A stretch of DNA of 64,000 nt from Dehalococcoidia bacterium (GCA_963666115.2 CAXXET010000001.1:32001-96000), one strand, 5' to 3'; positions 1 through 64,000 are shown, counted from the first letter of the stretch. A program made the numbers and translations. The notes: a model not told the origin generated them from the letters alone.

Positions 1-163
1 TGTAGTAATACGTCCGGAACAGCCGCACCGGCTCGTCTTCGGAAGAACGAACAATCCCCTGAATAGCCTCGCTCAATGCCCGATAGTCGACCCTGACATG
101 GAATTCTTCTTGCGCCACCTTGTCAAGGTAGCCTCCGTCGATGAGGATTGCGAGCGAAGCCAT
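1..163 (-). CDS. NYN (LabA/DUF88, PIN-like) domain protein, 5' part only; runs off the window edge
   Basis: Manual translation from ATG at 163: MASLAILIDGGYLDKVAQEEFHVRVDYRAL...LFRTYYY. The IDGxY and RxYYY motifs are typical of NYN N-termini; GAGAGG RBS upstream. Not in the ORF track. Confidence 0.75.
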   Translation of the reverse strand, partial: MASLAILIDGGYLDKVAQEEFHVRVDYRALSEAIQGIVRSSEDEPVRLFRTYYY

Positions 164-178
164 TGAGTACCCTCTCAG

Positions 179-216
179 AAAAAAAGACGGAGGGCCGGTC
201 AGACCGACTCTCCGCC
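179..216 (-). terminator. Intrinsic terminator directly upstream of the NYN gene RBS
   Basis: Minus strand GGCGGAGAGTCGGTC-T-GACCGGCCCTCCGTC hairpin followed by T7. Confidence 0.75.
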
Positions 217-280
217 TAAACTCAACTTGACGTCCTTTTCCACTCGTAGTGGTAGGACCCCAAGGGTCATACTGCCCTCA

Positions 281-309
281 ACTGTACAGCCATAACGACC
301 ACGCGTCAA
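281..309 (-). promoter_or_regulatory. Sigma70-type promoter reading toward the NYN leader
   Basis: Minus strand TTGACG-17 nt-TACAGT. Confidence 0.6.
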
Positions 310-352
310 CGGCGTGAGATCTGAAGTGCGCACGATCCTGTTCCCGCTGCGC

Positions 353-1331
<979 letters not shown>

Positions 1332-1343
1332 TTAGCGCGCGTC

Positions 1344-2439
1344 TCAGGAGCGCTTGCCGGCTTGCATCTTCTGGATGATGGCGTCTGCCATTTCCTGCGT
1401 GCCGACGGCGGTGGGGTCGTTGCGGTCCGTCTTGAAATCGTACGTGACGTCCTTGCCTTCGCGTATGACCTCGGCAACCGCGCCCTCGACGCGCTCGGCG
1501 GCTTCCTGCTCATTGAGGTAGCGGAGCATGAGCGCGCCGGTGAGGACCGTGGCCGTTGGATTTACGCGATTTTGGCCGGTGTAGCGGGGGGCGGAGCCGT
1601 GGACAGGCTCAAAGACCGCGCCGCTCTCGCCGATGTTGCCACCGGGGGCGAGGCCGAGGCCGCCGACCAGACCGGCGCAGAGGTCGGAAACGATGTCGCC
1701 GTAGAGATTGGGCAGTACGAGAACGTCATACTCCTCCGGGCGGGAGACCATTTGCATACTGAGGTTATCCACGATGCGGTCGTTGAACTCAATATCGGGA
1801 TAGTCCTTGGCGACGTTCTGGGCGACTTCAAGGAAAAGGCCGTCCGAGAACTTCATGATGTTGGCCTTGTGGACGGCGGTGACGAGCTTGCGGTTGTTGG
1901 CCTTGGCGTATTCAAAAGCGAACCTGACGATGCGCTCGCTGCCGGTGACGGAGATGGGCTTGATGGAGATGGCGGAATCGTCGCGGATGGGCTGGCCGGA
2001 GGCGTTGCGGAGGAACTCTATGACTTCCGACGTGCCCCTCGGCGTCCTTTTCAAATTCGACGCCGGCGTACAGGTCTTCCGTGTTTTCCCGGACGACAAC
2101 GATGTCCACGTTGGTGTAGCGGGATCGGACGCCTGGGTAGCTCTTGGACGGGCGCAGGTTGGCATAGAGGTCCAGGGCCTTGCGGAGGGCTACGTTTGCG
2201 CTGCGGAATCCCGTGCCGACGGGCGTCGTGAGGGGACCCTTGATGCCGACTCCATTCTTTCGAATAGACTCCAGGACTCGATCGGGGATCAATTCTCCCT
2301 CGCGTTCAAGGACGGCCTCGCCGGCCTCCTGGACATCCCAGTTGAATTCGATGCCCGTCGCTTCGATAACGCGGCGCATTGCGCCGGATACTTCGGGCCC
2401 AATTCCGTCGCCCGGAATGAATGTGACGTCATACGCCAT
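1344..2439 (-). CDS. icd: Isocitrate/isopropylmalate dehydrogenase family, likely NAD-dependent IDH; frameshift near 2035
   Basis: [34 protein letters not shown] and FEPVHGSAP across ORFs 1912..2439 and 1344..2165; adjacent to mdh. Confidence 0.85.
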
Positions 2440-2462
2440 CGTGCTATCTCCTCCTCTGCGAT

Positions 2463-4364
2463 CTACTCAGGCGGGCCAATGACGGCCAGGATGTCGCCGC
2501 GGGCGACGCGGTCGCCGGCGGCGCGGGGCAGTTCAAGGATGACGCCGTCCACCGGGGACGGGAGCATGTTCTGCATCTTCATCGCCTCAATCACGATGAC
2601 GGTGTCGCCGGCCTTGACGGCCTGGCCGACCTCCACCTCATGGCGAATGACGAGGCCGGGCATGGGGGATGTGAGAAGCGCGCCTCCCTCGGGGGCGTTC
2701 TGCGTGGACGGGGCAGGGGTGTCCGGGGCGGGGGGCGGAGGCTGCGGCGTCCGGAGGCCGCCGGGGCGGGGGGCCATTGGGCGCACGCGCGGGTTTGCCT
2801 GGCCGTCTGCGGGATCGACGATGACCTGGAACCGCTCCGCGCCGACATGGACATTAAAGGTGCGGGCGGCGGGGCTGAGGTCCTCGGGCGGCGCCGCCGT
2901 CGCGGGCGCGCCCTCGGCAGGCGGGCGGTAGTCGGGGCCGACCTCGGGCGGCGGCTCTTCGAGGCCGTACTTCCAGCGGAGGAAGCGGAGGCCGGTGACG
3001 GGGTAGAGGGCATAGATGAGGACATCGCCGTCGTCCTTCGCCACATCTTTGGTGGCCTCGCGGGCGGCGTCCATCTCAGGGTCAAGGATGTCGGCGGGGC
3101 GTCCCTTGGTGGGCCGGCTGCCGCGCTCATAGCCCTTGAGGGCGGTTCGCTGGACGGCCTTGTCCATGGGGAGGGGGGGCTGGCCGTAGAGGCCGTAGGC
3201 GTAGTCCTTGACCTGCTGGCTGACCAGTTCGTAGCGTCCAAAGAGGACGTTCTGGACGGCCTGGATTCCCACGATCTGGCTTGTCGGGGTGACGAGGGGC
3301 GGGTAGCCGAGGTCCTTGCGGGTCTGCGGCAGCTCTTCGAGCACCTCGGGCAGGCGGTCGAGGGCGTCGGCCTCGGCGAGCTGGGACATGAGGTTGGAGG
3401 TCATGCCGCCCGGCACCTGGTGCGTGAGGACGCTGGTGTCGATGATGCTGAACTTCTTGGTGTCCAGCAGGTGCATGTATTTCTCTTGAAGGATCTCTTC
3501 AAGCCGGTCGCTGGCCTGGATGAGGCGGTTGAGGTCGATTCCGGGGTCGCGCGGCGTGCCCTCAAGCGCGACGACGAGCGGCTCAGTGGCGGGGTGGGCG
3601 GTGCGGAGGGCAAGGGGGGAGAGATCGGTATCGACGATATCGACGCCGGCCTCGATGGCCTTGAGCTGCGTCATCTGTCCAAGGCCGGACGTGTAGTGCG
3701 TATGCAGGTGGATGGGGATATCGACAGCGTCCTTGAGGGCGCTTATCAGGTCGTAGGCGTCATAGGGAGCGAGCAGGGCGGCCATGTCCTTGACGCAGAG
3801 GGAATGGGCGCCCATCTTCTCGATCTCTTTGGCCTTGTCAACGAAGTAGTCGCGCGTGAAAACGGGCCCGCCCATGTGGCGGTCAGTGACGGAGTAGCAG
3901 ACGGTGCCCTGGATGTGCTTGCCACTGTCCGCGACGGCCTGGAATGCGGTTTCAAAGTTGCGCGTGTCATTGAGGGCGTCAAAGACGCGGAAGATATCGA
4001 CGCCGACCTCCGCAGACTGGCGGACGAACGCGTGGACGACATCATCCGGGTAGTTGCGGTAGCCGACGAGGTTCTGGCCGCGGAGGAGCATCATGAAGGG
4101 GGTCTTGGGGGCGGCGGACTTGAGGAGCCGCACGCGCTCCCAGGGGTCTTCATTAAGGAAGCGGGTCATGACGTCAAAGGTCGCGCCGCCCCACACCTCA
4201 AATGCGTGGAAGCCGACATCATCCAACATGCCGATGATTTCAAGGATGTCCGGCGTCCTCATGCGGGTGGCGAGGATGGACTGGTGGCCGTCACGGAGGG
4301 TGATGTCCGCGATGCGGACGGGCGTGGCGTCGGCGGCGAATGGGCTTGCGCCGTTTGTCGTCAT
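2463..4364 (-). CDS. Pyruvate/oxaloacetate carboxyltransferase (PycB/OadA/transcarboxylase 5S type) fused to a C-terminal biotin carrier domain
   Basis: [34 protein letters not shown], a Pro-rich linker and EAMKM. Start taken at MTTNG (4364), which overlaps the upstream stop as TGATG. Confidence 0.9.
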
Positions 4365-4594
4365 CAGGTTGTTCTCCCAGGGAGCCGGGACGCGGCGCGC
4401 CGGCGGAAGGGGAGGGCGGGCAGGGTTCGCCCGGTGGCGTACCGCATGCTCATCGCCACGTGCCGGCCCCGCAAGCGCCACGAATCCGTGGACGAGGAGG
4501 CAAGGTCGTGCCTGGGCATTTCGTCCTGCTCGTAGGCTTCGATGGCCGCGATGATCGCGGCGCGCAGGCTTTCGCTTATGTCGTTCGTGGTCAT
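4364..4594 (-). CDS. Small acyl-CoA carboxylase epsilon-like accessory subunit (76 aa)
   Basis: AAIIAAIEAY...WRLRGR pattern; start and stop overlap both neighbouring genes. Confidence 0.6.
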   Translation of the reverse strand: MTTNDISESLRAAIIAAIEAYEQDEMPRHDLASSSTDSWRLRGRHVAMSMRYATGRTLPALPFRRRAASRLPGRTT

Positions 4595-6174
4595 AGGGGG
4601 ATGTTCCCGTGCTTGCGCGGGGGCATTGTATCGCGTTTGTTGCGCAGCATATCAAGAGCGCGGATGATGAGCTTGCGCGTGTCGGCGGGATCGATCACGT
4701 CCTCGATGTAGCCGCGCGCGGCGGCGATATAGGGGTTCAGGAACTGGTCGTTGTACTCCTCGATGGCGCGCTGCCGCTCCTCATCGGGGTTCTCCGCGCT
4801 GCGGATGCGGTCACGGAAGATGATGTCCGCCGCGCCCTCGGAGCCCATGACGGCCATCTCGGCGCCGGGCCAGGCGTAGCCGATGTCGCCGCGCAGCATC
4901 TGGGAGGACATGACGAGGAACGCGCCGCCGTAGGACTTGCGGGTGACGACGCTGACCTTGGGGACGGTGGCCTCGGCGTAGGCGTAGAGGAGTTTCGCGC
5001 CGTGCATGATGATGCCGTTGTGCTCCTGCTCGACGCCGGGGAGGTAGCCGGGGACATCCGTGAGGGTGACGATGGGGATGTTGAAGGCATCGCAGAATCG
5101 GACGAACCGGGCGGCCTTGATGGCGGCGTTGATGTCCAGGGTGCCGGCGAGAACCATCGGCTGCTGGGAGACAATGCCGACCGACCGACCGTTGAAGCGG
5201 GCAAAGCCGACGACGATGTTTGCGGCCCACCGGGAATGGACTTCGAGGAACTCGCCGTTATCGACGATGGCCTGGATGACATCGCGGACGTCATAGGGCT
5301 CGTTGGGGTTGACGGGCACAAGATCGCGGAGCTCGGGGCAGAGTCGATCCGGAGGGTCGTCGACGCCGAACTCGGGGGGATCGTCCTCGTTGTTGGAGGG
5401 CAGGTAGCTGAGGAGCTGGCGGGCGAGATCGAGGCACTCGTCCTCACCGGGGGCGGCAAAGTGGGCGACGCCGCTCTGCGTCGTGTGGGGCGTCGCGCCG
5501 CCAAGCTGCTCGTGGGTGACGACCTCGCCTGTGACGGCGCGGATGACGTCCGGCCCGGTGATGTACATCTGGCCGACGCCCTCCTCCATGATGATGAAGT
5601 CGGTGATGGCGGGGCTGTAGACGGCGCCGCCGGCGGAGGGGCCCATGATGAGGCTGATCTGGGGGATGACGCCGGATGCGAGGACGTTTCGGACGAAGAC
5701 GTTGCCGTAGCCGGCGAGGCTGTCCACGCCCTCCTGGATGCGCGCGCCGCCGGAGTCCATGATGCCGACGATGGGCGCGCCGGTCTTGGCGGCCATGTCC
5801 TGCACCTTGTTGATCTTGCGGGCGGCGGTGAGGGAGAGGGTGCCGCCGAGGACGGTGAAGTCAAAGGCGTAGATGAAGACGGTCCGGCCGTCCACCGTAC
5901 CGTAGCCCGTGACGACGGAGTCGCCGGGGACGCGGCGGTCAGCGAGGCCGAATTCAAGGACGTTGTGCGCGGTGAGGGCGTCAAGCTCAACAAAGGAATC
6001 CGGGTCAAAGAGTCGTTCGACGCGCTCATGCGCGGTGAGCTTGCCGCGGGCGTGCTGGCGCTCAACGGCTGCGGCGCCGCCACCGGCGCGGGAGGCCTCG
6101 TGGCGTTCGGCAAGCTCCTGGAGCTTATCCTGCATGGTCATGGGCTGTGCGATTCCACCCCCAGATTTGCTCAT
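4591..6174 (-). CDS. Acyl-CoA carboxyltransferase beta subunit (PccB / methylmalonyl-CoA carboxyltransferase 12S-like)
   Basis: DSGGARIQEG, GGAVYSPA, DVPGYLPG, RKSYGGA and C-terminal KHGNIPL. Confidence 0.93.
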   Translation of the reverse strand: MSKSGGGIAQPMTMQDKLQELAERHEASRAGGGAAAVERQHARGKLTAHERVERLFDPDSFVELDALTAHNVLEFGLADRRVPGDSVVTGYGTVDGRTVFIYAFDFTVLGGTLSLTAARKINKVQDMAAKTGAPIVGIMDSGGARIQEGVDSLAGYGNVFVRNVLASGVIPQISLIMGPSAGGAVYSPAITDFIIMEEGVGQMYITGPDVIRAVTGEVVTHEQLGGATPHTTQSGVAHFAAPGEDECLDLARQLLSYLPSNNEDDPPEFGVDDPPDRLCPELRDLVPVNPNEPYDVRDVIQAIVDNGEFLEVHSRWAANIVVGFARFNGRSVGIVSQQPMVLAGTLDINAAIKAARFVRFCDAFNIPIVTLTDVPGYLPGVEQEHNGIIMHGAKLLYAYAEATVPKVSVVTRKSYGGAFLVMSSQMLRGDIGYAWPGAEMAVMGSEGAADIIFRDRIRSAENPDEERQRAIEEYNDQFLNPYIAAARGYIEDVIDPADTRKLIIRALDMLRNKRDTMPPRKHGNIPL

Positions 6175-6229
6175 TCAAGCGTGGGATTATGCTAGCAGAG
6201 CGCGGGGCGCGCGTATAGTGCGGGGGGCG

Positions 6230-6257
6230 CCCTTCGACGGGGCTCAGGGTGAACGGG
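6230..6257 (+). repeat. 28-bp REP-like repeat CCCTTCGACGGGGCTCAGGGTGAACGGG, copy 1
   Basis: Identical to 8312..8339; a variant lies at 47115..47149. Confidence 0.9.
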
Positions 6258-6260
6258 AGG

Positions 6261-7091
6261 CTAGCCGGAGAGGGCCGCTAGTAGGTCCTGGGTAAGTGCA
6301 ACACTCGATTCAACGATGAATTCGGGATTCTCTTCAAGAGTACCGACGGCTCTGACCAAAAGCGCCGTACCTGTGCCTGATCGGGATCCGAAGAGATTTT
6401 GGAACGCCGACAGCGCCCCGGAGGTCACACTGCTCGAAATTGTATGCGCGCGCAAGCGACGGAATTCTGAGGCCAGTTCTGCTGTATCGATTGCGCGTAG
6501 GAGCCGATAGATATCGAAAGCATCTTTCTGGAGTGGCAGTCGACGACGATCATCGGGATCGTCTAAACGCTCATCTATCTTGTGCACTTTCGATACCAGC
6601 AGCGCCCCGGGGCCAGCCACCTTGAGGATGGTCGAGCGGCTGGAGGCGGGAACAAGAGACGTTATTTGCCTCTTTGTGTGGCTTACAAGGGCGCCTTCCA
6701 GTCCGTGAACTTTCATGGCCGCCCTGTTGCCGTGTGGACCAAGTCGGGCGGCTCTGCGGCCAGGTCCACCTGCGGCTTCCGGCACGAGCAAATCAACCTT
6801 CGCCGAATCATTTCTCGTGTAGAGTCCCGGTTGGTCTCCAAGCTCGAACCCTGCCCGGCCCATTGCTTCGACTATCGTAGGTTTGTCCTGCAGCAGGCCT
6901 GGGTCCAGAACGAGGTCCGCATCGTAGGTAAAGGGAGAAATGGCAAAGTCAGCATCAGCTTTTTCTGTGTGGACGTATATGGCCTGGGCGCCCACCAGGA
7001 TGACAGCATCGCGGTGAGGTTCCACTGCCTGGACGGCGTCCAGCAGGGTTTCCCGCGCTGCTATGTAGTCTTGTTCAGGGAGAGTTTCCAT
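6261..7091 (-). CDS. Nucleotidyltransferase-fold putative toxin (AbiEii/MenT-like)
   Basis: VGAQAIY...TYDADL NTase motif, VDLL, LLVSK and KDAFD; overlaps the end of the upstream gene. Confidence 0.65.
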   Translation of the reverse strand: METLPEQDYIAARETLLDAVQAVEPHRDAVILVGAQAIYVHTEKADADFAISPFTYDADLVLDPGLLQDKPTIVEAMGRAGFELGDQPGLYTRNDSAKVDLLVPEAAGGPGRRAARLGPHGNRAAMKVHGLEGALVSHTKRQITSLVPASSRSTILKVAGPGALLVSKVHKIDERLDDPDDRRRLPLQKDAFDIYRLLRAIDTAELASEFRRLRAHTISSSVTSGALSAFQNLFGSRSGTGTALLVRAVGTLEENPEFIVESSVALTQDLLAALSG

Positions 7092-8191
7092 GTGTCCTCA
7101 TTGTCCCGCATCCATTCCACCAAGGCATCCGCTTCCTGCGGAGCCCGCCCAGGGCCCGTCATCTGATCCAGCAAGACCTGGGTTACGCGGGCATACGTGA
7201 TGCCGCCGTCGTTTTCGACGCGCTCCAGCGCCACCGGGTCGAACGGGACTACGAGGAGGACGTTTCCTCCGGCGCCCGCCGGGCGCAAGCCCAAGGATTC
7301 GACAGCGGTCTCAGGGTCATCGACGTAGAGAGCTGCAAGGCGTGGCTCCGCAATTGGCGCGATGCGGGATGCAGCGAAGGAACCGGTCACGGCATAACGG
7401 AGTTTACTGTCGCGAAGACGGTTGAGCAGCGCTTCCGTCCCTCTTGGCTCAAGCCACGTCGTCACGGTGTTGGACGAGGTGAAGTCATAATCTGCGGCCC
7501 ATCGACGAGCCAGGGACTGCCAATCCACGGAGACGAACCGTCCTCTTGGGCCATCCTTCGTGACGATCTCATCCGGCTCCAGCAGGCTTGAGACCCTCGA
7601 AATCATGGCCGCAGAGGTCTCTGTTTCTGCGGCGAGCTCCCGGGTGCCAAAGGGAGTGCGGTAGTCCAGAAGACCCCGTACGACGCGCGCGGCGCGGCCT
7701 CCTTTGAGCGATCGGAGTGGCCGCTCCTCTCTATCCGGGTTCCTGTCGGCCCCTTGCGCCTCGATGTAAACCGCGGGGCGATCAGTCGTGAATCTGATGT
7801 TTCCGGTTGAGTCGGCGTAGCCTATCCCCACTTCCGCCAGGCGCTCCCTCGTGGCCGGGCTCAAGTAGGCGGATACGATCAGGATGGCGGGCGTCCTGCC
7901 GTCTTGGTCGCGCAACGCATTTGATGTCTCCTTCAACATGGCCGCCAGTTCTCTGACCATCCTCGGCTCGACGAGGTTCCGCTTGACCTCTACGATGATT
8001 TCGGACGAGATGCCATCAGGGTCACGGACTTGCCAGATTGCGTCGACCCGGCGGCGGGATTCCTGATTAAGTGGGACGCTACCTTCCTCATCCCGGTGGA
8101 GGAGCGCCCACTGCGACGGAAGACGCGAAGCGATTTGTTTGGCCGCCATCTCCAGAGGTTTTGTTTCTAATATGGGACTGTTTCGCATCAT
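7061..8191 (-). CDS. AbiEi/MenA-like putative antitoxin with N-terminal PD-(D/E)xK-like domain and central HTH
   Basis: VDA...IIVEVKR, GIGYADSTGN, TRELAAET...ISRV (HTH), YAVTGSFAA, and C-terminal QVLLD...GR..EA. Start set at ATG 8191 from the promoter position. Confidence 0.65.
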   Translation of the reverse strand: MMRNSPILETKPLEMAAKQIASRLPSQWALLHRDEEGSVPLNQESRRRVDAIWQVRDPDGISSEIIVEVKRNLVEPRMVRELAAMLKETSNALRDQDGRTPAILIVSAYLSPATRERLAEVGIGYADSTGNIRFTTDRPAVYIEAQGADRNPDREERPLRSLKGGRAARVVRGLLDYRTPFGTRELAAETETSAAMISRVSSLLEPDEIVTKDGPRGRFVSVDWQSLARRWAADYDFTSSNTVTTWLEPRGTEALLNRLRDSKLRYAVTGSFAASRIAPIAEPRLAALYVDDPETAVESLGLRPAGAGGNVLLVVPFDPVALERVENDGGITYARVTQVLLDQMTGPGRAPQEADALVEWMRDNEDTWKLSLNKTT

Positions 8192-8227
8192 GTGAAACAT
8201 GCTAATCGTTGCAACAATACCTGTCAA
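8179..8227 (-). promoter_or_regulatory. Promoter and candidate operator of the TA operon; probably a leaderless transcript
   Basis: TTGACA (8227-8222)-17 nt-TAGCAT (8204-8199), then 7 nt to the ATG. Inverted repeat TGTTTC-N9-GAAACA spans the start codon. Confidence 0.6.
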
Positions 8228-8290
8228 GGTCGGGGCTGTATGACCGGTAAGGGCAGACTTCGACTACCCCGGTTCCACGTGGGCGGGGGT

Positions 8291-9275
8291 ATGATTTGGG
8301 GAGGGGGGGCACCCTTCGACGGGGCTCAGGGTGAACGGGGGTGGCGGGTGTTTGAGTGGGGGCGGCGGACGTTTGTGATGGGGATTGTGAATGTTTCGCC
8401 GGAGTCGTTTTCGGGGGACGGGGTGGCTGACGTGGATGCGGCCGTCTCGTTGGCGCTTCGCTTTGTAGAGGAGGGGGCGGATATTTTGGACGTTGGGGGG
8501 CAGTCTACGCGGCCGCGGTATTCGGCGGCGGTGGAGGCGGGCCGCCCTGATGGGCGGCGTGGGCCCCCGCCTACGCGGGGGATTCGGAATGATGCGGGGG
8601 GGAGGGGGGGGCGATGGATTCCGGCCTTCGCCGGAATGACGGGAAGGGAATCGGGTACGAGGAGTTGTCTGTTGAGGAGGAGATTGGGCGGGTTGTGCCT
8701 GTGATTCGTGCTATTAGGGGGCGGGTGGAGACGCCGATTAGCGTGGATACTTATAAGGGGGGGGGGTGGCGGAGGCGGGGATTGAGGCGGGGGCTTCGAT
8801 TGTGAATGATGTTTGGGGGTTGAAGCGGGATGCTTCGCTGGCGGGGGTTGTGGCGCGGCATGGGGCGTCGCTGGTCTTGATGCACAATCAGTTGGAGCCC
8901 GGGTATACGCGGTTGGTTCCGGATATTGTGGCTAGTTTGCGGTGGAGTGTTGCGGCGGCTTTGGCGGCGGGGGTTTCGCGGGACCGGATCATTGTCGATC
9001 CGGGGTTTGGGTTTGGGAAGACGGTGTCGCACAACCTTGAGGTCCTGCGGCGGCTTGGGGAGATCAAGTCGGCTTTGGGGCTGCCTTTGCTCTTGGGGAC
9101 TAGCCGGAAATCGACCATCGGGCATGTGTTGGGGCTGCCGGTGAGTGAGCGTTTGGAGGGGACTGGGGCTACGGTGGCGCTGGGGATCGGGCAGGGGGCA
9201 GATATTGTGCGGGTGCATGACGTTAAGGAGATGGGGAGGGTGGTTAGGATGGCGGATGCGGTGGTGCGGGGGTAG
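8291..9275 (+). CDS. folP: Dihydropteroate synthase with repeat insertions; two apparent frameshifts in G runs (about 8600 and about 8760)
   Basis: MGIVNVSPESFSG, DVGGQSTRP, ISVDTYK, IVNDVWG, DPGFGFGK, GTSRKS and VRVHDV across ORFs 8192..8704, 8614..8805 and 8766..9275. Confidence 0.88.
8312..8339 (+). repeat. 28-bp REP-like repeat, copy 2, at or in the 5' end of folP
   Basis: Identical to 6230..6257; reads PFDGAQGER in the folP frame. Confidence 0.9.
8615..8641 (+). repeat. Palindromic repeat TGGATTCCGGCCTTCGCCGGAATGACG inside folP
   Basis: ATTCCGGC-loop-GCCGGAAT hairpin with a GAATGAC tail shared with the repeats at 9275, 61928 and 63658. Confidence 0.75.
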
Positions 9276-9302
9276 ATTCTTCGCTGCGCTCAGAATGACA
9301 TG
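9275..9302 (+). repeat. GATTCTTCGCTGCGCTCAGAATGACATG repeat at the folP stop
   Basis: 28 bp identical to 61928..61955. Confidence 0.9.
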
Positions 9303-9338
9303 AGGGCTGGGTGACATGGGGGCTGGGTGACATGGGGG
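9299..9338 (+). repeat. 16-bp tandem repeat (CATGRGGGCTGGGTGA), about 2.5 copies
   Basis: catgagggctgggtga-catgggggctgggtga-catggggg. Confidence 0.75.
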
Positions 9339-9376
9339 TTCAGGTGGAGAGGGATTCTTGCGGAGGAATTGGCGGG

Positions 9377-10538
9377 ATGGCGGTTGCTTATTTGGGGTTG
9401 GGGGGGAACCTGGGGGATCGGGAGGGGACGATTCGCTGGGCGATAGGGGAGTTGGGGGCGGCGTCCGAGTTGGGGGGGCGGGGGGGAGGTTGCGGCGGTT
9501 TCGTCTTTGTATGAGACGGAGCCTGTTGGGTATTTGGAGCAGCCGCTTTTCCTCAATGGGTGCGTGGTTTTGCGGACGGGGTTGGCGCCTGAGGCGTTGT
9601 TGGAGTTCGTCAAGGGACTGGAGTCGCGGGCGGGGCGCGTTGAGAGTTTTCGGAATGCGCCACGGCCGCTGGATATCGATATTCTCTTCTACGTGGACGA
9701 TGGCGGGGAGCACGTGGTGATGGAGTCGGAGCGGCTGACGATTCCGCATCCGCGGATGCATGAGCGGGGATTCGTGCTGGTTCCGCTGGCTGAGATTGCG
9801 GGTGATGCGCGGCATCCTGTGTTGGGGCGGACGGTGGGGGAGCTGCGGGCGTCGCTCCGGCTGCGGGAGGTCTATGAGCGGCTCTTGGGGGCGTATGGGC
9901 AACAGGGGTGGTGGCCCGGCGATACTCCGTTCGAGGTGATGGTTGGGGCGGTCCTGACGCAGAATACGGCGTGGACGAACGTGGAGAAGGCGATTGCCGC
10001 GCTGCGGGAGGCGGACGCGCTGAACCCGCCGGCGCTGCGGACGCGGCCTTTGGATGAGCTTGCCGCGCTGATCCGGCCGTCGGGCTATTTCAATGCCAAG
10101 GCGCGCAAGCTGCGGGCTCTGGGCGAGTACCTGGGCGAGCATGGGGACGACGTCGAGGCGCTGTTTTCATCGCGGCCAATGGATGAGCTGCGGGAGGAGC
10201 TGCGGGGGCTGCACGGCGTTGGGCCGGAGACGGCGGACTCCATGCTGCTGTATGCGGGGAATCTGCCGTCGTTCGTGATCGATGCGTACACAATCCGCAT
10301 ATTGACCCGCTTGGGCATCCTCAACGTGGACAGCAAGCCGTCATACGCGGACGCGCAGGCTATGTTCCATGAGGCTTTGCCGCGCGACGCCGCGCTTTTC
10401 AACGAGTATCATGCGCTGTTCGTGGCGCATGGGAAGGACGTGTGCAGGGCGCGGAGGCCGTTGTGCGGGGAGTGTGTGCTGGCGGCGGAGTGCGAGTTTG
10501 GGCTCTCGCCGCCGCAGCAGGCAGCGGGAGAGTTCTAA
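9377..10538 (+). CDS. folK: HPPK (FolK) fused to an HhH-GPD endonuclease III-like glycosylase; frameshift in the G run near 9480
   Basis: AYLGLGGNLGDR, YETEPVG, PRPLDIDIL and PHPRMHERGFVL run in frame into WWPGDTPFEV, LTQNTAW, GVGPETAD and a C-x6-C-x2-C-x5-C Fe-S motif. Confidence 0.82.
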
Positions 10539-11047
10539 CCCGTGAGCAGGAACGCGGCGACCGCAGCAACCAGCGCGGTGGTAATGCTGATGGCCGCGCC
10601 GATCATGATGTTGCGGATAAGGGTGATGTCTTTGCGGATGGCGCTAATTTCATCGTGAAGACGCTCGTTATCAGCCCGCGCCTCATCGCGAACACGCTGG
10701 TTATCAGCGCGCATCTCATCACGAATCCGCTGGCGGTCGGCCTGCGCCTCATCGCGGTATTCGCGCATCTCATCGCGGATGCGCTGCCGGTCCGCCTGTG
10801 CCTCATCCCGGTATTCGCGCATCTCATCACGGATCCGCTGGCGGTCGGCCTGCGCTTCGTCACGGATGCGGTGCCGGTCCGCCTGCGCCTCATCCCGAAT
10901 CCGCTGCCTATCCGCCTGCGCCTCGCTCCGAAACGCGCGCTGATCCTCCTGGATGTCCCCCAAGCGCTCATTCTGCTGCGTGAACGCGCCCTCGAGACGC
11001 CCAACTCGCGTCTCTTCCGTGTCCGGCCGTGGGGTTTCTGTCGTCAC
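10535..11047 (-). CDS. Coiled-coil tandem-repeat protein with a single C-terminal membrane helix
   Basis: Repeated RDEAQADRQRI and RDEMREY units; hydrophobic tail IMIGAAISITTALVAAVAAFLL. Confidence 0.75.
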   Translation of the reverse strand: MTTETPRPDTEETRVGRLEGAFTQQNERLGDIQEDQRAFRSEAQADRQRIRDEAQADRHRIRDEAQADRQRIRDEMREYRDEAQADRQRIRDEMREYRDEAQADRQRIRDEMRADNQRVRDEARADNERLHDEISAIRKDITLIRNIMIGAAISITTALVAAVAAFLLTG

Positions 11048-11186
11048 GTCTCCGCTCCCTTGCCTGCACCCCTAGTGTAACAGGCGCCCCTCATCCCGCA
11101 GCCGCACACTCGAACACGACTGCGGCGCGCCGGAGAGGATTATCCCCTCCCGCGCGCCGCAGCGCCAGTTTTCCTGTGGGCCCAAA

Positions 11187-14100
11187 CTACGTCGCGGTCA
11201 CCTGGAGCCACAGCGAACGGCCACTGAGGCCGCCCCAGTAGTTGCCGGTGTTGACCCTGCCCTCGTTCGCGATCGACCAGCCGTTGTTGGACGGGCTCGT
11301 GGCCTCGTTGTCCGAGGGGGTCAAGCGCGCCCGGTAGTAGTTCCATCCGCTTGCGTTGGAAACGCTGATCACGACGAAGTAGGTGGCGCTCGCGCTCAGC
11401 GTGCAGGTGCCGGAACAGGTGTAGCTGTAGTCCCCCGCGGTGGCCGGGTTGCTTCCGGTGAGCGTCAGGTTGGCGATGGCGGTCGCCGCCGGGTTCGCGC
11501 TGTTGTTGGCATCGGCGGCGTGTATCGCCACGGTCAAGTTCCCGGGGCTGCCCGCGTCGTTGCCGAACCGTGCCGTGACGCTGTGCAGTGTGTAGCCGCC
11601 GCTCTTGGACCCGGTCGTGAACGCCTGGGCGACCGTGGGTTTGGCGCCCCCCTGGCTTCCGACGGCCTGAGTTCCTGAGCCCGTTTCGCCAAGGTTGCTC
11701 ACGGTGATGCCGGGTGAGAACGTCTCGCTGGCTATCTCCGTCGTGCACGCGGAGTCGCTGTACGCCTTGTACGTGTATGTCGTCCCAACCGTCAGGCTGC
11801 TCAGGTTGTGCGTCGTCGTGCTGATGGCGGCAGAGCACGTGCCTGCGGGCGCGGGGCGCTGTCCTCTTCAGGTGCCAGTTGCCCGTATGCCCCGCCAGCG
11901 TCAGCGTGGCCGTCGTCGCCGTGACGCTGCCCACGGTCAGGGAGGCCGGCGTCGTGAACGCCGCCGCCGTCGCCACCAGGTTCGCCGTCGTGCAGGTCGA
12001 ATCGGAGTACGCCTTATACGTGTACGTCGTGCCTGCGCTCAAACTCGCGAGGTTCTTCGTCGTGCCGCTCACAGGCCCCTGGCACGTGTTGTCCGGCGCC
12101 GCGTCCGCCTTGTAGTGCCAACTGCCGATGTGGTTGGCGATGGTCAACGTGGCCGTCGTTGACGTCACGCTGCTCGCCGTGAGCGTGATGGGCAGTGGAT
12201 CTATGGCTGCGGAGACCTGCCAGTCCCATGCGAACCCCAGCGCGTTCTTCCCCTTCGCGCGCACCTGGTACGTCAGCGCGCTGTTGTAGTTGTCCAGGTT
12301 GTTGACGACGGCGTTGAAGGTTGAGCCGGGGACGGGGATCTGTGTCTGCGCGTTGGAGCAGTTGAACCAGCCGGACCACGTCGTTCCGCCGTCGGAACTC
12401 GTGCGGCAGTCCACCTGTATCCGGTTGGTGGTGTAGCCCCCGTTGTTCGCGGGCGCCGTCATCGTCAGCGTCATGGTGGTCGTGGTGCGCGTCGCCGTGA
12501 CCCTCGCGATCTGCTCGGGCACCGCCTGCCACACCGTCATCCGCGTCCACTCGCCGTTGCCGCTCGTGTTCTTGCCCCGCACCGCGAACACGTATTCCCG
12601 CCTGTCGTTGACGGGGTTCATCCGCTTGGCAGTCGCGTTGTAGATCTGCGTGAAGGTGGCCGACCTGTTGGTGTCGGTCAGGCCCGTCTGGCAGACCTCC
12701 CAGATGTTGCCGGCGAACACGCTGCAGGCCACGTCGTAGGTCGCGGCCCCTGCGGCGGCGTCCCACGTCCACGGTGATGGAGCCCTTGCCGCGCGTCGCC
12801 GCCAGGTTCGCCGGCGCGGGCGGCAGCGGGATCGCGTAGCTGATGGCGGAGGTTGTCCACCCGCTCGTCCCCGCGCTGTTCACCGCCTGCACGCCGATCA
12901 CGTAGTCAGTCGACCCGTCGACGGTCAGCGCCTTGGTCGTTCCCGTCTCGGAAGTCGCCGCGCCCCAGGTGAGGCCCTTGTCCGTGCTGGTCCGCAGGTT
13001 GTAGCTCGTCGCGCCCGTCACGGCGCTCCATGAGACGTTCAGCGTGGTCGCGGTGCGCGTGCCGAGGGTGACTGCGGCAGGCGCGGCAGGCCCCGGCGCG
13101 TTCACGGACGATTCCGTCCAGCCGCTCGTCCCCGCGCTGTTCTTCGTCCGAACGCGAACCATGTAGCTCGCGCTCGTGGTGATGCCGGTCTTTGTCCAGT
13201 TGACCGGCGCGCCGCCGCCGGTTGAGCCTGTGCCCGGCAAGTCAACCACGCCCCCGTCCCACGTGCTGCCGTTGTCGGCGCTCGTCTGGACGTTGAAGTA
13301 CGTTGAGCCCACCACGGCGGGCCATCTCGCCGCCAGCGTCGTGCCGGAGCGTGAAACGCTGACCGAGTCGGGCGCGATGGGCGGCGACGTCGATGTCCCC
13401 GCCGGCGCCGATTCGACCCGCACCGTGTGGCCGTAGTCGGTTGCCGCCCACACCACGACCGTGTAGTTCAGGCTGTCGTTCCTGCCCGTCAACGTCACGC
13501 TGTTGGTGGTCACGGCGGCTTCAGACGTGAAGGTCTTCCAGTCGTTGCCGCTGTTGGAGCTGGAGACGAAGTACTTCCATGCGCCGGGAACCGCCGTCCA
13601 CGTCGCCGTCAGCGTCCCCCCGTGCCGCGTGACGCGATGGCCAGGTTCTCCGGCCCCGCCAGCCTCGCCGGCACGTGCACCGATACCTGCGTTCCCCGGC
13701 TCGCCCCGCCCGCGTTCAACGCCTGGATGTTGAACTGGTACGTCGTCCCCCCGGGCAGCTGGCCGGTCGTGTGCGAGGTCGTTCCCGCGCCGCTCCCGCC
13801 GATCTGCGTCTGCGCTCCCCACGCGCCGCCCTGCTGCTTCTGCTGGTACTGGTACCCGTTGATAGAGTCGTCGTTCGGATTCGTCCACGTGATGGTCACG
13901 CTGCCGTTATTCTCCGTGGCCTGAACCCCGCCGGGCGGATCCGGCGGATCGATCCGCGGCGTGGCGGAAACGTGCCACGGGCTCGCCGCCGGCGCCGGGC
14001 GGCTAGTCCCAACCGCGTTCACCGCGCGCAGCTTGAACCGGTACTCAGCCCCGTTCGTCAAACCCGTGACCGTGTGCGACGTCGTGCCCGAATCACTCCC

Positions 14101-15288
14101 GGAGATCGACGTCCACTCGCCCCAGCCGGAAAGGTTGCCCGTGCTCGTATCGTTGTGGTTCACCGCGTATTCGTACCGCGTGATCGGCTCGATGGAGACG
14201 TTGGGCGCGGCGTTCCAGGAGAGAGTCACGCTTTCATCGCCCGCCGCCGCCGCCAGCCCCGTTGGGCGCGCCGGCGCGACGTAGGGCCTGACGGGCGCGG
14301 AATCGAGCCATTCGCTGTCGCCGCTGTCGTTGATGGACAGCACGCTCACCATGTACGGCAGGGTGTTGTTAACGCTGAACGTGATGCTGGTCTCCGTGTA
14401 GAAGGCTGCCTGCCGGAACCAGCTCTCCCCCAGGTTCGAGCTGGAGGCGACGTGGTAGCTGTCCGCCTCGCTGACGGCGGGCCACGTGACGGTCATGGAG
14501 CCGTCGGACCGCGTGATCGTCATGGACGTGGGCGGCGGTGGCGGCGAGATGCCCGCCGGCGGCTTGTATGTTGGCGCCAGCGGCGAGTTCCGCCAGCTCC
14601 CCCAGCCCGCGCTGTTCTTCGCCCGCACTCCCACGATGTACGTCTCCCCGTTGTCGACGTCGATCGTGATGGTCCCCGCGCTCGTCCCTGCGCGCGGATG
14701 GTTCAGCGCGGCAAGCTCCCAGCTTGACCCGCCGTTGGACGTGTACGTGATGTGATAGCTCGTCGCGCCCGCCGCGTGATCCCACGTGGCCGTCAGCGTG
14801 CCGTCCGCGCGCATTGTTGACACGGAAGGAACCGTGCCCGGCGGCGAGATTGGGGCAGGGGTGTTTGTGGGGACAGCGGTTGGCGTGGCGGTCGGTGGCG
14901 GCGTGTACGGCCCGCTGGACGCGGAATTGCGCCAGCCGCTGCCCCCGGACTCATTCTTCGCCCGCACCCCGACGATATACGTCTCGCTGTTCGTGACGCT
15001 GATCGTGATGCTCACGTCGCTGGTGCCGCCGGCGGGATGATCGAGGGCTGCGAGCTGCCAGCTTGACCCGCCGGTGGAGCTGTACGTGACGTGATAGCTC
15101 GTCGCGTTCGTCACGGCGGGCCAACTCGCCGTCAGCGTGCCGTCCGCCCGCGATGTTGACACGGATGACGGCGTTCCCGGCGCCTGTGACGCCGCAACCT
15201 GGCCCGCCGCCACGAAGACCGCGGCAATGCCCAGGGCGATCAGAACGCCCCGGATCGCGATTCCGGCCCGGCTTGCTGTCCTCGTCAT
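11187..15288 (-). CDS. Giant secreted Fn3-repeat protein, paralogue 3 (about 1360 aa once three frameshifts near 13620, 12770 and 11860 are corrected)
   Basis: Signal peptide, Fn3 repeats (LTATW...Y...VRAKN), two Cys-pair modules and a terminal AQAFTTGS..GGYTL domain; largely colinear with intact paralogue 20204..24607. Confidence 0.8.
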
Positions 15289-15307
15289 TACCCCGCCTCC
15301 CGTGTCA

Positions 15308-18300
15308 TCAACCGTTCTTGATCACGCCCCAGCCGCTCACCACGCCGTCCACCACCGACCGAACCCGGATCGACCAGTACGTCGTGCTCAGGCTGTGCCG
15401 TATGTTCGCGTCGGTCGTCTCGTCCTTGGTGAGGCACACAACCCAGTTGGTGTTGCTCTGCCGGCACTGGACCTCGTAGCCCACGGCCCCGCTCGGGCTG
15501 GTCGGCTTGTCCCAGCTCACCTCGTGCCTGATGTTCGGCGGGCCGAGGCGTTGATAGCTCATGTTCGTCGGCACGCCCGGCGCCGTCCCGGACGGCACGT
15601 CCGATTCCACCCACGGGGTGGTTGAGGACCCCCAACGTTCCCCGCACGCGCACCCGCGTGACGCCCGTCGTGCTGACCGTCGCCATCGCGCTCGCGTTCG
15701 TCGTGGCGGCGACGGCGCCGCAGGCCGACGTCCACGTGTACGGCGCGCTCGCGCTCGTGCTGCAATCCACCGTGTAGGAGAACGAGTCCGTGGCCGCCGC
15801 CCAGGTTGGCTTCTTCCACCAGACCTGCAGCTTGTTGTCGGACGCGACGAGCCGGTTCTTGTTGACGTCCCGCACCTGCGCGCCAACGCTGTCCGGCCCG
15901 CTCACCGTCACCGTCAGGCTGGCGATCTCGCTCCCGCTGGCGCAGGTGCCCAAGCTGTACGCCTTGAAGGTGTAGGACGTGCCGCCGGTCACCGTTATGT
16001 TGCCCGACTGCTGGTTGCTCCTGGGGAAGGAGCACGTTCCGCCGGTCGGGACGGTGTACTTGTAGTACCAGATGCCGTCCTTGCCCGCGCCCTGACCCGC
16101 AGCCCAGCCGGACAGCGTCAGCTTCGCAATGATGTCGCTGCCTGAGCTGGAGAAGGCGACGCTCAGGCTCGGGTTGCCGGTGGTGAACTCGGAGGCAGCG
16201 GCAATCACCGCCGTGCACGCCCCGTCGCTGTACGCCGTGTAGGTGTAGGACGTGTTCACGCTCAGCCCCGTGAGGTTGAGGGTCGTCGTTCCGGCGGCCA
16301 CGGGCGCGCAGACCCCGTCGCTGTTGCCGTGCTTGTAGGACCACACGCCGTTCCAGTTGGCGAGGGTCAGCGTGTTCTTGCTGGCGGAGGGCGTGCCCGC
16401 CGTGAGCGTCGGCGCGGAGCCGGCGGTGAAGGCCGCCGCCGCCGCGATCTCGTCCGCGCTGGCGCAGGCGCTCGTGTCATACGCCTTGTAGGTGTACGAC
16501 GTGCCGCTCGTCAGGCTGCTCAGCGTCGCCGTCGTCGTTCCTGCGGCGACGGGCGCGCAGGAGGCGTTGGCCTGGCTGCCCTTGTGCCACCACGCGCCGC
16601 CAGTGTAGTGCGAAAGCGTCAGCGTCGCCCCCGTGGCCGTGATGGACGAGACGGTCAGGCTTGGATCCGCCGCCGCCGCCACCTTGATCTTCCTGGGATC
16701 GCTTGTATTCTGCCAAATGCCCGCGTACTGATAGTGGGGCGAGAGAATGAACCAGCCGTTGTCGGAGGGCTCCTGGACTGCGGTGTACGTGTCCACGCTA
16801 GTCCACACGTACTTGCCGTTGCCGGTGGTGTTCGGCGCCGTGAGCACCACGTGGTACTCCGTCGCCGGGGAGAGGGAGCAGTTGGCGTTGGCGGGGCAGG
16901 TGAAGGTGAACGTCCCCGCGCCCGTGGGGCTGCTCCCGCTCAGCGTCGCCTGCGACGTGCCCGGCTTGCCGTTGCTCGCGCTCGTGTAGAGGGCGACGGT
17001 GAGATCCCCTGACGCGTTGCCGGTCGTATTGGTGACGGAGGTGATGTTCACGTCGACGGACTCGATCGTGTAGCCGCCCGCGTTGCCGCCCGTGACGAAC
17101 CTGGAGGACTCCCCGCTGGAGCTGTCGACGTTCGCAGTGCCGGGGCCGCCAGTGGTGAGGTTGCTGAGCGTGACGAGGGTGGCGAAGGTCTCGCTCGCTA
17201 GCGCCGTCGCGCACGCGGAGTCGCTGTACGCCGTGTACGTGAGGACCGCGCCCGCCGCCAGGCTGGTCAGATCGTGCGAGAAGTCGGCCTCGCCCGCCGC
17301 GCACGCGCCGGTTGACGGCGCGGTCTCCCGGAGCCACCAGTTGCCCGTGCGGTTGGCCAGGGTCAGCGTCGCCGATGTCGCCGTCACGTCGCTCGCGGTC
17401 AGCGTCGCGGTCGCCGCCGTCGTGAACGTCTCTGACGCCACTTCGTTCGCGGTCGCGCACGTGGACGCGGAATACGCCGTATACGTGTAGCTCGTGCTCG
17501 CGGTCAGGCTGCTCAGCGCGTGCGAGAAGTCCGCCTCGCCCGACGCGCACGCGCCGGTGTCCGGCGACGTCTCCTTCAGCCACCAGTTGCCCGTCCGCCC
17601 CGCCAGCGTCAGCGTCGCCGTCGTATCGGTGATTGCGCTGGCGGTCAGCGACGCGCTCGTTGTGAACGTTGTCGTATCCAGGAGGTTCCCCGTTGTGCAA
17701 GACGAATCCGAGTACGCCCCGTACGTGTATGCCGTGCCCGGCGTCAGGCTGCTGAGCGCGTGGGTCGTTCCGGTGATCGCCGCCGAGCACGTCCCGGTCC
17801 CCGGCGCGGTCTCCTGCGCGTGCCAGTTGCCGCTGTGCCCCGTGATCGTCAGCGTTGCGCCCGTCGCGGTGATGCTGCCTGCGGACAGGCTGACCGTCGT
17901 AAACTGCGCCGATGCAATCGAATCCGCGCAGGCGGAGTCGCTGTACGCCGTGTACGTGTAGGTTGTCCCGCTCGTCAGGCTGCTCAGCGCGTGCGAGAAG
18001 TCCGCCTCGCCCGCCGCGCACGCGCCGGTGGCCGGCGACGTCTCCTTCAGCCACCAATTGCCCGTGTGTCCGGCAAGCGTCACCGTTGCCGTGGTCGTCG
18101 TCAGGCTGCTCGGAGTCAGGGAAACGCCCGCTGTGAACGTCACCGTCGCCAGTTCGTGCGAGGACGGGCAGCCGTTCAAGGAGTACGCCTTGTACGTGTA
18201 CGTCGTTGCGGCGGTCAGGCTGCTGAGGTCCGTGCTCCTGCTGGCGCCCACGTTCGCCGAGCACGCGCCGCTCGTCGGCGCGGTCCGCTTGATGTACCAA

Positions 18301-20147
18301 TCGTAGGGATGGTTCCCGATGGTGAGCGTCGCCGTGGTCGTCGTCACGCTGCTCGCCGTCAGCGTGTACTGCCGGTTCGGCCACACGTCATCCGACGCCT
18401 GCGACCATGGGCCCCAGCTTGTGCCGTTGTGGTCGCCGTTGCCCGCGCGCACGCGCATCTGGTAGCGCACGCCGTTGCTCAGCCCGGTGAGCGTCACGGA
18501 GGGTGAACGTTGTGGTCGTCATGCCGCTGGTCTTGCCTTCGAGGTAGTAGCGCGTCGTCTCGGTCCACTCGGTCCAGGCGTATATCGCCCTGCGATTGGG
18601 GTTGCTGGGCGGAAGATCATAGGTGATGCAGGGGTTGCTGCGCCCGCCAAAGGTGATCTGGCACGGGCGCCACTGGACCTGGTAGACCGTGGCCGTGCCC
18701 GTTGGCGCATCCCATGAGACGTCTGCCCCAAAGTCCCGCGGATTTGCCGTCGGCTTCGCTACCTGCCCCGGCGCGGCCGGCAGCGTGCTGAACTGCGCCC
18801 CCTTGCGCGATGGTCGCGCCGCCGCAGAAGCCGTTGCCGTAGACGTTGATCGTGTAATTCGTGTTCGGATCCAGGCCCGTGACCGTCGTCTCCGTGCCGT
18901 TCACCGGCCCGTTGCACGTTGTCGTCTGCCCGCTCGCGCCGAACGCTCCGCCGCCTGCTCCGCCTGCTCCGCCGCCGCCCCCGCCCTGGTTCGCGTTCGC
19001 GCTGTAATACCACTCCCCGTCCCAGTTGCCCAGGTTGATCGTCGCCCCGTTGGCCGTCTCGCCGTTCACCACAACCGTCACGTCGGTCGGCGTCGCGGCG
19101 ATGTACCACGGCAGGGCGGCGGGCGCGGCGGCGCTGCTCCCCGCGGCGTTCACCGCGCGGAGCTTGAAGCGGTATTCCGTCCCGTTCGCCAGCCCCGTCA
19201 CCGCGAATGACGTGGTGTCCGCGCCGCTGTTCGCCATGCTTGTCCACTCGCCCCAGCCGGGGGCGGGCGGCGCCTGCCGGAATTGGTACTCATATCCCGT
19301 GATGCCGGAGTTCGACGGGTTGTCCCACGCCAGCGTCACGCTCTCGTCGCCCGCTGTCGCCGTCAGCCCCGTTGGGCGGGCCGGTGGGTTGGGCGCGGCT
19401 GTTGGCGTCGGCTCAGGCGTGGGTTCGGGCGTGGACGTGGGCGGCGTGAACGGCCCGCTGGACGGCGAGTTCCGCCATCCGCTGCCGCCGCCGCTGTTCT
19501 TCGCCCGCGCCCCGACGATATACGTGTTGCCGTTCTCGACGTCGAACGTGATGCTCTCGCTGCTGCCGCCGCTCGCCGGATGATCGAGCGCGGCGAGGCT
19601 CCAGCTTGAGCCGCCGTTGGACGTGTATGTGACGTGGTAGCTCGTCGCCCCGGAGACCGCATTCCAACTCGCGGTCAGCGTCCCCGTCCGCCCGCGTCAC
19701 CGAGACGGATGACGGCGTGCCGGGCGGCGAGGGCGGGGCAGGGGTGGGCGTCAGTGTTGGCGTGTACGGCCCGGCCGGCGGCGAGTTGCGCCAGCCGCTG
19801 CCGCCCGCCGTATTCTTCGCGCGCACGCCAACGATATAGGTATCGCTGTTGGAAACGCTGAACGTGATGCTCTCGCCGCTGCTCCCGCTCGCGGGATGAT
19901 CCAGCGCGGCAAGCTCCCAGCTTGCGCCCCCGGTCGAACTATAGGTGACGTGGTAGGTCTCGGCGCCGGACGGGGCCGACCACGAGGCCGTCAGCGTGCC
20001 GTCCGCCCGCGATGTTGACACGGACGAGGGCGTGGCGGGCGCGGACGATGCCGCGACCGGCCCCGCCGCCAGGAAGATGGCCGCAACCCCAAGGGCGATC
20101 AGCATCGCGCGAATCGCCATGCCCGCCCGGCCTGCTGTCCTGCTCAT
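15308..20147 (-). CDS. Giant secreted Fn3/Cys-pair repeat protein, paralogue 2 (about 1600 aa; frameshifts near 19685, 18800, 18500 and 15615)
   Basis: Signal peptide MSRTAGRAG... closely resembles that of paralogue 3; ORF fragments 19413..20162, 18617..19339, 15288..18497 and 15308..15886 join into one domain chain. Confidence 0.75.
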
Positions 20148-20203
20148 CTTCCCGCCTCCCATGCCGGTTCGTTCTCCCTACAGTCCTGTGTTGGCCCTGT
20201 CCG

Positions 20204-23200
20204 CTACGTTCCGTACTGCGTCTTCTGGATCACCCAGGCGCTGTACACGCCGTTCTTCACCGTCCGCACACGGACGTAATAGAACAGGCCGGCGGCGAAG
20301 CCGTGACTCACGGTCTGGCTCATGTTCGTGTTTGCCGTGCTGGTGATGTTGTGGGTGCCGCAGGAGTTCCAGATGTTGGTTGTCCTGACGCCCTGGTCGG
20401 TGCACTGGAGCTGGTAGGCGAACGTGTCGCTTGCCTGGGTGTTGGCAGGCTTCTGCCAGCTCACCGGATAGGTCCTGATATGCCCGGTGAAACTGGAGTT
20501 GCCCACGCTCACGCTTGTCGGAACGCCCGGCGGCGTCGCGAACGCCGCCGACCCTATCGCCTTCCCCGTCGTGCACGCCGAATCGCTGTACGCCGTGTAG
20601 GTGTACTGCGTGCCGGCCGTGAGGCTGCTCAGCGCGTGCGAGAAGTCGCTCTCGCCCGACACGCACGTCCCGCTCGACGCCTTCAGCCACCAGTCGCCAA
20701 CGTGGCCCACTAGCGTCAGCGTCGCCGTCGTCCCCGTCACGCTCCCAGCCTCAAGCCCGGGCTGCGGCGCGGCAGTCACCAGCATCTGGATCACGTTGGA
20801 GAGGGACAGCCAGGAGGTGGTTGTCAGCAGCACGGTGCCGCTCCTGCCATCGTTCACGATCGACCAGCCGTTGCCGGACGGCGTGTTGGTTTCGTTGTTG
20901 GAAGACGTGGTCTTGAGGGTGTAGCGGTTGCCGCTGCCCGTGGCGTTGGGGGCGCTGACACGAATGAAGTACGTCGTGCCGGCGTCCAGGTCGCACGTAT
21001 TCGTGGGATCGGCAGCGCACGTGAATGTGCCATTCGTATTGCTTGCGGGGTTGGCGCCGGTGAGCGTGGCGCGCGCCGACGAGGCCGGGTTGAGGCTGTT
21101 GGCGGTGTCCGCCGTGTGGAGCGTTACCACCACGTCGCCCGGCGAGCCGAACGTCTGGTGGAATGCGATGGTGATGCTGTCAAGCGTGTAGCCGCCCGCG
21201 TTCGACCCGGTGGTGAATGCCTGCGCCGCCGTGTCGAGCGAGTGGCTGAACTGCCTTCCGACACTGGCGGTCGAGTTATTCGTCTCGGCCAGGTTGCCAA
21301 CCGTCCCGGCGGTGGAGAACGCCACGGCGCCGATCTCGTTCGCCGTCGTGCAGGTCGAGTCGGAGTACGCCTTGTAGGTGTACCACGTTCCGGCGGTGAG
21401 GCTGCTCAGGTTGTGCGTCGTCGTGCTGATGGCGCTTGAGCACGTTCCGCCGGACGGCGCGGTCTTCTTTGCGTACCAGCTCCCGCTGTGGTTGGCGAGC
21501 GTCAGCGTCGCCGAATTCGTCGTCACGCTCCCCGCCGTCAGCGTGATTTCCAGCGTCGTGAACGCGGAGGCCGTCGCCAGCAGGTTCGCCGCCGCGCAGG
21601 TCGAATCGCTGTACGCCTTGTACGTGTACGTCGTCCCTGCCGTCAAACCCGTCAGTGTCTTGGTCGTGCCGGTCACCGGCCCCTGGCACAACGCGCTGTC
21701 CGGCCCCGTGTCCGCCTTGTAGTACCAGGAGGAGGAATGGTTGTTGGCGATGGTCAGCGTCGCGCCCGTCACGGTGACGGCGCTCGCCGCCAGGCTCGGC
21801 TTCGGCCAGTACGCGCGATCGCTCTCGTAGACGTTGCTGACCGTGATGGCGATCTGCGAGGTCGCGTTCGTGCAGTTCGGCCGGAGGAGCAGCGACGTGA
21901 GATGGGACGTCTGTCCGATAGGAACGGTTAGCCCGTCGACCGCCTTGGACCAGGTTCCGGCGGCGGTTGCGCGGCAGTACACGTTGTAGGTCAGCGCGTT
22001 TGAGCCGCTCCCGGTATCGGACGGCTGGCTCCAGGACAGGATGTTGCTCACGTAGTTGTTGATGGTGGGAACGCCGGGGATGCTGTGGAACGTTGGGGAC
22101 TGCCGCCAGTCCCACGCGTGCGACAGCGCGCTCCACGCCCGCGCGCGAGCCTGGTAGGCCAGCGCGCTGTCGTAGTTGTCCAGGTTGTTGACGACGGCGT
22201 TGAAGGTTGCGCCGGGTGTGGGGGTCTGCGTCTCTGCGTTGCTACAGGCGAACCAGCCGGACCACGTCGTTCCGCCGTCGGAGCTCGTGCGGCAGTCCAC
22301 CTGTATCCGGTCGGTGGTGTATCCCCCGTTGTTCGGGGGCGCCGTCATGGTCAGCGTCATGGTGGTCGTGGTGCGGGTCGCCGTGATGCTCGCGATCTGC
22401 TCCGGCACGGCGGGCCACACCGTCAGCCGCGTCCACTCGCCGTTGCCGCTCGCGTTCTTGCCCCGCACCGCGAACAGGTAATCCCGCTTGTCGTAGATGA
22501 CGCTCATCCTCTGGGCCGTCTTGTTGTACATCTGCGTGATGGTCGCCGACCTGTTGGCGTCGGTCAGGCCCGTCTTGCAGACCTCCCACATGCCCGGGTT
22601 GCCGGCGAAAGTGCTGCAGGCGAGGTCATAGGTATCGGCCCCTGCGGCGGCGTCCCACGTCAGCGTGATCGATCCCTTGCCGCGCGTCGCCGCCAGGTTC
22701 GCCGGCGCGGGCGGCAGCGGGATCGCATAGCTGATGGCGGACACCGTCCAGCCGCTCGTCCCCGCGCTGTTGACCGCCTGCACCCCGACCACGTAGTCGC
22801 TCGACCCGTTGACGGTCAGCGCTTTGGTCGTGCCCGTCTCGGAGGACGCCGAGCCCCAGGTGACGCCGCTGTCCGTGCTGGTTCGCACGTTGTAGCTCGT
22901 CGCGTTCGACACCGCCGACCATGACACGTTCAGCGTGTTTGAGGTGCGCGTGCCGAGCGTCACCGACGCGGGCGCCGGCGGCGCGGGGGTGCTGACGGAC
23001 GATTCCGTCCAGCCGCTCGTCCCCGTGCTGTTCTTCGACTGGACGCGAACCGCGTAGCTCTTCGTCGCGTCGATGCTGCTCTTCGTCCAGGTCGTCGTCG
23101 TAAGCGCCGTCGCCTGCCCGACCCACGTGCTGCCGCCGTCGCTGCTGAGGTCAACGTTGTAATTCGCTGCGCCGACGACGGCGGGCCAGGTCGCGGTCAG

Positions 23201-24607
23201 CGTCGTGCCGGAGCGCGACAGGCTGACGGACTGGGGCGTGATGGGCGGCGAGGTTGACGTGCCCGCCGGCGCCGATTCGACCCGCAGTGTGTGGCCGTAG
23301 TCGGTTGACGCCCAGACCAGGACGGTGTAGTTCAGGCTGTCGTTGCGGTTGTTCAGGGTGATGCTCGTGCCGGTCAGGCTGTCCTCAGGCGTGAAGTTCT
23401 TCCAGCTGTCGCCGCTGTTGGAGCTGGAGACGAAGTACATCCATGCGCCGGGAACCGCCGTCCACGTCGCCGTCAGCGTCCCCGTGCCGCGCGACGTGAT
23501 GGTCACCGTTTCAGGCCCGGGCAGGGTCGCGGGCACGTGGACCGACACCTGCGTTCCCCGGCTCGCCCCGCCCGCGTTCAACGCCTGCAGGTTGAACTGG
23601 TAGGTCGTTCCGCCGGGCAGCTGGCCGATCTGGTGCGAGGTCGTTCCCGCCCCGCTCCCGCCGATCTGCGTCTGCGCTCCCCACGCGCCGCCCTGCTGCT
23701 TCTGCTGGTACTGGTACCCGTTGATAGAGTCGTCGTTCGGATTCGTCCACGTGATCGTCACGCTGCCGTTATTCTCCGTGGCCTGAACCCCGCCGGGCGG
23801 ATCCGGCGGATCGATCCGCGGCGTGGCGGAAACGTACCACGGCGCCGCCGCCGGGGCGGGCTTGCTCCCGCTTCCCAGGTTGACCGCCCGGATCTTGAAG
23901 CGGTACTCAGCCCCGTTCGCCAGCCCGGTGAGACTGTGCGACGTGGTCGTGGAATCGCTGCCGGAGACCGCCGTCCACGCCCCCCAGCCGGAGAGATTCC
24001 CCGTGCTCGTGTCATTGTGGTTCACCCGGTACTCGTACCCGGTGATCGGGACGAGGGTGACGTCGGGAGCGGCGTCCCAGGAGAGGATCACGCTTTCATC
24101 GCCCGCCGCCGCTGCCAAACCCGTGGGGCGCGCCGGCGGCTTGGGCGCGGGTGTGGAAATAGGCGTGGGTTCGGGTGTCGGCGCAGGCGTGGGTGTGGGC
24201 GCCGGCGGCTTGTACGGATCGCTGGGCGGCGAGTTGCGCCAGCCGCCCCAGCCGCCGTCGCCGCGCCCGCGAACTCCGACGAGATACGTGTTGCCGTTGT
24301 CGACGTCGAACGTGATGCTCTCAGTGGCGCCGCCGCTTGCGGGGTGGGTGAGCGCGGCAAGCTCCCAGCTCGCCCCGCCCGTCGAACTATAGGTGACGTG
24401 GTAGCTCGTCGCGCCCGCGATGGCGGACCAACTCGCAGTCAGCGTGCCGTCCGCCCGTGATGTTGAGACGGATGAGGGCGTGGCGGGCGCCTGGGACGCT
24501 GCGACTGTATCGTAAACGCCAAGCAACGCCACAGTCGCCAGGGCGACCACGAGGACGATCATGCTTACGGCGGGCTTTCGTTGCGTAAGCGGTCGTGCTC
24601 CTGCCAT
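20204..24607 (-). CDS. Giant secreted Fn3-repeat protein, paralogue 1 (1467 aa, intact)
   Basis: Hydrophobic signal peptide, Pro/Thr linker, multiple Fn3 domains, three YTYxAYSDSxC modules and an AQAFTTGSNAGGYTL domain. Confidence 0.9.
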   Translation of the reverse strand: MAGARPLTQRKPAVSMIVLVVALATVALLGVYDTVAASQAPATPSSVSTSRADGTLTASWSAIAGATSYHVTYSSTGGASWELAALTHPASGGATESITFDVDNGNTYLVGVRGRGDGGWGGWRNSPPSDPYKPPAPTPTPAPTPEPTPISTPAPKPPARPTGLAAAAGDESVILSWDAAPDVTLVPITGYEYRVNHNDTSTGNLSGWGAWTAVSGSDSTTTSHSLTGLANGAEYRFKIRAVNLGSGSKPAPAAAPWYVSATPRIDPPDPPGGVQATENNGSVTITWTNPNDDSINGYQYQQKQQGGAWGAQTQIGGSGAGTTSHQIGQLPGGTTYQFNLQALNAGGASRGTQVSVHVPATLPGPETVTITSRGTGTLTATWTAVPGAWMYFVSSSNSGDSWKNFTPEDSLTGTSITLNNRNDSLNYTVLVWASTDYGHTLRVESAPAGTSTSPPITPQSVSLSRSGTTLTATWPAVVGAANYNVDLSSDGGSTWVGQATALTTTTWTKSSIDATKSYAVRVQSKNSTGTSGWTESSVSTPAPPAPASVTLGTRTSNTLNVSWSAVSNATSYNVRTSTDSGVTWGSASSETGTTKALTVNGSSDYVVGVQAVNSAGTSGWTVSAISYAIPLPPAPANLAATRGKGSITLTWDAAAGADTYDLACSTFAGNPGMWEVCKTGLTDANRSATITQMYNKTAQRMSVIYDKRDYLFAVRGKNASGNGEWTRLTVWPAVPEQIASITATRTTTTMTLTMTAPPNNGGYTTDRIQVDCRTSSDGGTTWSGWFACSNAETQTPTPGATFNAVVNNLDNYDSALAYQARARAWSALSHAWDWRQSPTFHSIPGVPTINNYVSNILSWSQPSDTGSGSNALTYNVYCRATAAGTWSKAVDGLTVPIGQTSHLTSLLLRPNCTNATSQIAITVSNVYESDRAYWPKPSLAASAVTVTGATLTIANNHSSSWYYKADTGPDSALCQGPVTGTTKTLTGLTAGTTYTYKAYSDSTCAAANLLATASAFTTLEITLTAGSVTTNSATLTLANHSGSWYAKKTAPSGGTCSSAISTTTHNLSSLTAGTWYTYKAYSDSTCTTANEIGAVAFSTAGTVGNLAETNNSTASVGRQFSHSLDTAAQAFTTGSNAGGYTLDSITIAFHQTFGSPGDVVVTLHTADTANSLNPASSARATLTGANPASNTNGTFTCAADPTNTCDLDAGTTYFIRVSAPNATGSGNRYTLKTTSSNNETNTPSGNGWSIVNDGRSGTVLLTTTSWLSLSNVIQMLVTAAPQPGLEAGSVTGTTATLTLVGHVGDWWLKASSGTCVSGESDFSHALSSLTAGTQYTYTAYSDSACTTGKAIGSAAFATPPGVPTSVSVGNSSFTGHIRTYPVSWQKPANTQASDTFAYQLQCTDQGVRTTNIWNSCGTHNITSTANTNMSQTVSHGFAAGLFYYVRVRTVKNGVYSAWVIQKTQYGT

Positions 24608-24787
24608 GCGCGCGCTCCTTTGGTTTCCTCAATATTACACGAAAGAGGCAGAGCGGCAAGCTAATAGTCATTGTTTTTTCATTGTTCTTACAAGGCACGG
24701 AAACGGCGCGCGGCGCAAGCGGACATAGCGGACAGGGCGGGGGAGGGACAGGACGGGGAACGCGGACGAGAGCCGCGAACGCGGAAA

Positions 24788-24817
24788 CTAGTCGGTGCGG
24801 CGCTAGTCGGTGCGGCG
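24788..24817. repeat. Perfect 15-bp tandem duplication CTAGTCGGTGCGGCG covering the hflC stop
   Basis: 24788-24802 equals 24803-24817. Confidence 0.85.
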
Positions 24818-25690
24818 ATCGTCGCCGATGGGATAGACGTCCGTCAGGAACTGGTAGAAGTCCGAATCGAGCGGCACAACCAGCGTCGTGCCGTCGGTTA
24901 GTGATTTCTCATAGGCTTCGAGGGTTCTGACGAAGTTGTAGAATTCGCGGTCGATGTCGATGGCCTGGCCCTGGATCGTGATCGCCTGCGCTTCGCCCTC
25001 GCCGCGAATGGTCTGGGCGCGCTCATTGGCTTCCGCGAGAATCTGGGCGCGCTCAAGGTCGGCCTCGGCCTCGATCTTTGCCTTTTCCTCGTCACCCTCC
25101 GCGCGGAAGCGGTTGGCGATACGGGTTCGCTCCGAGCGCATCCGGTCGTAAGACGCTGGTGGCAACCTCGGGCGGGAAGTCCGCGCCCACGATCCGGACG
25201 TCCACGACGGACATGCCGAACTCGCGCGCCTTGACGTCGCTGCGCTCCGTCACGTTCCGCATGAGGGATTCGCGGTTGTCGCGGATGACCTCGATCTGGT
25301 CGTGCGTGGCCACTTTCCTCGCGGATCTCCGATGAGATGATGGCCTCCAGCCTGCGCGCGCGCCAAGCTCGGTACGGACAACCTCGAAGAACTGCCGCGC
25401 GTTGATGATGCGGTAGCGGGCATAGGAGTCGATGATCAGCGCCTTCTTCTCGGCGGTCAGGAACTCGGACGGCTCGGAGTCGAAGCGCAGGAGGCGCTTT
25501 TCAATGGTGTGCGTCGATTCGATGAAGGGCGCCTTGAGCTTCAGGCCCGGCTCCGTTGCCTCGCGCCGGTACTCGCCGAGGCGCGTGATGATGACCTGCT
25601 CCGTCTCGTCAACGACGTACAGCTCTGCGTCATGAGGATGAGGCCGGCGATGGCCGCGAAGAGGACGGCGAATCCGATGAGTCGTTCCAT
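24803..25690 (-). CDS. hflC: FtsH modulator HflC; several frameshifts
   Basis: YVVDETEQVIITRLG, PGLKLKAPF, EFGMSVVDVRI, RMRSER.RIA..FRAEG, IRGEGEA and FYNFVRTLEAY found in successive frames; directly downstream of hflK. Confidence 0.85.
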
Positions 25691-25692
25691 GC

Positions 25693-26808
25693 CTAGCCCC
25701 CCGATCCCTGTTGGTCGGTCAGCGGCAGGAACGGCAGGACGTTGGAGCCGATGTCATCATCCACCACGATGACTTCGACCCTGGGCAGGATGCGCTCCAT
25801 CATCTCAAGATAGAGGCGGTAGCGGGTTGCCTCCGGGTGGTTGCGGTACTCCCGCAGGCGCTCCAGGAACCGGCTGGCCTCGCCTGTGGCGGTGCGGACG
25901 CGCTCTACCTTAAAGGCCTCGGCGGCCTGGACGATGCGGGCGGCGTCACCGCGCGCCTTCGGAACGATGTCCTCGCGGTACGCCTCGCCCTCGTTGATGA
26001 AGCGGGCGCGGTCCTCGCGCGCGCTGATCACATCCTTGAATGACTCCTGCACTTCGTCAGGGGGCTGCACGTCCTGGAGCTGCACGTTGACCACCATCAG
26101 GCCGGTGCCGTAGTCGTCCAACAGCCGCTGGAGGAGCTGCTGCGTTTCAACCTGCACCACTTCCTTGCCCGTTGTCAGCACGTCGTCGATGGGGCGCTGC
26201 CCGACAACCTGCCTCAATGCCGAGGCAGTGGCGTCACGCAGCGTGAATCCGTCGGGGCGTCCGCTCTCGGACGGGTCTTTGACGTTGAAGAGGAACGCGC
26301 CCGCGTCGCGAATGCGGTACTGGACGACAAGCTGCACGTCCACCAGGTTCTCATCGCCGGTGATCATGCGCGACTCGGTCGGCCTCTGCACGAGGCCCTC
26401 GCCTGAGCCGATCTCGCCAACGCTCCTGAAACCCAGCTCCAGGTTCTGGACGCGCTGGATGCTCAGGACGTCCTGCCGCTCGACGGGCCAGGGAATATGC
26501 CAATGCAGCCCCTCTGTCTGCTGATCGCCGTTCCAGTTGCCGAATGTTCGGACGACGGCCACCTCGCCGGGGTTGACGATGTAGATGCCGGAGCCGAGCC
26601 AGACGAGGGCGATGACTGCCGCGATGATGCCGGCGATGCGCCCAATGGGCAGGGGAGGGCCTTGCCCCTCTCCTCCGCCGGGAGGCCGCGCGTTGCCCTG
26701 GTCGTTGCCCGATCCGCCGCGCAAGCGTCCGAAGAGCTCGCGCACGGGGCGCAGGAGCTCATCGAGCTCGCTGTCGCCCTCCCTGCGGGGTTGTCGCTGG
26801 TAACTCAT
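25693..26808 (-). CDS. hflK: FtsH modulator HflK
   Basis: One TM helix, GLHWHIPWP, MITGDENLV, VQPPDEV, PKARG and GEASRF (SPFH domain). Confidence 0.92.
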   Translation of the reverse strand: MSYQRQPRREGDSELDELLRPVRELFGRLRGGSGNDQGNARPPGGGEGQGPPLPIGRIAGIIAAVIALVWLGSGIYIVNPGEVAVVRTFGNWNGDQQTEGLHWHIPWPVERQDVLSIQRVQNLELGFRSVGEIGSGEGLVQRPTESRMITGDENLVDVQLVVQYRIRDAGAFLFNVKDPSESGRPDGFTLRDATASALRQVVGQRPIDDVLTTGKEVVQVETQQLLQRLLDDYGTGLMVVNVQLQDVQPPDEVQESFKDVISAREDRARFINEGEAYREDIVPKARGDAARIVQAAEAFKVERVRTATGEASRFLERLREYRNHPEATRYRLYLEMMERILPRVEVIVVDDDIGSNVLPFLPLTDQQGSGG

Positions 26809-28931
26809 ACAGACTCAGTATAAATGGTTTGGGCGATCATCTCCGAGAGATCAAGCACCTGCATGGTTTCGTCCTGCCCCGTCACGCGCACGCCGTCCTC
26901 AAACATCTGCGCGCAGAAGGGGCACGCGACGGCGATGGTGTCCGCGCCCGCGTCGATGGCGTGATGGGTGCGGCGGTGGTTGATCTTCTCATGGCCGGGG
27001 CCGTCCTCCATCCACATGTGCCCGCCGCCCGCCCCGCAGCAGAATGCCCGGTTGCGGTTCATCTCCATCTCCACTCTGTCAACCCCGGGTATGGCGTCCG
27101 CAACGTTGCGCGGCGCGTCATACACGCCGTTGTGCCTGCCGAGGTAGCACGGGTCGTGGTACGTGACGGTGCCGAACGTTGGGCCTTTCCGGCTCTTGTC
27201 CAGCGTCAGGCGTCCCTCCGCCACGAGGCTTTGCAGGTACTGCGTGTGGTGCATCACCTGATAGTTGCCGCCGAACTGCGGGTATTCGTTTGCGAGGGTG
27301 TTGAAGCAGTGCGGGCAGGTAGTCACGATTGTCTTGACGCCGTAGCGGTCCAGCGTCTCGACGTTCTGCATCGCCTGGAGCTGGAACAGGTACTCCATGC
27401 CGATTCGGCGGGCGGGGTCGCCCGTGCAGGACTCCTCGTCGCCGAGAATGGCGAACTTGATTCCGGCGTTGATGAGGATGCGGCCGGTGGCGCGGGCGAT
27501 TCGCATGGAGCGGTCTTCCATGGACGCCGCGCAGCCAACCCAGTACAGGACTTCCAGTTCCTCCGGATTCTCAACCTCGGAGATGAGGGGCACGTCCAGC
27601 CCCTCCGCCCATTCCGTGCGCGCGCGGCTCATGCCGCTCCACGGGTGCCCGCGCGTTTCCAGGCTGCGCAGCGCGGCCTCCGCCGTTTCGGGCATCCGCC
27701 CTTCGTTCATCACGAGGGCGCGCCGCATCTCAACGATGGTCGGCACGTGTTCGATGAAGACGGGGCAGGCCTCCATGCACGCGCCGCACGTGACGCACGA
27801 CCACAGGTCTTCCTCGTCCACAACCTCCCCGGCCGGGGCCATGACCAGGCGCTCCTCCACCCTGGACTCGTCGCCGCCCGCCTTGTAGAGCGCATTGCCG
27901 TAGGAGCCGACGTAGCTCTTGAGGTCCTGGATGACCATCATCGGCGAGAGGGTCTTGCCGGTGATGTTGGCAGGGCAGTTGTCCGTGCAGCGGCTGCACC
28001 GCGTGCAGGCGTCGCCGTCCATGAGCTGCTTCCACGTGAAGTCCGTCAGCGTCGCCGCGCCGAACGTCTCGCGCGTTTCAAGGTTGGGGATGGCCTGGAG
28101 CTTGCCGCGCGGCTCAAGGTTGCGGAAGAACCAGTTGGCCGGGGAAATCCACGTGTGGCTGAACTTGGAAAGCGTGGCGGCGGCGTAGAGCAGGGCGCCG
28201 AGCACCGTCGCGGAGTGGAACCACCACATGCCGCGGTAGATCGTCTCCGCCGTATCGGCTCGCACGCCAAGAACCTCGTAGAAGAACGCGGCAAACGCAA
28301 AACCGCCGGGCGACCAGATCGCCCAGTCCGGGTGGTCGAGATACTCGATGCCGAACTTGGTGTCGCCAAGCTGCCGCAGGCCCTCCAGCGCGAACCCCTG
28401 GAAGATCAGGATGATGGCGAGCGTGAGGATGATCTTGTCGTCCAGCAGCCCCGGCGAGTGCGGCTTGCCGATGGCTGAGCGCCGGAAGATGGCCATGGTG
28501 AGCCCGGCGAGCGCCATGAGCCCGCCCAGGTCCCACGCGAGAGACGAGTAGAGATACCAGTTGCCGATGGGCCACTCCAACACGCCCCGGTGTTTGAGCG
28601 GGTAGAGGAACTCTTCTTCGATGGTGCCGACGGTGGTGCCGAGGAAGAGCATGGACGCGCCCCAGAAGATGAGCAGGTGCATGAGGCCGCCGTAGCGGTC
28701 CCGCATGAACTTCTCATGGCCGTAGCCCTGCGTGACGAGGAGGCGGGTAAAGGCGATGCCGCGCGTTATGGGGTTGCCGAGGCGGTCTGCGGGCTGGCCG
28801 AGCTTCCAGAGCTGGGCGCGCTCATACAGCCGGTAGAAGATGTACGCGACCGTCAGGCCGGCAAGCGCGAAGAGTATCCACTTGAGGTCGCCTATCGTCC
28901 ACAGAAATTCCTTCTCCGGAACCACTGTCAC
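26805..28931 (-). CDS. Membrane Fe-S oxidoreductase (FadF/EtfD/HdrD-related; NarI-like membrane domain, 2x[4Fe-4S], two CCG domains)
   Basis: N-terminal TM helices with His residues, CTRCSRC...CP, CVTCGAC...CP, YWVGC, YHDPCYLGR and CCGAGGG; divergent from etfBA. Confidence 0.88.
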   Translation of the reverse strand: MTVVPEKEFLWTIGDLKWILFALAGLTVAYIFYRLYERAQLWKLGQPADRLGNPITRGIAFTRLLVTQGYGHEKFMRDRYGGLMHLLIFWGASMLFLGTTVGTIEEEFLYPLKHRGVLEWPIGNWYLYSSLAWDLGGLMALAGLTMAIFRRSAIGKPHSPGLLDDKIILTLAIILIFQGFALEGLRQLGDTKFGIEYLDHPDWAIWSPGGFAFAAFFYEVLGVRADTAETIYRGMWWFHSATVLGALLYAAATLSKFSHTWISPANWFFRNLEPRGKLQAIPNLETRETFGAATLTDFTWKQLMDGDACTRCSRCTDNCPANITGKTLSPMMVIQDLKSYVGSYGNALYKAGGDESRVEERLVMAPAGEVVDEEDLWSCVTCGACMEACPVFIEHVPTIVEMRRALVMNEGRMPETAEAALRSLETRGHPWSGMSRARTEWAEGLDVPLISEVENPEELEVLYWVGCAASMEDRSMRIARATGRILINAGIKFAILGDEESCTGDPARRIGMEYLFQLQAMQNVETLDRYGVKTIVTTCPHCFNTLANEYPQFGGNYQVMHHTQYLQSLVAEGRLTLDKSRKGPTFGTVTYHDPCYLGRHNGVYDAPRNVADAIPGVDRVEMEMNRNRAFCCGAGGGHMWMEDGPGHEKINHRRTHHAIDAGADTIAVACPFCAQMFEDGVRVTGQDETMQVLDLSEMIAQTIYTESV

Positions 28932-29048
28932 GCCCCTCCCGCCCAGTTTTCGGCTGCTCCAAACGCCGTTCGGGGCAGTATAGCACGGGGCAGGGGAAAC
29001 CCGCGCCCAAAACCGCCGTCCGCGCCGCGCCCGCGCCGTTTGTGCAAT

Positions 29049-29078
29049 TTGACACTATTCGGCGCGGAATGCTATACA
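29049..29078 (+). promoter_or_regulatory. Candidate sigma70 promoter for etfBA
   Basis: TTGACA-18 nt-TATACA with a TGn extension. Confidence 0.45.
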
Positions 29079-29136
29079 GATAGTGCCCCCAGACGCGGGG
29101 GCGTTTCCTTGTAAGACGGGTTTTTTGGGGGTATGA

Positions 29137-29928
29137 ATGCGCATCATCGTTACCGTTAAACAGGTGCCCGATCCGGAGGCGCCGCAAAGCTCTTTCACGG
29201 CGGACCGGGCGGCCAAGCGAGTGGCCGTCGCGTCCAGCGTTCCCGCAGCCGTGAGCGACTACGACAACTATGCCGCGGAAGCGGCGCTCCGCATTAAGGA
29301 CGCAGGCGGCGACACGACCGTCAGCGTCGTCAGCCTCGGCGAGAGCCACGTCCTTGACGTCATCAAGCGGCCCCTGGCGATGGGCGCCGATGACCTCTTC
29401 CTCGTGCAAGACCCCGACCTGCCAAACGGCGATCCCGTAACGGTCGCCGCCGCGCTGGCAGCGGCGATTCGCAAGATCAGCGATTTCGACCTGATCCTGT
29501 CCGGCAGGCAGTCATCCGACCTCGACCAGGGAATCGTCGCGACAGCCCTCGCCGCCATCCTGGACATTCCCGTCCTCACAAACGCCATCGCCGTTGAGGT
29601 CAGCGGAGACGAAGTGCAGATCGACCGCATCGTGGATGACGGCATCGACACGGTGGCCGCGCGGCTGCCCGCATTGGTGACCGTCTCAAACGAACTCGGC
29701 CAGCCGCGCTACGCGACGATGCGCGGCATCATGGCAGCGCGGCGCGTGGACCCAACGGTGTGGGGCAAGGGAGACCTCGACGCGATGGACGCGGCGGATC
29801 CGTTCACGGAGGTCGTTGATCTGTTCGCCCCCGAGAAATCGTCCAACGTCGAAATGATCGAGGGCGAGACGCCGGCAGAGGCGGCGAAGGCGTTGGCCCT
29901 GCGGCTGCGCGAAGAGCGCCTTATCTAG
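29137..29928 (+). CDS. etfB: Electron transfer flavoprotein beta subunit
   Basis: VKQVPD, LAMGAD, GRQSSD and PRYATMRGIM. Confidence 0.93.
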   Translation: MRIIVTVKQVPDPEAPQSSFTADRAAKRVAVASSVPAAVSDYDNYAAEAALRIKDAGGDTTVSVVSLGESHVLDVIKRPLAMGADDLFLVQDPDLPNGDPVTVAAALAAAIRKISDFDLILSGRQSSDLDQGIVATALAAILDIPVLTNAIAVEVSGDEVQIDRIVDDGIDTVAARLPALVTVSNELGQPRYATMRGIMAARRVDPTVWGKGDLDAMDAADPFTEVVDLFAPEKSSNVEMIEGETPAEAAKALALRLREERLI

Positions 29929-29999
29929 GCCTTAAACGGCCTTATCTGGCCTTAGCGAAGCCTACATTGTGAATTAAGTAGCGAGGAGGTAGATACGAA

Positions 30000-30998
30000 A
30001 TGGCCGGTGAAAACGGCATCCTGATAGTAGCTGAGACCGGAGCCGACGGCTCCCTGGGCAGCATCACAAACGAGTTGATGTCCGCCGCCAACAGCTTGTC
30101 CGCAGATTTGGGCGAGCCTGTTTCGGCAGCGCTGATTGGCAACGGAATCGGCGCCCGCGCGCAGGACATCATCGACCTGGGCGCGGACACCGTGTACCTG
30201 GTGGACGGCGACCAGTTCGCCAGCTACCTGAACGAGACGTACACCCCGGCGGTTATCGCCATTGCCCAGCAGGCAAACCCGCGCATCATTTTGATTGGCC
30301 ACACGCCAAACGGACGCGACCTTGGACCGTACCTGGCAGTGCGCCTCCAGACCGGCATCGCCTCCGACACGTCCGGCCTGAGCATTGCGGACGGGCAGCT
30401 GCAGGCGGCGCGGTCCGTGGCGGGCGGCCTGTTCCGGCAGGTTGTCTCCTTCCCGAAGATGCCTGCAATCGCGACGGTTCACATGAAGGCGTATGACGGC
30501 GCGGAACCGCAGAGCGGCCGCTCCGGCAACGTGGTGAACGTGGACGTCGGGCTGGACGCCTCATCCGTGCGCTCCCGTTTCGTCAAGCACGAGGACGCGC
30601 AGGTTGAGGGAATCCGCATGGAGGACGCGGCGATCGTCGTGACCGGCGGGCGCGGCATGGGTGACGAGGCGGGCTTCAACGAGTTGTACAAGCTCCAGGA
30701 CCTGCTGCCGCAGTCCGCAGTTGGCGCGACGCGCGCGGCGACGGACTCCGGCTTCTGCGACCAGGACCTGATGATCGGCATCACGGGGCGGGTTGTCTCG
30801 CCGGACGTGTACTTTGCCATTGCGCTGTCCGGCGCAAGCCAGCACATGGCGGGCTGCTCCGGCTCGAAGAACATCGTGGCGATCAACCGCGACCCGGAGG
30901 CCAACATCTTCAGCGAGTCGCGCTTTGGCGTCGTCGGCGACTACAAGCAGGTGCTGCCGGCGCTCATCGAAGAAGTCCAGAAGTTGATGCAAGGCTAG
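30000..30998 (+). CDS. etfA: Electron transfer flavoprotein alpha subunit
   Basis: VTGGRGMG, VGATRAA, ALSGASQH and AINRDPEANIF. Confidence 0.93.
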   Translation: MAGENGILIVAETGADGSLGSITNELMSAANSLSADLGEPVSAALIGNGIGARAQDIIDLGADTVYLVDGDQFASYLNETYTPAVIAIAQQANPRIILIGHTPNGRDLGPYLAVRLQTGIASDTSGLSIADGQLQAARSVAGGLFRQVVSFPKMPAIATVHMKAYDGAEPQSGRSGNVVNVDVGLDASSVRSRFVKHEDAQVEGIRMEDAAIVVTGGRGMGDEAGFNELYKLQDLLPQSAVGATRAATDSGFCDQDLMIGITGRVVSPDVYFAIALSGASQHMAGCSGSKNIVAINRDPEANIFSESRFGVVGDYKQVLPALIEEVQKLMQG

Positions 30999-31028
30999 CG
31001 TCTGGCAGTCTTCGCAAGAAGCAGACAA

Positions 31029-31060
31029 ACGTAGGGGCGGTTCGCGAACCGCCCCTACGT
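31029..31060. repeat. Perfect 32-bp GTAG-type REP palindrome between convergent etfA and the fusA-like gene
   Basis: ACGTAGGGGCGGTTCG-CGAACCGCCCCTACGT. Confidence 0.85.
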
Positions 31061-31082
31061 CCGTTTTGTCGGCAGGTTGCCG

Positions 31083-33137
31083 CTAGGACTCTCCGCTGCC
31101 GTCGATGATCTTTTGGGCCAGGTGCTGCGGCACCTCCTCGTAGTGGGAGAAGCGCATGGTGTATGAGGCTCGGCCCTGTGTCATCGAGCGGAGCTCCGTC
31201 GAATAGCGGAGCACCTCAGCCATTGGGGCCTCGGCCTGCACCGTCGTCACCTCATTCTCCGTCGTCATGCCCTGCACGTGGGCGCGCTTGGAGTTGAGGT
31301 TGCCGATCACGTCGCCGGTGAAGTCGTCCGGCGTGACCACTTCGAGAGTCATGACCGGCTCGAGGAGGACCGGCTGCGCCTGCTGGATGCCCTGCTTGAG
31401 GGCAGTGGACGCCGCGATCTTGAACGCCATTTCAGATGAGTCGACGGAGTGGAAGCTGCCGTCAACGAGGACGGCGCGCACGTCCACGATGGGGAAGTGG
31501 GCCACCGCGCCCTCCGGCAGGGTGTCGCGGATGCCTTTCTCCACGGCAGGAATGAAATTCTTTGGCACCGCGCCGCCGACGACCTTCTCGCCGAATTCAA
31601 AACCCTCGCCGCGGCTCAGCGGCTCCAGTTGCAGCACGACGTGGCCGTACTGCCCGTGGCCGCCGGTCTGCTTCTTGTGCTTGTACTCGGCGCGCGTTGA
31701 GATGCGGATCGTCTCGCGGTAGGGCACCTTGGGCGTGCCGGTCTCCACTTCCACGCCGAACTTGCGCGCCAGCTTGTGAACGGCAACATCGATGTGTGAA
31801 TCGCCAAGGCCGGACACGATGACCTCATGCGTATCGCTCTCGCGGGTCATCGTGAGGCTTGGGTCCTCTTCAAGCAGCCGGGCAAGCGCCGGCCCCATCT
31901 TGTCCTGGTCGGCCTTGGTCCTGGCCTCGACGGCCACACTGAAGATCGGCTCCGGGAATTGGATGGCCGGCAGGGCAATGCCGGCCTCACGCGTTGAGAG
32001 GGTATCGCCGGTGCGGGACACTCCGAGCTTGGCGACCGCGCCGATGTCTCCCGGCGCGAGGCTGTCTACGTTGGCGTGCTCCTTGCCGATGGGGACGATG
32101 ACCTGCGCGACGCGCTCCTGCTGCTTCTGCGCCGTGTTCCATGCCTGGCTGTTGGTGTTCATCACGCCGGACTGCACGCGGAAGTATGAGAGCTTGCCGA
32201 CGAACGGGTCTGCCGTGGTCTTGAAGATGAGGGCGGCGAGCGCGCCATCCGCGTCCGTGTTGATGACCGCCTCTTCGCCGGAGGCCGTCTGGGCGGAGGG
32301 GGCCTCCACGTCTGCGGGGCCCGGCGTCAGATTGGCCAGGACGTTCAGGAGAGCATCCGTGCCTGCGCCGGCCTGCCCCGATGCGGCCAGCACGGGGAAT
32401 ACTTGGGAGGACGTGATGCCGGCGCGGAGCGCGGCCATCAATTCGTCATCCGAGATGTCCTCACCCTCCAGGTACTTGGTGGCGAGATCGTCATCCGCCT
32501 CCGCGGCGGCCTCGATGACCTGCTCCCGATAGGAATCGACGTCCACGCCCATGTCGTCCGTTACGTCCGATTCCGTGCCGTCCTCCAAGTACGCCTTTCC
32601 GTTCAGCACGTCGACAACGCCCCGGAACGAATCGCCCGCGCCGATGGGGACGAGGACGGGAGCGCAGCCGTTGCCGTAGCGACTGCGGGCTGTCGCGAAC
32701 ACGGTGTCATAGTCGGCATTTTCGCGGTCCATCTTGCCGAGCACCAGCAGGCGGGCGAGACCGCGTTCCGCCGCCCTCTTCCACGCCGCATCCGTGCCGA
32801 CCTGCGGGCCGGTAGAGGCATCGACGGCGATGACGGCCGAATCGGCCACGAGCAGGCCGCTCAGCATCTCACCGAGGAAATCCATGTACCCCGGCGTATC
32901 GAGGATATTGAGCTTCTTTCCGTTCCATTCGACAGGGAGAACGGAGAGGTTGACGGAGCCGCCGCGCCGCTCCTCTTCAGGTTCAAAGTCGGAGGCCGTG
33001 GTGCCGTCCTCGATCTTCCCCATTCGGCTCAGCGCGCCTGAGCGGAACAGCAGGCGCTCTGCGAGCGTTGTCTTGCCGTCTCCGTTGTGCCCCAGCAGCA
33101 CGATATTGCGAATGTCGGATGTCGAGTAGTTCTGCAT
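31083..33137 (-). CDS. fusA: Elongation factor G paralogue (EF-G2 type, outside the str operon)
   Basis: GHNGDGKTT, DTPGYMDF, PYRETI, KQTGGHGQY, HSVDSSEMAF and LRSMTQG. Confidence 0.9.
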   Translation of the reverse strand: MQNYSTSDIRNIVLLGHNGDGKTTLAERLLFRSGALSRMGKIEDGTTASDFEPEEERRGGSVNLSVLPVEWNGKKLNILDTPGYMDFLGEMLSGLLVADSAVIAVDASTGPQVGTDAAWKRAAERGLARLLVLGKMDRENADYDTVFATARSRYGNGCAPVLVPIGAGDSFRGVVDVLNGKAYLEDGTESDVTDDMGVDVDSYREQVIEAAAEADDDLATKYLEGEDISDDELMAALRAGITSSQVFPVLAASGQAGAGTDALLNVLANLTPGPADVEAPSAQTASGEEAVINTDADGALAALIFKTTADPFVGKLSYFRVQSGVMNTNSQAWNTAQKQQERVAQVIVPIGKEHANVDSLAPGDIGAVAKLGVSRTGDTLSTREAGIALPAIQFPEPIFSVAVEARTKADQDKMGPALARLLEEDPSLTMTRESDTHEVIVSGLGDSHIDVAVHKLARKFGVEVETGTPKVPYRETIRISTRAEYKHKKQTGGHGQYGHVVLQLEPLSRGEGFEFGEKVVGGAVPKNFIPAVEKGIRDTLPEGAVAHFPIVDVRAVLVDGSFHSVDSSEMAFKIAASTALKQGIQQAQPVLLEPVMTLEVVTPDDFTGDVIGNLNSKRAHVQGMTTENEVTTVQAEAPMAEVLRYSTELRSMTQGRASYTMRFSHYEEVPQHLAQKIIDGSGES

Positions 33138-33220
33138 TCCTCTCCCCCAACTGCCGGTTCGCCCCGGCGGCGACCGTGTGATTTATCGCACTATTCTACG
33201 GCAGGGGGCGCGGCGTCTCA

Positions 33221-34480
33221 ATGCGCCGCGCCTATACTGGCCTCATGGGTTTCGTCCGCGCGCTGCCCCTCCGGCTTGCAATTCTCGCCGCAGCAGTTCT
33301 TGGGGCGCTCATGGCGCTGCCGGGGTGTGTCGCGCCCGCCGGCGACATCATTGCCGGGGTTCGGGCGTCCGCCGCGCATGACAGTTTCAACATCGCGGTG
33401 TGGGAGCTTCGCCATGCCCCTGACATCGTCGCGGCGCTGAATACGCCTCTTGAGAGCCCCGGGGTCATCGATGAGTATTTCGAGACGACCGCGCGGCTCC
33501 GCGAAGCGGCGGGCAGGGCAGCGTGGCTGCTTGCAAACCGGGCACCGGATGACGCCGAACTGCTTGAGTCGTTGGACGAAGAGGAGGCAATCGAGCAGGA
33601 ACTGGCGGGGATCCGGCCGCGGGCGACACTGGCGCTGCGCGGGCTGGCGATGGGCGCGCTACGGGAGGCCGGGTTGCTCACAGACCCGCCCGTTCTGGGT
33701 GAGATTGTCTTCCCGCCGGTGTCGTTCGTGATGGAGGAACTCCCGAAGGCGCTGGTCGTGTCGCCGCGCGACCGGATTGAACTCATGGAATCGCTGCCGT
33801 TGAGGCCGGACATATCGACAGAGGAAATACTGCGGCTTGAAGAGGCGCTGACGAATAGGGGCCTCTCGGCCATCGTTGCGAACATCGGCGGCATGGGGAC
33901 GTACCCGGCGCTGGTCAAGTCGACGTCCACGCGCGATTTCACCGTGCGGACGATCCTGCATGAGTGGGTTCACCACTATCTCTTTTTCCACCCGCTGGGG
34001 CAACGGTATTCCGCAAGCGGCGACATGACGACCATCAATGAGACGGTCGCGAACATGGTGGCGGCGGAGACAGCGGCAATCGCGCTGGACCAGCCGCCGC
34101 CCGTCTTCCGCGTGCCGGAGCCGCCGTCATCGGCGCAGCGCGCCCCCGGCGTATTCGACTTTGGGACGTATATGAGGGAGACGAGGATGGAGGCGGAGCG
34201 GCTATTGGCGGAGGGACGCATCGATGAGGCGGAGGCGTACATGGAAGCGCGGCGCGTCCAGTTGAATGAGACGCATGGGTATGGGATTCGAAAGATCAAC
34301 CAGGCGTACTTCGCGTTTCACGGGAGCTACGCGGACTCGCCGGCGGGCGGCTCCGTGAGTCCGATCTATGGGCAACTGATAGAGGTGCGGAATGAGGCGG
34401 GGTCCGTGGCCGAGTTTCTGCGGACGGTGAGAGAGATTAGCCGCCCGGAGGATTTGGAGAGGCTAGCGGGAGCGGGGTAG
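33221..34480 (+). CDS. Exported hypothetical protein with an HExxH zinc-peptidase-like motif
   Basis: N-terminal hydrophobic segment ending LPGC; TILHEWVHH followed by INETVA. Confidence 0.6.
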   Translation: MRRAYTGLMGFVRALPLRLAILAAAVLGALMALPGCVAPAGDIIAGVRASAAHDSFNIAVWELRHAPDIVAALNTPLESPGVIDEYFETTARLREAAGRAAWLLANRAPDDAELLESLDEEEAIEQELAGIRPRATLALRGLAMGALREAGLLTDPPVLGEIVFPPVSFVMEELPKALVVSPRDRIELMESLPLRPDISTEEILRLEEALTNRGLSAIVANIGGMGTYPALVKSTSTRDFTVRTILHEWVHHYLFFHPLGQRYSASGDMTTINETVANMVAAETAAIALDQPPPVFRVPEPPSSAQRAPGVFDFGTYMRETRMEAERLLAEGRIDEAEAYMEARRVQLNETHGYGIRKINQAYFAFHGSYADSPAGGSVSPIYGQLIEVRNEAGSVAEFLRTVREISRPEDLERLAGAG

Positions 34481-34493
34481 GGGCGGCGCCGCA

Positions 34494-34775
34494 CTACCCC
34501 TTGTCCACGAGGCGGCCGTTGAGGTACTTGTGGATGACGCTTGAAAGGAGTGTCTGGTAGGGAATGCCCTCTTCCCTGGCCATCAGGTGGGCAAGCTTAT
34601 AGTCCCGCTCCGTGAACCGCAGATTCACCCGCTTGGTCTTGTTGAAGGTGTTGCGCGCCGCCATAACGGCCACGTTGATTTCCTCTTCAACGTTGGGGAC
34701 GGAACGCAGTTGATTCTGCTCAAACGCGTCCAGAATCTCCTGCTCTTCCTGATCCATGTCCGCCTTGTAGACCAT
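34494..34775 (-). CDS. Type II antitoxin, CopG/RHH-like
   Basis: EEQEILDAFE...RVNLR...AREEGIPYQTLLSSVIHKY; directly downstream of the toxin. Confidence 0.8.
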   Translation of the reverse strand: MVYKADMDQEEQEILDAFEQNQLRSVPNVEEEINVAVMAARNTFNKTKRVNLRFTERDYKLAHLMAREEGIPYQTLLSSVIHKYLNGRLVDKG

Positions 34776-34779
34776 GATG

Positions 34780-35058
34780 TCACCTCCTGCCGTATCTTTT
34801 CATTGCCTTCTGGTTCGGGATGATCGTCTTCAAGAAGCGGCTGCCGTCCTGCCGTGGGACAAACGGCACCAGGTGCAGGTAGTCATTGATGTCCACGACG
34901 TAAACCATCTGGCCGGGGTAACGCTCCTTATTCGGATGCTCCACAACGTCCACCAAGCCTCCCTGTTCAATCGCGGACACGACCCTCTCAAAGGACACGT
35001 CCCGCTCTCTAATCAGTTGCTCGTTCTTCTCCGCACTCCACTCAAACTCGATTGCCAT
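34780..35058 (-). CDS. BrnT-like type II toxin
   Basis: FEWSAEKNEQL..ER.VSFE, HPN..RYPGQ and FLKTIIP; ATG at 35058. Confidence 0.8.
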   Translation of the reverse strand: MAIEFEWSAEKNEQLIRERDVSFERVVSAIEQGGLVDVVEHPNKERYPGQMVYVVDINDYLHLVPFVPRQDGSRFLKTIIPNQKAMKRYGRR

Positions 35059-35110
35059 GCGCCAATTGTAGCACAATGTGTGCGCTTTGTGTGCCATTGT
35101 GGCACACAAG

Positions 35111-35145
35111 AAAAAAAGCCCCCGGGGAGTGTTCTCCCCGAGGGC
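35111..35145 (-). terminator. Intrinsic terminator after the cupredoxin gene
   Basis: Minus strand GCCCTCGGGGAG-loop-CTCCCCGGGGGC followed by T7. Confidence 0.8.
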
Positions 35146-35172
35146 CTATTCGCTGCTGATGCGAGGTTCGGC

Positions 35173-35667
35173 CTACGTAACGGTGAACTCGCTCCACATG
35201 CCGAGCTGGTAGTGGGTGGCCACGTTGCAGAGGAGCATGTACTCGCCCGCTTCAAGGGTCAGGGTAAGCTCATCCTCCCCGCCTGCAGGGAGATCGGCTT
35301 CAAGCAGGCTGCCAAGAACCGTGCCGACACCATCGACCATGTTGCCGCTCTCGGAGATCAGACCGCCCTCAGTGGGCAGATCGGTAAGGTCTGCGGCCAT
35401 TCCGGCGTCATTGAGTTTGACAACCTTGAACTCATGCGCGATCAGGCCCACGTTCGAGATGTCAAACGTCACCGAGCCGGCGGCAATCGACGTGGGACTG
35501 GGAACCATGGTGTACGTCCCGCCCTGGTCGTCCATTGAGATTGCGACTGTGCTGCTGCTGCCGCTCGAACTGCTCCCGCTATCGCTAGTGCCACCGCCAC
35601 AGGCGATCACTCCGAGCGAGCCGACGATGAATAGAAGTCCAACAAGGTAAACAAGAGACCTGCGCAT
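35173..35667 (-). CDS. Blue-copper cupredoxin lipoprotein (sulfocyanin/auracyanin-like)
   Basis: Lipobox VIAC, Ser/Gly linker, and type-1 Cu ligands H(EF)...CNVATHYQLGM. Confidence 0.85.
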   Translation of the reverse strand: MRRSLVYLVGLLFIVGSLGVIACGGGTSDSGSSSSGSSSTVAISMDDQGGTYTMVPSPTSIAAGSVTFDISNVGLIAHEFKVVKLNDAGMAADLTDLPTEGGLISESGNMVDGVGTVLGSLLEADLPAGGEDELTLTLEAGEYMLLCNVATHYQLGMWSEFTVT

Positions 35668-35794
35668 GTCTTACGGAATCCCCCTTTTTTGCACGTATCA
35701 ACGACCTGTTAAATGTATCACATTTGGATGCGGGCGGGGGGCGGCTGAACGCGATTGGCTGCTTTATCGGGGGGCGGGCATGGCGTAGGATGGG

Positions 35795-36694
35795 TTGATG
35801 CTGATCAACCAGCCGGTTTCAGGTTCGGCACTGCGGGCAAGCGGCCTTGCTTACTGGGAGCTGCTCAAACCGCGCGTCACGATTCTCCTGACGTTCCTGG
35901 GGGCTGCCGCCGCCGTCATCGCGTCGGGAGCCGACCCGGCCCAATCGGGCAGGGTAGCACTGATCACGCTTGCGGTGTTCCTCGGGAGCGGCGGTTCCAA
36001 CGGGCTGACCAATTATCTCGATCGGGCACTGGACGCGCGTATGCACCGGACACGAGGGCGCAGCATTCCGAGCGGCCGCATCGTTCCGGCGGAACGCGGC
36101 TTGTACTGGTCGGCGGGCTGGGTGATCGCAGGCGTCACGCTGGCGTTCCTGGTGCACCCGCTCGCGGCGCTGGCCGGGGTGACGGGCACACTGGCTGCCG
36201 TTTCGTTCCGCAAGACGGAGGCAACGCACTTCCTGGGCGGGGTGTCAAGCGCGTCTCCGGTGGCAGCGGGATGGTTGGCAATGGACCCCACTTTTGGGCC
36301 GGTCATCGGGCTGTTGTGCGTGTTCGTGGGAGTATGGGTGATCCATCACGTGTGGGCAATCATGCTGTTCTACCGGGCCGATTACCTGCAGGCGGGCGTG
36401 GGTATCTTTCCGCTTCGGTCAGCGTGGAAGAGCGCGCGGCCACTGTTCCTCTCTCTGGCCGCGCTACTGGTCGTTTTGGTGGCGGCCATGGGATTCGCGG
36501 CGGAGCAGGGGCCGGTCTACTGGGTGATAGCGGGCGCGTTCGCGCTCTACAACATCTGGGGCACGCTGCAACTGGAGCGGGCGTCCCTGAGTCCTGCCGT
36601 TCAACGCCGCCGGTTCAAGACGGCATCCTACAGCTTGCTGTGCGGCGTGTTCACCGCCTTGCTGATCACGACGGCTCTCAGCGCCGTTCAGTGA
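35795..36694 (+). CDS. ctaB: Protoheme IX farnesyltransferase (UbiA family)
   Basis: ELLKPRV, NYLDRALDARMHRTRGRSIPSG and YRADY..AG; polytopic membrane protein. Confidence 0.85.
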   Translation: MMLINQPVSGSALRASGLAYWELLKPRVTILLTFLGAAAAVIASGADPAQSGRVALITLAVFLGSGGSNGLTNYLDRALDARMHRTRGRSIPSGRIVPAERGLYWSAGWVIAGVTLAFLVHPLAALAGVTGTLAAVSFRKTEATHFLGGVSSASPVAAGWLAMDPTFGPVIGLLCVFVGVWVIHHVWAIMLFYRADYLQAGVGIFPLRSAWKSARPLFLSLAALLVVLVAAMGFAAEQGPVYWVIAGAFALYNIWGTLQLERASLSPAVQRRRFKTASYSLLCGVFTALLITTALSAVQ

Positions 36695-36725
36695 GGCAGG
36701 CCTGGCCAGTGATCCACCTCAACGC

Positions 36726-37961
36726 ATGACGACTGCCGTTCCGTATTTTCGTGTGACGACCCCGGCAGGCGGCGCCGCGACGGGCCCGCGCGCCGGCGTC
36801 CTGATCACGCCGCACGGAGAAATCCGGACTCCCGCGTTTCTCCCGGTTGCCACGCAAGGCAGCGTCAAGGCGTTGTCTCCGTCTGACGTTTCGACGCTGG
36901 GCGGGCAGGTTGTCATTTGCAACGCCTATCATCTTGCGTTAAGGCCGGGTGTAGACCTCATCGAGCTGGCCGGGGGGCTGCACGGATTCATGGGGTGGGA
37001 TCGTCCCATCGCGACGGATTCCGGCGGGTTTCAAATGACGTCGCTGGCGCATCGACTGCGAATCTCGGATGAAGCGGTCACGTTTCTTTCCCACATCGAC
37101 GGCGCCCAGTTCCACCTGTCGCCCGAATCCGCCGTCACACTCCAGGAGAGGCTTGGCGCAGACATGATCATGTGCCTCGATCAGCCACTGCTCTATGGAA
37201 CGGAGCGCGACGGGGTAGAGCGGGCGATGGCGCGGACGCACCTCTGGGCGCAGCGTTCGGCGCGCGCTCACCGCCCAGAGGCGGGGCTGCTGTACGGCAT
37301 TGCACAGGGCGGAATGGAGGCCGACCTGCGGGCGGAGTCGTCACGGTTTATCGCGGCGCTTGACGGCGCGCAGGGAATAGCAATTGGCGGCCTGAGTCTC
37401 GGCGAGCCGAAAGACGTGATGTGGGAGATGGTGGACGTGTCGATGCCGCTGCTGCCGCCTCACAAACCTCGCCACCTGCTGGGTGTTGGGTCGCCGGAAG
37501 ACATCGTGGAGGGAGTGGCTCGGGGCATTGACACATTCGATTGCGCTCTGCCGACGCGTGTCGCGCGCAACGGGGCCTTCTACACGCCGCAGGGACGGGT
37601 GGACATTCTCAACGCGCGCTACACGCGGGAGTTAGGGCCGGTGATGGAGGGGTGCGACTGCGCGGCGTGCGCGACACATTCCGCCGCCTATCTCCAGCAC
37701 CTGTTCAAGGCGAAGGAACTGCTGGCGTACCGGCTGGCGAGCATTCACAACCTGCGTTTCATCCACCGGCTGCTCGACGACGCGCGCGCCGCGATTGCGG
37801 CGGGTTCATACGAGAGCTTTCGCCGGGAGTTTCATGCGGCGTACACGCCGAGCGACGCAGCGGCGCGGGAGGAACAGCGCGGCCTGTGGCTGCGGGCGCA
37901 GCAGGCGCGGGAACAGGGGGATATGCCCGGAGAGTGGGAGCCGGATTCGGGGCTGGATTAG
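36726..37961 (+). CDS. tgt: tRNA-guanine transglycosylase
   Basis: TPAFLPVATQG, NAYHL..RPG, TDSGGFQ, GGLSLGE, and a CDC..C...H zinc site. Confidence 0.95.
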   Translation: MTTAVPYFRVTTPAGGAATGPRAGVLITPHGEIRTPAFLPVATQGSVKALSPSDVSTLGGQVVICNAYHLALRPGVDLIELAGGLHGFMGWDRPIATDSGGFQMTSLAHRLRISDEAVTFLSHIDGAQFHLSPESAVTLQERLGADMIMCLDQPLLYGTERDGVERAMARTHLWAQRSARAHRPEAGLLYGIAQGGMEADLRAESSRFIAALDGAQGIAIGGLSLGEPKDVMWEMVDVSMPLLPPHKPRHLLGVGSPEDIVEGVARGIDTFDCALPTRVARNGAFYTPQGRVDILNARYTRELGPVMEGCDCAACATHSAAYLQHLFKAKELLAYRLASIHNLRFIHRLLDDARAAIAAGSYESFRREFHAAYTPSDAAAREEQRGLWLRAQQAREQGDMPGEWEPDSGLD

Positions 37962-38233
37962 CCGCCGGCGACGGCGGGGACGATGCTGACCTCGTCGCCC
38001 TCCTTGAGGGGAGTTTCAAGGCCGCTGAGGAACCGCACGTCCTCGCCGTTCACATAGATGTTCACGAAGCGGTGGAGTTCGCCCTCGTCGTTGAAGAGGC
38101 GTTCCTTGATGCCCGGGAAGCGCTCATTGAGGATCGCGAGTGCGCCATCCAGCCGATCACTCCCGGCTTCAATCTCATCAACGCCATCCGTCACGCGCCT
38201 CAAGGGCGTGGGAATCTTGACTGTGACCGACAT
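37958..38233 (-). CDS. MoaD/ThiS-family ubiquitin-like sulfur carrier
   Basis: IPTPLR, FVNIYVNGEDVRF and C-terminal PAVAGG. Confidence 0.9.
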   Translation of the reverse strand: MSVTVKIPTPLRRVTDGVDEIEAGSDRLDGALAILNERFPGIKERLFNDEGELHRFVNIYVNGEDVRFLSGLETPLKEGDEVSIVPAVAGG

Positions 38234-38313
38234 AGAGGCTGAACTCCTTTTTCCTGTGCGTTCTATTTGAGCGGTTCTGTCTAACTATAGCGGAATGGGT
38301 GGGCGGTTGGCAG

Positions 38314-38556
38314 TTAGCCTTCTATGACGTCTCCGGGGACGGGGTCGACGCGGACGCCCTTTGACTTGACCCACTCGATGCCGCGGTCGATTTCCGTCTG
38401 TTCGCCATCGAGTTCAAGCACAACCCAGCCCTGGTCTTCCTCCACGTTGGCGCGTCGGATGTTGGTAACGACCTCATATTCGCGGCCCAGCGACCAGATA
38501 ATAGGCTCCTGGATGAGTTCTGACGCGAACGTGAATCGGACACGAGCCCTGGCCAT
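38314..38556 (-). CDS. Stand-alone NIL domain protein
   Basis: EPIIWSLG...TNIRRANV...GWVVLELDG...GVRVD. Confidence 0.8.
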   Translation of the reverse strand: MARARVRFTFASELIQEPIIWSLGREYEVVTNIRRANVEEDQGWVVLELDGEQTEIDRGIEWVKSKGVRVDPVPGDVIEG

Positions 38557-38612
38557 TGCTACCCCCATTTTCCGTGTTGTTCCGGTTTGGCGCCGAAGAC
38601 TGTACGGCGCGG

Positions 38613-39842
38613 TCAGGCGTCCTCGGCCTTGATGGCGTCCTCAAAGTCGCGCAGCGAGGCATTGATGTTGACGGTCTGCGCCACGTCCTGCACGGCCTCC
38701 TGCGTCTTGAGTCCGTTGCCCGTGATGTACGCGACCGTGACCTCATCCTTGCCGATGATGCCCTTTGCGGCGAGTTTGCGAAGGACGCCGACCGTGACGC
38801 CGCCTGCCGTCTCGGCAAAGATGCCCTCCGTTTGGGCGAGCAGCTTCATTGAATCAACGATCTCAGCATCTGTGACGGCATGGCCGGTGCCTCCGCTGTC
38901 CTCGATCACCTTGAGCGCATAGTAGCCGTCGGCAGGATTGCCGATGGCAAGCGACTTGGCGATGGTTTCCGGTCGGACGGGGCGGATGTCCTTGATGCCA
39001 GCGTCGTAGGCGGAGATGATGGGCGAGGAGCCCTCTGCCTGGGCGACGTGCATCTTCGTTTTGGGCCTGCTGATGATGCCGATGTCGTGAAGCTCGTTGA
39101 AGCCCTTCCAGATCTTGGTGAACATGGAGCCGGACGCGGCGGGAACGATGGCGTGGTCCGGCGCGCGCCAGCCAAGCTGCTCCGCGGCCTCATAGCCAAG
39201 CGTCTTGGAACCCTCGGAATAATAGGGGCGGACGTTGATGTTGACGAAGGCCCAGCCGTAGCGGTCCGCGATCTCCGAGCACAGCCGGTTCACGTCGTCG
39301 TAGCTGCCGTTGACGGCGACGAGGGTAGGGCCGTAGATGGCCGCGCCCACGACCTTGCCCAGTTCAAGATCGGCGGGGATGAAGACGTAACACCTGATGC
39401 CGGCGCGCGCGGCATGAGCGGCAACAGAGCCTGCCAGGTTGCCGGTGGAGGCGCAGGCAAGCGTGTCAAAGCCGAAATCACGCGCGGCAGTGGCGGCGAC
39501 CGAAACAACACGGTCTTTGAAAGAGTAGGTCGGGTTGACGCAGTCGTTCTTGAGATACAGCTCGTTCAGGCCGAGCGCCTTGCCGAGCCTGTCTGCCTTG
39601 ACGAGCGGCGTGAGGCCGGCGTTGATGTCGACGCGGTTCTCGGGATCGGCAGGCAGGAGTTCGGCGTACCGCCACATGGAGGGCGGGCCGTTCTTGATGG
39701 ACTCGCGGGACATGACGCGGGCGATGGCGTCGTAGTCGTACTGAACCTCGAGCGGCCCGAAACAGAAATCGCAAACGTTGACCGGCAGGAGTTCGGTCTC
39801 GCGTGAACACTCCTTGCAGCGGAGGGCAGTGGCGTAGGTCAT
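38613..39842 (-). CDS. thrC: Threonine synthase family PLP enzyme
   Basis: N-terminal CxxC...CxxC, NPTYSFKDR, ASTGN, EGSKT and TGNGLK. Confidence 0.88.
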   Translation of the reverse strand: MTYATALRCKECSRETELLPVNVCDFCFGPLEVQYDYDAIARVMSRESIKNGPPSMWRYAELLPADPENRVDINAGLTPLVKADRLGKALGLNELYLKNDCVNPTYSFKDRVVSVAATAARDFGFDTLACASTGNLAGSVAAHAARAGIRCYVFIPADLELGKVVGAAIYGPTLVAVNGSYDDVNRLCSEIADRYGWAFVNINVRPYYSEGSKTLGYEAAEQLGWRAPDHAIVPAASGSMFTKIWKGFNELHDIGIISRPKTKMHVAQAEGSSPIISAYDAGIKDIRPVRPETIAKSLAIGNPADGYYALKVIEDSGGTGHAVTDAEIVDSMKLLAQTEGIFAETAGGVTVGVLRKLAAKGIIGKDEVTVAYITGNGLKTQEAVQDVAQTVNINASLRDFEDAIKAEDA

Positions 39843-40297
39843 TAGGGCTGCAATCCATTCTGCCCTGACGGGGCGTTCGGGGACGCAATCAGTTGTCCGG
39901 CATATGGATCGGCAGCCAACATCAATCCTTCAAGCGCGTGACAGCCGAGCAGCGGTTCGGCGCCAACATCCCCGAAGACGGCCCAGGTGTGCGTTGTTCT
40001 GCCCTCAGCCGTGAGCAGCAGTTCACCAACGTCGTAGCGCTCAATGCGGCCATCCGCAAACTCAAAGACTGATTGATGTCTGCGCGTGACGCCAAGTCGT
40101 TCAAGCACATCGGCGGGAATCAGGGAGATGCTGGCTCCGGTGTCCACGGTTGCAGACAGACTCACGGATGAATCGTCCACGAAGCTGTGGAGTGTAACGT
40201 TAGCGCTAAACATTCCCATGCGGCGTTCCTCACGGGTCATTGCCCGGCGAACGGGGATACCGACTGCGCGCAGATATTTGGCTGATGCTGTCATCAT
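39842..40297 (-). CDS. Clan AA retropepsin-like aspartyl protease
   Basis: VDTGAS active-site motif, ADGR and PLLG.HALE; stop overlaps the thrC ATG (TAATG). Alternative start at 40219. Confidence 0.8.
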   Translation of the reverse strand: MMTASAKYLRAVGIPVRRAMTREERRMGMFSANVTLHSFVDDSSVSLSATVDTGASISLIPADVLERLGVTRRHQSVFEFADGRIERYDVGELLLTAEGRTTHTWAVFGDVGAEPLLGCHALEGLMLAADPYAGQLIASPNAPSGQNGLQP

Positions 40298-40325
40298 GGC
40301 GTCCCCTCAGTCCATTGTAGCAACA

Positions 40326-40368
40326 GAAAGGCGGGGCGGCGCGCTTGGCGCGCCGCCCCGCCCGTTTC
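40326..40368. terminator. GC-rich hairpin downstream of the enoyl-CoA hydratase gene
   Basis: GGCGGGGCGGCGCGC-TTG-GCGCGCCGCCCCGCC with short U tracts on either strand. Confidence 0.55.
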
Positions 40369-40392
40369 CTCGTCGTGATGGTGAGAGGAGTC

Positions 40393-41241
40393 CTAGCGGT
40401 TCTGCCAGTTGGGGGCGCGCTTCTCCGCGAAGGCGAGCGGGCCCTCCTTGGAGTCCTCGGAGCCGCCGACGATGCGGTTGACCCAGCCGCTGAATTGGTA
40501 GTGCTCGTCGATGAACAGGTTGCGCCAGAACTGCGCGACGGCCTTCACGCCCTGGACGGCGATGGGCGCGTTCTCCGTGATCATCTTGGCAATCTCAACA
40601 GCGCGCGGCAGGAGCTGGTCAGGCTCCACGACCTCATGGACCAGGCCGATGCGCAGACACTCCACCGGGGAGATGCGATCCGCCGTCAGGCCGATGTACA
40701 TGGCCTCGCCGACCGGAACCAGGCGCGGCATGAGGTGCATGCCGGAGCCGGGCATGATTCCGCGCTTCACCTCGAACAGGCCCATATAGGCCTCCGTGGA
40801 GATGATGCGGATGTCGCAGTCGATTGCGCGCTCCGTGCCGCCGCCGACGGCTAGGCCGTTGATGGCCGCGATGAACGGCTTGGGCGAGCGGGCGAACTGG
40901 AAGAGAGAGCCGGTCGGCCCGGCTCCGCCGCCCCCGGAAATCTGGAACAGGCGCCGGGCGCGCTCCTCGGCGTCGATCTCACCCTTGTCGAACGCTTCAT
41001 TGACCTCGGCTGTGCGCGTGTTGCGATCCGACATCTCGCGCAGGTCGGCGCCTGCGGAAAACGCGCGACCGTTTCCGGTGACAATCCCGACCCACATGTT
41101 GCGGTCGTTATTGAAGTCGTGGAGCGCGATCTGCAGTTCCTCGTTCATGCTGCCGCCCATGGCGTTCAACCGATCAGGGCGATTCATGGTGAACGTGGCG
41201 TAGTGTTCCGCCTCATTCTTCTCATACAACAGTTCAGGCAT
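40393..41241 (-). CDS. Enoyl-CoA hydratase/isomerase family protein
   Basis: NRPDRLNA, AFSAGADL, IAAINGLAVGGG and EG..AFAEKR.P; start MPELLYEK at 41241. Confidence 0.9.
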   Translation of the reverse strand: MPELLYEKNEAEHYATFTMNRPDRLNAMGGSMNEELQIALHDFNNDRNMWVGIVTGNGRAFSAGADLREMSDRNTRTAEVNEAFDKGEIDAEERARRLFQISGGGGAGPTGSLFQFARSPKPFIAAINGLAVGGGTERAIDCDIRIISTEAYMGLFEVKRGIMPGSGMHLMPRLVPVGEAMYIGLTADRISPVECLRIGLVHEVVEPDQLLPRAVEIAKMITENAPIAVQGVKAVAQFWRNLFIDEHYQFSGWVNRIVGGSEDSKEGPLAFAEKRAPNWQNR

Positions 41242-41437
41242 TTGCTTCCCCTCCCACCTCTGTGGATTCTCCTGCGTAAAGCCGACTAAGCCTAGATTTT
41301 TGGCGGCGTCGATGTCAAGTTGGCGGCGTGGCGGCGCGATAGAGTGGCTTTGACACGGTTCGCGCGTCACTGGTAGGGTGAATCGGGCTTGGGTGAGCCT
41401 ATCGGTGGGGCAGCACATTTTTTTCGGGGGAATAACT

Positions 41438-42574
41438 ATGCGCTTGACACTCTCAGCCATCAAGGCGGACGTCGGTTCAATTGGCGGCCACACGAGGCCG
41501 ACGGACGAGATGCTGGACAAGGTGCGCTCAGAGGTGCAAGCCGCCATCGATCGGGGACTGCTCATCGACGGCTACGTATTTCACGTGGGGGATGACATCG
41601 CCATCATCATGTCCCACACGCGGGGCAAGGACGACACCGAGATTCACCAGTTCGCGTGGGACAGCTTCCTGGCCGCGACGGCCATCGCGCAGGAGTACGG
41701 GCTGTACGGGGCAGGGCAAGACCTGTTGGTTGACGCGCCGTCCGGGAACGTGCGCGGCGCGGGGCCGGGCGTGGCGGAGGTCGAGTTCGAGCACGAGCCG
41801 GTGAAGACCAACAGCGTGCGCAACGCTGAGTCGTTCATGATCTTCGCGGCGGACAAGTGCGGGCCGGGCGCGTACAACCTGCCCCTGTTCCTCGGATTCG
41901 CCGACCCGATGTACTGCGCGGGGTTGATGCTGCCGCGCATGATCCAGGGCTTTGATTTCAACATCATCGACATGAACAACACCGGCGGCGACAGCCTCCT
42001 GACGCTGCACGCGCCGGAAGACTACTACCGGATCACGGTGCTGCTGCGCGACAACGAGCGTTTCGGCATCGAGAGCATTTCATCCCGGACGTATGACGGG
42101 CAGGACGCGGCGGCGGTGTCCGCGCAGCGGCTGCACAACATCGCCGGCACGTACACGGGCAAGGATGACCCCATTGCCATCGTGCGGAACCAGGGCATCT
42201 TCCCCGCGCCGGAGGAGGTTCTTTCGACGTTCACGAAGGCGCACTACATCGGCGGCGACGCGCGCGGCTCCCACAACATGCCCCTGATGCCCGTGCCGAT
42301 GAACACGCCTGTCACGGGCCCGTATTGCCTGCCGATCGTTGAGTCGCTCGGTTTTTCGATGAACGGCGACGGCAAGTTCTCGGCGAACGTCGTGGACTTC
42401 TTTGACAATCCGGCGTGGGACCTGGTGCGGAACAAGGCGCAGGAGAAGGCGCTCTACATGCGCGACCAGGGGTGGTCCGGCCCCGCCATGCTGCCGTACA
42501 CAGAGCTTGAGTACGGCGGGTTCCGTGACATCGTGACTGGGCTGGAGGAGCGTTTCGCCTTCCGCGCGGAATAG
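41438..42574 (+). CDS. fbp: Bifunctional fructose-1,6-bisphosphate aldolase/phosphatase (class V)
   Basis: IKADVGSIGGH, VGDD, GLYGAGQDLL, GKDDP (Schiff-base Lys) and RGSHNMPLMP; TTGACA-18-TAGGGT upstream. Confidence 0.93.
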   Translation: MRLTLSAIKADVGSIGGHTRPTDEMLDKVRSEVQAAIDRGLLIDGYVFHVGDDIAIIMSHTRGKDDTEIHQFAWDSFLAATAIAQEYGLYGAGQDLLVDAPSGNVRGAGPGVAEVEFEHEPVKTNSVRNAESFMIFAADKCGPGAYNLPLFLGFADPMYCAGLMLPRMIQGFDFNIIDMNNTGGDSLLTLHAPEDYYRITVLLRDNERFGIESISSRTYDGQDAAAVSAQRLHNIAGTYTGKDDPIAIVRNQGIFPAPEEVLSTFTKAHYIGGDARGSHNMPLMPVPMNTPVTGPYCLPIVESLGFSMNGDGKFSANVVDFFDNPAWDLVRNKAQEKALYMRDQGWSGPAMLPYTELEYGGFRDIVTGLEERFAFRAE

Positions 42575-42587
42575 GGGACAGCCCCGC

Positions 42588-43217
42588 GTGAAACTCCTCG
42601 TCGGCACCGGCAACCCCGGGAAAATCCGCGAGTTCCGCGAACTCATGGACGGCCTGCCCGTTGAGCTTGTGACCCCTGCGGACATCGGCCTCGATATTGA
42701 TGTGGAGGAAACCGGCGGCACGCTGGAAGAGAATGCGCTGATCAAGGCGCAGGCATATGCGAACGCGGGGGGCATCCTGACGCTGGCCGATGATTCCGGC
42801 CTGTTTGTGGATGCGCTGGACGGCGCGCCCGGCGTGATCAGCGCCCGCTACGGCGGCCCTGATGCCAAGACAGATGAGGACCGCGTTGAGCTTTTGCTGC
42901 GCAATCTGAAAGACGTGCCGGAGGCGGAACGCGACGCGGCATTCCGGTGCGTAATCGTCATTGCAGAGCCAAACGTGGATACGGTTTGCATGGCGAAAGG
43001 AGAGTTGCGCGGTATAATTGGGAAAGCTCCGAGGGGGACGAACGGATTCGGGTATGATCCGATATTCATCGTGCCGGAGCACGGGAAGACGGTAGCCGAA
43101 TTGGATTCAGAAACAAAGAACGCACTCAGTCACCGCGGCAGGGCGGCGCGCATCGCGCGGGGCATTGTCGCGGACATGGCCGCCGCGGGCCAGGCGGAGG
43201 GAAACAACCGGGCATGA
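42588..43217 (+). CDS. rdgB: dITP/XTP pyrophosphatase (HAM1)
   Basis: TGNPGK, ADDSGL, GFGYDPIF and SHRGRA. Confidence 0.93.
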   Translation: MKLLVGTGNPGKIREFRELMDGLPVELVTPADIGLDIDVEETGGTLEENALIKAQAYANAGGILTLADDSGLFVDALDGAPGVISARYGGPDAKTDEDRVELLLRNLKDVPEAERDAAFRCVIVIAEPNVDTVCMAKGELRGIIGKAPRGTNGFGYDPIFIVPEHGKTVAELDSETKNALSHRGRAARIARGIVADMAAAGQAEGNNRA

Positions 43218-44254
43218 CCGTCGCCGCTCCCATAAGCGTCAAGGACGTGTTCGGACGCCTCCTGCAAGACCTCCGTATCTCTGTCACGGACCGGTGCAAT
43301 TTCCGTTGCTCGTACTGCATGCCGGCGGAGATCTTCGGCGAGCGGTACGAATTCCTGCCGCGCGACCAGATCCTGACGTTCGAGGAGATTGAACGCCTGA
43401 CGCGCATCTTTGCCGGGCTGGGCGTGACCAAGATTCGCGTGACGGGCGGGGAGCCCCTGCTGCGCAGGGATTTGCCTGAGCTAATCTGTATGCTCGCGGC
43501 GGTTGACGGCATCGACGACCTGTCGCTGACGACGAACGGCTACTTGCTGCCGCCCATGGCCAGGGAGCTGCGGGAGGCAGGGCTGCGCCGCGTGACAATC
43601 AGTCTGGACAGCCTGGACGATGAGACATTCAAGCGCATGAACGGACGCGGTTTCGGGGTTGATCGCGTACTGGAGGCCATCGAGGCGGCGGAGGACGCCG
43701 GGCTCGGGCCAATCAAGATCAATAGCGTCGTGCAGCGCGGCGTCAACGAAAACTTTGTGACCGACCTCGCCAGGTATTTTAAGGGCACGGACAAGATTGT
43801 GCGGTTCATCGAATACATGGACGTCGGGACAATCAACGGGTGGAAACTGGAAGAGGTCGTGCCGAGCAGGGAACTCGCCGCGCTCATCAACGCCGAGACG
43901 CCCATCATTCCAATCGACCGAAACTATCGCAGCGAAACATCGTCGCGTTATGCGTATGCTGACGGCACCGGCGAGATTGGGTTCATTTCGTCGGTCTCGG
44001 AGCCGTTCTGCGCCGACTGCACACGCGCCCGCCTCTCGACGGACGGCAGGCTCTACACGTGCCTGTTCACGGGCGACGGCCATGATTTGCGCGGGCCGAT
44101 GCGCGACGGCGCGACGGACGATGAGATTATCTCGCTGATCACCGGCGTGTGGGAGCAGCGGACGGATCGGTACTCCGAGGAGCGAACCAGCGAGACTGCC
44201 GCGCTCGCGGGCAAGAAGCCGGAGCGCGTTGAGATGTACCACATCGGAGGGTAG
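43214..44254 (+). CDS. moaA: GTP 3',8-cyclase
   Basis: RISVTDRCNFRCSYC, C..C.R.R.....G....C and C-terminal IGG. Confidence 0.95.
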   Translation: MTVAAPISVKDVFGRLLQDLRISVTDRCNFRCSYCMPAEIFGERYEFLPRDQILTFEEIERLTRIFAGLGVTKIRVTGGEPLLRRDLPELICMLAAVDGIDDLSLTTNGYLLPPMARELREAGLRRVTISLDSLDDETFKRMNGRGFGVDRVLEAIEAAEDAGLGPIKINSVVQRGVNENFVTDLARYFKGTDKIVRFIEYMDVGTINGWKLEEVVPSRELAALINAETPIIPIDRNYRSETSSRYAYADGTGEIGFISSVSEPFCADCTRARLSTDGRLYTCLFTGDGHDLRGPMRDGATDDEIISLITGVWEQRTDRYSEERTSETAALAGKKPERVEMYHIGG

Positions 44255-44278
44255 GCGCAGACGCCGCCGGACAATCCG

Positions 44279-44776
44279 ATGACCGACCAGGAGAACTCTG
44301 GGAAACTGTCCCACGTCGATCCGACAGCCGGGCCGCGCATGGTCGACGTGGGCGACAAGGACGTGACGCGGCGAGAGGCCGTGGCGCGGGGCAGGGTGGT
44401 CATGTCGCCCGAAACGCTGACGGCGATCCGCGAACAGGCCACGCCCAAGGGCGACGTGCTGTCCGTGGCGCAGTTGGCGGGCGTGATGGCCGCCAAGCGC
44501 ACCTCTGAATTGATTCCCCTGTGCCATCCACTGCCGCTGTCATTCGTTGGCGTTAAACTGACGCCGGGTGAGGACGGGGCGAGCGTCGAAATAGAGTCGA
44601 CCGTTCGGACGACGGGTCAGACGGGGGCCGAGATGGAGGCTCTAACGGCGGTGAGCGTGGCGGGGCTGACAGTCTATGACATGTGCAAGGCCATCGACCG
44701 CGCGATGCGGGTGGAGGCCGTCCGGCTGGTGTCCAAGTCCGGAGGGCAGAGCGGGGACGTGCGGCTAGAGGATTAG
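44279..44776 (+). CDS. moaC: Cyclic pyranopterin monophosphate synthase
   Basis: MVDVGDK, LIPLCHP, EMEAL, YDMCKA and KSGG.SG. Confidence 0.95.
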
Positions 44777-45654
44777 TCCCGGCTGCCCAGCAGAAACCGC
44801 CGCGCGATGTTGGCGGTTTCGTCCGGAACCTGCATGTAGATGGCGTGGCCGACGTCAGGCATGACCAGGAATTCCCCGTGCGGCAGCGCTTCCGCCAAAG
44901 GCCGCTGGTGTGACTCAAGCAGGTTGTTCTCCTCCGCCACGACGATGAGGATGGGCATGGTCAGCCGGTTCACGCCGGCAATCAGCGAGAACTCATCGGT
45001 TGCCATTTCCCCGATGTTGTAGGAGTTGACGCTCCACATGGCCTCAGCGCGTCCGTCGGGATGGACGATCGTTTCCTCATTGAGAACGTCGTCCAGCGCC
45101 TCCTGCGTCCAGACGCTCGTCATGTTGTTTGACTCCAGCCGCCGCTTGAGGTCATCGAGGGAAACCCATGAGTTGCGCCGGCCCGGCCCCGGCTTTTCGG
45201 TGAGGTCTTCATTGAGCACATTGACGCGCACCCAGTGGGCGGGCCCCTCCGGCACGGGCTCCACCATCACCATGCCGAGCACGCGGTCGGGATGGTTGGT
45301 GGCGTAGAGGCCGCTTATCGCGCCGCCGTAGGAGTGGGACATGATGAAGTGCGGGGGAAGGTCAAGCGCCTCCGCGATGCCCGCCATGTCCTGCGCCCCC
45401 TCCGTTGCGCGGTAGCCCGTTTCAGGGGCGTCCGATTCGCCGTGTCCGCGTGTGTCCAGGGCGATGACGCGGAAGTCATTTCGCAGCCGCCGCGCGACGG
45501 CGTTCCAACTGCGTCCGGTGCGCCGACCGCCGTGGACGAGCAGCAGCGGGGGGCCGTCGCCTCCCCAATCAAGCGCGTGAAATGTCACGCCGTCGACGGT
45601 GACGAACAGGCTTGTGCGTCCCTCGGATTGCTCGCGTGTGATGACTTCAGGCAC
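44773..45654 (-). CDS. Alpha/beta hydrolase
   Basis: [19 protein letters not shown] nucleophile elbow and C-terminal GH. Confidence 0.85.
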
Positions 45655-45699
45655 AGAACCTCCCTGTGTGCGTTGTATGACTCAGTGTGGGGAAGGGGG

Positions 45700-46227
45700 T
45701 CAGGCGGGATACCACTGCCTGCGTTCAAACATCCCCTTGATATACGACATTTCTCCCGTGTGCATTGAATTATCGTGCATCACGCTGACGAGGCGGACGC
45801 CGACGGTCGGCATCGGGTTCCACTGCGGCTCATTCAGGACGCGGTCGAGCGCCTCGGGCGTAATGGTCTGAATGAACTCCTGCGTGCGGGCGTAGACGGC
45901 GTCGTAGTACCCGATGATCACGGACGCCTCCGGCGCCTGGAATGCGCGCACCTCGTCCATGGAGTAGCCGGTTCCCGTGTTCGCGGGGTCGGCGGCCATG
46001 CCGAACCGCTCATGCCAGCCGTCCGCAATCCACGCCTGCTCCCGGCCGGCGAGGCCGGAGATTTCGTGGTCCTGGGTGCGCGTCAGGTGCCAGCCGGTCC
46101 AGCCGAGCGGGTTTGATTGCTCGTCCGGCTGCCTCATCAACTGCTCCACGCTCAGCCCGTCGATGCACCTGGCGAGCAGTTCCCGCACGCGGCCAAAGTG
46201 ATCAGTGGCCAAATCTCGCATGTCCAT
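45700..46227 (-). CDS. DinB family protein
   Basis: N..GW..WHL.R..D and C-terminal D...H.G...Y metal-ligand pattern. Confidence 0.8.
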   Translation of the reverse strand: MDMRDLATDHFGRVRELLARCIDGLSVEQLMRQPDEQSNPLGWTGWHLTRTQDHEISGLAGREQAWIADGWHERFGMAADPANTGTGYSMDEVRAFQAPEASVIIGYYDAVYARTQEFIQTITPEALDRVLNEPQWNPMPTVGVRLVSVMHDNSMHTGEMSYIKGMFERRQWYPA

Positions 46228-46273
46228 CCCGATTCCTCCGTCCCCCAAGCCGCGCCGGGGCGCTTATTGCGAC

Positions 46274-47059
46274 TCAGACCTTCTCATGCTGCGTTGTGTA
46301 GCAGGGCAGGCCGTTGACCATTTCGATCTTGTAGTCGGAAAAGAGGACGGGGTAGCGATCACGGACAATCTCGCCGATCTTGCCGAAGACGACACGGATT
46401 TCCTCTTCCGAACTGGGATCCGTGCGCGCCTCCAGGATGTGACGCAGGGCGCGGATATTCGTGCTCCATCCGATGCTCGTCGCCACGCCGATTGGGGCGA
46501 TGCGCCGCATTGCTGAGGTAATTTCCTTCTTGCGGGAGAACTGCGCGCCGTCCTCGTCGAGCTGGTAGTGCTCCGCCATCATCCTCTGCAACTCTTCCAG
46601 CCTCGTGAACGTATCCACAAAGACCTCCATGATGTGCTCATCCTCGCGGACGGCGGTGGGCGCCCACATGCCGAGATCGTCAAGGCGAACGAAGCGCAGG
46701 CTTTCCTGCGAGATGGCGGTGCCGGCGCGGTGGCGAACCAACTCATGCGTGAAGACGCGGCTGACGCCGCTGATGGCGAAGTTGAGGACGCTGTGCTCCA
46801 GGACGGAGCCGTGGCCGGTGGCGATGATGTTCTTGAGGTGGGCGGCGTTGTTGGGGCGGACGCGGGTGACGTTCGGATTGAGGCCCGGCTCGAAGCTGCG
46901 GTAGCAGAGGCGTCCCATGAACTCGGCGAGGCCCTCAACGTCCGTGGCTGCGTCCGTCGACCAGCCCGGCGCGCCGATATGTTCAAGGTATGCGGCAAGC
47001 CCCTCCGGTATGATCCTGGTCTCGCCGACCAGGAAGACTTGCGGCTCCACGCCGTGCAT
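46274..47059 (-). CDS. thyX: FAD-dependent thymidylate synthase
   Basis: GHGSVLEH, SRVFTHELVRHR and SQESLR. Confidence 0.93.
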   Translation of the reverse strand: MHGVEPQVFLVGETRIIPEGLAAYLEHIGAPGWSTDAATDVEGLAEFMGRLCYRSFEPGLNPNVTRVRPNNAAHLKNIIATGHGSVLEHSVLNFAISGVSRVFTHELVRHRAGTAISQESLRFVRLDDLGMWAPTAVREDEHIMEVFVDTFTRLEELQRMMAEHYQLDEDGAQFSRKKEITSAMRRIAPIGVATSIGWSTNIRALRHILEARTDPSSEEEIRVVFGKIGEIVRDRYPVLFSDYKIEMVNGLPCYTTQHEKV

Positions 47060-47114
47060 CGCCTACCCCCCTTGCGCCCAAATCCACCATCAAAACTGTA
47101 GCACGCCCCCGCCC

Positions 47115-47149
47115 CCCGTTCACCCTTCGACAGGCTCAGAGTGAACGGG
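47115..47149. repeat. Self-complementary variant of the 28-bp repeat family
   Basis: CCCGTTCAC-CCTTCGACAGGCTCAGA-GTGAACGGG. Confidence 0.8.
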
Positions 47150-47200
47150 TAGAATCTTTACGCCGCTCATACGCCCCCTTAACTTGCGCTTAATCCCACT

Positions 47201-47980
47201 GTGGCGATTTCGTGGCAAAATGAGGGCGTGGAAACTGAATACCGAACCTCCACCGTTGACTACCGAGGGCCGATACGAACGGTCGCTCACCGGGGCGCTA
47301 TGGCGCTCGCGCCCGAGAATTCCATCCTCGCATTCACCACAGCCGCCGAGCTTGGCGTTGACGCCATCGAGAGCGATGTACGCCTGACCTCGGACGGGCA
47401 GCCTGCCGTCATCCATGACCCCACGTTGAGCAGGACGCACGGCCGCGGGGCGCGCGTGAGCGCAATGACGATGGCGGAGCTGGAAGCGATCGGTGTGCCG
47501 TCCCTTTCAACCTTGCTGGACGGCTTTGCGGCCGACTTTGACGTGATCATCGACCTCAAGGTGAAGAGCGCCGCGCTCGCCAGGGCGGTGGGGCGGGTCG
47601 TCGCCGGATCAGGCCGCGCCCAATGCTGTTTCGTGACGGGTTCAGACCTCAACCTGCTGCGCCTCGCGCAGTCGCTCGCCGAGGGTTTGCGGCTCAGTTG
47701 GACCATCGGGGCGCGGCATGGAACGCTGACTCCGGCGGCAGTCGTGGAGGCGGCGGTTGTAGGAGTGTCGGAACTGGCCGTAGATGCCCCGGAAGTAAGC
47801 GCCGAACTCGTCGCGCAGGCCCGCTCACTGGGGATTGACGTTCGCGCCTACGGCATCAAGACGCCGGCAGAGGCGCGGCAACTGATTGAACGCGGCTGCA
47901 CAACCCTGACGCTGGATGATCCGCGCTGGGCGATGGCACCGCGGCAGATGTCCCTTCCGCTGATTTCGGCAGCGACGTAA
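47201..47980 (+). CDS. Glycerophosphodiester phosphodiesterase family protein
   Basis: AHRGA..APENS, IESDV.LTSDG and IHD; start codon uncertain. Confidence 0.85.
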   Translation: MAISWQNEGVETEYRTSTVDYRGPIRTVAHRGAMALAPENSILAFTTAAELGVDAIESDVRLTSDGQPAVIHDPTLSRTHGRGARVSAMTMAELEAIGVPSLSTLLDGFAADFDVIIDLKVKSAALARAVGRVVAGSGRAQCCFVTGSDLNLLRLAQSLAEGLRLSWTIGARHGTLTPAAVVEAAVVGVSELAVDAPEVSAELVAQARSLGIDVRAYGIKTPAEARQLIERGCTTLTLDDPRWAMAPRQMSLPLISAAT

Positions 47981-47989
47981 GCCTAACAC

Positions 47990-48418
47990 CTACTCCTCCC
48001 CCCTCATTCGGAGGAGGCGTTCGCCGATGATTAGGGCCAGGACGGTGTAGAGGGCGTCCATGATTGGGAAGTAGATCAGGTGGGATGTTACGGCGTCGCC
48101 TGTTTCGCTTTCGGGGTTGAGCAGCCAGAAGTATTGCCAGAAGAAGAGCATCGTGAGGACGACTGCGGCGTAGAAGAGGCCGTGGGCGATGGCGCAGGTG
48201 TAGTTGTCCGTGTTCTCCGGGTCGAGCCGCCACTTGTGGAGGAACGTCAGGATGAGCATGATCGGCACGCCGAGCGCCATGAAGTAGTTCATGATTGTCC
48301 ACAGCGGATAGTCGGACGAGCCGTCGTGGATGAGCCCTGTGATCATGAGCAGGACGGCGACGGCAATCCCCGTGAGCACGAGATATGCCCCGATGAGGCG
48401 GGCCAGTATGATCGGCAT
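47990..48418 (-). CDS. Hypothetical membrane protein with four TM helices
   Basis: Four hydrophobic segments; AGGAGG RBS. Confidence 0.7.
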   Translation of the reverse strand: MPIILARLIGAYLVLTGIAVAVLLMITGLIHDGSSDYPLWTIMNYFMALGVPIMLILTFLHKWRLDPENTDNYTCAIAHGLFYAAVVLTMLFFWQYFWLLNPESETGDAVTSHLIYFPIMDALYTVLALIIGERLLRMRGEE

Positions 48419-48553
48419 GGGTCAACCTCCTTGTGACGCGAGCGGGCGGGCTACGGTATAGGATACGGCATTGGCGGCAGCGTTGGCAGTTGGTTGTACA
48501 ATGTAATAAAGGCGTTACAAATGCGGTTGAGGCATCACTCGGAAATGGAGAGT

Positions 48554-49808
48554 ATGCTATCGACGACAAATCCGCTGACTCATCTCCCCTACATATGGGG
48601 GGGGGGGGGGGGTAGATATCCAGCCTCCGAATCTGGCGATTCCCAGTGACTACTCGGGAGGTTACTGGCGCGCTCGCCTCGAGAATGCTACGGTCGCCGA
48701 CAGTTATGCGGCTCATCAACTGATTGGCGATCCTCTGGCCGATGCGGCCATTGCGGATATGGACGGGATGGACCACGCTGAATCGGCGATGATGCTGCGG
48801 GCTGCGATGGATAACCCCGGCGGCAGCGTTCTGCGGGATGCGCCACAAGGCGTTCAGGATCTCATCGCCTCCGTAGACGAGCCGCCGGACTGGGTAAACT
48901 ACAACGATTTTCTGCCGGGCTCGCGCATGTTCCTGCGCAACGCGCAGGTCATCCTGGCGGCGTTCGTTGGGGGAACCCTCGTGGAGGGCTTCGGGACGAA
49001 CATCAGCAAGTCGTTTTTCATCACCGGGCGGCTGCGCGACCAGGGAGTACGCCGCCTGATGCAGAATAACCGCCACATGCTGGAATCGTTTCTGCCGGGG
49101 GGACTGGCGCGAGCGGGCGACGGCCTGAAGTTGAGCCTGCGCCTGCGCCTCGTCCACGCGCAAGTGAGGAAGCTGCTGCATGAATCCGACGAGTGGGACA
49201 CGGACGCCTGGGGAGAGCCGTTGAGCGCGGCGCACCTGGGGATGGCCATCTCCGGGTTCTCAGCGCGCCTTCTCTATCACATAAAGCGTCTGGGGGCGCG
49301 GTATAACGATGAAGAGCGGCGGAGCTTCATGGCGATCTGGCGCTACACGGGCTACATCATGGGAATCCCGGAGACCATCCTCTTCAAGGATGAGGAGGAG
49401 GCGCTGGAGATTTACAGGATCGGCACGATGTGCGAGCCGGAGCCTGGGCCTGAGGCCATCGTGATGGCGCACGCCCTGATCAATTCCGCGCCGCTGGTGG
49501 TCGGCATCACCGATCCACAGGAACGCCAGAAGCTGGCGAATTACGTGTTTCGCATATCACGCGCGGTCATCGGGGCGGATATGGCCGACAAGCTGCACTA
49601 TCCCAAGACGCCGATATTTGGGGTGCTGCCGCTGTTCCGGCTGCAAACCCGCTACCACAAGTTCCTGTCGCGGTGGATTCCGTGGATGGCGCAGGACGAC
49701 AATTTCACGCAGTTCATCGGGCTGTTGGAGGCGGCGAACGTGACGGAGACGGACATTCACTACCATATGCCGGATCACGTTTATTCTGAGAATTCGAGTC
49801 CCTGGTAG
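48554..49808 (+). CDS. MpaB/Lcp-like (DUF2236) heme oxygenase; 5' end put out of frame by a G16 tract
   Basis: IGDPLADA, PPDWV, RLRLVHAQVR, WGEPLS and WRY.GY.MG. The frame is open back to the G tract at 48597-48612. Confidence 0.75.
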
Positions 49809-51166
49809 GAGCGGGCCGCAAGTTCGCCGCTCCGCACGGCGGATTCCATGGTGGCGGGCCAGCCGGTTTGCGTCCAGTCTCCTGCGAGGTAGAGGCCGGG
49901 TATTGCCGTGGCCTGCGGCGGCCTTTGGGTTTGGATGCCGGGGAGGCATCGAAACGTTGCCTGCGGCTGCTTGACGACGCGAAAGTAGGTCATCGAGGCG
50001 TTGCGCGTCTCCGGCAGCGCGGCGCGAAGTTCAGCCGTGGCTAGCTCGCGCAGTTCTTCCTCCGTCATGCCCGCCTCGCGCCATGCGGCGCTAATCGACA
50101 CCAGCAAGCGCGAGTCCGAGCCGGCCGATTCCTGCATGAGCGAGCGGTTGAATACCCACTGGATCGGGCTGTCCAGGACGGTCAGGAACGGCTCATCCAT
50201 TACCGGGCGGTCGTAGCCGATATGCAGCCCGACGATGGGCGCCCATTCCAGTTGGGGGAGGCCGATGTCCGTTAAGGCAGTGTCGGCGCTCTCGTCGCGG
50301 GCCAGCAGCCTTTCGACGCCGTCCCACGGCACGGCGCTGATCACCGCGTCCGCGTCTATGGTTTCGTCGCCAAGCCTGACACCCGTGACGCGGCCATTGT
50401 GAACTCTTAGCTCTGTCACGCGGCGCCCCATGATGAACCGCCCGCCGCGCGATTCGACATACCGGCGCGCTCCGTCGCTGACCAGCGTTGACAGGCCGAC
50501 ACGCGAGTAGCCGAGGTCGGCCATTCCCTTGCCTGCGAGCAGGGAGTCCTGGAATGCCATGATGCCCATGTAGGCGCTCGCGGCGTCGATGGTGTCATTG
50601 AGGATGGGCAGCGTGATGAGTTCCCAGAGAGCAGCTATCGTCCTGTCGTTCTGCCCGCGCCGCATGAGCCACTCTCGAAAGGACATCGCCTCCAGCCGTT
50701 CCCGCTCTCGTTTCCTGTTCGCGCGGCGAATGCTTAACATGCCGCGTATGACGCGCAGCCGGTCCGTGAGGCTGAGATGCCGGTAGCGGAGGAGGGAGGG
50801 CAGGAGGTCGAGCGGGGCGGGAAGAAACCGCGTTGATGACAGCACGCCGCGCTTTCCGTCCCTGTTAGCGACCGTCACGCGCAGCCGCGACTGGAGGGTC
50901 GTTTGGTCGAACGCGCCGATTTTCTTGAGGAAGTCGATGTATTCGGTGCAGCAGCGGAGGAAGACGTGCTGACCGTTGTCCAGCTCCATGCCCGTTTGGG
51001 GATCGAGAAAGGAAAAGGCGCGCCCGCCCAAGTAGTTGCGGCGCTCGATCAGGGTGACGGCGATGCCGCGTTCGGCGAGGGCGCAGGCGGCGGAGAGGCC
51101 GGCAAGCCCGCCGCCGATCACCACGCAGTGGCCACGCGCTCCATTGGGACGTAACTCTGAATCCAC
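49781..51166 (-). CDS. hpnE: Hydroxysqualene dehydroxylase (FAD-dependent)
   Basis: VIGGGLAGL, LGGRA.SF, DNGQHVFL.C and LAGDWT.TGWPATMESAVRSG. True start may be a GTG at 51124 or 51121. Confidence 0.9.
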   Translation of the reverse strand: MDSELRPNGARGHCVVIGGGLAGLSAACALAERGIAVTLIERRNYLGGRAFSFLDPQTGMELDNGQHVFLRCCTEYIDFLKKIGAFDQTTLQSRLRVTVANRDGKRGVLSSTRFLPAPLDLLPSLLRYRHLSLTDRLRVIRGMLSIRRANRKRERERLEAMSFREWLMRRGQNDRTIAALWELITLPILNDTIDAASAYMGIMAFQDSLLAGKGMADLGYSRVGLSTLVSDGARRYVESRGGRFIMGRRVTELRVHNGRVTGVRLGDETIDADAVISAVPWDGVERLLARDESADTALTDIGLPQLEWAPIVGLHIGYDRPVMDEPFLTVLDSPIQWVFNRSLMQESAGSDSRLLVSISAAWREAGMTEEELRELATAELRAALPETRNASMTYFRVVKQPQATFRCLPGIQTQRPPQATAIPGLYLAGDWTQTGWPATMESAVRSGELAARSYQGLEFSE

Positions 51167-52002
51167 AGTCGCACCGCCAACCCAGTTTTCTCGCGGGTTG
51201 ACAGGCCAACCCGACCTTCAAAGACGTTGTAGCTTTTCCCTTCGATTCTATCGAGGACGCGGCCATAGAGTCCGCCGAGGACGGCGGGGAAGGCGCGGGT
51301 GCGAACGGGCAGCAGCTTGAGCAGACGCTTGCCGCGCTCGAAGTGCTCCCGCGCGCGCGCCACCTCGAACTCCATCAGGCTGCGAAACTGGTCGTTCACC
51401 GTGCCCGCCATCAGGTCTTCCTCGGTGTAGCCGAATCGCCGCAGGTCTTCCTGGGGGATGTAGATGCGGCCACGCTCGGCGTCCTCGCGGACGTCGCGCA
51501 GGATGTTGGTGAGCTGCATGGCGAGCCCCAAGTCGATTGCGTACTCGCGGGCGCGCCGGTCCTTGTAGCCCATAATCTGGATGCAAATGAGGCCCACGAC
51601 GGACGCGACGCGGTAGCAATACGCGGCCAGGTCATCAAAGGTCTCGTAACGGGAGACGGTGAGGTCCATTTCGACGCCGCGCGCGACTTCGGTGAGGTCT
51701 TCATAGGGAATGTCGTATTCGGCGGCGGCGTGGGCCAGCGCCTCGAAGACCGGCCCGTCCGGCTTCCCCTCCCGCGCGTCATCGAGCAGGGCGTCGATGC
51801 CCTGTATGCGGCGCGTTTTTTCGTCGATGGGCAGGTCGTCGTCTGATAGATCGTCGCAGAGGCGGCAGTAGGCGTAGGCGGCGTACATGGCGCGTCGTCT
51901 GCGGCGGGGCAGGGTGACGAAGGCGTAGTAGAAGTTGCCCGCCGCCTTGCGCGTGATTGCGCGGCAGTGTTCGTAGGCATCCGCCAACTGCTGGTCTGAC
52001 AT
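51118..52002 (-). CDS. hpnD: Presqualene diphosphate synthase
   Basis: NFYYAF, CRLCDDLSD, YCYRVASVVG, QLTNILRDV.ED and GRIYIP. Confidence 0.9.
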   Translation of the reverse strand: MSDQQLADAYEHCRAITRKAAGNFYYAFVTLPRRRRRAMYAAYAYCRLCDDLSDDDLPIDEKTRRIQGIDALLDDAREGKPDGPVFEALAHAAAEYDIPYEDLTEVARGVEMDLTVSRYETFDDLAAYCYRVASVVGLICIQIMGYKDRRAREYAIDLGLAMQLTNILRDVREDAERGRIYIPQEDLRRFGYTEEDLMAGTVNDQFRSLMEFEVARAREHFERGKRLLKLLPVRTRAFPAVLGGLYGRVLDRIEGKSYNVFEGRVGLSTREKTGLAVRLWIQSYVPMERVATAW

Positions 52003-52036
52003 ATGTCCGGGTGTTCCAGAACCGCCGGCGCCTGTC

Positions 52037-52921
52037 TCAAATCTTCCGCGTGAGCTTCATCTGAAGCCACGTCTTTGCGAGCAGCCACGTCTTGCGCCTC
52101 TTCGTGACCGTTGGCCGCCGAGAGAGCACGTCATAGTACTGCCTTTCGATGGCGTCCAGGACGCGGAGGCCGCCCAGGGTAAACAGCTTCACGTGCAGTT
52201 TGTAGGCGCCGTCGAGCGTGTCAACAAGGGGCAATCCCTCGTGGAACAGCAGGCGCGTTCGCTCCACCTGGAACAGGATGAGTTCTCGAAAGGCAAGCGA
52301 GCTTTCGCCGCGCGCCAGTTCCTCCTCGGTGTACTCGAACCGGCGCATATCCTCCTGCGGGATGTAGATGCGCCCTTTCTCATAGTCGCGCCTCACGTCC
52401 TGCCAGAAGTTGGCGAGTTGGAGGGCGGTGCAGGTGGCGTCGGACAGGGCGCGCCGCTCCGGGTCGTCCTTGCCGATCAACGTGAGATACAACCGGCCGA
52501 CGGGGTTTGCGGAATGGCGGCAATAGTTCAGCAGGTCGTTGTAGGTTTCGTAGCGCGTGTTGACCTGGTCCATCCGGTTGGCCTCGATAAGATCGAGGAA
52601 CGGCTGCCTCTCGATATCGAATGCGGCGATGGTGTGTTGGAGGGCCTGGAATTGCGGTTCGGCGGGCGCGCCGGAGTAGCATTGCTCCAGTTGCGCGGCC
52701 CAGTCGTCCAGCAGGGCAAGCCGATCTCCCTCCGCCTCGTCGCCGAGGTCGTCAACGCCGCGGCAGTACGCATAGACGGCGGCGACGTGGGGGAGCATGT
52801 CGCGCGGCATGAGGCGCGACACGACGGAGAAATTCTCGTAGTGCGACCGCGCAAGATCGATGCAGTCGCGGTAGGCGGGCTCCAGGGATGCCGGAATCTC
52901 CGCCGCCTCACGCGTCCGCAT
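52037..52921 (-). CDS. hpnC: Hydroxysqualene synthase HpnC
   Basis: HYENFSV.S, DDLGDE, YCRHSANPVGRL and LQLANFWQDV. Confidence 0.92.
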   Translation of the reverse strand: MRTREAAEIPASLEPAYRDCIDLARSHYENFSVVSRLMPRDMLPHVAAVYAYCRGVDDLGDEAEGDRLALLDDWAAQLEQCYSGAPAEPQFQALQHTIAAFDIERQPFLDLIEANRMDQVNTRYETYNDLLNYCRHSANPVGRLYLTLIGKDDPERRALSDATCTALQLANFWQDVRRDYEKGRIYIPQEDMRRFEYTEEELARGESSLAFRELILFQVERTRLLFHEGLPLVDTLDGAYKLHVKLFTLGGLRVLDAIERQYYDVLSRRPTVTKRRKTWLLAKTWLQMKLTRKI

Positions 52922-53448
52922 TACGCGTCCTCCTTCACCCCCATGACCTGGACGGTCAGATGGCGCGGACGCGGACGGTCAAGCTCGATGAAGAAGATCC
53001 GTTGGTACATTCCAAGCAGCAGGCGCCCGTTGATGATGGGCAGGGTTTCGCTGGTTCCCATGATGATCTGCTGGCAGTGGGCATGGCCGTTGGGTGGTTC
53101 GTCGTCGTTCATGTTGACGGTGCGAATCTCAAAGTCGTTGTGCTGGTAGCCTCCCTCGCGCGGGGCGAAATGCTCGAGGATGTGGCCGATGTCTTCAAGA
53201 AGCAGAGGTTCCATCTCATTGATGACGACGGCGGTTGTGGTGTGCGTGGAATAGACCACCACTGAGCCTTGCCGGACGCCGGTTTCTTCCACGATGTTCT
53301 GCACCCAGTCCGTCACGTCTACGAACTCAGGCGCGCGGCTCGATTGAATATCGATCGTGTACGAGTAGACCTGGTACTGGCCAGCGCCGATAAGGCCGCC
53401 TTGCTGGGCGCCGTTCACAAATGCGCGTGCTTCCATAACGTGCTCCAA
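52921..53448 (-). CDS. YjbQ/UPF0047 family protein
   Basis: HTTTAVVINE, NGHAH and LLGMYQRIFFIELD.PR.R; stop overlaps the hpnC ATG. Confidence 0.85.
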   Translation of the reverse strand: MEHVMEARAFVNGAQQGGLIGAGQYQVYSYTIDIQSSRAPEFVDVTDWVQNIVEETGVRQGSVVVYSTHTTTAVVINEMEPLLLEDIGHILEHFAPREGGYQHNDFEIRTVNMNDDEPPNGHAHCQQIIMGTSETLPIINGRLLLGMYQRIFFIELDRPRPRHLTVQVMGVKEDA

Positions 53449-53589
53449 TCATCAGGCGATGTGACTGCTTGCCATTCAAGCATACAGCGGCATGGATGAT
53501 TTTCAAAACCGTGTTATTGAAATGTCAGCTTTCCGAATCCATAATGGCCTTGTCGCCCGCCCCGCCGCCGGAGAGAGGGGGTCTACCGC

Positions 53590-54729
53590 ATGATTGAATG
53601 GCTTGGCATCGAGCACCTCTTTGAGCTTACGGGCGTGGAGGCGGTCGCGGCGTTCTTCACGCCCCTCGCCGTCTTTGCCGCGTTCTTCGTGGCGCAGCTC
53701 ATCATTCCGGGCAGGAAAGTGCCCGGCTACGTTACCGATCCCGGCACCGGCCAACCGCGCAACTATCGACTCAACGGCATCCTCGTCTTCATCCTGGCGG
53801 TCATTATCTGGGCGACGGAAATCACGGGAATGCCGCGTGACTGGTTCTACCGGTCGTCCCTCTACGCCATTGCCGGCGGCACCGTCTTCACGCTGATCAT
53901 GTCGATCGCGGCGGTCTACAGCCAGCCGGTGGGCGACATCAAGAACCCGCTGATGGCGCTGTGGGAGGGCAGGGCGCGGGAGATTTCCCTCTTTGGCGAG
54001 CGCGTCGACATCAAGATGTACTTCTACGTTGTCGGCGGCACGATGCTGGCAATCAACGCCATGTCCGGCGCGGCGTGGCACTACGACCAATTCGGGAGCG
54101 ATTTCAACCCCGGCGTCTTTCTCTACGCCGCGTTCTTCACGTTCTACGTGTTCGACTACTTCATCTGGGAGCGCGTCCAGCTCTACACCTACGACCTGAT
54201 CTACGAGCGGATGGGATTCAAGATGTTCTGGGGCGGCATCGTCATCTACGGCTGGGTCTTCATCCTGCCGCTGTGGGGGATGGCCGCGCACCCGAACCCC
54301 GGCTTCTCCACCTTCTGGACGTATGCCTGGCTCATCGGCTCCACCGCGCTCTTCCTCCTTGGCTGGAGCATCGGGCGCGGCGCGAACCTCCAGAAATACA
54401 CGTTCAAGCGGTGGCCGGACCGCAAGTTCCTGGGGATCATCCAGCCGAAGTACATCGAGGCCGGAGACCGCAAGATCCTCTACACCGGCCTCTGGGGCGT
54501 TGCCCGCCACTTCAACTACATGGGCGAGGGATTTTTGTCCTTCGCGGTCGGGCTGTCGTTCGGCCACTTTACGAACCCGTGGGCGTGGGCATACTTCGTC
54601 TTCGTCGTCTCGTTCTTCACGTGGCGGCAGCGCAGCGACGAGACGCACTGCGAAGCGAAGTACGGCGCAGACAAGTGGGCCGAATACAAATCGCGCGTCA
54701 AGTGGCGCATCATGCCCGGCATCTACTGA
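53590..54729 (+). CDS. ERG4/ERG24 (Delta14/Delta7 sterol reductase) family membrane reductase
   Basis: Y.LNG, D...ERMGF...WG, AN.QK..FK, GLWG.ARH.NY.GE and R...DE..C..KYG...W..Y...V.WRI.PGIY. Confidence 0.88.
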   Translation: MIEWLGIEHLFELTGVEAVAAFFTPLAVFAAFFVAQLIIPGRKVPGYVTDPGTGQPRNYRLNGILVFILAVIIWATEITGMPRDWFYRSSLYAIAGGTVFTLIMSIAAVYSQPVGDIKNPLMALWEGRAREISLFGERVDIKMYFYVVGGTMLAINAMSGAAWHYDQFGSDFNPGVFLYAAFFTFYVFDYFIWERVQLYTYDLIYERMGFKMFWGGIVIYGWVFILPLWGMAAHPNPGFSTFWTYAWLIGSTALFLLGWSIGRGANLQKYTFKRWPDRKFLGIIQPKYIEAGDRKILYTGLWGVARHFNYMGEGFLSFAVGLSFGHFTNPWAWAYFVFVVSFFTWRQRSDETHCEAKYGADKWAEYKSRVKWRIMPGIY

Positions 54730-54751
54730 CCGCCGGGGAGTCCCTTCCGGT

Positions 54752-55447
54752 TCAGGACGGTTGGCTGTCTTCGGACTTTATCAAGCCGCGCGCCAGCAGG
54801 CCCATATAGATGAGCCCGGAGACGGACATGGCCGCAAACACCGGCTGGAGAGCCAGTTCAAGCTCGTTTGAATGCCACGCGGCGACGAAGACAACCGCCG
54901 ACGCGACGGCCAGCGCGGCGACGATGCCGTTCAGCAGGGGAGGCAGGCGCACAGGTTCGGGATGGAAAGCGAGGCCCAGCGCCATGACAGCCGTTCCGGC
55001 GAAGCCCGCGACACTCGACGAGAAGTGCATTCCCCACACGACTCGCTGCAAGGCCACGGCGGAATTGAGCAGCCTCTCCGCCTCCGCGCCTTCGTTCTCC
55101 AGCGAGGCCACGCCATAGCCGACGATCATGTAGTCAAAGCCCCGCATCACCATCTGGATGATTAGGGCGATGGACATGGCGGTGAGGCCGAGGCGCGGGA
55201 TCGGCCCGGCGTAGCGGCGCAGGACCAGGAGGCCGTTCAGCATCAGCAGCGCGCCGAAAACGATGATGATAGGCATGGTATATGCCAGCGCCTCGTTGCG
55301 GGCCATGGCGAGGGTGAGGTCGGTGAGGCTTGTGCTGGGCACGGTGTCAATCGCGCCCCGGCCCGGCGAGAGCACGTAGGCCACCGCTATCGCAAGGGTT
55401 CCCGCTACCAGGGACCAGCCGCCCAGTTTTTTGTCCGTCACATTCAT
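54752..55447 (-). CDS. Hypothetical polytopic membrane protein
   Basis: About six hydrophobic segments; no motif recognised. Confidence 0.65.
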   Translation of the reverse strand: MNVTDKKLGGWSLVAGTLAIAVAYVLSPGRGAIDTVPSTSLTDLTLAMARNEALAYTMPIIIVFGALLMLNGLLVLRRYAGPIPRLGLTAMSIALIIQMVMRGFDYMIVGYGVASLENEGAEAERLLNSAVALQRVVWGMHFSSSVAGFAGTAVMALGLAFHPEPVRLPPLLNGIVAALAVASAVVFVAAWHSNELELALQPVFAAMSVSGLIYMGLLARGLIKSEDSQPS

Positions 55448-55574
55448 GTCGCTGCCATTCGTGAGTCGTCGTGCCGCTATCCTAGCAGAACGCCGGCGCG
55501 TCCGAGAATTGACAGCCGCCGCCTGAATGGACATTCCGCGTTAAGTGCGTTAACATCGGCGGACATTTGCGGCC

Positions 55575-56549
55575 ATGACGAACAACAAGACAAACGTGAA
55601 CGGCAACGGGCTAACGGCAGGCATCCGCGGCGGCGACGTGGTGTGCTTCGGCCTGCTGACTCATACGCTCCTGATTAGGGTCGATGAGCTGCCTGAGCAC
55701 AACGGCGGCGTGCCGATCCTCGGCTCACTGGACTCGCTGGGCGATGACGCCGCCATCGCCGCGAGCATCCTGACGCGGTGGGACGTACCGACGCGCCTCA
55801 TCACGAATCCAACCGGCAACGACAGCCGGGGAGAAGTGGTCCGGGAGCACCTCGACGCGTGGGGCGTGAATGTCCGCCAGGACACTGAAATCATCGACGG
55901 GATGGAGACCCCGTTCGAGGTGTCGATCATCGATCCCGTGGGCGCCCGGACGTACTTCCAGCGACGCGACCCTGCCGCCATGGCCGAACTCACGCCGCCG
56001 GACCCCTCCCAGATCAAGAACGCCGGCCTGCTCTACGTCGACTGGTACGACGGCCCCAGCGTCGTTCATGCCGCGCGTGACGCCGTTGCCCAGGGCGTGC
56101 CCGTCTACGTCAACCTGGAATCCGAATACGACAGCGGCGGATGGGTTGCGAACCTGATTGGAGACGCGAGCATCTGCCAGGTTTCGCTGGACACGCCGGA
56201 GGCAGCCGACGCGGGTGATCCGGCCGCTATCGCCCGCAGCCTGATTGACCGCGGGGTGGAGATGGCAGTCGTGACGCTGGGCGCGGACGGCTGCGTGGTT
56301 GCGCGGGGGCAGGAGGCGTATCACATCAGGCCGCCGCAGGTGGACGTCATCGACTGCAACGGGGCGGGCGCGGCCTGCTCGGCGGGGATCATGTACGGGC
56401 TGTGGGCGGGGTGGCCGCTGGAGGACATCGGGCGGTACGCCGCAGCCTATGCCGGGCTCAAATGCGGCATCAACGGCCTCGCGGAACTGGACGTCAGCGA
56501 CGTTCAGAAGACGGCGGCGGCGCTCCCGTCGCAGCGTCTGCCGCTCTAA
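55575..56549 (+). CDS. PfkB/ribokinase-family protein with an atypical active site
   Basis: GNDSRG, VVTLGADG and DVIDCNGAGAAC.AG. Confidence 0.8.
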   Translation: MTNNKTNVNGNGLTAGIRGGDVVCFGLLTHTLLIRVDELPEHNGGVPILGSLDSLGDDAAIAASILTRWDVPTRLITNPTGNDSRGEVVREHLDAWGVNVRQDTEIIDGMETPFEVSIIDPVGARTYFQRRDPAAMAELTPPDPSQIKNAGLLYVDWYDGPSVVHAARDAVAQGVPVYVNLESEYDSGGWVANLIGDASICQVSLDTPEAADAGDPAAIARSLIDRGVEMAVVTLGADGCVVARGQEAYHIRPPQVDVIDCNGAGAACSAGIMYGLWAGWPLEDIGRYAAAYAGLKCGINGLAELDVSDVQKTAAALPSQRLPL

Positions 56550-56559
56550 TCTCGCGGGG

Positions 56560-57249
56560 TTAGTTCTTCCTGGCCCAGAAGACGCAGTGCCGCATCGGCT
56601 TGTGGTCGGTGAAGTACATCAGGCCGCCAAGCTTCTCGCTGCTGTCCGCTTCAATGAGGGACAGGCCGGACTCGCCCAGGACGCCCAACACGCGCTCCTC
56701 CTCATAGAGCTGGAACGTTCTCGCGACGCCGTCCGTGCCGAACGCGCTGTCGCTGACGTCAGCAATGCCCGATCCGACCTTGAACATCAGCTGGAGGACG
56801 CCGCCGGGCGCGAGCACCCTGGCAAGCTCGGGCAGCGTCGTGCCCTCAACGTCCTGCGGCTGCAGGTGCTGGATGACGGCGTTGCACAGGACGAGGTCAA
56901 AGGAATCCGACTCATACGGCAGGGGCTCCCTCAGATCGGCGACCTTGATCCTGTCGGCGATCTCGGGGTGCATCTTCCTGCCCAGTTCGATGTTCTCCTC
57001 GACGGCGTCGATGCCGTATGCGTCGTAGCCACGGGAATGGAGCAGGGCAACGTGGCGGGCCCCCGCGCCGCATCCGGCGTCCAGACTCCGCTTGCCGGAC
57101 GCCAGGCCGGTTGCGCGATCGAGCAGGGCGATGTCGCCTGTCAGCTTGGGATGGGAGACCTTGTCATACAGTGAGTTCTCGTATTCGAGAGCGACTTCGG
57201 AGTACCTCCGAAAATGGTTCCGGTAGAAGTCCAGCGACTCAAACTGCAT
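56560..57249 (-). CDS. Class I SAM-dependent methyltransferase
   Basis: LDAGCGAG, GID, FDLVLC..V..H and RVLAPGG. Confidence 0.88.
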   Translation of the reverse strand: MQFESLDFYRNHFRRYSEVALEYENSLYDKVSHPKLTGDIALLDRATGLASGKRSLDAGCGAGARHVALLHSRGYDAYGIDAVEENIELGRKMHPEIADRIKVADLREPLPYESDSFDLVLCNAVIQHLQPQDVEGTTLPELARVLAPGGVLQLMFKVGSGIADVSDSAFGTDGVARTFQLYEEERVLGVLGESGLSLIEADSSEKLGGLMYFTDHKPMRHCVFWARKN

Positions 57250-57312
57250 GCGGCCCCCTTAGGCTTAGACACGGCATCCGGCGAAGCGCGCTGCGCGACG
57301 CCACCACTGGAT

Positions 57313-57341
57313 TTTACATTGACTTAACGTTCCTGTAAAAT
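57313..57341 (+). promoter_or_regulatory. Candidate promoter for the A-T-R gene
   Basis: TTTACA-17 nt-TAAAAT. Confidence 0.5.
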
Positions 57342-57400
57342 CGCTCTTCAACCTGACAACCAGGTGACGGGTTGCCCGTGCCGCAGGGGCCGGGTTCGGG

Positions 57401-60400
57401 GTGGCGGGGGAAGACAGCATGGTTTTAGTGGAATCCAGCGTCCATCAGCTATTTGAGGCGCAAGCTGCCAGCACGCCTGGCGCGGCGGCGATTGTATTCG
57501 ACGACGGGCAGATGACCTACGCGGAGCTGAACGGCCTGACGGACGCGCTGGGCGCCTACCTGCGAAGCTGCGGCGTTGGGACCGATGAGCCCGTCGGCAT
57601 CTTCATGGACACGTGCGCGGAGTACATCGTCGGCGCTATCGCGACGCTCAAGGCGGGCGGGGCTTTCATGCCGATGGACGTTGATTCTCCCGAGCCGCTG
57701 CTGCGCGGCATCGTGTCCGAGGCGCAACCGAAGGTCGTGCTCACGAAAAAGCAATTCCTGCCCAGGCTGGCTGAGTTCAGCGAGACTCACGTGCTCCCCG
57801 TCGACAGCGACCGCTCGTGGCGGCGGTACGGGATGAGAGGCCGCGCGGCGCGCGGCGACAACAACGACCTCGCGTTCATCCCCTATACGTCCGGCACCAC
57901 CGGAGACCCGAAAGGCGTGATGCTGACCGTTGGAGCGATGATGTCCTCCTACGAGGCCAGGTACACGTACAGTTCCTACGGCGCCGGCGACCGCGTCGGC
58001 TGCAACATCTTCTTCCCCTGGGAGTTCCTGCGCCCGCTGCTTAAGGGCGGGACGGTGTACGTGATCCCGGACGATGTCATATTTGTCCCGCGCGCGCTCG
58101 CGCGGTTCATTGCGGAGCGCCGGCTGACGGAGATACTGTTCACGCCATCCCTCCTGCAGAGCCTGTTGAACTCCGCGAGCCACGGGCGGCTCCGGGAACA
58201 GATGTCGTCCCTGCGCGTCGTCTGGCTGAACGGGGAGGTCGTGCCTGCCAGCCTGCTCAGGCAAGCGCGGGAAATCCTGCCGCCAAACGCCCGCCTGTTC
58301 AACACCTACAGCATCAGTGAGACACACGACGTCTGCACTATCGACCTGACCGCCCTCCCGTTGGACGGAATGGACACGTGCCCGGTGGGGTATGCGATGG
58401 ACGGCGTGAAGCTCCGCGTGCGCCCAGAGGACGGCTCCGCCGTGCAGGAAACGGGCGTCGGGGAACTGCTCATCGGCGGGCAGGGCGTGGCGCGCGGATA
58501 CCTCAAGAGGCCCGACCTGGATGCCGACAGGTTCGTCACGTTGAACGGAGAGCGTTATTACGCGACCGGCGACCTGGCGAACGTTGCGTCCGATGGAATG
58601 ACGACGATCGTTGGCCGGACCGATTCCATGGTCAAGATTCGGGGATACACCGTGTACCTCGGCGCGATTGAAGAGATGCTGCGGAGGCACTGTGACGCGG
58701 CGGACGCTGCGGTCGTCGTCGAAGACATGGACGAGACGAGCAAGCGGCTGGTGGCCTACGTCGTTCGCGGCCCGGATGCCGCGTGGAAGCTGGACGCCCG
58801 CAGCGGGGCGAGCAGGGATTTGCGGAACGTCCTGGAGCGATATCTGCCGCTCTACTCCGTTCCGTCTCACTATATTGAGTTGGACGCCCTCCCGATCAAC
58901 CAGCAGACCGGCAAGCTCCAGCGCAAGGCGCTGCCGTCGCTGCGCAACGGGGCATCGCCCGCCGGGCAGCGAATCAGGCTGACCAAAAATGCCACCGCAG
59001 AGGAGAGGCGCGCGGCATTGCGTGAACTCTGGGCGGACACGCTGGAACTCAACCTCGACGACCTGGAGGACGACTGGGACTTCTTTGACCTTGGCGGCCA
59101 CTCGTTGGCGGGCATGGCTCTGACCATCGCCATCGAGGAAACGTTTGGGATCGAGTTGAGCGGGGTCGAGGTGTACGACTACCCCACCATCGGCCAACTG
59201 TCGCGATACCTTGAAAATGGCGGGGCAGCGGGAGAAGCATCCGGCAAGACGCTGACCCAGGACGCGCGGCTGGACCCGCAAATCGCGCCCCGGGGCGACG
59301 CCCCGGTGACGCGGCTGAGCGATGCGTCCTCGATCCTGATCACTGGAACCACCGGATTCCTCGGCGCATTCCTGCTCGATCAACTGGTGCAATCCACGGG
59401 GCCGGACACGACGTTCTATTGCCTTGCGCGCGGCGGCGACGCCGCAGACACCGAGCCGTCCAGCCGGGTGCTGGACACGTTGAAGTTCTACGGGCTCCCC
59501 AGCCAATCCGCGGGCGACCGGATCGTCACCGTCTCCGGAGACCTCACGCAACCGCTGATGGGACTCGGCGGCGACAAGTATGACGAGCTGGCGCAAAAGA
59601 TCGACATGGTGTTCCACTGCGCCGCGTCAGTCAACTACGTCTACCCGTATTCGGCGTCCAAGCCCCACACCGTCGGCGGCACCACGGAGGTGCTCAAGTT
59701 CGCCTGCGCCGGCGCGCCAAAGGCGGTTCACTACATCTCATCCAACGGCATCTTCCCCGGCGGCGACACAACGCCGTACCTGGAAAACAGCGAGATCGAC
59801 GCCTGGGTTGATCGGATGGAGGGGGGCTACAACCAGTCGAAGTGGGTCGCGGAACGACTTGTGTGGCATTCCGTCTCACGCGGCCTGCCGGTCTGCATGT
59901 ACCGCCCCGGCAACATCGGCCACGACAGCAGGACGGGCACGGGCAATCCGAATGACTACCTGCTGCTGATCCTCAAGGCCTGCGCGCGGCTGGGCAGCGC
60001 GCCCCACGCCCCGGACTGGCTGTTTGAGATGACCCCGGTGGACTTCCTGGTGTCCGCGATCAGCCGGATCGCCGATGATCCGGGGCACCTGGGCAGCGTC
60101 TACAACGTGGTTCAGCAGGACCCGGCGCCGGCGGACCAGGTCTTTGATCTCATGCAGCGCAACGGGCACATCACCGAGCGGGTGTCGCTGGAGGAGTGGA
60201 AGTCCAGGCTGCAAGAGACAGGCGATCACGATGATGACCTGGAACTGAAGATGCTGGCCCGCTCGCTGGACTCGGTGGAGCCGTACCTGACGGATGACAG
60301 CATCTACGACATGACCAGGTTCACGGAGGCGCTGTCAGAGATCGGCCTTGCCATGCCGGACCTCGGCGCCGACTACGTGACTATGTTCCTTGAAAAGTAG
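57401..60400 (+). CDS. NRPS-like adenylation-thiolation-thioester reductase (A-T-R)
   Basis: YTSGTTGDPKG, GELLIGG.GVARGY, YATGD, FFDLGGHSL (Ppant Ser), TGTTGFLG and GYNQSKWVAE; no condensation domain. Confidence 0.93.
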   Translation: MAGEDSMVLVESSVHQLFEAQAASTPGAAAIVFDDGQMTYAELNGLTDALGAYLRSCGVGTDEPVGIFMDTCAEYIVGAIATLKAGGAFMPMDVDSPEPLLRGIVSEAQPKVVLTKKQFLPRLAEFSETHVLPVDSDRSWRRYGMRGRAARGDNNDLAFIPYTSGTTGDPKGVMLTVGAMMSSYEARYTYSSYGAGDRVGCNIFFPWEFLRPLLKGGTVYVIPDDVIFVPRALARFIAERRLTEILFTPSLLQSLLNSASHGRLREQMSSLRVVWLNGEVVPASLLRQAREILPPNARLFNTYSISETHDVCTIDLTALPLDGMDTCPVGYAMDGVKLRVRPEDGSAVQETGVGELLIGGQGVARGYLKRPDLDADRFVTLNGERYYATGDLANVASDGMTTIVGRTDSMVKIRGYTVYLGAIEEMLRRHCDAADAAVVVEDMDETSKRLVAYVVRGPDAAWKLDARSGASRDLRNVLERYLPLYSVPSHYIELDALPINQQTGKLQRKALPSLRNGASPAGQRIRLTKNATAEERRAALRELWADTLELNLDDLEDDWDFFDLGGHSLAGMALTIAIEETFGIELSGVEVYDYPTIGQLSRYLENGGAAGEASGKTLTQDARLDPQIAPRGDAPVTRLSDASSILITGTTGFLGAFLLDQLVQSTGPDTTFYCLARGGDAADTEPSSRVLDTLKFYGLPSQSAGDRIVTVSGDLTQPLMGLGGDKYDELAQKIDMVFHCAASVNYVYPYSASKPHTVGGTTEVLKFACAGAPKAVHYISSNGIFPGGDTTPYLENSEIDAWVDRMEGGYNQSKWVAERLVWHSVSRGLPVCMYRPGNIGHDSRTGTGNPNDYLLLILKACARLGSAPHAPDWLFEMTPVDFLVSAISRIADDPGHLGSVYNVVQQDPAPADQVFDLMQRNGHITERVSLEEWKSRLQETGDHDDDLELKMLARSLDSVEPYLTDDSIYDMTRFTEALSEIGLAMPDLGADYVTMFLEK

Positions 60401-60427
60401 GCGCAGGGGAGTCCGTATCGGGGCGGG

Positions 60428-61429
60428 CTAGATGAGCCAGTTGGCCGTGTATCCTGCCAGGCACGCGCCCAGTACCGCCAGCACGATGTAGAGGATGAAT
60501 ACGCGGACGCGCACAAGCGCGGCTACCGCCACCGCGGAATACAGGCTGACCGCCGCGCCGGAGATCATCAGCGCAAGGGCGGCCCCAAAGCTCATTCCTT
60601 TGTCCATCAGCCCGCTGACGAGGGGCAGCGCCGCATAGCCGTCCAGGTACATGGGAGCGCCCGCGATGGCGGCCAGGGGGACTGACAACAAGCCCGCGTC
60701 CACGCCGAACAGGGATGTCACCCACGCATCGGGAACCAGCCGCTGCAAGAACACCTCCAGGACCAGGGCGAGCGCAAGCCACCGCAGCATTGGCCGCGTG
60801 CTGTCCCAGACAGCCGGCCAGAAACGCGGCTGCTCGTCCTCGCAGTCGTATTGCTCCAACACCTCAGGGCGCATCAGTTCCGGCCCGGCGTTTCGATAGC
60901 CCGGCAGGAGCCAGGTCACGCCGCCCGCCAACAGCCCAATGCCGAATGCCGACACTGTCTTGGCAATCGCGAAGGGGACGCCAATTATGCCGACGGTTAT
61001 CAGGAACATGCTGGGATCGGTAACCGGCGAGGCGATCCAGAACGCCATGATCGGGGCGAGAGGAAGCCCCTTGCGCAGAAGCGTCGCGATCAGCGGCAGC
61101 ATGCCAAGGCCGCACACCGGCGTGACCGCGCCCACTAGGCTGGCGATGACAACGGCGCGCGCCGGGCGTCCGTTCAGCCAGGCAAGCGCCCGATCAGACC
61201 AGCGTCCCGCCGTCAACGCGCCCGCAATGAGCGCGGCTATGACGACGACAGGCAGCAATGCGAGGAGACTCCGGCCCACCCCGCTCAGCATATCGGCGTT
61301 CGTCTCGGGAAACAGTGAGCCGACCGTCAGCAGTCCCGCGGTGAGCATCCACGTCAACGCCTCCGTGCTGGGACGACGTCGCAGATTCCAGCGGGCGGGG
61401 GAGAGCAGTGAAGAACTTGAAAGCACCAT
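60428..61429 (-). CDS. DUF318 (ArsP/YraQ-like) permease
   Basis: Two homologous halves: TPVC..G..P / MAFWIASP and PMY.....ALP / ALMISGA. Confidence 0.8.
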   Translation of the reverse strand: MVLSSSSLLSPARWNLRRRPSTEALTWMLTAGLLTVGSLFPETNADMLSGVGRSLLALLPVVVIAALIAGALTAGRWSDRALAWLNGRPARAVVIASLVGAVTPVCGLGMLPLIATLLRKGLPLAPIMAFWIASPVTDPSMFLITVGIIGVPFAIAKTVSAFGIGLLAGGVTWLLPGYRNAGPELMRPEVLEQYDCEDEQPRFWPAVWDSTRPMLRWLALALVLEVFLQRLVPDAWVTSLFGVDAGLLSVPLAAIAGAPMYLDGYAALPLVSGLMDKGMSFGAALALMISGAAVSLYSAVAVAALVRVRVFILYIVLAVLGACLAGYTANWLI

Positions 61430-61491
61430 AGCGAACAGAGTAGCCGTGACAGGTTCTTTTGAGAATCCCCCGCCGGAACGCGGCGAGGCAG

Positions 61492-61568
61492 TGGTGGGCG
61501 GCGAGGGTCTCGAACCCCCGGCCTTCTGCGTGTAAAGCAGACGCTCTAACCAACTGAGCTAGCCGCCC
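61492..61568 (-). tRNA. tRNA-Val(TAC)
   Basis: GGGCGGC acceptor stem, TCTGC-TTTACAC-GCAGA anticodon arm, GTTCGA T loop and encoded CCA. Confidence 0.95.
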
Positions 61569-61579
61569 ACGGGGGCGAA

Positions 61580-61657
61580 TGGCGCGCTTGGCGGGACTCG
61601 AACCCACGGCCTCAGCCTCCGCAGGGCTGCGCTCTATCCAGACTGAGCTACAAGCGC
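61580..61657 (-). tRNA. tRNA-Arg(GCG)
   Basis: GCGCTTG/CAAGCGC acceptor stem, CAGCC-CTGCGGA-GGCTG anticodon arm and encoded CCA. Confidence 0.93.
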
Positions 61658-61706
61658 GTGTCACAACAACGCGGCGTCTTTGACCGCCGTTCGTCCGGCC
61701 TGTCGT

Positions 61707-61793
61707 TGGTGCCGAGGGAGAGATTTGAACTCTCACGCCCGCTAGGGGCACTGCGCCCTGAACGCAGCGCGTCTGCCGTTCCGCCACCTCGGC
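61707..61793 (-). tRNA. tRNA-Leu(CAG)
   Basis: GCCGAGG acceptor stem, CTGCG-TTCAGGG-CGCAG anticodon arm, long variable arm and encoded CCA. Confidence 0.95.
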
Positions 61794-61865
61794 CCGAACA
61801 CGAACAACCAAACCGTCCGTTGTGCGCTATCCATTATGGCACGGTCTGGGCTAGGGTGGGGCGCT

Positions 61866-61955
61866 CATGTCATTTTGAACGGAGGGCAACGTCTACGGTT
61901 ATGTTTGGTTGCACAGTTGAGGCTTTGGATTCTTCGCTGCGCTCAGAATGACATG
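61866..61955. repeat. Composite inverted-repeat element (CATGTCATT...AATGACATG)
   Basis: 9-bp terminal inverted repeat; the right arm is identical to 9275..9302. Confidence 0.75.
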
Positions 61956-61962
61956 TGGGCGC

Positions 61963-63585
61963 TCAGAATGATGTGAAGAGGGTGGTTAGTTTTTCCAGGC
62001 CGGAGTGGGTGTCTGTGCCGAGGTTGACTCGGAGGAGGCGGCGGCCGCGTTGGATTAGGGCAGCTGCATCGCCTGCGGATTGGGCGGCGATTAGCTGGCC
62101 GAAGGTGTAGTCCGTTTCGGGGACGTGGACGTCGTTTGCCGTTGCGTCGTCGATGATTTGCAGGAACAGGCCGTTGTTGGCGCCGCCCTTGTGGAGCTGC
62201 CCCGTGGAATGGAGGAAGCGGGGGCCGTAGCCTGCCGTCGTGGCGACTCTTGCGCCTCTGCCGATGGTCGCGCGGAGGCGACTGACGGCGTCGTCTACGC
62301 TGTCGCCGGGTGCAAGGTAGACGTGGATGCCGGCGTAATCGCCCGCCGATGCCGACCCAAGCCACTCGGACGCCGCAGACTCCAGACCGGCGTCGTCAAT
62401 CGCGATGACGCGCCCCGTATCCGCGGACGCGCCGCCGCCCGCCATGGCCTCCCGCGCCAGGTCCTTGGCAAGCTGCACGTCCGGCTGGTCGAAGGGGTTG
62501 ATGCCGAGCACAGCGCCGGCGGCGGCCGTGGCGATCTCCCACCGCATCATGAGCCTGCTGATTTCGTGCGTATCCTCGATGACCTGGGAGACGCGCGCCC
62601 ATTCCGGCACGAGACTCCGCATACGCTCGCGCTTCTCCTGCTCCGGCTCTGTCCTGAGGCCGATGTAGACCATCACGCGGTCATGGCCGTAGTCGGGGTA
62701 GTCCCAGGCAGGTTCCCCATCGATTGGCACGATGCCGACGCCGAGCTTGCCTGTGCTTTCGGCGATGAGCTGTTCGATCCACGTTGGCAGGCTGTTGAGG
62801 GCAGGGGACGTGACGAAGGTGAGCTTGTCGCGACCCGCCAGGGCGCATTCGCCGATTGTTGCGCCCAGCCTCAGCGCCTGCTCCAATTCCTCGTCGGATG
62901 AATCACTTGCTGAATGGACAGTTGCGAGCAACTCGCCGACGTCAACGCCGATGAGGGCAGCCGGAACGAGGCCGAATTCGCAGAGGGCGGAGTAGCGTCC
63001 GCCCACGTCCGGGGGCGAGGAGAACACCCGTCGGAACCCGCGCTCCTCCGCCAACCGCTCCAACGGCGTGCCGGGATCGGTGACGGCGACAAAGCGTGGG
63101 CCGGGGTCGATTCCCGCTTCGGTTAGCCTCGCCCAGAAGTAGTAAAAGAAGGAGAGCATCTCTGTCGTCGTGCCCGACTTGCTGGACACGACGAACAACG
63201 TTCGCGGCAGGTCCAGCCCATCCGCGAGCGCAGTCACAGCGGCAGGATGAGTACTATCCAGAACGGTCAGGCGGGGGTAGCCGTCAGCATTCCCGAACGT
63301 GGATTGGAAGACCTCCGGCGCGAGACTGGAGCCACCCATTCCAAGCACAACGACGTCGGTGAAACCATCGGTCGCGATATTGCGACTGAATTGGGTCAAA
63401 TCCCCGATCTTGGGCGCCATGCTTGCGGGGAGGTCGAGCCAGCCGAGGCGGTTCTCGATCTCAAGCGTGCCTCGCGGCACCCAGAGCGTGGGATCACGTT
63501 CCAGCAGGCGCTCGGTGAACTCGTTTGAGTTCCATTGCTGGAGGCGTGCTTCTATGCGCTCAGGAACCGAGTCCGCTTGTGCCAT
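61963..63585 (-). CDS. pgi: Glucose-6-phosphate isomerase (type related to the Pgi part of Tal-Pgi fusions)
   Basis: GMGGSSL, SSKSGTTTE, VGGRYSAL, QLIAESTGK, NPFDQPDV and HSTGQLHKGG. Confidence 0.9.
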   Translation of the reverse strand: MAQADSVPERIEARLQQWNSNEFTERLLERDPTLWVPRGTLEIENRLGWLDLPASMAPKIGDLTQFSRNIATDGFTDVVVLGMGGSSLAPEVFQSTFGNADGYPRLTVLDSTHPAAVTALADGLDLPRTLFVVSSKSGTTTEMLSFFYYFWARLTEAGIDPGPRFVAVTDPGTPLERLAEERGFRRVFSSPPDVGGRYSALCEFGLVPAALIGVDVGELLATVHSASDSSDEELEQALRLGATIGECALAGRDKLTFVTSPALNSLPTWIEQLIAESTGKLGVGIVPIDGEPAWDYPDYGHDRVMVYIGLRTEPEQEKRERMRSLVPEWARVSQVIEDTHEISRLMMRWEIATAAAGAVLGINPFDQPDVQLAKDLAREAMAGGGASADTGRVIAIDDAGLESAASEWLGSASAGDYAGIHVYLAPGDSVDDAVSRLRATIGRGARVATTAGYGPRFLHSTGQLHKGGANNGLFLQIIDDATANDVHVPETDYTFGQLIAAQSAGDAAALIQRGRRLLRVNLGTDTHSGLEKLTTLFTSF

Positions 63586-63595
63586 TACCGCCCTC

Positions 63596-63694
63596 CTGTC
63601 ATTCCGAGCGCAGCCGAGGAATCCGCAACTCCGATTGTGCGGTCAAACGCGTTCTTGGATTCTTCACTCCGCTACGCTCCGTTCAGAATGACAG
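63596..63694. repeat. Composite inverted-repeat element (CTGTCATTC...GAATGACAG)
   Basis: Two head-to-head hairpin arms, each related to GATTCTTCGCTGCGCTCAGAATGACA. Confidence 0.8.
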
Positions 63695-63707
63695 ATGAGG
63701 AATCCTC

Positions 63708-64000
63708 CTAATGGGTGTCAAATATCCTTTGGTAGCGGGTTATTTCCGTTGATAGTTGCTTCTGTTCCTGCGGTGTTGGGTTGTCTGGGTTTTTGAAGGG
63801 TGTTAGGGGGCCGAGCGTGCGGATTGCCAACGTCAGCAGCAGGCGCGCTTTGACTGCGGAGAGGTTGTCCGCTGTGATGAATGTGTCTTGGGTCGGTTCC
63901 CTGGGGATTCGCCCGCGCAGCCCGCGGCTGGTTAGAACGACGGGCATCCTGTGACGCCGCACGGCCAACTCCAGCGCGGGCCGCTGGAACCGGTGGGGCG
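63708..64000 (-). CDS. C-terminal part of an asparaginase-domain protein (partial)
   Basis: PVV..SR...G, ADNLSAVKARLLL.LA and Q.IF..H match asparaginase C-terminal patterns. Confidence 0.6.
   Translation of the reverse strand, partial: PHRFQRPALELAVRRHRMPVVLTSRGLRGRIPREPTQDTFITADNLSAVKARLLLTLAIRTLGPLTPFKNPDNPTPQEQKQLSTEITRYQRIFDTH

Follow-up and report, generated by a model that had tools for sequence, protein, structure and literature searches.

A cyclase-less squalene operon in a symbiont-type Dehalococcoidia genome, next to an optional DUF2236 haem oxygenase gene and a separate ERG24-like gene

The stretch from 47,990 to 55,447 of the analysed window (the whole stretch of 64,000 nucleotides from a Dehalococcoidia bacterium) is a composite of three units and not a single pathway. 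The explanation that we regard as probable combines a squalene operon, an optional DUF2236 oxygenase and an independent ERG24-like sterol reductase. What the data show is the identity of the genes, the lack of a cyclase and the patterns of linkage; the substrates of the enzymes are predictions. The genome is small and of the symbiont type (2,067,757 bases on nine contigs, 100% complete). ORF calling, Pfam and NCBIfam recovered all eight genes of the preliminary description at the same positions and in the same arrangement (Table 1). By the gene coordinates, the DUF2236 gene and hpnE converge and overlap by 28 bp (49781-49808), and the divergent gap measures 141 bp; in this gap, a consensus scan alone placed promoter-like hexamers at 53517-53545 on the plus strand and at 53528-53499 and 53506-53479 on the minus strand. 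The membrane proteins at both ends had been described as unknown, and neither has a Pfam family. The closest Atlas clusters of the 142-aa protein are unnamed Chloroflexota families (score 0.92-0.95), and outside the genus 5 of 85 DUF2236 loci have a homologue close by. For the 260-aa protein, the Atlas lead (0.92) points to clusters with DUF4386 in 19-24% of members, and its synteny is confined to the genus. Among the sequencing runs listed, none is an RNA dataset for the 7.5-kb stretch; their best habitat shares (0.24 for "marine metagenome", and 0.22) are too low to name a host, and a sponge-metagenome run (X3) holds short pieces only, one of 171 bases with zero differences.

Table 1. Features of the stretch, with positions counted from the first letter of the window.
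Feature	Position	Strand	Evidence
Membrane protein, 142 aa, about 4 helices	47990..48418	-	Pfam and NCBIfam: no family
DUF2236 (MpaB/Lcp family) haem oxygenase gene	48582..49808 (frame open from 48582)	+	PF09995 60.7 bits, cut-off 23
G16 homopolymer directly behind ATG 48595-48597	48597..48612	+	Read from sequence
hpnE, hydroxysqualene dehydroxylase	49781..51166	-	TIGR03467 433.3 bits, cut-off 283.05
hpnD, presqualene diphosphate synthase	51118..52002	-	TIGR03465 best match; SQS_PSY 9.4e-79
hpnC, hydroxysqualene synthase	52037..52921	-	TIGR03464 328 bits, cut-off 250.45
yjbQ (UPF0047), first gene of the operon	52921..53448	-	PF01894 2.4e-33; TIGR00149 113 bits
Divergent intergenic region, 141 bp, yjbQ/ERG24-like	53449..53589		Promoter-like hexamers, both strands
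ERG4/ERG24-family membrane reductase, separate unit	53590..54729	+	PF01222 115.6 bits, cut-off 27
Membrane protein, 260 aa, possibly DUF4386-like	54752..55534	-	No Pfam match

The first unit, yjbQ-hpnC-hpnD-hpnE, is by its predicted proteins an intact squalene operon. In the HpnCDE scheme, farnesyl diphosphate is converted to presqualene diphosphate (HpnD), hydroxysqualene (HpnC) and finally squalene (HpnE), and the operon would make squalene by these steps. The score of HpnD against TIGR03465 lies slightly below the cut-off (276.2 versus 278.6 bits), while HpnE exceeds the TIGR03467 cut-off in all 22 genomes of the genus. The yjbQ stop shares one base with the hpnC start, and this linkage is confined to the genus and its close relatives. 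As had been described for the window, the genes for turning squalene into polycyclic lipids are missing, and this extends to the whole 2,067,757-base genome, with zero matches to SQHop_cyclase_C (PF13243), SQHop_cyclase_N (PF13249) and the squalene epoxidase domain. As to sterol biosynthesis, there is neither an epoxidase domain nor a cyclase, and the sole P450, fused to GPP34, has its best NCBIfam matches to terpene P450 models (69-84 bits, all below the cut-offs). A cyclase-family match is found in 2 of the 22 genus genomes. Outside the genus, among HpnE-bearing Dehalococcoidia sampled evenly over the class, the figure is 30 of 38, and the cyclase is usually 3-6 kb away from hpnE. Most Dehalococcoidia have a cyclase adjoining hpnCDE, and the genus has lost it; thus, squalene would be made without becoming a hopanoid or sterol, and it is probably needed in its own right. 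Many bacteria have HpnCDE without a cyclase, and, to our knowledge, the fate of squalene there is not known, the C30 carotenoid route excepted.

The second unit is the DUF2236 gene, whose product matches PF09995 (MPAB_Lcp_cat) at 2.8e-16. Lcp and fungal MpaB are haem b oxygenases acting on isoprenoids, whose C=C bonds they cleave. The protein is related to Lcp 5O1M (2e-6 as a single sequence, 3.2e-16 with a profile), and its structure model (pLDDT 79) retrieves Lcp (5O1L/5O1M) at a Foldseek E of 9.5e-8 and a TM of 0.64-0.70; it is followed among the structural matches by t-anethole oxygenase (8S1J), likewise an alkene-cleaving haem enzyme. H133 and R99 align to Lcp His198, the proximal haem ligand, and Arg164 and are invariant in 50 relatives; the equivalents of Arg195 and Arg202 are also kept (residue roles as given in excerpts of PMC5522427 and PMC6311187). 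Lcp Glu148 (the base), Lys167 and Thr168 are replaced by I82, Q102 and N103, with Ile, Gln and Asn invariant in the clade, so that the reaction may be something other than C=C cleavage. We infer that DUF2236, as a predicted haem b protein with the Lcp/MpaB fold, would oxygenate squalene, or a lipid derived from it, most likely through C=C cleavage. The family is large, with at least 2,319 proteins at E <= 1e-20 among 8,000 candidates scored.

The DUF2236 ORF of the preliminary description is present, with one correction as to its start. Within the open frame, the first ATG/GTG/TTG comes at 48759, giving 349 aa (48759-49808), versus 391-407 aa in the relatives, and the 55 codons upstream are homologous to the conserved N-termini of these relatives. 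The ATG at 48595, which matches their start, is one base out of frame across the G16 run. G/C runs of at least 15 occur only three times in the 2.07-Mb genome, and two relatives (L085, L086) carry poly-C16/17 at the same gene end. Contigs of relatives from four runs were compared at this place; none covers 48508-48581, and in the sole contig that bridges the G16 region (X1), 53 other letters replace 48505-48626. In this assembly, the gene may be switched off, or mis-assembled, at the homopolymer in its start.

The genomic neighbourhood ties DUF2236 to hpnCDE. No more than 3 kb separate it from hpnE in 21 of the 22 genus genomes, where two divergent types of the gene occupy this one position. 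For distant DUF2236 loci, hpnCDE was searched by gene calling and blastp with several query sets; a first tblastn search (0/9) was superseded as too insensitive, because HpnE is only about 28% identical. The DUF2236 tree shows at least seven distinct positions at which the gene adjoins hpnCDE; the gene order varies, and by record labels four phyla are represented (Chloroflexota, Acidimicrobiia, Binatia and the "delta"/Thermodesulfobacteriota group). As examples, two loci have MMPL-DUF2236-hpnC-hpnD-hpnE on the same strand (L163, L169), and one reads dxs-DUF2236-MMPL-...-ispH-hpnEDC (L113). One of the locus sets was taken without L184-L192. The tie to hpnCDE claimed earlier extends in this way beyond the lineage: adjacency was found in 8 of 21 cyclase-less versus 0 of 54 cyclase-bearing HpnE genomes (the Fisher tests treat relatives as independent and ignore kinship), and 9 of 10 further genomes with the adjacency lack a cyclase match. 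An MMPL gene stands directly upstream of DUF2236 in 57 of the 85 loci outside the genus; in this genome, it is on another contig (C7), away from DUF2236. The presence of DUF2236 is also enriched in the class sample, with 6 of 8 cyclase-less versus 4 of 30 cyclase-bearing genomes; given that 46 of 50 symbiont-type ERG24-bearing genomes have it, cyclase present or not, this enrichment may reflect habitat. In the literature searched, we found no paper linking DUF2236/MpaB with squalene synthesis, MMPL or HpnN.

The link between DUF2236 and hpnCDE is real, yet optional, and this leaves room for a second reading, possible if unlikely, in which the pathway ends with squalene itself (as a membrane lipid or community good) and DUF2236 with MmpL acts on another hydrophobic compound, such as host terpenoids, carotenoids or quinones. 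In keeping with it, a sister-genus genome on one contig (G003, 93% complete) has HpnE without cyclase or PF09995 matches, as do the genomes G190 and G210; DUF2236 is broken beside an intact hpnE in the genus genome G026, and its copies are distant from hpnE in G022. Moreover, 76 of the 85 DUF2236 loci outside the genus have no hpnCDE nearby, and DUF2236 and hpnE here are convergent and therefore not co-transcribed. Excerpts of two papers fit as well, in that the build-up of squalene is tolerated and squalene on its own can affect membranes (PMC9907078), and that squalene uptake from neighbours has been proposed for some bacteria (PMC7306690). Against this reading, the two would be expected by chance to lie within 10 kb of each other in about 1% of genomes, yet the pair recurs at seven or more tree positions with differing gene orders, and never in the cyclase-bearing genomes. 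Under the three-unit explanation, the DUF2236 haem oxygenase may use the operon's squalene; its step would be an optional side branch, the clade being usually encoded just behind an MmpL-type lipid exporter, which here would move the product from its place elsewhere in the genome.

The third unit, the ERG24-like gene, is not part of the squalene unit, but separate and widely shared. ERG24-family enzymes reduce sterol C=C bonds. The protein matches PF01222 at 3.2e-33, and its residues 28-379 align with residues 76-427 of MaSR1 (4QUV) at 2.1e-30, including the C-terminal motifs on the NADPH side. Its 441 relatives are spread over many phyla, and the gene stands alone at 69-77% identity. Neighbour clustering of 80 loci gave no conserved neighbour; the largest real cluster comprised 12 of 80, and bigger ones were rejected as overlapping-frame ORFs inside the ERG24 gene itself. 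An excerpt of Kelly et al. 2022 (PMC9531527) reports that ERG24 is enriched in MAGs of sponge symbionts, has moved by horizontal transfer and in some cases forms a doublet with a squalene synthase gene. Within the genus, the gene is intact in 14 of 22 genomes and missing or broken in 8, two of these with pseudogenes (G018, G026). It abuts the operon in 7 of the 14 genomes with an intact copy, and in 7 genus genomes about 12-13 kb are inserted between it and yjbQ. Throughout the genus, it stays in the chromosomal neighbourhood of hpnCDE, at a distance of 0 or about 12-13 kb, and a loose functional tie between the two may exist.

The gene most likely edits foreign sterols. This is suggested by a sterol-methyltransferase-like gene (Sterol_MT_C) on contig C4 and a module of GPP34-P450, sterol-sensing RND and KshA-like genes on contig C6, which would act with it; elsewhere, a GPP34-P450/FAD-oxidase/KshA-like module lies within 8 kb of the ERG24-like gene in 10 of 80 loci. 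We infer an independent accessory gene, spread horizontally, that would reduce C=C bonds with NADPH in sterols that the cell cannot make. The earlier suggestion of host sterol remodelling accordingly suits this one gene, in a genome that does not synthesise a sterol nucleus and carries the methyltransferase-like gene and the module.

The preliminary description had favoured one undescribed route, in which HpnCDE, DUF2236 and the ERG24-like protein would cleave and then reduce squalene to acyclic or degraded terpenoids. The linkage data largely refute it, and we hold it to be very improbable. The three parts do lie within 6 kb of each other in 7 of 22 genus genomes, G000 among them, a competing cyclase is lacking, and other ERG24-bearing genomes (50 of 71 taken, 21 left out) have HpnE in 37 of 50 cases beside the frequent DUF2236, though far apart. 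However, among 80 loci only those of this genus have squalene-synthase genes near ERG24 (4 of 80), and hpnE is kept in all 22 genus genomes despite the patchy ERG24; in G026, both neighbours are broken beside the intact hpnE. Furthermore, HpnE and a cyclase are both lacking in 7 of the 50 ERG24-bearing genomes, and ERG24 was never found in the DUF2236-MMPL-hpnCDE clusters of other phyla. Linkage in other genomes, the lack of which had been named as evidence against the route, is thus missing for ERG24 and present for DUF2236. A C30 carotenoid route, in which CrtN-type desaturases take up HpnCDE squalene as in Planctomycetes (a known fate according to an excerpt of PMC9907078), is extremely improbable. 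In its favour is a second HpnE-like FAD oxidase (C4:137210-138424), but this matches only the unnamed model PRK07233, and no CrtI/CrtN match exceeds a cut-off genome-wide (best TIGR02734, 44 bits versus 238).

Returning to the three-unit explanation, the DUF2236-MmpL-hpnCDE clusters offer a concrete candidate enzyme for the fate of squalene in cyclase-less bacteria and, if this is true, a first proposed physiological role beyond rubber degradation for the very large bacterial DUF2236 family. A broader generalisation is tentative and, in our judgement, rather doubtful: that MmpL-type exporter, DUF2236 and hpnCDE, often with dxs/ispH/ispA, form a system of cyclase-independent squalene oxidation (with carbonyl-ended "apo-squalenoid" lipids as the probable products) and export, spread over four or more phyla of symbiont-type communities and replacing hopanoids where the cyclase was lost, possibly with a homopolymer on/off switch in this genus. 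The ERG24-like gene beside the squalene genes is a matter of local history here and calls for caution; it belongs with the reported sterol-type genes of sponge symbionts and bears on the reading of sponge sterol biomarkers.

In comparison with known systems, the operon shares with hopanoid (hpn) clusters the three enzymes and their order on one strand, with genes that overlap or are closely spaced. It differs in that yjbQ is fused into the operon, that the DUF2236 gene occupies the would-be cyclase side, and that squalene-hopene and oxidosqualene cyclases are absent from the entire genome. The DUF2236 protein shares with Lcp/MpaB the family PF09995, the predicted fold and the equivalents of His198, Arg164, Arg195 and Arg202, whereas identity is 14-15%, Glu148, Lys167 and Thr168 are not kept, and its gene has an MmpL transporter gene as partner, joined in cyclase-less genomes by hpnCDE, dxs and ispH. 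The paired transporter is, like the HpnN/MmpL exporters, an MMPL-family RND protein, the Binatia-type copy having a sterol-sensing domain and a LolA-like neighbour; yet it reaches 55-91 bits against an HpnN cut-off of 752, and the MmpL3 model fits the Chloroflexota copies better than HpnN, still below cut-off. Finally, the ERG24-like protein belongs with MaSR1, the delta14-sterol reductase of a methanotroph, to the ERG4_ERG24 family and keeps the C-terminal motifs, but it lacks the first ~75 model positions and is encoded outside any cyclase-CYP51-ERG24 cluster, in a genome without a cyclase.

The eight genes that the preliminary description had placed at this locus were confirmed by the ORF list, Pfam and NCBIfam, with yjbQ, hpnC, hpnD and hpnE in a single tight minus-strand row and promoter-like hexamers on both strands of the gap between yjbQ and the ERG24-like gene. 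Neither of the membrane proteins at the ends (142 aa and 260 aa) matched a family in Pfam or NCBIfam, and the outer neighbours (GDPD, ThyX, PfkB kinase, methyltransferase, and a carboxylate-reductase-like A-T-R protein) are unrelated. The last two, just outside the eight-gene stretch, have conserved positions across the genus; elsewhere, they showed no hpnCDE link. Other Dehalococcoidia lineages carry homologues of the 142-aa protein close to DUF2236 (45-52% identity; L158, L163, L169, L176), and four loci have one ~4 kb from the ERG24-like gene (36-38%; L014, L016-L018). The source genome also encodes a second HpnE-like oxidase, the only copy compared with model PRK07233; most genomes of the genus, and G001-G003 of the sister genus, likewise have a second, weak HpnE match (~80-97 bits, spanning model positions 1-402). 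A fusion of NUDIX and two SQS_PSY domains adjoins hpnE in two genomes from other phyla, both without a cyclase.

Coordinates of features at the squalene locus and elsewhere (window positions unless a handle is given; G000, source genome of the window; other G numbers, other genomes; C, contig; L, locus)
Feature	Position	Strand or orientation	Remark
yjbQ	52921-53448	minus	operon row member
hpnC	52037-52921	minus	328 bits, above equivalog cut-off (NCBIfam)
hpnD	51118-52002	minus	276.2 bits, slightly below cut-off of 278.6 (NCBIfam)
hpnE	49781-51166	minus	433 bits, above equivalog cut-off (NCBIfam)
PF09995 (MpaB/Lcp) gene, DUF2236	48759-49808	convergent with hpnE, 28-bp overlap	Pfam
G16 run	48597-48612
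ERG4_ERG24 gene, ERG24-like	53590-54729	divergent from yjbQ, 141-bp gap	Pfam
142-aa membrane protein	47990-48418
Methyltransferase and A-T-R protein	56560-60400		class I; 999 aa, AMP-binding/carrier/NAD_binding_4 (carboxylic-acid-reductase architecture)
Second HpnE-like FAD amine oxidase	G000:C4:137210-138424 (L115:1711-2925)		matches only unnamed model PRK07233, 460 bits
Fusion of NUDIX and two SQS_PSY domains	L107:10647-12806; L111:7165-9324		719 aa; HpnC and HpnD in one chain
DUF2236 with two stops	G026:C1:494627-495669		gene decay under way
ERG24-like remnants with stops	G018:C1:273640-274044; G026:C1:613156-613572		gene decay under way
Cyclase remnant with stop	G029:C1:2945914-2946081		gene decay under way
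Weak cyclase-family protein	G022:C1:65056-66024
L196 module	G000:C6:345000-364000, outside window	facing next set	SDR, FAD oxidase, GPP34-P450 fusion
L196 facing set	G000:C6:345000-364000		MMPL/Patched/sterol-sensing RND transporter, KshA-like Rieske oxygenase, MFS transporter, LppX-type lipoprotein
Eukaryote-like protein	L196:15676-17022 (G000 C6)		448 aa; HTTM and vitamin-K-dependent gamma-carboxylase lumenal domains
Sterol_MT_C domain	G000:C4:362511-362696, outside window		54.6 bits against cut-off of 21.7; in 353-aa open frame

In the source genome (2,067,757 bases in 9 contigs, rated 100% complete), neither of the two squalene-cyclase domains nor the squalene epoxidase domain had a match, so that the absence of cyclase and epoxidase described for the window holds for the whole genome; this genome also has no above-cut-off CrtI/CrtN match. 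HpnE scores above its cut-off in all 22 species genomes of the genus (source genome included), two of which have a cyclase domain (in G009 it lies on a small contig; in G022 it is of a weak 194-bit type). In an even sample of the class, HpnE was found in 46 of 151 genomes, and 30 of the 38 HpnE-bearing ones outside the genus have a strong cyclase match, mostly 3-6 kb from hpnE. Since most HpnE-bearing genomes sampled outside the genus have a cyclase and nearly all within it lack one, the hopanoid-type cluster is the usual state, the genus has retained the squalene half only, and its cyclase-less state is derived. A second kind of cyclase-family protein (~180-200 bits only, open frames of ~650 or 1100-1600 aa; G022, G090, G096, G097, G121, G131 and others) is distinct from the 420-500-bit cyclases adjoining hpnCDE.

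In the genomes sampled, DUF2236 and hpnCDE are neighbours only in the absence of a cyclase. An ERG24-conditioned sample included 37 HpnE-bearing genomes: of the 13 without a cyclase (including G029, with only a 56-residue stop-bearing remnant), 6 had DUF2236 no more than 10 kb from hpnE, versus 0 of the 24 with one; in the class-wide sample, DUF2236 lay beside hpnE in 2 of 8 versus 0 of 30. The combined contrast, 8/21 versus 0/54, has a Fisher p of 1.2e-5, which ignores relatedness, the independent events being nearer 7. Nine of ten further genomes, chosen for DUF2236 beside hpnCDE or an SQS gene, had no cyclase match, and the tenth (G087) had only a 187-bit match in a 1089-aa frame. Where 50 genomes carried DUF2236 loci with no hpnCDE nearby, 29 had a cyclase-family match (23 strong). 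Within the genus, DUF2236 is within 3 kb of hpnE in 21/22 genomes, and two divergent types (~80% and ~52% identity) share the same spot, both standing in tandem in G009. The mere presence of DUF2236 also differs in the class sample (6/8 cyclase-less versus 4/30), a contrast that may be a habitat effect, given that the gene occurs in 46 of 50 symbiont-type sample genomes regardless of cyclase state. Moreover, hpnCDE is kept where DUF2236 is absent (HpnE with neither cyclase nor PF09995 match in G190, G210 and the sister-genus genome G003, one contig, 93% complete), broken (G026, beside the best-scoring hpnE) or distant (both copies in G022). Thus, hpnCDE appears to be kept for squalene itself, and DUF2236 is at most an optional squalene consumer.

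DUF2236 is a large family, with at least 2,319 proteins at E <= 1e-20 among 8,000 candidates scored and at least 498 loci in species genomes, 96 of which were surveyed for neighbours (19 from an earlier set and 77 new; 85 outside the genus). Unbiased clustering gave an MMPL-family RND transporter as the top neighbour, directly upstream on the same strand in 57 of the 85. This transporter scores best with the MmpL3 model and far under the HpnN cut-offs; its orthologue in the source genome, on contig C7, has no adjoining DUF2236. True hpnCDE lay within 10 kb in 9/85 loci, and a search from hpnE in 13 cyclase-less genomes added six more. Gene orders vary: MMPL-DUF2236-hpnC-hpnD-hpnE on one strand (L163, L169); dxs-ispH-x-hpnEDC divergent from MMPL-DUF2236 (L155, L172, L178); MMPL-DUF2236 convergent on ispH...ispA-hpnEDC (Acidimicrobiia; L121, L166); DUF2236 convergent on hpnEDC, as in the window (L126, G214, G280); hpnE...hpnC-ispA-dxs-DUF2236-MMPL (L102); and dxs-DUF2236-MMPL-LolA-like-unknown-ispH-hpnEDC (Binatia and 'delta' MAGs; L105, L109, L110, L112, L113). 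When 101 DUF2236 proteins were placed on a rapid maximum-likelihood tree, a minimum of seven state changes was required to explain the hpnCDE-linked copies. The window's copy belongs there to a clade of 12 rows, itself nested within Dehalococcoidia copies that are linked to MMPL. Downstream of DUF2236, 13-16 of the 85 loci (such as L097, L119, L126, L171, L182 and L192) carry a signalling set of HAMP histidine kinase, response regulator-SpoIIE phosphatase, periplasmic binding protein, STAS protein and RsbW-like kinase.

Of the co-occurrence of DUF2236, ERG4_ERG24 and hpnCDE in the preliminary description, the DUF2236-hpnCDE linkage recurs beyond the genus, whereas the ERG24-hpnCDE linkage stays within it. 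A pattern scan gave 441 relatives of the ERG24-like protein, the best 80 at 69-94% identity and titled Dehalococcoidia, Nitrospinota, Gemmatimonadota, Binatia, Latescibacterota, Thermodesulfobacteriota, Rhodospirillales, Nitrospira and Acidobacteriota. Among these 80 loci, hpnCDE adjoins the gene in four, all at >=93% identity and thus within the genus, the squalene/phytoene synthase profile recovers the same four, and no neighbour is common to more than 12. Even in the genus it is intact in only 14/22 genomes (7 copies abutting yjbQ, 7 ~15 kb from hpnE), a stop-bearing remnant in two, and not found in six. Fifty other ERG24-bearing genomes include 37 with HpnE (always distant), 31 with a cyclase-family match and 7 with neither. 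The proposed tie to hpnCDE is therefore unlikely, and the ERG24-like gene is a unit separate from the squalene operon. According to passages of Kelly et al. 2022 (PMC9531527), ERG24 genes are over-represented in sponge symbionts, have been transferred between them and in some cases form doublets with a gene for squalene synthase. The product of the ERG24-like gene here aligns with the solved reductase MaSR1 (4QUV; residues 28-379, 2.1e-30), retains the C-terminal motifs and is, judged by sequence, probably an active NADPH-dependent reductase. Two or more components of a GPP34-P450/FAD oxidase/KshA-like Rieske oxygenase module lie no further than 8 kb from the gene in 10 of the 80 loci; the source genome carries this module on contig C6 (L196) with a sterol-sensing RND transporter. 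L196 is a putative 'sterol-tailoring and export' module in a cyclase-less genome, and a eukaryote-like protein adjoins it; contig C4 has a sterol-methyltransferase-like gene in this genome unable to make sterols. With three kinds of sterol-type tailoring genes and no synthesis of the sterol nucleus, the genome most likely modifies sterols that other organisms produce.

HpnD, HpnC and HpnE make squalene. What we observed are gene identities and linkage patterns; for the chemistry, we infer the following scheme. The squalene would remain in the membrane, being tolerated and able to alter membranes by itself according to passages of PMC9907078. DUF2236, where expressed, would bind haem b via H133 and oxygenate squalene or a close derivative, cleaving a trisubstituted C=C to ketone and aldehyde by analogy with Lcp, MpaB and t-anethole oxygenase, and the product would be moved by the MmpL partner. 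The ERG24-like enzyme would act apart from this branch, on foreign sterols. HpnCDE, its cyclase-less carriers and sponge-symbiont ERG24 genes are already published. In the open literature, we found no paper that connects squalene synthesis, MMPL or HpnN to either DUF2236 or MpaB, and among the matches found only rubber oxygenase papers pair DUF2236 with squalene.

Expression of the window's copy may depend on its start. The ATG at 48595, matching the relatives' start codon, is followed by 15 further G and is one base out of frame with DUF2236, and the next start, 48759, would drop 55 conserved residues, a further point against an obligate tie between DUF2236 and hpnCDE. A C16 or C17 run occurs at the same gene end in 2 of 11 relatives' loci checked (L085, L086, upstream of 10001), and runs of at least 15 G or C number only three in the whole source genome. 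The G16 run reflects either an error in assembling the homopolymer or an on/off switch that works by strand slippage. As for the protein, the single sequence matches Lcp at 2e-6 and a 50-sequence profile at 3.2e-16; the AlphaFold model (pLDDT 79.2, pTM 0.81) matches Lcp 5O1L/5O1M with TM 0.64-0.70, followed by t-anethole oxygenase 8S1J (TM 0.48-0.55). In the profile alignment with Lcp (residue roles from passages of PMC5522427 and PMC6311187), H133 and R99, invariant in 50 relatives, correspond to the haem ligand His198 and to Arg164, whereas Lys167, Thr168 and the proposed base Glu148 are replaced by Q102, N103 and I82. Since fold and haem ligand are kept and these three residues replaced, DUF2236 appears to be a haem protein of Lcp fold, not an Lcp in the narrow sense.
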